From the IMG/VR virus record IMGVR_UViG_2698536471_000014: a stretch of 4,127 nucleotides of DNA. The stretch is one strand, 5' to 3'. Within the stretch, counting starts at the first letter, position 1; the number at the start of each line of letters is the position of its first letter. The notes below the pieces were generated by a model. It saw only the letters and a program-made list of their open reading frames with translations, made no database searches and was not told the origin of the DNA. Below, one piece after another: positions 1 to 4,127 of this stretch. The position numbers and the translations under genes were made by a program. This stretch comes from a virus (Duplodnaviria > Heunggongvirae > Uroviricota > Caudoviricetes).

Positions 1-71
1 TCCTGACTTTCCAGAACCATACGAATCGCCCGCTGACGGACTTCGGGGGAAAAACGAGTATTTTTAGTCAT
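1..71 (-). CDS. IS3-family transposase OrfA, N-terminal 23 codons only (partial, runs off the window start)
   Basis: ATG at complement 69-71 preceded by AAGAGG (complement of 80-85) at about 8 nt; translation MTKNTRFSPEVRQRAIRMVLESQ; frame open to position 1. Confidence 0.8.
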   Translation of the reverse strand, partial: MTKNTRFSPEVRQRAIRMVLESQ

Positions 72-100
72 CCTGTTTACCTCTTTCTCAGGGAGTTGAG

Positions 101-125
101 TCTCCTGGATTTCCGGGGCGGTTCA
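101..125 (-). repeat. 25-bp terminal inverted repeat (IRL-type) of the IS3-family element
   Basis: Reverse complement of 101-125 is TGAACCGCCCCGGAAATCCAGGAGA; identical at 21 of 25 positions to the plus-strand sequence at 4103-4127. Confidence 0.75.
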
Positions 126-947
126 CTGGCGGATGATCCTGCCGTTCGGGCCGTGTTCCGCAATGAGGCAGTGATCCGTCGTGCTGGTGGCGTGGAATGT
201 CTTGAAAGCTGGTTACTTCGTGAAAAAGGCTGCCAGTGGCCTCATTCCGACTGGCACAGCGAGAACATGACAACAATGCGACACGCTCCGGGCGCAATCC
301 GTCTGTGCTGGCACTGCGATAACCAGCTGCGCGATCAGTTCACGGAACGGCTGGAATCAATGGCAACGGATAACTGTGCCCGCTGGGTGTTGTCTGTTGT
401 GCGTCGGGATCTCGGTTTTGATGACAGTCATGTTGTGACAATGCCGGAACTGTGCTGGTGGCTGATTCGTAATGATCTGGCGGATGCCTTACCGGAAAGT
501 GCAGCCCGTAAGGCACTGAGATTACCGAAGCCTGTTGTGCCGTCTGTTACCCGGGAAAGTGACCTTGTGCCTTCGGTTCCTGCCACCAGCATCATCCAGG
601 ATAAGGCGAAAAAGGTGCTGGCGCTGAAAGTGGATCCGGAGTCGCCGGAGTCTTTTATGTTACGCCCAAAACGTCACCGCTGGGTTAATGAAAAGTACAC
701 GCGCTGGGTTAAGACGCAGCCGTGCGCATGTTGTGGAAAACCTGCTGATGATCCCCACCACCTGATAGGCCACGGTCAGGGGGGAATGGGTACAAAAGCG
801 CATGACCTTTTTGTGTTGCCTTTGTGCAGAAAGCATCACGACGAGCTGCATGCGGATACCGTGGCATTTGAAGAGAAGTATGGCTCCCAGCTGGAGCTGA
901 TATTTCGTTTTATCGATCGTGCGCTGGCAATAGGCGTACTGGCGTAA
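126..947 (+). pseudogene. DUF968 / YdfU-like prophage protein, 5'-truncated by the IS insertion (native part 126-947; probable pseudogene or N-terminally deleted product)
   Basis: The tool ORF 96-947 has no in-frame stop upstream to position 1, so the frame runs straight through the IS terminus at 125; the tool 'start' at 96 is a TTG inside the IS inverted repeat. First ATG in the native part is at 267 with only a weak SD. C-terminus carries a Cys/His cluster (CACCGKPADDPHH...CRKHHDELH). Stop TAA at 945-947. DUF968/YdfU naming is by recollection and synteny (immediately upstream of Q). Confidence 0.6.
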
Positions 948-960
948 GTGGAGAACGAGC

Positions 961-1713
961 ATGAACCTTGAAGCCTTACCAAAATATTACTCCCCAAAAT
1001 CTCCAAAATTGAGTGATGACGCACCGGCGACAGGCTCTGGTGGTTTAACGATTACGGATGTGATGGCTGCGCAGGGGATGGTGCAGTCGAAAGCACCGCT
1101 TGGGTTTGCCTTATTCCTGGCAAAAGTTGGTGTTCAGGATCCTCAGTTTGCGATTGAAGGTCTGCTCAATTACGCGATGGCACTGGATAACCCGACATTG
1201 AATAAATTGAGTGAAGAAACCCGGCTACAGATTATTCCTTACCTTGTGAATTTTGCCTTTGCTGATTATTCCAGGTCTGCGGCAAGTAAGGCTCGTTGTG
1301 AGCATTGTGCTGGTACTGGATTTCATAATGTATTGCGCGAAGTGGTGAAACACTCCAGAAGCGGGGAATCTGTTATCAAAGAAGAGTGGGTGAAGGAACT
1401 ATGTCAGCATTGCCATGGTAAGGGAGAAGTCAGCACAGCGTGCAGAGGGTGTAAGGGTAAAGGTATTGTCTTGGATGAAAAAAGGACCCGGCTTTATGGC
1501 ACACCTGTTTATAAGATTTGTGGGCGTTGCAATGGAAAACGGTTTAGTCGTTTACCAACCACACTGGCGCGGCATCATGTCCAGAAGCTGGTACCGGACC
1601 TGAGTGATTATCAGTGGTATAAAGGATATGCAAATGTCATTGATAAACTGGTTACAAAGTGCTGGCAGGAGGAATCTTACGCTGAAGCACAATTGAGAAA
1701 GGTGACGAGATAA
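961..1713 (+). CDS. quuQ: Late-gene antiterminator Q (lambda-Q family, QuuQ-like), 250 aa
   Basis: GGAGAA SD 5-6 nt upstream of ATG 961. Protein shows blocks recalled from lambda Q (SPKSP...SD...TDVMAA, FA(F/Y)ADY(S/C)RSA, CGRC, Q/KC..EES) and four CxxCxG motifs (CEHCAGTG, CQHCHGKG, CRGCKGKG, CGRCNGKR). Lies directly upstream of a PR'-like promoter. Stop TAA at 1711-1713. Confidence 0.85.
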   Translation: MNLEALPKYYSPKSPKLSDDAPATGSGGLTITDVMAAQGMVQSKAPLGFALFLAKVGVQDPQFAIEGLLNYAMALDNPTLNKLSEETRLQIIPYLVNFAFADYSRSAASKARCEHCAGTGFHNVLREVVKHSRSGESVIKEEWVKELCQHCHGKGEVSTACRGCKGKGIVLDEKRTRLYGTPVYKICGRCNGKRFSRLPTTLARHHVQKLVPDLSDYQWYKGYANVIDKLVTKCWQEESYAEAQLRKVTR

Positions 1714-1744
1714 GTGATTTTCGCCGAAGATGGCGACGTGATGC

Positions 1745-1785
1745 TTGCATTTTTCAAAAAATATGGATAAAATTTTTTCAACGAT
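1745..1785 (+). promoter_or_regulatory. PR'-like sigma70 late promoter with promoter-proximal pause element (Q engagement / qut region)
   Basis: -35 TTGCAT (1745-1750), 17-nt spacer, -10 TAAAAT (1768-1773), then tttttcAACGATGGG (AACGAT at 1780-1785). This parallels the lambda PR' arrangement as I recall it (TAAATT-tgactc-AACGATGGG), where AACGAT is the -10-like sigma-dependent pause signal. Confidence 0.6.
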
Positions 1786-1819
1786 GGGCTTTGTATACCC
1801 GAAGTTAAGAAAAAGTAGA

Positions 1820-1843
1820 AAACCCGCTGATGAGCGGGTTTTT
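1820..1843 (+). terminator. Rho-independent terminator, tR'-like, ending a short PR' leader transcript
   Basis: Stem AAACCCGCT (1820-1828) / AGCGGGTTT (1833-1841) with loop GATG, followed by a T-run to 1843. About 60 nt downstream of the predicted start site. Confidence 0.7.
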
Positions 1844-2135
1844 GTGCTTTAAATAGGGTAATAGAGATGTTGAATCTCATTACGGGATTCATGTTAGTTT
1901 ACTTATTATTTATCGGGTGACTTTGTTTTTTGCCTGATGTTTAAAATGCTTTCTTCCAGTACAATGTCCATAGATACAATGAGTCTGCTTATTATATTAT
2001 TAGCAGAGCTATTAAGGTCAAAGTACAGCATAAGCTTTTAAAGCCAATCAACCAGTCATCAAGACAGACGGGTTTATTCATGAAAACTCTCCATGTTTGA
2101 TTCGATGGGGCTTGAAGTTAAAGCTTTAATATAGC

Positions 2136-2348
2136 TCATGAAAGGTAAACATTGGCAGCTGATGGTCCACGCAGACCATTTATCCGGCAAAATTCCACGC
2201 GTAATCCGGTGGTAATTTCTTCTGCATCGCGGAGATTGAGCGCTGAAACATGAAGCTGGACATCGATACGACCATCGGATGGGGTTATAAGACCTTTGCC
2301 GCTTTTGCCGTCAAAGGTTTTGAGAATTCCTGTCATTTTACGGGACAA
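2136..2348 (-). CDS. cspF: Cold-shock-domain protein, CspF/CspH-like (70 aa)
   Basis: Translation [27 protein letters not shown]...[13 protein letters not shown] has CspA-family length and architecture. Start is TTG (complement of 2346-2348) with AAGGA SD 6 nt upstream on the minus strand; the in-frame ATG four codons in is 18 nt from the SD. Lacks the aromatic RNP1 residues seen in CspA/CspB, as expected for CspF/CspH. Confidence 0.85.
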
Positions 2349-2453
2349 AAAAATTCCTTAATACTGATAACTTGGCGCACTATACACACGTTCCTGAAGA
2401 AAGCTATAGTTTTTTGATGGGGTTGAAGATGGCTGGATGTCTAAAATAAACAT

Positions 2454-2648
2454 TGCTTCATATGTTCAACTATGCGTTAATGATTGCGTCGGTTTGAAGA
2501 ACAGACGATATACGAAGTAGTTTACTAAAGCAGTTCTCATTTCAGGTGTTATTCACTTATTCCTTCTTTGAGTCTCTCCAATTAAGTACGAAGTCGTTTC
2601 TGTTATACAAGCCATTTATGCCGAAAGGCTCAAGTTAAGGAATGTAGA
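2454..2648 (+). promoter_or_regulatory. cspB promoter and long cold-shock 5'UTR (cold-box-like and upstream-box-like elements)
   Basis: -35 TTGCTT (2454-2459), 16-nt spacer, -10 GTTAAT (2476-2481), then CGGTTTGAAGAACAGAC, which parallels the cspA promoter and cold box as I recall them (CTTAAT...ACGGTTTGACGTACAGAC). GCCGAAAGGC about 30 nt before the start codon matches the cspA UTR motif. Leader of about 160 nt. Confidence 0.5.
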
Positions 2649-2864
2649 ATGTCAAATAAAATGACTGGTTTAGTAAAATGGTTTAACGCTGATAAAGGTT
2701 TTGGCTTTATTTCTCCTGTTGATGGTAGTAAAGATGTGTTTGTGCATTTTTCTGCGATTCAGAATGATAATTATCGAACCTTATTTGAAGGTCAAAAGGT
2801 TACCTTCTCTGTAGAGAGTGGTGCTAAAGGTCCTGCAGCAGCAAATGTCATAATTACTGATTAA
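2649..2864 (+). CDS. cspB: Major cold-shock protein CspB-like (71 aa)
   Basis: [53 protein letters not shown]...GPAAANV: canonical CspA-family sequence with RNP1 KGFGFI and RNP2 VFVHF. AAGGA SD 7 nt upstream of ATG 2649. Stop TAA at 2862-2864. Confidence 0.9.
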
Positions 2865-2975
2865 AATTCATAGTTTGTCTGTATACGATAACGAAGAAGG
2901 CTGATGCCTGAGTGGAGATACAGACAGAGTGGTGAATATTGGATCTCTTTAATAAAGAGTAAGGAGGTCCAATAC

Positions 2976-3011
2976 ATGAAACAATGGCCAGCATATTTGG
3001 CAATAACTTAA
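2976..3011 (+). CDS. 11-codon mini-ORF (MKQWPAYLAIT) behind a consensus Shine-Dalgarno; candidate small protein or leader peptide
   Basis: AAGGAGGT (2961-2968), the ideal anti-SD complement, lies 7 nt upstream of ATG 2976; stop TAA at 3009-3011. Support is the translation signal only, with no homology evidence. Confidence 0.2.
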   Translation: MKQWPAYLAIT

Positions 3012-3146
3012 TCAGGAAAAGTATGCTAACCATTGTGGTGAAGTGCAGGTTTGCTGCATGAATAGTTTTACAGCAGAAGCTAACTGCTGGCATAGCAAAA
3101 CAAAGTGCGTAAGTGGATGACTCCCACAAAAAGTACCACAATATTA

Positions 3147-3168
3147 AACCCGCTCAGGCGGGTTTTTT
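3147..3168 (+). terminator. Rho-independent terminator, potentially bidirectional, between the cspB unit and the minus-strand small ORF
   Basis: Stem AACCCGC (3147-3153) / GCGGGTT (3158-3164) with loop TCAG, followed by TTTTTT on the plus strand. On the minus strand the same hairpin is followed by TTTAATATT, a weaker U-tract. Confidence 0.7.
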
Positions 3169-3227
3169 ATTATCTGCTTTAAATATGTTATTAAAATATA
3201 AAAAATACTTGTTACGAATAAAATCAA

Positions 3228-3398
3228 TCAAGCTACAGCTTTAAGATTTGTCTGGAATACTTTGTTGCAATGAGGGCAGATCAAAAGGGCACCTTTTTGT
3301 ACTCTTGAAAAACTGTGTTCTGACTCTTGGGTGCAGTTTGGGCAGGAACATTTAACGAGATAATTACGGCGTGATTTTGAGTCTTTACGTTCTGACAT
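3228..3398 (-). CDS. Small Cys4 zinc-ribbon protein, 56 aa (alternative upstream ATG at 3449 would give the 73-aa tool ORF)
   Basis: MSERKDSKSRRNYLVKCSCPNCTQESEHSFSRVQKGALLICPHCNKVFQTNLKAVA has two CxxC pairs about 20 residues apart. The internal ATG (complement of 3396-3398) has an AGGAAAA SD about 7 nt upstream; the ATG at 3449 has no evident SD. It may correspond to a prophage-encoded small zinc-binding protein of the YnfU type, but that name is from uncertain recollection. Confidence 0.55.
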   Translation of the reverse strand: MSERKDSKSRRNYLVKCSCPNCTQESEHSFSRVQKGALLICPHCNKVFQTNLKAVA

Positions 3399-3616
3399 AG
3401 GCTTTTCCTGTATAAATGGCCGTATACAGTACACTAAATATGAAAACATATCTCGTATTATTATTTAATATATGATTTTCTTTTAAAATAATTACCCACA
3501 TTTTTAATGTGTCTGTTTTTTAGCGCCGTTGAGAACAACGTTTGCTATAAAAACTACCCCATAGACTCCGATCTTTTCAAACATATTGCACCATCTGTGT
3601 ACATCGGGGTGAGGAT

Positions 3617-3832
3617 ATGAAATCAATGGATAAGTTAACAACAGGTATCGCCTATGGCACATCGGCTGGTAATGCTGGTTTCTGGGCATTGCAGTTACTC
3701 GATAAAGTAACTCCGTCACAGTGGGCTGCAATCGGTGTGCTGGGTAGTCTGGTATTTGGCTTGCTGACGTACCTGACAAACCTTTATTTCAAGATTAAAG
3801 AAGACAAGCGTAAGGTTGCACGGGGAGAGTAA
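3617..3832 (+). CDS. essQ: Phage-21-type class II holin / pinholin (S21-like), dual-start antiholin and holin
   Basis: [71 protein letters not shown]: two hydrophobic segments and a basic C-terminus, closely resembling S21/EssD as recalled. GGGGTGAGGA SD upstream of ATG 3617; second in-frame ATG at 3626 (M1-K-S-M4 dual-start motif). Stop TAA at 3830-3832. Confidence 0.9.
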
Positions 3833-3836
3833 TTCA

Positions 3837-4102
3837 ATGACACAAAACTATGAACTGATTGTGAAAGGGATCCGCAATTTTGAGAATAAAGTTGCGGTAA
3901 CTGTAGCATTAAGGGACAAAAAACGCTTTGACGGTGAAATTTTTGACCTGGACATCTCGCTGGACCGTGTTGAAGGTGCCGCGCTGGAGTTTTATGAGGC
4001 AGCAGCCAGAAGGAGCATCAGACAGGTCTTCCTGGAAGTTGCAGCCGGGTTATGTGAAGGGGATGAGCAGTCGCCGGAAAAGCGCCCCGTAATTTTAGAG
4101 GC
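3837..4102 (+). pseudogene. Hypothetical prophage protein (YdfR-like by synteny), 3'-truncated by IS insertion at 4102/4103
   Basis: ATG 3837 lies 4 nt after the holin stop, with GGGGAGAG SD (translational coupling). Frame is open through 4102 and continues without a stop into the IS inverted repeat to the window end, so the native C-terminus is replaced. Not lysozyme-like. The YdfR assignment rests on position after the holin in Qin-like prophages, not on a verified alignment. Confidence 0.5.
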
Positions 4103-4127
4103 TGAACCGCCCCGGGTTTCCTGGAGA
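4103..4127 (-). mobile_element. Terminus (IRR-type inverted repeat) of a second IS3-family (IS629-like) element; body continues rightward beyond the window
   Basis: Plus strand 4103-4127 TGAACCGCCCCGGGTTTCCTGGAGA is a 21/25 match to the inverted repeat at 101-125 and matches my recollection of the IS629 right inverted repeat. Orientation (transposase on the minus strand further right) is inferred from the IRL/IRR variant, not observed. Confidence 0.7.

Follow-up and report, generated by a model that had tools for sequence, protein, structure and literature searches.

A Qin/DLP12-like prophage segment of Escherichia coli bounded by two directly oriented IS1203/IS629 ends

The stretch of DNA analysed here (the window, 4,127 nt) is best read, with a probability of about 0.8, as a segment of a Qin/DLP12-like E. 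coli lambdoid prophage that is flanked by two copies of the insertion sequence IS629/IS1203 and that was recovered on a contig broken at this repeat. We found that the window is the entire draft contig LODF01000036.1 (range 1-4127; assembly GCA_001609815.1). The underlying draft E. coli genome was assembled from short reads, and the IS ends of this whole contig are assembly break points, the contig ending inside the IS because a multi-copy repeat halted the short-read assembler. Since the window is the entire contig, two complete and separate IS copies are something we infer from their ends rather than see directly. A full-length, separate copy probably lies behind each end, and both events were probably simple insertions, with the remaining prophage continuing past the two copies. 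A literature search found no papers on the two assembly accessions of the lineage (GCA_001609815.1 and GCA_001440655.1). The features of the window are as follows.

1-125, minus strand: left IS1203/IS629 end, with the IRL (125 to 101), the leader and the first 23 orfA codons (71 to 3)
101-125, minus strand: IRL of the left IS copy, 25 nt
126-947, plus strand: DUF968 (ydfU-like) gene remnant (PF06147)
961-1713, plus strand: late-gene antiterminator Q (ydfT/quuQ type), intact (PF03589; annotated in the prophage of E. coli 2013C-4974)
1819-1842, no strand given: G+C-rich hairpin with T/A runs directly downstream of Q; by its position, a candidate late terminator (tR'-like)
1992-2081, minus strand: ynfS-like small ORF, 29 aa (PF23697)
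2136-2348, minus strand: cspF cold-shock-like gene (annotation)
2488-2927, plus strand: cspA-type thermoregulator RNA element over the cspB leader and coding region (Rfam RF01766, 156.7 bits, E=4.6e-42)
2649-2864, plus strand: cspB coding sequence (annotation)
3228-3398, minus strand: ynfU, putative zinc-binding protein, 56 aa (annotation)
3617-3832, plus strand: essQ class II holin, intact (PF04971)
3837-4102, plus strand: ydfR-family (DUF1327) gene, truncated (comparison with the uninterrupted locus)
4103-4127, plus strand: outer 25 nt of the right IS1203/IS629 copy (IRR, read from outside inwards)

A repeat search of the window returned the arms at 101-125 (minus strand) and 4103-4127 (plus strand) as its top inverted repeat, complementary at 21 of 25 nt (84%). 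A degenerate pattern describing both arms matched the window exactly twice and matched none of 200 dinucleotide-preserving shuffles, in agreement with the original prediction of a 25-bp IS3-family terminal repeat at both ends. IS1203/IS629 is a 1.3-kb element of the IS3 family that carries orfA and orfB and moves by a copy-out-paste-in route; its DDE transposase, OrfAB, is made through a -1 frameshift. On the minus strand, positions 1-125 are identical to IS1203 at 123 of 125 nt (98.4%, E=9e-55), a match shared by thousands of E. coli records, and the 25-nt left arm agrees with the reference IRL at 24 positions and with the IRR at 21. The orfA start characteristic of the IS629/IS1203 isoform of the IS3 family is found in the left copy at 71 to 3, about 55 nt inside the IRL (translation MTKNTRFSPEVRQRAIRMVLESQ). 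The reference for the right arm was an IS1203 copy of 1,310 bp (positions 1601-2910 of record L002); the arm is identical to the reverse-complemented IRR of this copy over all 25 nt, against 22 of 25 for the IRL. The right copy is seen as 25 nt in the window and as 39 nt in a sister contig, L004, where it matches the IRR at 38 of 39 positions and the IRL at 29. Both arms match the terminal repeats of the element, which have the form 5'-TG...CA-3'.

The termini are the IRL and the IRR of IS1203, an IS629 isoform within the IS3 family, and the assignment of the ends to an IS3-family element of the IS629 type is thereby borne out on both sides. IS1203 and IS3411 are both classed as isoforms of IS629 (PMC3271280). 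Because the left end is an IRL lying beside orfA and the right end is an IRR, the two ends have the same (direct) orientation, as had been anticipated from their sequence variants. Within its 125 nt, the left end departs from IS1203 at IS positions 20 (T>A) and 28 (A>C). No full-length match in the 5,426 complete genomes searched combines the two substitutions, and the sister contigs lack them; of these, L004 and L008 carry a standard IRL at the same left junction. Either private mutations or errors at the contig end could account for the two differences.

All top matches among complete E. coli genomes cover exactly 126-4102, and both junctions are therefore sharp. Over these 3,977 bp the window has the same gene order as the uninterrupted prophage of E. 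coli 2013C-4974 (L001) and differs from it by a single mismatch, in codon 179 of Q (nt 1495), which encodes Tyr in the window and His in 2013C-4974. Alignment to an uninterrupted prophage, the check that had been proposed for locating the original insertion sites, places them at nt 168/169 of the DUF968 gene and nt 266/267 of ydfR. The predicted truncation of genes on both sides is thus confirmed: 168 of the 990 nt of the DUF968 gene are missing at its 5' end, and 79 of the 345 nt of the ydfR-family gene at its 3' end, which leaves 266. The junctions also shape two database proteins. The 283-aa GenBank ORF KYW52080.1 (96-947) has its TTG start inside the IS end, so that this "hypothetical protein" is a chimeric ORF. 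On the other side, the ydfR frame continues into the IS, and the predicted 101-aa read-through product is WP_057768208.1, on a sister contig of 4,086 bp.

The segment is the late-regulation and early-lysis module of a Qin/DLP12-like lambdoid prophage, with DUF968, Q, accessory (moron) genes, a class II holin and ydfR in the known order. The order DUF968 (ydfU), Q (ydfT/quuQ), cspF, cspB, ynfU, essQ and ydfR is shared with Qin and DLP12 of K-12 and with active lambdoid phages, among them Escherichia phage 2H10, which is 97% identical over 126-4102. In Qin, DLP12 and 2H10, in contrast, the module is uninterrupted at the two sites occupied by the IS in the window.

The IS-bounded structure recurs throughout a lineage. 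Relative to the window, sister contig L004 spans 56-4141, L005 and L006 both cover 130-4100, and L008 begins within the IRL and has the same junction. Both junctions are present in a second assembly, and the structure is stable in roughly 20 samples from different sequencing projects. Read sets of the lineage include SRR23524045, SRR12175370 and SRR29352829. The Q protein with Tyr179 was found on only 13 contigs, all shorter than 5 kb; no longer contig carrying this lineage occurs in any collection searched. In one sub-lineage (L010) a further 676-bp deletion with TG microhomology lies directly beside the left IS, and the start of L007 agrees with it. The description as a decaying, IS-riddled prophage is a reasonable one, and this sub-lineage supports it indirectly. 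We rejected the possibility that the contig is misassembled or chimeric: both junctions are found in an independent assembly and the left junction also in independent Logan assemblies.

The history that we propose is that two IS1203/IS629 copies inserted into the prophage within the lineage of the strain, one in the DUF968 gene and the other in ydfR, with the transposase on the minus strand in both. Each genome contains the IS many times over, and the assembler therefore collapsed it and broke off the contig after the first few bases of each copy. The closest complete E. coli genome matches the window query in at least 40 places. When a sequence both starts and finishes in IS termini, it probably represents an entire short-read contig, and its "bracketing" is then as much a product of assembly as of biology. 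The original prediction of a unique segment between two IS copies accordingly stands for the two IS ends and their junctions, while the bracketing itself partly reflects where the assembler stopped. Likewise, the IS bodies do lie beyond the window for the most part, with the exception of the 125 nt of the left copy (IRL, leader and 23 orfA codons) that fall inside it.

IS629 insertion into prophages is ordinary and already known. In O157:H7, 62% of IS629 copies reside within prophages or prophage-like elements (PMC3271280), and insertions of IS629/IS1203 into lambdoid prophages of EHEC and other STEC are described in PMC3271280 and in Ooka et al. 2009, as cited in PMC9943667. The window resembles these cases in the element itself (98.4% over 125 nt at the left, 25/25 at the right), the prophage target, the gene truncations and the presence of an IS-adjacent deletion. 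It differs in that the DUF968 168/169 and ydfR 266/267 sites are used in no complete genome searched and are specific to one lineage known from draft assemblies only. The nearest counterpart is in the finished genome of EPSSH018 (NZ_CP125889.1), where an IS629-type element lies in ydfR in matching orientation and in a matching prophage module; about 0.5 kb upstream of it the holin gene, rather than DUF968, contains a second IS3-family copy. The ydfR insertion of EPSSH018 sits 36 bp deeper in the gene and therefore represents an independent event; a 3-bp duplication (TAC) flanks it cleanly, with further prophage sequence on the far side.

If the two insertions in the window were equally simple, the target duplications would be CTG on the left and GGC on the right, and the distal junctions would read CATCACAACCGCTGTGAACCGCCCCGG (left) and GGGGCGGTTCAGGCGCAGAATGTGTGG (right). 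Target duplications of IS629 are 3-4 bp long (PMC3271280). Neither of the junctions in the window was found in 5,426 complete genomes, 72,556 plasmids and 50,697 phages. An earlier scan of genome contigs for the left junction used a pattern that included the two IRL substitutions specific to this assembly and was too strict; an exact pattern free of them was not found in genome, metagenome or viral contig collections. Viral contigs gave no match to the right junction or to either of the predicted distal junctions. A left insertion with a 3-bp duplication would place an IS-encoded TGA directly after DUF968 codon 57, and the 57-aa N-terminal stub that this would produce does exist as a protein (P0031, 34 contigs). 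A related 56-aa stub (P0046) lies at the ends of contigs from many prophages of unrelated background, none of them from the Q-Tyr179 lineage. We rejected the stub proteins as proof of the distal left junction, given this occurrence at contig ends in unrelated prophages, which makes this part of DUF968 a general assembly break zone.

A first alternative is that two IS copies are present but that at least one junction is not simple, an IS-associated deletion, inversion or recombination having left an isolated prophage remnant. In its favour, IEE-dependent deletions beside IS629 vary in size between a few nt and over 40 kb (PMC9943667), intact duplications were found at only 21 of 47 IS629 sites in O157:H7 (PMC3271280), and one sub-lineage already has the 676-bp deletion beside the left IS. 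Moreover, no distal junction was recovered from the collections searched. The truncated genes nevertheless lie in the same order and orientation as in the intact prophage, EPSSH018 offers an independent case of a simple ydfR insertion with its duplication, and the stub predicted from a 3-bp duplication exists, though its origin is ambiguous. We regard a complex junction as unlikely, and prefer simple insertion of the two copies.

It is far less probable that the 3,977-bp segment and a single IS (5,287 bp together) form a circle or tandem array, excised or IS-amplified in part of the population through IS1203 recombination. An IRL on the left and an IRR on the right in the same orientation are exactly what a collapsed assembly graph of such a structure would yield, but two IS copies explain the geometry of the ends equally well. 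The stability of the structure over its roughly 20 samples accords with an arrangement fixed in the chromosome, a circle would be without a replication origin, and neither junction occurs in the plasmid collection. If such a circle or array did exist, Q, the two cold-shock genes and the holin would constitute a dosage-variable, IS-bounded cassette of the lineage. Deletion between the two direct IS repeats would be possible in principle. The claim that the segment is a substrate for deletion or excision nonetheless gained no support, the recombination product (DUF968 stub, IS and ydfR tail) being absent from the 5,426 complete E. coli genomes.

The least probable reading, that IS, segment and IS form a functional Tn3411-like composite transposon carrying Q, the cold-shock genes and the holin, is largely refuted: direct copies would leave an IRR and an IRL at the outer tips, in principle a valid pair, but the junctions are confined to one locus in one lineage and did not turn up in the complete genomes, plasmids, phages or contig collections searched, and the gene cuts are collinear with the intact prophage and therefore point to insertion in place, not to the arrival of a unit. 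Tn3411 is a composite transposon bounded by direct IS3411 copies, and the translocatable unit is a concept developed for IS26, of the IS6 family, whose chemistry differs from the copy-out-paste-in of the IS3 family. The window shares with Tn3411 and IS26 units a unique segment between directly repeated copies of one IS; unlike them, its junctions are collinear with an intact prophage and give no sign that a unit has moved. The suggestion that the segment might act as a translocatable unit was also not upheld by the searches, in which neither junction was found on plasmids, in phages or in contig collections and the same IS-bounded unit was not found at more than one location or replicon.

Two insertions of IS1203/IS629 in one prophage carry little biological weight in themselves, as insertions of this kind are well described in pathogenic E. 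coli, where they are a source of minor structural variants. Possible markers for the lineage are the Q-Tyr179 variant and the pair of junctions. The insertion in ydfR parts the holin from the endolysin genes, which lie downstream of ydfR in related prophages, and the insertion in DUF968 sits upstream of Q; together, the two fit a prophage undergoing inactivation.

The window is the whole of contig LODF01000036.1 (range 1-4127) from the draft assembly GCA_001609815.1, so that its IS termini mark where short-read assembly broke off at a repeat present in many copies; in the closest complete genome, at least 40 places match the query. This whole-contig status, with ends at collapsed repeats, is absent from the original prediction. 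An ORF of 283 aa at 96-947, with a TTG start inside the IS end, is GenBank KYW52080.1 (AMK96_26620), which is recorded on one contig only.

The prophage segment itself, 126-4102 (3,977 bp), differs from the uninterrupted prophage of E. coli 2013C-4974 at a single base, a C>T at window 1495 that converts codon 179 of Q (His179Tyr). The top matches among 5,426 complete genomes all begin at 126 and end at 4102, which makes both junctions sharp. Relative to the uninterrupted locus, the left junction leaves the DUF968 gene without its first 168 of 990 nt and the right junction leaves ydfR without its last 79 of 345 nt, as expected from the claim that genes are truncated on both sides.

Genes of the prophage segment, in order
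Gene 1: DUF968 gene (ydfU-like), 5' end cut by the left junction
Gene 2: Q antiterminator (ydfT/quuQ type)
Gene 3: ynfS
Gene 4: cspF
Gene 5: cspB with a cspA-type thermoregulator leader, 2488-2927 (Rfam RF01766, full-length match to leader and coding region, 156.7 bits)
Gene 6: ynfU
Gene 7: essQ, class II holin
Gene 8: ydfR-family gene, 3' end cut by the right junction

The cspA thermoregulator RNA at 2488-2927 is to be expected in a cspA paralogue that a prophage carries as an accessory gene. In active lambdoid phages the gene module listed above is uninterrupted; that of Escherichia phage 2H10 is 97% identical. Q and the cspB region are each followed by a G+C-rich terminator-like hairpin, at 1820-1842 (AAACCCGCTGATGAGCGGGTTTT) and 3146-3168 (AAACCCGCTCAGGCGGGTTTTTT); the two hairpins are similar, and so are the TGCTTTAAATA motifs after them (repeat families D5 and D7).

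The arms at 101-125 and 4103-4127 form the strongest inverted repeat of the window (25 nt, 21/25 complementary), and a degenerate pattern describing both matches only these two places and none of 200 shuffles, which confirms the proposed terminal repeat. The minus strand of 1-125 is 123/125 identical to IS1203, a match found in thousands of E. coli records, and encodes the orfA start MTKNTRFSPEVRQRAIRMVLESQ. As reference for the ends we used a complete 1,310-bp IS1203 copy (L002 1601-2910) flanked by an AAG duplication. The left arm matches its left terminal repeat (IRL) at 24/25 positions and its right terminal repeat (IRR) at only 21/25; the right arm, read from outside to inside, matches IRR at 25/25 and IRL at 22/25. 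Both ends are thus IS629-like IS3-family termini, as originally read. IRL at 125 and the leftward orfA put the transposase of the left IS on the minus strand, and IRR at 4103 places the right IS body likewise. In L004, a contig of the same lineage, the 39-nt right end matches IRR at 38/39 against 29/39 for IRL and the left IS part matches IRL at 70/70. Together these matches support the same, direct orientation that had been suggested for the two copies.

Two bases set the window's IRL apart from the standard IS1203 IRL, at IS position 20 (window 106, T>A) and position 28 (window 98, A>C), and the latter change creates the TTG start codon of the annotated, chimeric protein KYW52080.1. No full-length match in the 5,426 complete E. 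coli genomes has both substitutions together (the best is 123/125), and the sister contigs with this same junction, L004 and L008, have neither. Private mutation or error at the contig end could account for them.

Only 13 contigs, each shorter than 5 kb, encode the exact Q-Tyr179 protein, which makes it a convenient lineage marker.

Contigs of the Q-Tyr179 lineage
L004: GCA_001440655.1, window 56-4141
L005: GCA_011843605.1, window 130-4100; this contig occurs in 8 samples, and 3 further places are similar
L006: GCA_013501975.1, window 130-4099
L008: Logan SRR23524045, begins in IRL with the same left junction

The two junctions are real and common to a lineage of about 20 sequenced samples, and are bridged by no available assembly. 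We conclude, with a probability of roughly 80%, that two same-orientation IS1203/IS629 copies flank the prophage segment, seen here through short-read assembly; that both insertions are simple is less certain. With the repeat collapsed, the geometry of the ends would fit a circle or tandem unit of 5,287 bp containing one IS just as well, but two chromosomal copies are favored by a structure that stays constant in many samples and by the lack of either junction on plasmids. The original prediction also held that the segment could be deleted by homologous recombination or excised as a translocatable unit. The modelled recombination product (DUF968 5' stub, one IS, ydfR tail) is in no complete E. 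coli genome, the best coverage of 84% coming from an IS merely near one flank, and neither junction is in any plasmid or phage record. These searches thus give no support to movement or recombinational deletion of the unit; of the earlier interpretation, the IS identity, orientation and truncations stand, and the mobile-unit and deletion ideas are unsupported.

The IS bodies are not visible in the window. Exact scans of genome, viral and metagenome contig collections with the observed and predicted junctions gave no match; the first left-junction scan, overly strict because it held the two assembly-private substitutions, was redone without them. If the left site had a 3-bp duplication, the TGA of the IS would come directly after DUF968 codon 57, and a 57-aa protein of this kind exists (P0031). 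DUF968 stubs were rejected as evidence for the distal-left junction, since an adjacent 56-aa stub ends contigs in many unrelated prophages, none of this lineage. At L013-L022 (position 6001 to locus end), contigs from many unrelated assemblies and prophages break off in the DUF968 gene after 167-169 nt, where the window has its IS junction; stubs of 40-69 aa also occur often. We take these contig ends for a repeat boundary of a general kind, shared by paralogous DUF968 genes of prophages; a recurrent hot spot for IS insertion at this position is a possible alternative.

The surroundings of the site fit ongoing IS-associated decay, with a deletion in a sub-lineage and an independent insertion in strain EPSSH018. 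In L010 (1-60; Logan SRR29352829) window 805 directly follows the left IS end and a CTG, which makes a further deletion of 676 bp (129-804) from the DUF968 remnant that is backed by the start of L007 (GCA_040167175.1). The joint has a 2-bp TG microhomology. That the first 1-3 flanking bases are kept speaks against a cut precisely at the tip of the IS and is in line with microhomology-mediated joining. The deletion resembles the IEE-dependent deletions adjoining IS629, whose lengths run from a few nt to >40 kb and which involve microhomology-mediated end joining (PMC9943667). In the finished EPSSH018 genome (NZ_CP125889.1; L011 4183-7361) two IS3-family copies interrupt the same lysis module, in the holin gene and ydfR. 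The IS629-type insertion in ydfR is 36 bp further downstream than that of the window and shares its orientation; a TAC duplication flanks it cleanly, and prophage sequence goes on past it. The pattern points to repeated, independent insertion of IS elements into a small lysis-module region.

IS629, together with its isoforms IS1203 and IS3411, is abundant in pathogenic E. coli. It produces duplications of 3-4 bp and in O157:H7 has 62% of its copies in prophages or prophage-like elements (PMC3271280); many gene-inactivating and deletion polymorphisms are due to it (PMC9943667). The window adds one more instance of IS629 in a prophage: its insertion sites are specific to the lineage, but such insertions are already known, as are the element and the prophage module.

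Follow-up and report, generated by a model that had tools for sequence, protein, structure and literature searches.

Genes and features of the locus

The window, by which we mean the whole 4,127-nucleotide stretch of DNA analysed here, covers the late-regulatory part of a lambdoid prophage of the Qin type, which an insertion sequence interrupts at either end (Table 1). Many E. coli genomes carry intact prophages that match bases 126–4102 at 99.8–100% identity; the gene order in E. coli O55:H7 CB9615 and strain 2013C-4974 is RusA, KilA-N, DUF968, ydfT (Q), cspF, cspB, ynfU, essQ and ydfR. The gene under study is what remains of the DUF968 member of this series, namely the last 273 codons and the stop codon (the 3′ 83%) of a 329-codon ydfU gene. 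These codons form a single frame with no interruption, translated from 126–944 as 273 residues with the C-terminal end ...QPCACCGKPADDPHHLIGHGQGGMGTKAHDLFVLPLCRKHHDELHADTVAFEEKYGSQLELIFRFIDRALAIGVLA and closed by a stop codon at 945–947. The intact allele of CB9615 (WP_001519432; 990 nt) and those of other strains are 99–100% identical to the remnant, and base 126 corresponds to codon 57 of the WP_001519432 gene, the first 56 codons being lost.

Table 1. Coordinates of the features in the window and, in its own numbering, in the compared segment of phage P1
Feature	Position	Strand	Evidence or remarks
IS3-family element end (IS1203/IS629-like)	1..125	-	terminal inverted repeat and first orfA codons; 98.4% identity
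5′-truncated YdfU/DUF968 gene	126..947	+	Pfam DUF968 E=1.8e-81; codons 57–329 and stop
N-domain Cys/His site and first beta-beta-alpha unit	231..329	+	C92, H100 (C/H), C117, C120 (H/C)
C-terminal HNH (His-Me finger) nuclease domain	663..944	+	fragment residues 180–273 = full-length 236–329
Core Cys/His motif	723..851	+	fragment C200–H242 = full-length 256–298
Antitermination protein Q (YdfT/QuuQ type)	961..1713	+	Pfam Antiterm PF03589 E=7.8e-53; ydfT in matching genomes
GC-rich hairpin	1819..1842		T-runs on both strands
cspA thermoregulator (RF01766)	2488..2927	+	156.7 bits, E=4.6e-42
YnfU, small zinc-ribbon protein (PF23499)	3228..3449	-	E=4.7e-31
Second IS end	4103..4127		
pdcB, phage P1 segment	3001..4044		P1 segment numbering
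lpa, phage P1 segment	4133..4585		P1 segment numbering

The original prediction, made from the letters alone, had placed a DUF968-family protein in the nin-region slot immediately upstream of Q and had attributed the loss of its N-terminal part to an insertion sequence, and all of this holds. Prophage homology starts exactly at base 126, with 56 codons gone, and Q begins 13 nt past the DUF968 stop. The gene also lies beside RusA: the order RusA–KilA-N–DUF968–Q is common to CB9615 and phage SfII, while phage 689R5 shows YdfU–RusA–Q, and further copies occur in phage genome records including SfIV, ST64B and Stx2-converting phages. An in-frame TTG at 96 was considered as a start for the remnant and rejected, as it lies inside the insertion sequence, which also supplies the first 10 codons of that open reading frame; it is further disfavored by a GGGAG that abuts it with no spacing and by the lack of a promoter-like site upstream.

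Several other elements of the window were recorded in passing. Q itself contains a DnaJ-type zinc finger comprising four CxxCxGxG repeats (CEHCAGTG, CQHCHGKG, CRGCKGKG and CGRCNGKR); with PF00684, the DnaJ central zinc-finger domain, it reaches 31.5 bits, slightly short of the 32.7-bit cut-off. About 100 nt 3′ of Q lies a strong hairpin (AAAACCCGCTGATGAGCGGGTTTT), which is probably a bidirectional intrinsic terminator and possibly tR′; the terminator scan reported it on the minus strand only. The Rfam thermoregulator match spans the 5′ leader and coding region of the prophage cspB, and ynfU, annotated as a 171-nt gene in reference genomes, lies on the opposite strand, flanked by cspB and the gene for the holin.

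The insertion sequences and the state of this copy

The left end of the window derives from elements annotated as 'IS3-like element IS1203 family transposase' (98.4% identity), which we take to be IS629. Its terminal repeat ends ...CCGGGGCGGTTCA at 125, and the orfA ATG lies at 71–69 on the minus strand, from where orfA runs leftwards beyond the window, so that the transposase gene is directed away from the remnant. In the AlphaFold2 model described below, the 56 residues removed by the insertion supply the N-terminal domain with two short strands and one helix. The insertion also cuts the remnant off from the upstream early promoter, and a crude promoter scan found no sigma-70-like site on the plus strand upstream of the remnant. 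Given the loss of both the first 56 codons and the upstream promoter, the truncated copy is most likely a silent, unexpressed pseudogene; it is conceivable that a start inside the remnant, or one supplied by the IS, still allows weak expression, and the downstream Q is probably deprived of its normal transcription too. The exact IS/DUF968 junction (125/126; query window 40–330) occurs neither in the GTDB representative genomes nor in the 5,426 complete genomes of E. coli, among which the lone match with 100% coverage is made up of two separate pieces. Hence, the insertion allele is either rare or from an unsampled strain, possibly one of Shigella.

A second IS end (TGAACCGCCCCGGGTTTCCTGGAGA) closes the window and cuts ydfR (DUF1327) after about 88 of its 114 codons. 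We take this end to belong to the same kind of element, judging its identity and orientation from the 25 visible bases and the IS629 repeats. On our reading of the terminal repeats both copies have the same orientation, so that the 3,977-bp Q–csp–holin segment would be flanked by direct IS1203/IS629 copies, resembling a composite transposon or a deletion substrate.

A zinc-knuckle HNH motif at the C-terminus

Pfam DUF968 (PF06147) matches fragment residues 104–270 over profile positions 2–171 of 171 with 272.7 bits (E=1.8e-81), passing its gathering threshold of 27.8 bits. The C-terminal part of this match holds the Cys/His cluster that had been noticed in the letters and likened to HNH or His-Me finger nucleases. 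The cluster (CxxC...HH...CxxHH) is indeed present, though spread over the last 74 residues and not, as was said, the last 60, which is a trivial discrepancy. In full-length numbering, used hereinafter, C256-x2-C259 forms the first zinc knuckle and C290-x2-H293 the second; H267 and H268 stand at the end of strand 1, D283 in the loop, and H294 and H298 in the helix.

Profile searches for HNH families agree with this reading. Pfam HNHc_6 (PF16784) matches fragment residues 195–252 with 27.2 bits (E=3.4e-6), a marginal pass of its 26.6-bit gathering threshold, and is precomputed for most homologues. PHROG 96, annotated as 'HNH endonuclease', covers the whole length of the intact protein (E=5e-177), and its C-terminus is also hit by three other HNH PHROGs; NCBIfam offers no model for the DUF968 protein. 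A profile–profile comparison of the C-terminal domain with phage P1 Ref using hhalign gave E=2.9e-5, with the PCxxC, HH and LPLCRxHH elements aligned. When PDB sequences were searched with the full-length sequence, nothing significant was returned (3g27, E=1.3), and the C-domain profile matched PDB sequences weakly, namely 3g27 (YbcO; E=0.1), McrA (E=0.39) and IscB (E=0.8). The weak alignment with McrA sets the motif against HHVIP...DN...LCPNCHRELH, with D283 beside the D-N of McrA; the loop residue is thus an aspartate as opposed to the canonical asparagine of the HNH motif. Taken together, the C-terminal domain carries the complete colicin/Ref-type motif HH...D...CxxHH...H and is a homologue both of YbcO and of the Ref nuclease core from P1, and the evidence supports reading its Cys/His cluster as a zinc-knuckle HNH (His-Me finger) motif.

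Conservation was assessed in relatives collected at E<=0.001, with 1755 matches among close relatives and 3008 in an exhaustive search of 50%-identity representatives. Two samples were aligned: 37 full-length sequences (25–99% identity), and 88 representatives covering the motif, clustered at <=50% identity (Table 2). The cluster is, by these alignments, not a chance pattern, since each of its residues is kept in 69–99% of the 88 relatives. Within it, the predicted catalytic residues (90–99%) are better conserved than the zinc ligands (69–89%). Two divergent subgroups depart from the pattern in opposite directions: nine aligned sequences have lost the cysteines (PCVVTG..., PLS...) while keeping HH...D...H...H, and three PdcB-like sequences keep the cysteines while losing the HH pair and the helix histidines. 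The precedence of catalytic residues over ligands, along with the cysteine-less subset, fits an enzyme better than a simple zinc finger.

Table 2. Conservation of the C-terminal motif residues (full-length numbering)
Residue	Full-length sequences	Motif-covering representatives (of 88)
C256	37/37	89%
C259	28/37	69%
H267	33/37	94%
H268	34/37	95% (84/88)
D283	37/37	99% (87/88)
C290	30/37	80%
H or C at 293	28/37	73%
H294	33/37	91% (80/88)
H298	33/37	90% (79/88)

The structure of the intact protein was predicted with AlphaFold2 from the 37-sequence alignment (mean pLDDT 87.8, pTM 0.56). The 329 residues divide into a confidently folded N-terminal domain (~1–186; pLDDT 93.3), a lower-confidence linker (~187–235) and the C-terminal domain (236–329). 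The latter displays a strand (265–268), a second strand (286–289) and a helix (291–299), that is, the beta-beta-alpha topology of the His-Me finger, with H268 as the final residue of the first strand and H293, H294 and H298 on the helix. The model therefore combines the metal-finger fold with a predicted catalytic histidine ending strand 1, a loop aspartate in place of the equivalent asparagine, and helix histidines. The solved structures closest to it are His-Me finger nucleases; at the level of significance, Foldseek against the PDB returned nothing (best E=1.0), the top matches again being HNH proteins. In sum, the nuclease-like reading put forward from the letters is supported by profiles, predicted structure and conservation.

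A possible second finger in the N-terminal domain

The N-terminal domain has a Cys/His site of its own (~87–125; C-x7-[CH]-x16-CWH[HC]DN), whose motif RLCWH[HC]DN is retained in the truncated fragment. Its residues are strongly conserved in the 37 full-length sequences: C92 in 36, C or H at 100, C117 and H or C at 120 in all 37, and D121 in 33. A beta-beta-alpha unit is modelled confidently at this site, and the alignments of the N- and C-domain profiles are in register. These features raise the tentative idea, which we hold at somewhat below even odds, that the site is a second, degenerate HNH-like finger and that YdfU is an internally duplicated, pseudo-dimeric His-Me finger protein. H109, at the position of the catalytic histidine, is poorly kept in the same alignment, and the idea stays tentative because a Pfam scan of 35 N-domains matched no HNH family. 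If it were true, a degenerate N-terminal finger would pair with an active C-terminal one, and a single chain could recognize branched or D-loop DNA in the manner of dimeric HNH resolvases; this is a small structural lead for those who study the intact protein. A lambda Orf-like N-domain has been reported for Gram-positive DUF968/HNHc_6 proteins (PMC4118853); structure and profile comparisons found no such fold in the N-domain of YdfU.

Predicted function and alternative readings

We propose, with a probability of about 0.8, that the gene is an IS-truncated nin-region member of the YdfU/DUF968 family in a Qin-like prophage, and that it encodes a C-terminal, zinc-stabilized HNH domain that would cut DNA. 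By the chemistry established for colicin E9, McrA, Ref and similar HNH enzymes, C256, C259, C290 and H293 would hold a structural zinc in a treble clef, H268 would act as the general base that activates water, and H267, H294 and H298 would hold the catalytic divalent metal. The intact protein would cleave DNA during early development of the phage. Its substrate would most likely be an intermediate of recombination or of replication, for instance branched DNA or a D-loop, given that the gene sits beside RusA in a delayed-early operon and that DUF968 domains have been reported in fusions to Erf, Rad52 and RusA (PMC5714182, PMC4118853).

A rival proposal, in which YdfU like Ref cuts only DNA held in a RecA filament or D-loop, is unlikely. 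The Ref family profile (PF16786), which hits the region of the Cys/His cluster, reaches only 14.1 bits (E=0.054) against a gathering threshold of 26.9. DNA binding by Ref needs its disordered, basic 76-residue N-terminus (PMC4330346), where YdfU has a folded 186-residue domain, and RecA dependence does not follow from similarity of fold.

Far less probable is that the Cys/His cluster serves solely as a zinc finger, structural or DNA-binding, and that the protein regulates late transcription instead of acting as a nuclease. What invites this view is the company the gene keeps, a late-activator gene always adjoining it, be it Q in lambdoid phages or lpa in P1, where it immediately follows pdcB. 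Some phage records (H26, H37 and H38) label the DUF968 protein as Q, a few others call it a 'transcriptional regulator', and there are weak sequence matches to C2H2 zinc-finger proteins. The Q labels, however, seem to be mis-annotations, because a separate, genuine Q gene follows the DUF968 gene. The residues themselves also speak for an enzyme, as H267, H268, D283, H294 and H298 are conserved above the cysteines and kept in relatives without them, and the top structural matches are nucleases throughout. The least probable reading, a terminase-associated HNH protein that aids cos cleavage and DNA packaging like HK97 gp74, is disfavored because the early nin region that holds the gene is separated from the terminase genes by ~7 kb that include a full lysis cassette, the protein has a large additional N-terminal domain, and its nearest relatives are Ref and YbcO rather than packaging HNH proteins.

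The preferred reading, an HNH nuclease of the nin region, is in its essentials already known. Curtis et al. (2014) described a zinc-finger HNH motif in DUF968 (PMC4118853), and Jablonska et al. (2017) assigned DUF968, with YdfU mentioned by name, to His-Me finger group 7 alongside YbcO (PDB 3g27) and recorded RusA and Q as neighbors (PMC5714182); the assignment is also present in the PHROG annotation. The earlier remark that the function of the family is not established thus stands for its biochemistry and fails for its HNH classification: our literature search found no experimental or biochemical nuclease work on the YdfU family, the papers on YdfU being limited to surveys of genomes, a GWAS linkage to Stx2 phage and a study of Rho terminators, with no functional work among them. 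The outcome is accordingly a correct but ordinary assignment, and matters little beyond what has been published. It would confirm that the gene beside Q in lambdoid prophages, Stx2-converting phages included, which is widespread and classed as a 'domain of unknown function', encodes an HNH-type nuclease. An IS-truncated copy in a decaying prophage is, for its part, a poor starting point for biochemistry.

Comparison with known systems

Lambda NinG/Rap (PF05766) and RusA occupy the same nin-region slot and share with YdfU the general idea of a nuclease acting on DNA structures. NinG also belongs to the His-Me finger superfamily, but membership of the NinG/Rap family was rejected for the window protein, which has no PF05766 profile match at E<=0.1; RusA, a protein of different fold, has a gene of its own in the same prophage.

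The YdfU of the K-12 Qin prophage, about 349 aa long, is of the same family as the window gene and has the same position upstream of Q, the same RusA and Q neighbors and the same C-terminal HNH motif. The window copy differs from it in the absence of the first 56 codons, its intact allele measuring 329 aa.

The DLP12 protein YbcO (PDB 3G27, DUF1364) is a 96-aa stand-alone domain with the motif H...CxxCHDEID, that is, with one histidine and a final aspartate; its family gives no Pfam cross-match with the window protein. The closest characterized homologue is P1 Ref (PDB 3PLW, PF16786), a RecA-dependent HNH nuclease, the window protein lying below the Pfam threshold of its family. Ref combines a disordered, basic N-terminus with a core helix that is interrupted by a long 'helical finger', in contrast to the folded N-domain and uninterrupted H294-x3-H298 helix of YdfU.

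P1 also encodes a full-length homologue of YdfU, PdcB, which is 26% identical over residues 1–329 and shares the CWHHDN motif of the N-domain. Its core helix reads CQSCQRDIE as compared to CRKHHDELH in YdfU. With these helix histidines replaced and a single histidine of the HH pair retained, PdcB may be inactive or use different metal ligands. The placement of pdcB directly before the late promoter activator gene lpa mirrors the YdfU–Q arrangement of the lambdoid phages.

Follow-up and report, generated by a model that had tools for sequence, protein, structure and literature searches.

A Probable Q-Dependent Late-Gene Cassette of the Lambda Type in a Qin-Like Prophage of Escherichia coli

Late-Gene Switches of Lambdoid Phages

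Work with the Q protein of phage lambda provides the model for the kind of late-gene control considered here (PMC9388147, PMC4005639, PMC9191641). Lambda Q loads from a Q-binding element (QBE) that adjoins the pause element, and a repositioning of sigma region 4 is described (PMC9388147). The pause element itself consists of a -10-like AACGAT at +1 to +6 followed by a discriminator-like GGG (PMC4005639), and the positions at which polymerase pauses have the consensus TNYG (PMC9191641). Transcription from lambda PR′ terminates at +193. Nickels and colleagues reportedly found in 2002 that sigma region 4 uses a -35-like TTGACT located one base upstream of the lambda pause element.

A second close relative is the P-late/qut/t-late region of phage P22 with its gp23 (AF527608), which belongs to the same Q family and is as compact as the locus described below. 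Its annotation has the 5′ nucleotide at the first A of AACGATGG, with the terminator following 31–59 nt downstream, for a leader of about 60 nt. Unlike the present locus, however, P22 has a short, lambda-type Q, a lambda-type spacer (TTTTTGAATAAAGTTGGG) and the TTGACT element.

Other systems resemble the locus in some respects. StxS of the Shiga-toxin phages is likewise a constitutive, prematurely terminated late-promoter transcript that is present in lysogens (PMC7547250), but its primary transcript is predicted to be 258 nt long and is processed to 74 nt (PMC7547250), and it has no sequence similarity to the leader described here. The Q21 and Q82 cassettes also combine a Q gene, a promoter, a sigma-dependent pause and a terminator, yet their Q proteins are of unrelated families, the present Q belonging to neither, and their binding sites are organized differently; Q21, for example, binds a direct repeat as a dimer (PMC9388147).

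A Late-Gene Cassette in a Qin-Like Prophage

The DNA analysed here, a stretch of 4127 nt referred to as the window, comes from an E. coli lambdoid prophage that is Qin-like. Its features from the upstream end to the end of the cassette are as follows:

96–947: DUF968 gene
961–1713, plus strand: Q antiterminator gene (ydfT/quuQ type, 250 aa), lambda-Q family (Pfam PF03589, E = 7.8e-53)
1745–1750, plus strand: -35 hexamer TTGCAT, matching the consensus TTGACA at 3 of 6 positions; TTGC is invariant among relatives
1751–1767, plus strand: 17-nt spacer TTTTCAAAAAATATGGA, putative QBE
1768–1773, plus strand: -10 hexamer TAAAAT, matching the consensus at 5 of 6 positions
1774–1779, plus strand: TTTTTC, the six bases between the -10 and AACGATGGG, variable among relatives
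1780, plus strand: predicted transcription start at the first A of AACGATGGG, spaced as in lambda and P22 and corresponding to the dRNA-seq start of the K-12 copy
1780–1788, plus strand: sigma-dependent pause element AACGATGGG, with a -10-like AACGAT at +1 to +6 and a discriminator-like GGG
1780–1806, plus strand: candidate 5′-terminal RNA hairpin, AAC(G)/(A)GUU plus UGGG/CCCG
1790–1798, plus strand: pause-site region, with RNA 3′ ends expected at +17/+18 (1796/1797) and minor ones at +14 and +19
1792–1797, plus strand: TGTATA
1819–1850, plus strand: intrinsic terminator tR′, with stem 1819–1828/1833–1842, loop GATG and a U-tract from 1839

These features very probably make up a Q-dependent late-gene cassette (PR′, QBE, pause element and tR′) of a Qin/SfV-type lambdoid prophage. 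A late promoter with a sigma-dependent pause and a tR′ terminator was also the core of an initial annotation made from the sequence, and it is borne out by the motifs at the coordinates above, by their conservation, by the family of the Q protein and by published data on the K-12 copy.

When the region is aligned with lambda PR′, as the initial annotation had proposed, the spacing is base-for-base identical, lambda reading TTGACT-17-TAAATT-TGACTC-AACGATGGG, and P22 has the same layout. Much like lambda, the locus combines a PF03589-type Q with a fixed order of -35, 17 nt, -10, 6 nt and AACGATGGG, an expected pause at about +16 to +18, an intrinsic terminator that precedes the lysis genes, and a 5′ segment whose bases complement the pause element. 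It differs from lambda in its leader (64–68 nt versus about 193 nt), in 6 of the 17 positions of the spacer, in an additional CxxC...CxxC insert in the arm of Q, and in the insertion of cspF, cspB and ynfU between tR′ and the holin gene. The TTGACT element of lambda also has no counterpart in the window, where 1773–1778 reads TTTTTT (TTTTCC or TTCTCC in relatives). Since this element occurs only in lambda, P22 and two further loci (L122 and L156), it is not a family-wide feature.

The promoter lies just downstream of Q, on the same strand, with 31 nt between the Q stop codon and the -35. It had been described as a near-consensus sigma70 promoter; the positions, the spacing and the -10 bear this out, but the -35 does not, and a consensus promoter scan of the window did not list the site at 1745–1773. 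In relatives, the -10 reads TAAGAT, TAGGAT, TATAAT or TAATGT, and only T-12, A-11 and T-7 are invariant. The 9-mer AACGATGGG alone is unremarkable, with 0.83 matches having at most one mismatch expected per window. The composite TTG-N20-TANNNT-N6-AACGAT occurs once in the window and in none of 200 shuffles.

On the lambda model, sigma70 RNA polymerase would start constitutively at A1780, after which sigma region 2 would re-bind AACGAT(GGG), +1 to +9 of the non-template strand, holding a scrunched polymerase with an RNA of 17–18 nt. Without Q, the polymerase would escape and terminate at the 1819–1842 hairpin, releasing an RNA of 64–68 nt. With Q, the product of 961–1713 would bind the spacer at 1751–1767 and load onto the paused complex, rendering it terminator-resistant; the modified polymerase would then pass tR′ and the cspF/cspB/ynfU region with its terminators, including that at 3146–3165, and reach the lysis genes from 3617. 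For the present locus, we infer both the binding of Q to the spacer and the Q-dependent read-through. Clearly, such a switch is an ordinary case of a well-known textbook system and leaves the known mechanism unchanged; its value is that the very common Qin/SfV-type prophages gain a correctly placed late-gene switch.

Distribution and Conservation of the Cassette

The cassette is widespread. The segment 1600–2000 of the window, which runs from the last part of Q across the module into the DNA behind it, has matches in 2180 of 5426 complete E. coli genomes and is 100% identical in strain 2013C-4974. In MG1655, the module of the Qin prophage differs at very few bases between the -35 and the terminator, and the cassette occurs in sequenced phages as well, including SfV, mEp460, Ayreon and Stx2c phages. 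A wider survey of IMG/VR confirmed 594 stretches as relatives of the window Q, of which 80 loci (at least 97% identical) were kept. The IMG/VR loci, the phage records and the K-12 Qin prophage together gave 49 distinct variants of the 145 bases that follow the Q stop codon.

The conservation pattern in these variants is the one that the mechanism predicts, the invariant bases being those that sigma would read. Within the pause element, A+2, A+5, T+6 and the GGG are fixed in all 49 variants. The sequence AACGATGGG is identical to that of lambda and stands at the lambda PR′ position with the same spacing, as had been claimed for it. Farther along, TTTG at +11 to +14 is conserved, while +15 to +18 is TATA in the window versus TATG in most relatives.

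Phages cease to resemble one another just past the terminator, at window position 1846, so that Q, promoter, pause element and terminator travel as one module. One locus (L089) has a Q of only 40% identity and a different spacer joined to a window-type leader and terminator. Another (L084, 2254–2453) is a natural hybrid in which a Qin/SfV-type Q, spacer and -10 are joined to a lambda 6S-type leader exactly at AACGATGGG. Three loci labelled as a Veillonella parvula bin (L096), a Bacteroides metagenome bin (L116) and a Chryseobacterium isolate (L135) carry enterobacterial-type Q cassettes with 93%, 40% and 42% identity to the window Q, respectively; these labels probably reflect mis-binning or contamination.

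Genes Downstream of the Switch

Beyond the cassette, the window contains the following:

2136–2348, minus strand: cspF
2649–2864: cspB, with a cold-shock leader of its own (Rfam cspA thermoregulator, 2488–2927)
3146–3165: terminator behind cspB
between the 3146–3165 terminator and essQ, minus strand: ynfU
3617–3832, plus strand: holin gene essQ (Pfam PF04971 and the annotation of an identical genome), the first lysis gene that read-through would reach
from 3837, after essQ: ydfR

Late genes therefore follow the module on the same strand: essQ and ydfR lie in the window, and the lysozyme and Rz genes lie further downstream in a genome identical to it. The switch had also been proposed as the gate into the csp genes, which is only partly the case. 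Read-through would run in the sense direction for cspB; this gene has its own cold-shock leader. For cspF, which is encoded on the opposite strand, and for ynfU, it would be antisense. The thermoregulator match of cspB is full-length (157 bits) and, together with the gene's own terminator, points to cspB as an independently regulated insert within the late operon.

It is conceivable that the cassette is a working fossil, in which the signals still fire but Q is absent or inactive, or the late operon is broken, so that nothing is gated. The closest K-12 relative is indeed the cryptic prophage Qin. Moreover, the one genome that is identical to the window has an IS66-family element (ISEc8, with an internal stop in its transposase; L001, 8960–11272) between ydfR and the lysozyme gene; since this interrupts the lysis cassette, lysis may no longer follow from the switch there. 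This reading appears somewhat unlikely, however, because the Q reading frame of the window is intact and, as mentioned above, the same cassette is found in SfV, mEp460, Ayreon and Stx2c phages.

Published Data on the K-12 Qin Copy

The copy of the cassette in K-12 allows these predictions to be compared with published maps of RNA ends. In NC_000913.3, sequence-based prediction places its start at 1642422(-) and its end near 1642360(-). The offset from NC_000913.2 to NC_000913.3 at this point is presumably +1976 (an IS1, 1 bp and an IS5), so that a dRNA-seq start at 1640446(-) in the older coordinates equals 1642422(-), the first A of AACGATGGG. In the sigma70-affinity RNET-seq table of Sun et al. 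2021 (PMC7876045), which gives NC_000913.2 coordinates for a greA greB deletion strain, this same 1640446(-) is the nearest dRNA-seq start (Thomason et al. 2015, via PMC7876045) for four minus-strand pauses. The strongest are at 1640429 (score 6881) and 1640430 (score 5783), 17 and 16 nt from the K-12 start, respectively, with weaker ones at 1640433 and 1640428 (13 and 18 nt). Across the whole sheet for this strain, the pause at 1640429 occupies the 12th row from the top, and among distal pauses it is the 4th. The main text of the paper (PMC7876045) does not mention a prophage, and the start site is absent from the Cappable-seq supplements in either coordinate system.

A matching 3′ end appears in supplementary file 1 of a Term-seq study (Adams et al. 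2021, PMC7815308), where 1642356(-) is listed at least twice as an "orphan". Of the three growth-condition sheets, at least two contain the entries, to judge by file position, which fits the two LB sheets; one entry has an average read count of 103,591 (PMC7815308). This 3′ end corresponds to about 1847 in the window, within the U-tract region, and the surrounding sequence is that of the K-12 terminator; some of these ends could belong to transcripts extending through Q. The K-12 products would thus be paused RNAs of 17–18 nt and a terminated RNA of about 67 nt.

For the promoter and the pause, then, the mapped start and the observed promoter-proximal pause both come from the K-12 copy. A start elsewhere and a hairpin that fails to terminate were two of the outcomes that the initial annotation had set against itself, and in the K-12 copy neither is the case. 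In fact, the module accounts for two unexplained K-12 entries, namely an "orphan" Term-seq 3′ end and one of the strongest sigma70-dependent pauses in the genome.

The Term-seq file also lists a second same-strand 3′ end at NC_000913.3 1642188(-), about 170 nt past tR′, at a hairpin (CTGCTTATTATATTATTAGCAG) corresponding to window positions of about 1985–2013. It suggests either that some polymerases pass the K-12 terminator, which has one T fewer in its U-tract, or that there is a separate start.

A similar compact module occurs upstream of essD in the DLP12 prophage (L174, 1700–1780; NC_000913.3 about 577229, plus strand). There, TTTACG, 17 nt, TATGCT and 6 nt are followed by a start A inside AAGAGTGG and by a terminator about 35–50 nt downstream. 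The DLP12 start carries some of the highest-ranked sigma70 pauses of the RNET-seq table, including two of its top four rows.

Terminator and Leader RNA

An intrinsic terminator stands between the promoter and the late genes. Its stem-loop, AAAACCCGCT/GATG/AGCGGGTTTT at 1819–1842, is followed by TGTGCTTT, and the predicted terminated RNA of 64–68 nt would end at 1843–1847. The 71-nt leader folds at -25.5 kcal/mol compared with -12.7 ± 3.1 kcal/mol for shuffles (z = -4.2). Together with the K-12 3′ end, this agrees with the strong terminator that had been placed at about 1820–1843. The terminator is kept in relatives, where its stem takes several forms that differ in sequence; a U.G to U-A change is among the differences.

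The leader, put at about 60 nt when first described, had been singled out as far shorter than the lambda 6S RNA of about 194 nt. It is indeed shorter than that of lambda, but it is not unusual, being the norm of the family. Leaders of about 45–75 nt are found in most relatives, among them loci of Enterobacter, Atlantibacter, Buttiauxella, Klebsiella, Cronobacter, Xenorhabdus and others. Lambda, SF6 and some loci of Serratia and Pectobacterium have long leaders of the 6S type. The 194-nt 6S leader of lambda is thus the exception within its own family.

Another possibility is that the terminated RNA of about 65 nt is itself the main product, serving as a stable, constitutive small regulatory RNA like StxS. 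The K-12 Term-seq 3′ end, with its average read count of about 1e5 in one sheet, would suit such a role, and PR′-tR′ RNAs can be Hfq-binding regulators (PMC7547250). The make-up of the leader would suit it too, with a 5′ hairpin, an A-rich linker (AAGAAAAAGUAGAAAA) and a U-tailed terminator. Against this, no target, Hfq-binding or phenotype data were found for the RNA, the linker is not conserved among the variants, and Rfam has no family for the leader, all of which makes this reading improbable. The stretch of linker and terminator at 1807–1850 does resemble Hfq-binding small RNAs, with a linker that differs from variant to variant. The only overlapping Rfam match, Phe_leader, was sub-threshold (25 bits against a gathering score of 55) and was taken as chance.

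The TGTATA Sequence and the Nature of the Hairpin

The initial annotation had pointed to TGTATA at 1792–1797 as a second -10-like sequence. It is present there, T/A-rich and located where polymerase pauses, and could on these grounds be a second sigma-dependent pause signal. Yet it lacks the A at hexamer position 2 and the T at position 6, the bases that sigma reads, and most of the 49 variants have TGTATG, TGTGTG or TATGTA at the site. Moreover, the pauses seen at +17/+18 are those predicted from the element at +1 to +6. Being unconserved and without the two bases that sigma needs, TGTATA was rejected as a second pause signal, a role that is very improbable.

A reading frame for a leader peptide (1784–1852, MGFVYPKLRKSRKPADERVFVL) begins with an ATG inside AACGATGGG. 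It was also set aside, having no ribosome-binding site and a leader of only 4 nt; its lambda counterpart stops after MG and that of P22 after 6 codons.

Hardly credible is the notion that the hairpin is only a bidirectional terminator shared by the Q operon and cspF-ynfS, with promoter- and pause-like motifs that are incidental: the hairpin does look bidirectional, with U-runs on both strands, a minus-strand listing in the terminator scan, and cspF and a ynfS-like ORF converging on it, but K-12 has a mapped start and a very strong sigma70-dependent pause exactly where predicted, conservation is position-specific for sigma-contacted bases at a spacing identical to that of lambda and P22, and a bidirectional role is compatible with tR′ without replacing it.

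The Q Protein and Its Putative Binding Site

In a Q-dependent cassette, the spacer and the Q protein should belong together. Judged by its sequence, the window Q is a full-length homologue of lambda Q. It matches the lambda Q structure in PDB 7ubm (E = 3e-38) over residues 1–120 and 160–250, which flank the extra insert, and it also matches the lambda Q structure 4mo1. Literature searches for quuQ or ydfT returned nothing relevant.

The extra CxxC...CxxC insert is carried in the zinc-ribbon arm. Residues of about 113–160 (window 1297–1440) hold four CxxC motifs, CEHCAGTG, CQHCHGKG, CRGCKGKG and CGRCNGKR, and the arm gives a sub-threshold match to DnaJ CXXCXGXG. Lambda and P22 aside, all eight of the other relatives aligned have this longer arm; the short Q of lambda and P22 is the exception.

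The spacer is nearly invariant in the 49 variants, which is unusual for a promoter spacer. A comparison of Q proteins and promoters across genera, using a separate set of 80 loci from other genera and eight further phage loci, paired each spacer class with a distinct C-terminal sequence of Q:

Spacer TTCAAAAAA..TGG (window type): Q C-terminal motif DYQWY.GYA
Spacer TTGAATAAAAT: Q C-terminal motif QPTWSR
Spacer TTCGGAAAAAT: Q C-terminal motif SKTTCYDKY
Spacer GTGGCGAAAAT: Q C-terminal motif PETTWRRNF
Spacer TTCCGGAATCTG: Q C-terminal motif ATWEKSVK

The co-varying segment spans Q residues of about 195–225 (window 1543–1635), in a C-terminal region whose lambda counterpart, from about residue 153 onward, belongs to the DNA-binding body of Q (PMC9388147). 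The N-terminal part of Q and the leader, by comparison, do not follow this pairing and are exchanged independently (L086–L173). Xenorhabdus loci, for example, have the N-terminal part and the leader in common, yet their spacers and C-terminal motifs differ together. The pairing supports the spacer as the putative target of Q, and the spacer classes, each with its own type of Q, offer naturally matched protein–site pairs for studies of specificity.

A Candidate Hairpin at the 5′ End of the Leader

The pause element may have a further role in the RNA. Across the lambda-Q family, the bases from +1 to +5/+7 are complementary to those at about +19 to +27, and it is possible, though a tentative proposal that falls somewhat short of an even chance, that the pause element doubles as the 5′ arm of a family-wide, conserved RNA hairpin starting at +1. 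Within the window, an A at 1803 (+24) weakens the hairpin and the minimum-energy fold switches to a neighbouring one; the hairpin of the K-12 copy folds at -6.5 kcal/mol. Complementarity of this kind is also seen at L002 787–811, at L086 1402–1424 and at many of L087–L173.

Sister loci differ by compensatory double changes. P22 has AACGA/UCGUU where a Kluyvera locus (L128) has AAUGA/UCAUU, and the same double change separates a Proteus locus (L116) from a Providencia locus (L131). Lambda has AACGA/UCGUU where a Serratia locus (L144) has AACAA/UUGUU, and further such pairs are L094 with L038 and L142 with L139. The partner combinations seen are AACGA/UCGUU, AAUGA/UCAUU, AACAA/UUGUU and AACGG/CCGUU.

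Statistical comparisons point the same way. In 46 representatives of less than 80% identity, pairing of the 5′ segment with its own partner averaged -5.36 kcal/mol versus -4.62 kcal/mol (sd 0.2) with permuted partners, a value that none of 5000 permutations reached. When the first 32 nt were folded, the best structure had at least four of nucleotides 1–7 in pairs for 78% of representatives, versus 46% (maximum 67%) for shuffled sequences. RNAalifold predicted no consensus structure for 25 diverse leaders. When the four outer pairs were tested explicitly in the alignment of these 25 leaders, 99% of cells held standard pairs, two of the four pairs changed on both sides, none of 500 shuffles reached the score, and slid controls were at most 48% paired. 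The frequent G.U pairs argue for an RNA structure rather than a DNA palindrome.

Since the partner changes together with the pause element, one sequence would be under two constraints, as DNA read by sigma and as RNA structure. Stabilizers of RNA 5′ ends classically take the form of a hairpin that begins at +1, and we infer that the present one would protect the 5′ end of both the leader RNA and the long late mRNA. The literature searched, which excluded the early 6S RNA papers, holds no description of a 5′ hairpin in late leaders.

A small inverted repeat, TCGCC-GAAGAT-GGCGA, lies at 1721–1736, directly after the Q stop codon, and its pairing is poorly kept within the close family. At the equivalent place after the Q stop, lambda, P22 and several other genera have TGCCA-CGGA-TGGCA, and a Serratia locus (L126) has TTGGCA-CGGA-TGCCGA, in which pairing is preserved.

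Follow-up and report, generated by a model that had tools for sequence, protein, structure and literature searches.

The stx genes of Stx phages occupy the Q-to-S interval of lambdoid phages. Morons of this interval form low-GC blocks with their own promoters and terminators, placed between the antiterminator with tR' and the holin; the lysogen expresses them, and lysis does not depend on them. The ynfU cassette analyzed here is like them in position and base composition and would resemble them in the other respects. It is unlike them in that its cargo consists of host-type stress genes (csp, ynfU and ynfS), that ynfU opposes late transcription, and that many genera also have the ynfU/cspB/cspF unit in non-phage settings. 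In the related phage Tritos, cspB, cspI and ynfN were listed as expressed morons (PMC9928086).

A second comparison is provided by the small proteins YmcF and YnfR (Pfam PF23641), which like YnfU are approximately 60 residues long, carry four cysteines in two pairs (CPCC...CIFC in YmcF/YnfR) and are encoded beside csp genes in Qin-type prophages and chromosomal csp islands, often divergently from ynfU. Their genes usually lie downstream of csp on the same strand, whereas ynfU would have its own promoter. No homology between the two was found; they share no detectable sequence similarity and belong to different Pfam families: BLASTP gave no alignment of YnfU with YmcF/YnfR at E values up to 100, and YnfU had no PF23641 match. 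YnfR of the YmcF family is cold-induced (PMC6001520), and long-term stationary phase raises the expression of cspB, cspF, cspI and ynfN (PMC7406224). YnfU itself was discovered by Ribo-RET and confirmed by SPA-tagging of the chromosomal gene in cells grown in LB at 37 C, the level of YnfU-SPA being the highest among the newly found small proteins (bioRxiv 10.1101/511675), and was detected independently by PIRT-Seq (PMC12350097).

The window examined here is a 4,127-nucleotide stretch of DNA from the virus record IMGVR_UViG_2698536471_000014. The initial annotation had described in it a minus-strand ORF for a 56-residue Cys4 protein with a basic N-terminus and a Shine-Dalgarno sequence. These properties were confirmed from the sequence, and the family match and substitution pattern given below establish the ORF as a real gene. 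Its status as an unassigned gene did not hold, since the ORF is ynfU, which is already known: the gene is named, annotated and experimentally detected, and has its own curated families. The predicted protein, MSERKDSKSRRNYLVKCSCPNCTQESEHSFSRVQKGALLICPHCNKVFQTNLKAVA, matched Pfam PF23499 over its full length (E = 2.5e-31; 107.7 bits, cutoff 27; profile 1-49/49) and also NCBIfam NF038384 (79.8 bits, cutoff 36; profile 1-51/52). It is identical to K-12 b4776 at 55 of 56 residues, the sole change being D6 in the window and N6 in K-12, and of 5426 complete E. coli genomes, 1661 have an annotated ynfU. Taken jointly, and with mechanism excluded, we put the identification as ynfU, the gene structure and the reading as part of a prophage cargo cassette at a probability of roughly 85%.

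The ynfU coding sequence (3228..3398, minus strand) opens with the ATG at 3398-3396 and runs for 56 codons to a TAG stop (3230-3228); the Shine-Dalgarno sequence AGGA (3406..3409, minus strand) lies 7 nt 5' of the ATG. The longest mechanical ORF is larger, 73 aa over 3228-3449, starting at the ATG at 3449-3447, and this is the interval listed in the initial annotation. Several observations favor the shorter product as the genuine one. RefSeq annotates exactly this 56-aa ynfU (locus L001 6129-6299; K-12 b4776), and the upstream ATG is missing in other genera and falls within the spacer of a conserved putative promoter block. The in-frame 5' extension (3399..3449, minus strand) is thus probably untranslated.

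Selection was assessed on 74 distinct ynfU coding sequences and 80 species loci. A separate scan of viral contigs was unusable for divergence analysis, as all 80 loci kept encode an identical YnfU. Judged from these alignments, ynfU is under strong purifying selection, with a median dN/dS of 0.116 and a diversity at codon positions 1/2/3 of 0.28/0.15/0.51 in the 74 distinct sequences. The frame is open in 78 of the 80 species loci, and each of the other five frames contains stops in at least 71 of the 74 sequences. The cysteines and the reading frame, which the initial annotation had proposed to check for conservation and dN/dS, are therefore both kept. Translation, its other proposed check, is documented for the K-12 YnfU by the Ribo-RET and SPA tag data; these refer to an orthologue 98% identical to the window allele.

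YnfU is predicted to adopt a zinc-ribbon topology, in agreement with the earlier description, on the basis of Pfam, NCBIfam and an AF2 model (pLDDT 74, core 80-85) in which two knuckles are carried on beta-hairpins. The cysteine motifs are C17-x-C19-P-N-C22 and C41-P-H-C44. Residues C19, P20, C22, C41, P42 and C44 are invariant in all 74 distinct sequences, which upholds the two cysteine pairs C19/C22 and C41/C44; C17 did not stand as a conserved ligand, being lost in distant members of the family, so that the predicted site, binding one zinc, is C19/C22/C41/C44 without C17. Also invariant in 74/74 is the stretch S26-E27-H28-S29-F30, a polar patch that extends to -x-R32. YnfU thus has what the family requires, two CPxC knuckles and a SEHSF-R-QKG block in a protein of approximately 55 residues. 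The protein has 10 K/R versus 4 D/E, with a basic N-terminal tail rich in lysine and arginine.

The layout of the window agrees with the setting first described, an AT-rich gap between the cspB terminator and the holin. The direction of late transcription is set by a Q-type antiterminator (ydfT/quuQ; 961..1713, plus strand; Pfam Antiterm, E = 7.8e-53), followed approximately 105 nt further on by a terminator-like hairpin (1819..1842) that from its position would be tR' and at which the cargo block begins on its upstream side. Within the block are ynfS (1992..2081, minus strand), encoding a small protein (PF23697 YnfS, E = 3.9e-20, and the K-12 annotation), a cspF-like cold-shock domain gene (2136..2348, minus strand; Pfam CSD and synteny) that is the third member of the ynfU/cspB/cspF unit, and cspB (2649..2864, plus strand; Pfam CSD, E = 1.1e-31), the conserved partner of ynfU and convergent with it. 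The Rfam cspA thermoregulator model matched at cspB (2488-2927, 156.7 bits). On the other side, the class II holin gene essQ (3617..3832, plus strand; Pfam Phage_holin_2_1, E = 1.1e-33, and annotation), the first late lysis gene, is divergent from ynfU. The minus-strand ynfU accordingly lies opposite to Q, cspB and the holin, and its orientation against late transcription is as originally reported. GC content is 31-40% over 1700-3600 and 44-58% in the flanks. The gene therefore sits, between Q with its tR'-like hairpin and the holin, in a prophage interval between functional modules that has a deviant base composition, and ynfS-cspF-cspB-ynfU can be read as a low-GC cargo cassette. In K-12 the Qin locus has the same neighbors (essQ, cspB, cspF, ynfS, ydfT and ydfU), identically ordered and oriented. 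The prophage segment in the source of the window is bracketed by IS1203-type ends.

In the interval where cspB and ynfU converge, a terminator scan of the plus strand found a GC-rich hairpin with flanking A-run and T-run (3146..3165). The minus-strand RNA also folds at this position (-20.7 kcal/mol, z = -2.16), and the hairpin probably terminates transcription in both directions, serving cspB and ynfU alike.

Upstream of ynfU, an alignment of 76 distinct upstream regions revealed a conserved block of approximately 70 nt (3399..3465, minus strand), which reads AATAATACGAGATAT-N13-GTGTACTGT-N..-CCATTTATACAGGA in the window and includes a putative -10 hexamer, TACTGT (3431-3426, minus strand). 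The consensus across genera is RGCWAT-N13-GTGTAWGGT-N5-GTCCaTTAAATCAGGA-N7-ATG, and CAGGA before the ATG is kept in nearly all of the 76 sequences. The motif also occurs in Hafnia, in Cronobacter, in a Citrobacter paralogue and in a Klebsiella phage, and is retained in non-phage contexts. We infer that the block comprises the ynfU promoter and leader. Within 10-kb flanks the motif was found essentially only upstream of ynfU; since it is absent before the neighboring genes in these flanks, it provides no evidence for a regulon shared by ynfU and its neighbors. Two further readings of the leader were rejected. By our reading the repeat CTGTATA-N8-TATACAG is not a LexA box, having the spacing CTG-N16-CAG rather than CTG-N10-CAG, and an RNA thermometer or structured leader was discarded as the region folds no better than shuffled sequences (z = -0.43, +0.37 and +1.47). 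The repeat itself is specific to Escherichia.

The YnfU family is confined to Enterobacterales, and ynfU is mostly chromosomal rather than phage-borne; outside Escherichia/Shigella and a few phages its loci are non-prophage. In 57 of the 80 species loci ynfU has a csp gene at a distance of no more than 600 bp, in several arrangements. The chance expectation, by our own estimate from nine csp genes per approximately 4.6-Mb genome, is about 0.3%; the count of 57 overstates the number of independent events because the 80 loci share ancestry. The ynfU/cspB layout of the window was found in 39 of the 80, and in 23 there is no csp gene within 1 kb. YnfN-like genes (29/80) and YmcF-like genes (22/80) are also found near ynfU, mostly divergent and just upstream. 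Linkage of ynfU to csp persists in distant members from Hafnia and Edwardsiella and is seen also in phage PHB10. Two loci (L158 and L161) have a second YnfU-like paralogue 3' of cspF, and a widespread paralogue in Citrobacter is flanked by mgtS and dcp and lacks a csp neighbor. The conserved partners of ynfU are thus csp, ymcF-like and ynfN-like genes, while adjacency to a holin is limited to a few phages. In most genera the chromosomal gene belongs to a small csp island, with a cspB-like gene convergent to it and a cspF-like gene beyond, and with ymcF-like and ynfN-like genes often placed divergently.

Among 50,697 phage records, only 8 carry ynfU. Two independent phages keep the gene beside the holin, one of them, a Klebsiella phage, without csp and with ynfU again divergent from the holin; a phage-specific role therefore keeps some plausibility. 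No tRNA array is present between Q and ynfU in phage HannyBb, where the many tiny CDS represent an over-annotated cspF-cspB region. In K-12, where the Qin prophage is cryptic, ynfU is expressed without prophage induction. These data bear on the proposal of the initial annotation that ynfU is a moron. The cargo slot between Q/tR' and the holin, the low GC content and the expression in K-12 without induction all agree with it; holin adjacency as a conserved feature does not. In Qin-type lambdoid phages the ynfU/cspB/cspF unit and ynfS are carried as low-GC cargo between Q/tR' and the holin, with ynfU probably expressed from its own signals and no need for prophage induction.

Database comparisons recovered the YnfU family and beyond it only generic zinc ribbons below threshold (Pfam, NCBIfam, PHROGs and PADLOC); no match in the sequence and fold comparisons assigns a specific function to YnfU. 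These comparisons speak neither for nor against the modulation of host or phage gene expression raised in the initial annotation. PHROGs contained no family above noise, and no PADLOC anti-phage defence model matched at E <= 0.01. An HMM search of 1.84 billion representatives for domain fusions returned 42 matches, none of them informative because the long ones were read-through or mis-called ORFs (P0051 and P0058) or repetitive Cys-rich proteins. The generic ribbons that resemble YnfU, including the N-terminal ribbon of PhnA/YjdM, ribosomal protein L44e/eL42 and other ribosome-bound ribbons, and Tim15/Zim17, have, as the YnfU model does, two CPxC/CxxC knuckles on beta-hairpins. Local resemblances are CPKCKTHTEHSVSLYKGG in L44e and CKKC..S.H..S...KG..LISCPHC in Tim15. 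For the PhnA/YjdM ribbon (PF08274) the score was 22.4 bits against a cutoff of 30.8, and PA0128 (PDB 2akl), whose likeness to YnfU was already remarked by Weaver et al. (bioRxiv 10.1101/511675), gave E = 1.3 by profile and E = 1.0 by Foldseek.

The conserved neighborhood suggests a function, which we advance tentatively. As a small basic zinc-ribbon protein, YnfU would bind RNA or the ribosome and would join the Csp RNA chaperones in a cold-shock, stationary-phase or growth-transition response; for the phage, ynfU would be host-benefit cargo outside the lysis programme. In a fuller and equally tentative form, YnfU may be an unrecognised component of the cold-shock or growth-transition response that binds structured RNA or the ribosome together with CspB/CspF-type paralogues and YmcF-like and YnfN-like proteins, the genes forming a mobile csp island that lambdoid phages may have captured repeatedly as cargo of benefit to the lysogen. 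YnfU is not strictly cold-specific, since ordinary LB cultures at 37 C contain it, and our literature search found no published ynfU expression data under cold shock, nor an experiment or dataset showing stress induction of ynfU or binding of RNA, the ribosome or zinc by YnfU.

A somewhat more doubtful proposal is that YnfU, like many small proteins of bacteria, binds protein instead of nucleic acid: its zinc ribbon would dock on a larger partner, for which a chaperone, RNA polymerase, an RNase and Csp itself come into question, and tune the activity of that partner. In the view of Weaver et al., binding to larger proteins is how most small proteins are likely to work (bioRxiv 10.1101/511675), and the invariant patch S26-E27-H28-S29-F30-x-R32 could form a protein interface; on the other hand, the neighbors of ynfU are csp, ymcF and ynfN, and no gene for a chaperone or other partner is conserved beside it. 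In a specific version, YnfU would resemble the DNL-type ribbon of Tim15/Zim17, an escort protein of Hsp70, and act on DnaK. A PDB profile search does align both knuckles and the strand between them (CxxC...S.H..S...KG..LI.CPHC, E = 0.033), and there is a weak Pfam zf-DNL match (PF05180, E = 0.076), yet these fall below the family thresholds (for zf-DNL, 13.4 bits where 27 would be needed). The motif that gives the DNL family its name is missing after the second knuckle, where the residues following C44 are NKVFQTNLKAVA with no H-L-I-x-D-N-L. The similarity to Tim15 is also unspecific, because L44e and other ribosome-bound ribbons give equally good marginal matches.

It is improbable that the main role of the gene lies in its transcription, with the ynfU promoter directed against the late operon and the shared hairpin insulating the holin and lysis genes from read-through out of the strong cspB promoter or a leaky pR' in the lysogen. 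The geometry would suit such a role, as ynfU is read towards cspB and against Q-dependent late transcription and is placed immediately 5' of the holin, a terminator hairpin separates it from cspB, and the divergent-from-holin position recurs in the csp-less Klebsiella phage. However, it is the protein sequence that is under strong purifying selection (the dN/dS given above), YnfU accumulates to readily detectable levels, and most family members are chromosomal and non-phage with no lysis genes to insulate. Interference would be at most a secondary effect, acquired in phages.

The database name of YnfU, 'putative zinc-binding protein', could be taken to mean that it handles metal, for example by buffering or sensing zinc, which we consider very unlikely. 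Its Cys4 site does not vary, but a single structural site of this kind is the normal fold determinant of a 56-residue ribbon and gives no sign of trafficking, and no metal-homeostasis genes are among the conserved neighbors. A preprint groups ynfU with sufABCDS as up in hypomagnetic and lag-phase-like conditions and labels it an iron-metabolism gene, a label that the data shown there do not support; the intergenic ynfU/cspB polymorphism in a silver-nanoparticle-adapted line lies outside the genes and was at a frequency of 0.28 in one population. Finally, a chance open frame has a negligible probability. The ORF is short and lies in AT-rich intergenic DNA, and E. coli annotations did not include it before 2019, but this reading is refuted by the matches to both curated families, by the conserved frame with stops in all others and the low dN/dS, and by published detection with Ribo-RET, SPA tag and PIRT-Seq.

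The ORF is a rediscovered annotated gene, so that the overall picture is unchanged and the value of the analysis is comparative context. What the sequence comparisons add are estimates of the strength of selection, the predicted ligand set, the range of the family, the linkage to csp genes and a candidate promoter/leader block that extends across genera. Among the orphan small proteins of E. coli, YnfU is one of the better expressed, and the comparative data lead to the testable hypothesis that ynfU belongs with the stress genes csp, ymcF and ynfN and not with phage lysis. They also define targets, namely the C19/C22/C41/C44 site, the S26-E27-H28-S29-F30-x-R32 patch and the RGCWAT-N13-GTGTAWGGT block. 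For Qin-type phages, the locus illustrates the Q-to-holin slot as a carrier of a host-derived stress cassette.

The ORF in question is ynfU. Read mechanically, the longest minus-strand ORF comprises 73 codons from an ATG at 3449 to a TAG stop at 3230-3228, the interval reported in the initial annotation (3228-3449). A 56-codon form (3228-3398) starts at an ATG at 3398, with AGGA at 3409-3406 and a spacer of 7 nt. Because the in-frame ATG at 3449 is not conserved and falls inside the spacer of a conserved, putative promoter block, the sequence argues for a product of 56 residues, MSERKDSKSRRNYLVKCSCPNCTQESEHSFSRVQKGALLICPHCNKVFQTNLKAVA. The protein contains C17-x-C19-P-x-C22 and C41-P-x-C44 and has 10 K/R against 4 D/E residues. 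The initial description of a small Cys4 ORF with a basic N-terminus and a Shine-Dalgarno sequence, on the minus strand of an AT-rich gap and opposite to late transcription, was borne out: ynfU is antisense to Q (the antiterminator gene), cspB and the lysis genes.

On each criterion that could be tested, the ORF belongs to the YnfU family. The whole Pfam profile PF23499 'YnfU' was matched (E = 2.5e-31, 107.7 bits, cutoff 27), as was NCBIfam NF038384 'YnfU family zinc-binding protein' (79.8 bits, cutoff 36). The 551 bases around the gene are present in 1661 of 5426 complete E. coli genomes, where it is annotated 'ynfU: putative zinc-binding protein YnfU', and the sole difference from K-12 b4776 is D6N. 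Gene, motif and translation are all on record already. Ribosome profiling on stalled initiation complexes first revealed YnfU in K-12, and SPA-tagging at the chromosomal locus confirmed it in LB cultures at 37 C, at a level above that of every other small protein new to that study (Weaver et al., bioRxiv 10.1101/511675); PIRT-Seq gave independent detection (PMC12350097). None of the published papers we found naming ynfU assigns it a function, in line with the earlier view that none could be assigned from sequence.

Selection on the protein was assessed with one locus per species, drawn from a genome collection based on GTDB; 86 relatives were gathered and 80 loci retained. The reading frame is intact in 78 of the 80, and among 74 distinct sequences the median dN/dS (Nei-Gojobori) is 0.116, or 0.099 in pairs with dS < 1. 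Diversity at codon positions 1, 2 and 3 is 0.28, 0.15 and 0.51, and each of the other five frames contains stops in at least 71 of the 74 sequences. Invariant residues are K5, N12, L14, C19, P20, C22, S26, E27, H28, S29, R32, K35, G36, L39, C41, P42 and C44. C17 is kept in 72 of 74 sequences and replaced in remoter members of the family, so the predicted metal ligands are C19, C22, C41 and C44. In an AlphaFold2 model built from a 54-sequence alignment (pLDDT 74, core 80-85), strands flank both knuckles and the modelled topology is that of a zinc ribbon. Searches of solved structures by fold and by sequence yielded nothing beyond generic zinc ribbons, none with a significant score (best Foldseek E 0.62); the best PDB profile matches were L44e (E = 0.03), Tim15 (E = 0.033) and PA0128 (E = 1.3). 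The top Foldseek match, also non-significant, was the zinc domain of the ATCase regulatory chain. Membership in the YmcF-like, DNL, PhnA/YjdM and L44e families was rejected in profile or sequence tests, and YnfU belongs to none of the PADLOC defence families. Taken together, the data show ynfU to be a gene under selective constraint, translated in K-12, with putative expression signals of its own and a Cys4 product predicted to fold as a zinc ribbon.

The family has a very restricted range. Across 1.84 billion representatives, 42 proteins in all reached E <= 1e-3, none with an informative domain fusion. The approximately 100 named clusters are all from Enterobacterales (Escherichia, Citrobacter, Klebsiella, Raoultella, Enterobacter, Kosakonia, Kluyvera, Yokenella, Cronobacter, Hafnia, Edwardsiella and Erwinia), and for the few loci labelled Veillonella, Vagococcus, Kocuria or Bacillota the simplest explanation is contamination by enterobacterial contigs. 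Some homologues carry misleading names, such as 'Permease, cytosine/purine...', 'aspartate carbamoyltransferase regulatory subunit' and 'transcription elongation factor Elf1'. Protein clusters P0002, P0007 and P0009 and loci L083, L105, L119 and L121 exemplify these doubtful names and taxon labels. In phages the gene is rare (8 of 50,697 records), and no PHROG family covers it.

Pfam scans and the RefSeq annotation of identical DNA identify the 4127-bp window as the Q-to-lysis segment of a Qin-type lambdoid prophage of E. coli, with gene order and orientation identical to those of the K-12 cryptic prophage Qin. On the plus strand lie the truncated DUF968 gene ydfU (96-947), the Q antiterminator gene ydfT/quuQ (961-1713), cspB (2649-2864), the class II holin gene essQ (3617-3832) and the start of ydfR (3837 onward); on the minus strand lie ynfS (1992-2081, 29 codons; Pfam PF23697, E = 3.9e-20), cspF (2136-2348) and ynfU. 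A terminator-like hairpin that could act on either strand is found at 1819-1842. GC content is 31-40% at approximately 1700-3600, versus 44-58% in the phage genes on either side. ynfS, cspF, cspB and ynfU form a low-GC cargo cassette in the prophage, between Q with its expected terminator tR' and the holin, and we infer that the phage carries it as host-type stress cargo. The earlier suggestion of a moron is reasonable given this position.

Several other features of the window were recorded. The cspB 5'UTR and coding region (2488-2927, plus strand) match the full-length Rfam cspA thermoregulator model (RF01766, 156.7 bits, gathering score 78). In the 280-nt interval from the cspB stop to the terminator at 3146-3165 are a second terminator-like hairpin (3043-3059) and a candidate mini-ORF of 11 codons (MKQWPAYLAIT; 2960-3011, plus strand), with its ATG 7 nt after a near-perfect Shine-Dalgarno sequence, TAAGGAGGT. 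ynfS, a known small-protein gene, is merely 'hypothetical protein' in the identical RefSeq record. Besides its Antiterm domain, Q has four CxxCxGxG-type repeats (CEHCAGTG, CQHCHGKG, CRGCKGKG and CGRCNGKR) that give a sub-threshold match to the DnaJ central cysteine-rich domain (31.5 bits vs 32.7). Matches to Qin-type prophages in complete genomes are limited to 126-4102, while 1-125 and 4103-4127 are termini of IS3-family IS1203-type elements in inverted orientation (25-nt arms 101-125/4103-4127, 84% complementary; bases 1-70 encode the start of transposase orfA on the minus strand). The 3977-bp segment ydfU'-quuQ-ynfS-cspF-cspB-ynfU-essQ-ydfR', in which ydfU and ydfR are both truncated, is therefore bracketed by two IS copies in the source strain, in a composite-transposon-like arrangement.

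The main new point of comparison is the genomic context of ynfU. The tie to the holin and late operon drawn in the initial annotation stands for Escherichia/Shigella prophages and a handful of sequenced phages (Tritos, 2H10, HannyBb, PhiR63_1, PhiR42_1) and for one Klebsiella phage whose copy is 57% identical; elsewhere it fails, and what recurs is a csp (cold-shock-domain) gene, within 600 bp of ynfU in 57 of the 80 species loci and absent nearby in 23. With nine csp paralogues per 4.6-Mb genome by our estimate, approximately 0.3% of random sites would have one that close. Sharing descent, the 80 loci do not count as independent; even so, the linkage persists through a number of distinct arrangements: a cspB-like gene lies convergent just downstream in 39 loci, a cspF-like gene downstream on the ynfU strand in 36, and a csp gene upstream in 13. 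It extends to the most distant members (ynfU-DUF2058-csp in Hafnia, csp on both sides in Edwardsiella). YnfN-like and YmcF-like genes occur in 29 and 22 of the 80 loci, usually divergent and directly upstream. Outside the holin settings ynfU lies in ordinary chromosomal regions: its neighbors are metabolic and PTS genes in Klebsiella, genes for GST and tautomerase in Enterobacter, and genes for dehydrogenase and LysR proteins in Raoultella, and in Kluyvera it occupies the interval from the thrS-infC-rpmI-rplT-pheST cluster to yniD-ydiY-pfkB. In phage PHB10 the unit ynfN-like/ynfU/csp/cspF is near the integrase, away from the lysis genes. The ynfU/cspB/cspF unit exists outside phages in many genera. 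A widespread Citrobacter paralogue, located between mgtS and dcp and lacking a csp neighbor, is a further exception to the linkage.

Individual loci were also informative. In Kluyvera (loci L166/L167, 6403-8204), ynfN-like and ymcF-like genes on the minus strand, ynfU, and two csp genes (convergent, then divergent) form a compact chromosomal 'cold-shock island' with no phage or mobility genes seen nearby. In Kosakonia oryzendophytica and Citrobacter amalonaticus, a second, far more divergent YnfU-like zinc-ribbon ORF (...CPVCGLRSSQSLSRVRRKQTMLCPGCKALF...) lies just 3' of the cspF-like gene (L158 6296-6511, L161 6440-6631), so some csp islands hold two family members. The record of phage HannyBb (L172, 4000-6900) lists approximately 20 tiny 'hypothetical protein' CDS (90-170 nt) between Q and ynfU with no cspB or cspF labels; this DNA is 94% identical to the window, encodes cspB and cspF, and contains no tRNA genes.

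Conservation between genera extends over approximately 70 nt upstream of the ynfU ATG, also where a different gene lies beyond, with the consensus AATAAAnnCGAGCTAT-N13-CGTGTATGGT-N5-GTCCaTTAAATCAGGA-N7-ATG. Hafnia, Cronobacter, the Citrobacter paralogue and the Klebsiella phage share the motif, which across 1.56 Mb of flanking sequence is practically confined to the position before ynfU. TATGGT (TACTGT in the window, 3431-3426) is a putative -10 element with a poor -35, which may point to an activator or alternative sigma factor. A generic sigma-70 scan found nothing above chance here (3 sites vs 3.0 expected), and no significant structure was found in the leader. Downstream, a GC-rich hairpin (3146-3165) with A-tracts and T-tracts on either side can be predicted to terminate both the cspB and ynfU transcripts. 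An Escherichia-specific inverted repeat, CTGTATA-N8-TATACAG (3411-3432, minus strand), spans the leader and touches the Shine-Dalgarno sequence. The repeat resembles a pair of LexA half-sites but has the wrong spacing (CTG-N16-CAG), and as a predicted RNA hairpin it does not exceed shuffled sequence in stability (z = -0.43).

The neighbors of ynfU have published links to stress. YnfR, of the YmcF family, is strongly cold-induced in E. coli (PMC6001520); it is also a small Cys4 protein but unrelated in sequence to YnfU. cspB, cspF, cspI and ynfN are up in long-term stationary phase (PMC7406224), and cspB, cspI and ynfN are given as expressed morons of the related phage Tritos (PMC9928086). In a RefSeq E. 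coli locus (L001, 11489-11677), a YmcF-family 'cold shock small protein' 3' of cspI, Cys4 (CPCC...CIFC) and unrelated to YnfU, bears the symbol ynfQ. The symbol seems to have been misassigned: in K-12, ynfQ denotes another protein, of 37 residues, and it is YnfR that is cold-induced and encoded next to csp (PMC6001520).

On this basis, YnfU may act in a response, linked to Csp proteins, to cold, stationary phase or growth transitions. The basic tail and predicted ribbon of the protein suggest that it could bind RNA or the ribosome, a mechanism to which we assign a probability of about 0.3. Somewhat less likely is a protein-binding modulator, for which the resemblance to Tim15/DNL proteins falls short of the threshold and the DNL motif itself is lacking. 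That the antisense gene serves primarily as a transcription-interference or insulator element in the phage is improbable and is contradicted by protein-level constraint in non-phage contexts. Metal handling is more improbable still, and a chance ORF is refuted.

For function, the csp genes deserve the emphasis that had been placed on the holin and late operon. The orphan gene ynfU can be approached experimentally through its csp linkage, through the invariant SEHSF-R-QKG patch and through the conserved, putative promoter block.

Follow-up and report, generated by a model that had tools for sequence, protein, structure and literature searches.

In STEC, IS629 and related elements of the IS3 family have been amplified (PMC3271280; PMC9397093), and in O157 prophages hold 62 % of the IS629 copies (PMC3271280). 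In four O157 genomes, 21 of the 47 IS629 sites have matching target duplications (PMC3271280), and deletions beside elements of the IS3 family are promoted by the STEC enhancer of IS excision (PMC9397093). Among the prophage genes of relevance here, ydfR of the K-12 prophage Qin (P76160, DUF1327) encodes a protein of 103 aa which is reported to bind the catalytic half of RNase E via residues 1-72 and to co-purify with RNA (2026; PMC13232886).

The DNA stretch analyzed in the present study (4,127 bases, IMG/VR record IMGVR_UViG_2698536471_000014; in the following referred to as the window) represents part of a Qin-like lambdoid prophage with IS termini at both of its ends (Table 1). Its ydfR gene shares with that of K-12 the protein family, the position after essQ and the conserved N-terminal ~76 residues, but differs in being an allele of the 114-aa type that is cut at residue 89 and continued by a foreign tail of 12 residues. 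The right end of the window very probably reflects the joining of an IS629/IS1203 element into a ydfR-family gene beside the holin gene of a Qin-like E. coli prophage. Such an event is ordinary and well documented prophage decay, and the chimeric product is already present in public databases.

Gene content, IS ends and lineage of the window

Table 1 Features of the 4,127-base window (positions in the window; IRL and IRR, left and right IS ends)
Feature	Position	Strand	Evidence
IS629/IS1203 left end (IRL), 125 nt	1-125	-	123/125 identity to IS1203 nt 1-125
DUF968 gene minus first 168 nt (56 codons)	126-947	+	Pfam DUF968, E=2e-81
Late-gene antiterminator Q (ydfT-like)	961-1713	+	Pfam Antiterm, E=8e-53; RefSeq names on identical DNA
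cspF	2136-2348	-	ORF list and Pfam
cspB	2649-2864	+	ORF list and Pfam
ynfU	3228-3398	-	ORF list and Pfam
Class II (P21 S-type) holin gene essQ, intact	3617-3832	+	Pfam, PHROG, RefSeq
Native 5' part of ydfR-family gene (DUF1327), nt 1-266 of 345, residues 1-89	3837-4102	+	Identity to CB9615, Pfam
IS629/IS1203 IRR, outermost 25 nt; transposase on minus strand	4103-4127	-	0 mismatches
Chimeric ORF: YdfR 1-89 + EPPRVSWR; VFYL-stop predicted beyond window	3837-4127	+	Translation

The gene names given by RefSeq to identical DNA of complete genomes agree with the list of open reading frames and the Pfam matches. The 71-aa product encoded upstream of ydfR corresponds to a class II holin by profile (PF04971, Phage_holin_2_1, E=1.1e-33; PHROG holin families; 'essQ' in RefSeq) as well as by its small size (about 71 aa), and the holin and Q genes are both intact in the window. 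An Rfam match to the cspA thermoregulator (2488-2927, plus strand; 156.7 bits, E=5e-42) covers the cspB leader together with the coding region.

Both window ends carry the terminal repeat of IS629/IS1203, beginning with TGAACCGCCCCGG. The IS1203 copy used as reference (IS629-type, IS3 family) is 1310 bp long, originates from an O157:H7 genome and is surrounded by a 3-bp duplication (AAG). At the right end, positions 4103-4127 coincide, in reverse complement, with the final 25 nt of this copy (L002:2786-2810); at the left end, the stretch matching its nt 1-125 includes the start of orfA (ATG at 71-69, IS tip at 125), of which the first 71 nt are present. A pattern shaped like the inverted repeat has two occurrences, at 101-125 (minus strand) and 4103-4127 (plus strand), versus 0.00 expected from 200 shuffles of the window. 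Chance resemblance to an IS end was rejected. Since the transposase lies on the minus strand in both IS copies, they form direct repeats flanking 3977 bp. Consistent contig breaks suggest that a full 1310-bp element, which in this family bears orfA and orfB linked via a programmed -1 frameshift, stands behind the 25 nt at the right end (39 nt in contig L004, see below). The element may be multi-copy in the source genome, considering contigs of at least 13 assemblies that break at the two junctions and at least 40 IS matches in the closest complete genome.

The window is identical to the complete contig LODF01000036.1 of assembly GCA_001609815.1, which was found via exact look-up of the ORF at 96-947 (GenBank KYW52080.1, on a contig of 4127 bp). 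Its sequence ends 25 nt into the IS because it is a short-read contig and the assembler could not cross the presumably multi-copy element. Both junctions are present in the independent assembly GCA_001440655.1 (contig L004), there with 70 nt (left) and 39 nt (right, IRR) of IS sequence. Two other contigs (L005, L006) start at window position 130 and end at 4099-4100, and a third one (L007) starts at 806 and ends at 4100, thereby agreeing at the right end only. The occurrence of both junctions in an independent assembly, together with the contig breaks at these sites, indicates that the IS copies are real and fixed in the lineage.

The closest complete genome is CP027587, with a single mismatch in 3977 nt, i.e., at position 1495 inside Q (T in the window vs. 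C in CP027587 and in O55:H7 strain CB9615). None of the 13 contigs that encode exactly the Q protein of this lineage exceeds 4127 bp; thus, the SNP at 1495 together with both IS junctions characterizes a single lineage and may serve as its marker. The junction of ydfR nt 266 with IRR is absent from 5,426 complete E. coli genomes and was encountered only in draft assemblies of this lineage. The exact junction had 0 matches in the GTDB species-representative genomes and JGI metagenomes.

IS junctions in ydfR and in the DUF968 gene

The start codon of ydfR (ATG, 3837) is located 4 nt past the stop codon of the holin gene (TAA, 3830-3832), a spacing from which translational coupling of the two genes may be read. 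From here, the frame extends without a stop through 97 codons up to 4127. Its product matches PF07041 (DUF1327, YdfR family; E=3.1e-40, 136.8 bits vs. a cut-off of 25), with residues 1-89 covering positions 1-82 of the 93 profile positions. The segment 3837-4102 is identical over 266 of 266 nt to the intact 345-nt gene (114 aa) of O55:H7 strain CB9615 (L001:5338-5603), and from 4103 on the two sequences wholly diverge. The best-matching sequences from 5,426 complete E. coli genomes stop exactly at 4102 and start exactly at 126. The junction codon 89 (4101-4103) reads GCT in the window vs. GCG in the native gene; since both encode Ala, the native part comprises 89 residues and the protein is altered from residue 90 on. 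The IS-encoded tail EPPRVSWRVFYL accounts for residues 90-97 within the window and presumably for residues 98-101 beyond it, since the canonical IS and contig L004 predict a stop codon (TGA) at 13-15 nt beyond the window and thus a chimera of 101 aa. The last 25 codons (3' 79 nt) of the native gene are absent at the junction. The predicted chimera is the RefSeq entry WP_057768208.1 ('YdfR family protein, partial'), which stems from contig L004.

These findings sustain the initial annotation of a YdfR-family gene directly following the holin gene, running stop-free into an IS inverted repeat at 4103 as the exact junction and having its stop codon inside the IS or outside the window. The IS-encoded nature of the tail likewise holds, but its onset has to be moved from residue 89 to residue 90, the native part comprising 89 rather than 88 residues. 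Judged from its sequence, the ORF at 3837 is a truncated member of the YdfR family, i.e., a pseudogene or chimera.

A search of a large protein collection returned 269 relatives. The aligned representatives mostly have 114-116 aa and end with the tail ...ILEAQNVWITYKGKLPGRITGSLKTPPKW, the others having 103-104 aa and another tail; conservation is strong up to about residue 76 and looser beyond. This comparison with intact homologs, which had been proposed as a check of the truncation point, upheld it: relatives of 103-116 aa continue into ...ILEAQNVWITYKGKLPGRITGSLKTPPKW, and none of the aligned homologs ends near residue 88 with the tail found in the window. Accordingly, the product falls short of the full length of the family (103-116 aa including a family tail), with its native part ending at residue 89 of 114. 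Its position is that typical of the family, with the holin gene 4 nt upstream and, in intact relatives, the lysozyme gene next. Near-full-length YdfR proteins are encoded in 82 phage records, many of them from Stx-converting phages. No relative of YdfR was found in the PDB, and an AlphaFold2 model built with 20 close homologs was discarded due to its low mean pLDDT of 43.

Damage to ydfR is also apparent elsewhere in the protein collection. Two variants of 84 aa (P0076, P0087) end with GMSSRRKSAP, which corresponds to a second frame at 3928-4092 (plus strand) within ydfR, and represent frameshift alleles of this gene. Other entries bear foreign tails, and ydfR is often damaged.

At the left junction, the DUF968 sequence sets in at window position 126 with nt 169 of the intact 990-nt gene. 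The two differences of the left IS end from IS1203 (positions 98 and 106) are confined to the assembly of the window and do not occur in contigs L004 and L008. The GenBank entry KYW52080.1 (283 aa) was called from a TTG codon at position 96 inside the IS and represents an IS-DUF968 chimera; without the T>G substitution at 98, this start codon would not exist.

Contigs from many unrelated samples (L014-L019, L022-L029; mostly from Logan, two from NCBI) end at nt 172-173 of the DUF968 gene in native sequence, i.e., 1-2 nt past the IS site, and differ in their upstream prophage genes. This suggests a mosaic boundary of prophage modules near the same position.

Simple insertion versus IS-adjacent deletion or rearrangement

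In the most probable scenario, a copy of IS629/IS1203 is joined, with its IRR facing the gene, to nt 266 of the 345-nt ydfR-family gene, which belongs to the late operon of the prophage. The ydfR frame thereby enters the inverted repeat and is predicted to proceed through 12 codons (EPPRVSWRVFYL) to the TGA inside the IS, the resulting 101-aa chimera retaining the conserved N-terminal DUF1327 core. At least the IS itself would then part the holin gene from any remaining rrrQ (lysozyme) and rzpQ (spanin), rendering the cassette non-contiguous. At the left window end, another IS629 copy, oriented likewise, cuts the DUF968 gene upstream of Q.

With respect to the type of event, simple insertion on the one hand and IS-adjacent deletion or rearrangement on the other are roughly balanced. 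In case of simple insertion, the far side of the element is predicted to read IS629-IRL, GGC and GCAGAATGTGTGG... and to proceed into rrrQ. The predicted partner of the right junction would accordingly be ...CCGGGGCGGTTCA followed by GGCGCAGAATGTGTGG, implying a duplication of GGC (4100-4102), which is the candidate target duplication; 3-4 bp are typical of the duplications around such elements. The reciprocal junction (IRL, 0-8 nt, then CAGAATGTGTGGATAACC) had 0 matches in the GTDB species-representative genomes and JGI metagenomes, and neither a target-site duplication nor the 3' remainder of ydfR was found there or in the related contigs. Lysozyme/spanin genes beyond the IS did not turn up in the window and the related contigs. 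Junction-specific ORFs were sought at the reciprocal ydfR junction and at both possible DUF968 junctions, where no start codon gives rise to one; therefore, exact-protein look-ups cannot distinguish between the arrangements.

At a probability only just short of one half, a deletion or rearrangement mediated by IS629 may instead have ended at the junction, a reading that modifies the main explanation without contradicting it. In that case, the last 79 nt of ydfR, perhaps together with rrrQ, rzpQ and more, would be lost or located elsewhere, and the far flank of the IS would be unrelated DNA. Such an arrangement is found in O103:H2 str. 12009, which has an IS629-family copy at the same ydfR nucleotide, with an unrelated other flank and no duplication. 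Moreover, the left junction is shifted ~680 nt deeper into the DUF968 gene in contigs L007 and L010 (L007:1-40, L010:1-40; at about window position 804), where it reads IRL, CTG and ACCTTTTT. The gene thus lacks ~680 nt more but retains the CTG next to the IS, resembling the outcome of an IS-adjacent deletion. Deletions of IS-flanking regions promoted by IEE are documented in STEC (PMC9397093), and matching duplications are present at fewer than half of the IS629 sites in O157 (PMC3271280). However, nothing is visible past the IS in the window and the related contigs, and in the closely related prophage of contigs L012 and L013, nt 1-171 of the DUF968 gene, the 3-nt CTG among them, have been preserved beside an IS629 end. 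The latter pattern is the one expected to remain after an insertion with target duplication at the left site.

These two contigs (L012:6001-6297, L013:6001-6200), the prophage DNA of which is 100 % identical to CP027587 over 6171 nt, join DUF968 nt 1-171 (...CCGCTG) to IRL. The left junction of the window joins IRL to DUF968 nt 169 onward (CTGGCGG...), with the same 3 nt on both sides. Since IRL is attached to both DUF968 sides, one simple insertion, from which IRL plus IRR is expected, cannot yield this pair of junctions. Homologous recombination between IS copies leaves the flank-attached end unchanged. The junction of DUF968 nt 171 with IRL as in L012 and L013 occurs in no complete genome. 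An N-terminal DUF968 fragment of 57 aa does exist, but its contigs carry the IRL end, whereas a simple-insertion partner of the window's left junction would be expected to carry IRR. Partial matches to the 18-nt flank in complete genomes, e.g., in yeeJ of O103:H2, were dismissed as belonging to a different locus.

The ydfR nucleotide is recurrent as well: in eight complete genomes of the O103:H2/O45:H2 group, an IS629-family element (95.5 % identity to IS1203) abuts ydfR at the nucleotide corresponding to window position 4102 (in O103:H2 str. 12009, L030:5995-7363), the junction being ...GTAATTTTAGAGGC joined to TGAACCGCCCC. In case of O103:H2, the recurrence at ydfR nt 266 may point to an insertion hot spot. 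One may speculate that elements of the IS629 family have unrecognised, nucleotide-precise hot spots in conserved genes of lambdoid prophages, or else that an inverted-pair structure resides in DUF968; taken together, these possibilities appear rather unlikely. Repeated hits in both orientations, if true, would contradict the published view of IS629 as an element without sequence-based target choice. As an alternative to repeated hits, a composite inverted pair of IS629 inserted in DUF968 of one genome remains. The recurrent junction nucleotides are the sole feature of the locus that is perhaps worth closer study.

An assembly artefact, be it a chimera at the end of the contig or a false join to a repeat, is highly improbable. 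The window admittedly is a short draft contig with repeats at both ends, and two bases of its left IS end are unlike those of every other copy seen, but the identical junction with a longer IS part is present in the independently assembled L004, contigs of further NCBI assemblies end 2-3 nt from the junction, and unique ydfR sequence anchors the k-mers of the junction. An artefact of a single assembly was rejected, since L004 and other contigs carry the junction or break at it. That the ORF represents a natural short or alternative-tail YdfR variant with a coincidental resemblance to an IS can practically be dismissed, for although the family comprises several tail types (104-aa and 114-116-aa forms, many entries of odd length), the last 25 nt are the exact IS629/IS1203 IRR (25/25 identity to the IS1203 terminus), identity to intact genes ceases exactly at the IS tip and the tail EPPRVSWR is unmatched in any homolog except at the same junction in the sister assembly.

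Probable consequences for the lysis cassette and comparison with known systems

Since ydfR is followed by lysozyme and Rz genes in intact relatives and inducible phages, the joining of IS629/IS1203 to ydfR interrupts the lysis cassette at this gene, as had been concluded in the initial annotation. A polar effect of the IS on the downstream lysis genes appears likely. Any lysozyme and spanin genes would be located at least 1.3 kb off behind an IS antisense to the late operon, and the prophage is therefore unlikely to lyse its host normally. In CP027587 (L011:12434-14746), an ISEc8 element (IS66 family) is located between ydfR and rrrQ of an otherwise identical prophage, so that the same cassette has been interrupted independently. 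The YdfR chimera may still be capable of binding RNase E, provided that the result obtained with residues 1-72 of the K-12 protein applies.

Overall, the locus represents one more case of the IS629-driven decay of a cryptic lambdoid prophage and is of small significance. With respect to annotation, caution is advised, since two database proteins, WP_057768208.1 (101 aa) and KYW52080.1 (283 aa), were predicted at the ends of contigs and combine IS with prophage sequence.

Compared to the inducible phage PhiR40_1, the window shares the order of holin gene and ydfR as well as their 4-nt spacing up to the break. PhiR40_1 possesses a complete YdfR of 116 aa followed by lysozyme and Rz, whereas the cassette of the window ends in the IS instead; the order S-YdfR-R-Rz of PhiR40_1 is also found in strain CB9615.

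With the IS629/IS1203 insertions in STEC prophages, the window has in common the identical or near-identical terminal repeats and the location in genes of lambdoid prophages, and IS-adjacent deletions occur in relatives of the window as they do in STEC carrying IEE (PMC9397093). In O103:H2 str. 12009 and seven further genomes, the same ydfR nucleotide is joined to the IS, but in opposite orientation, i.e., with IRL facing ydfR. Moreover, these genomes have retained only 59 nt of window-type ydfR, and differ from the window in the prophage concerned and in the unrelated sequence at the other flank of the IS.
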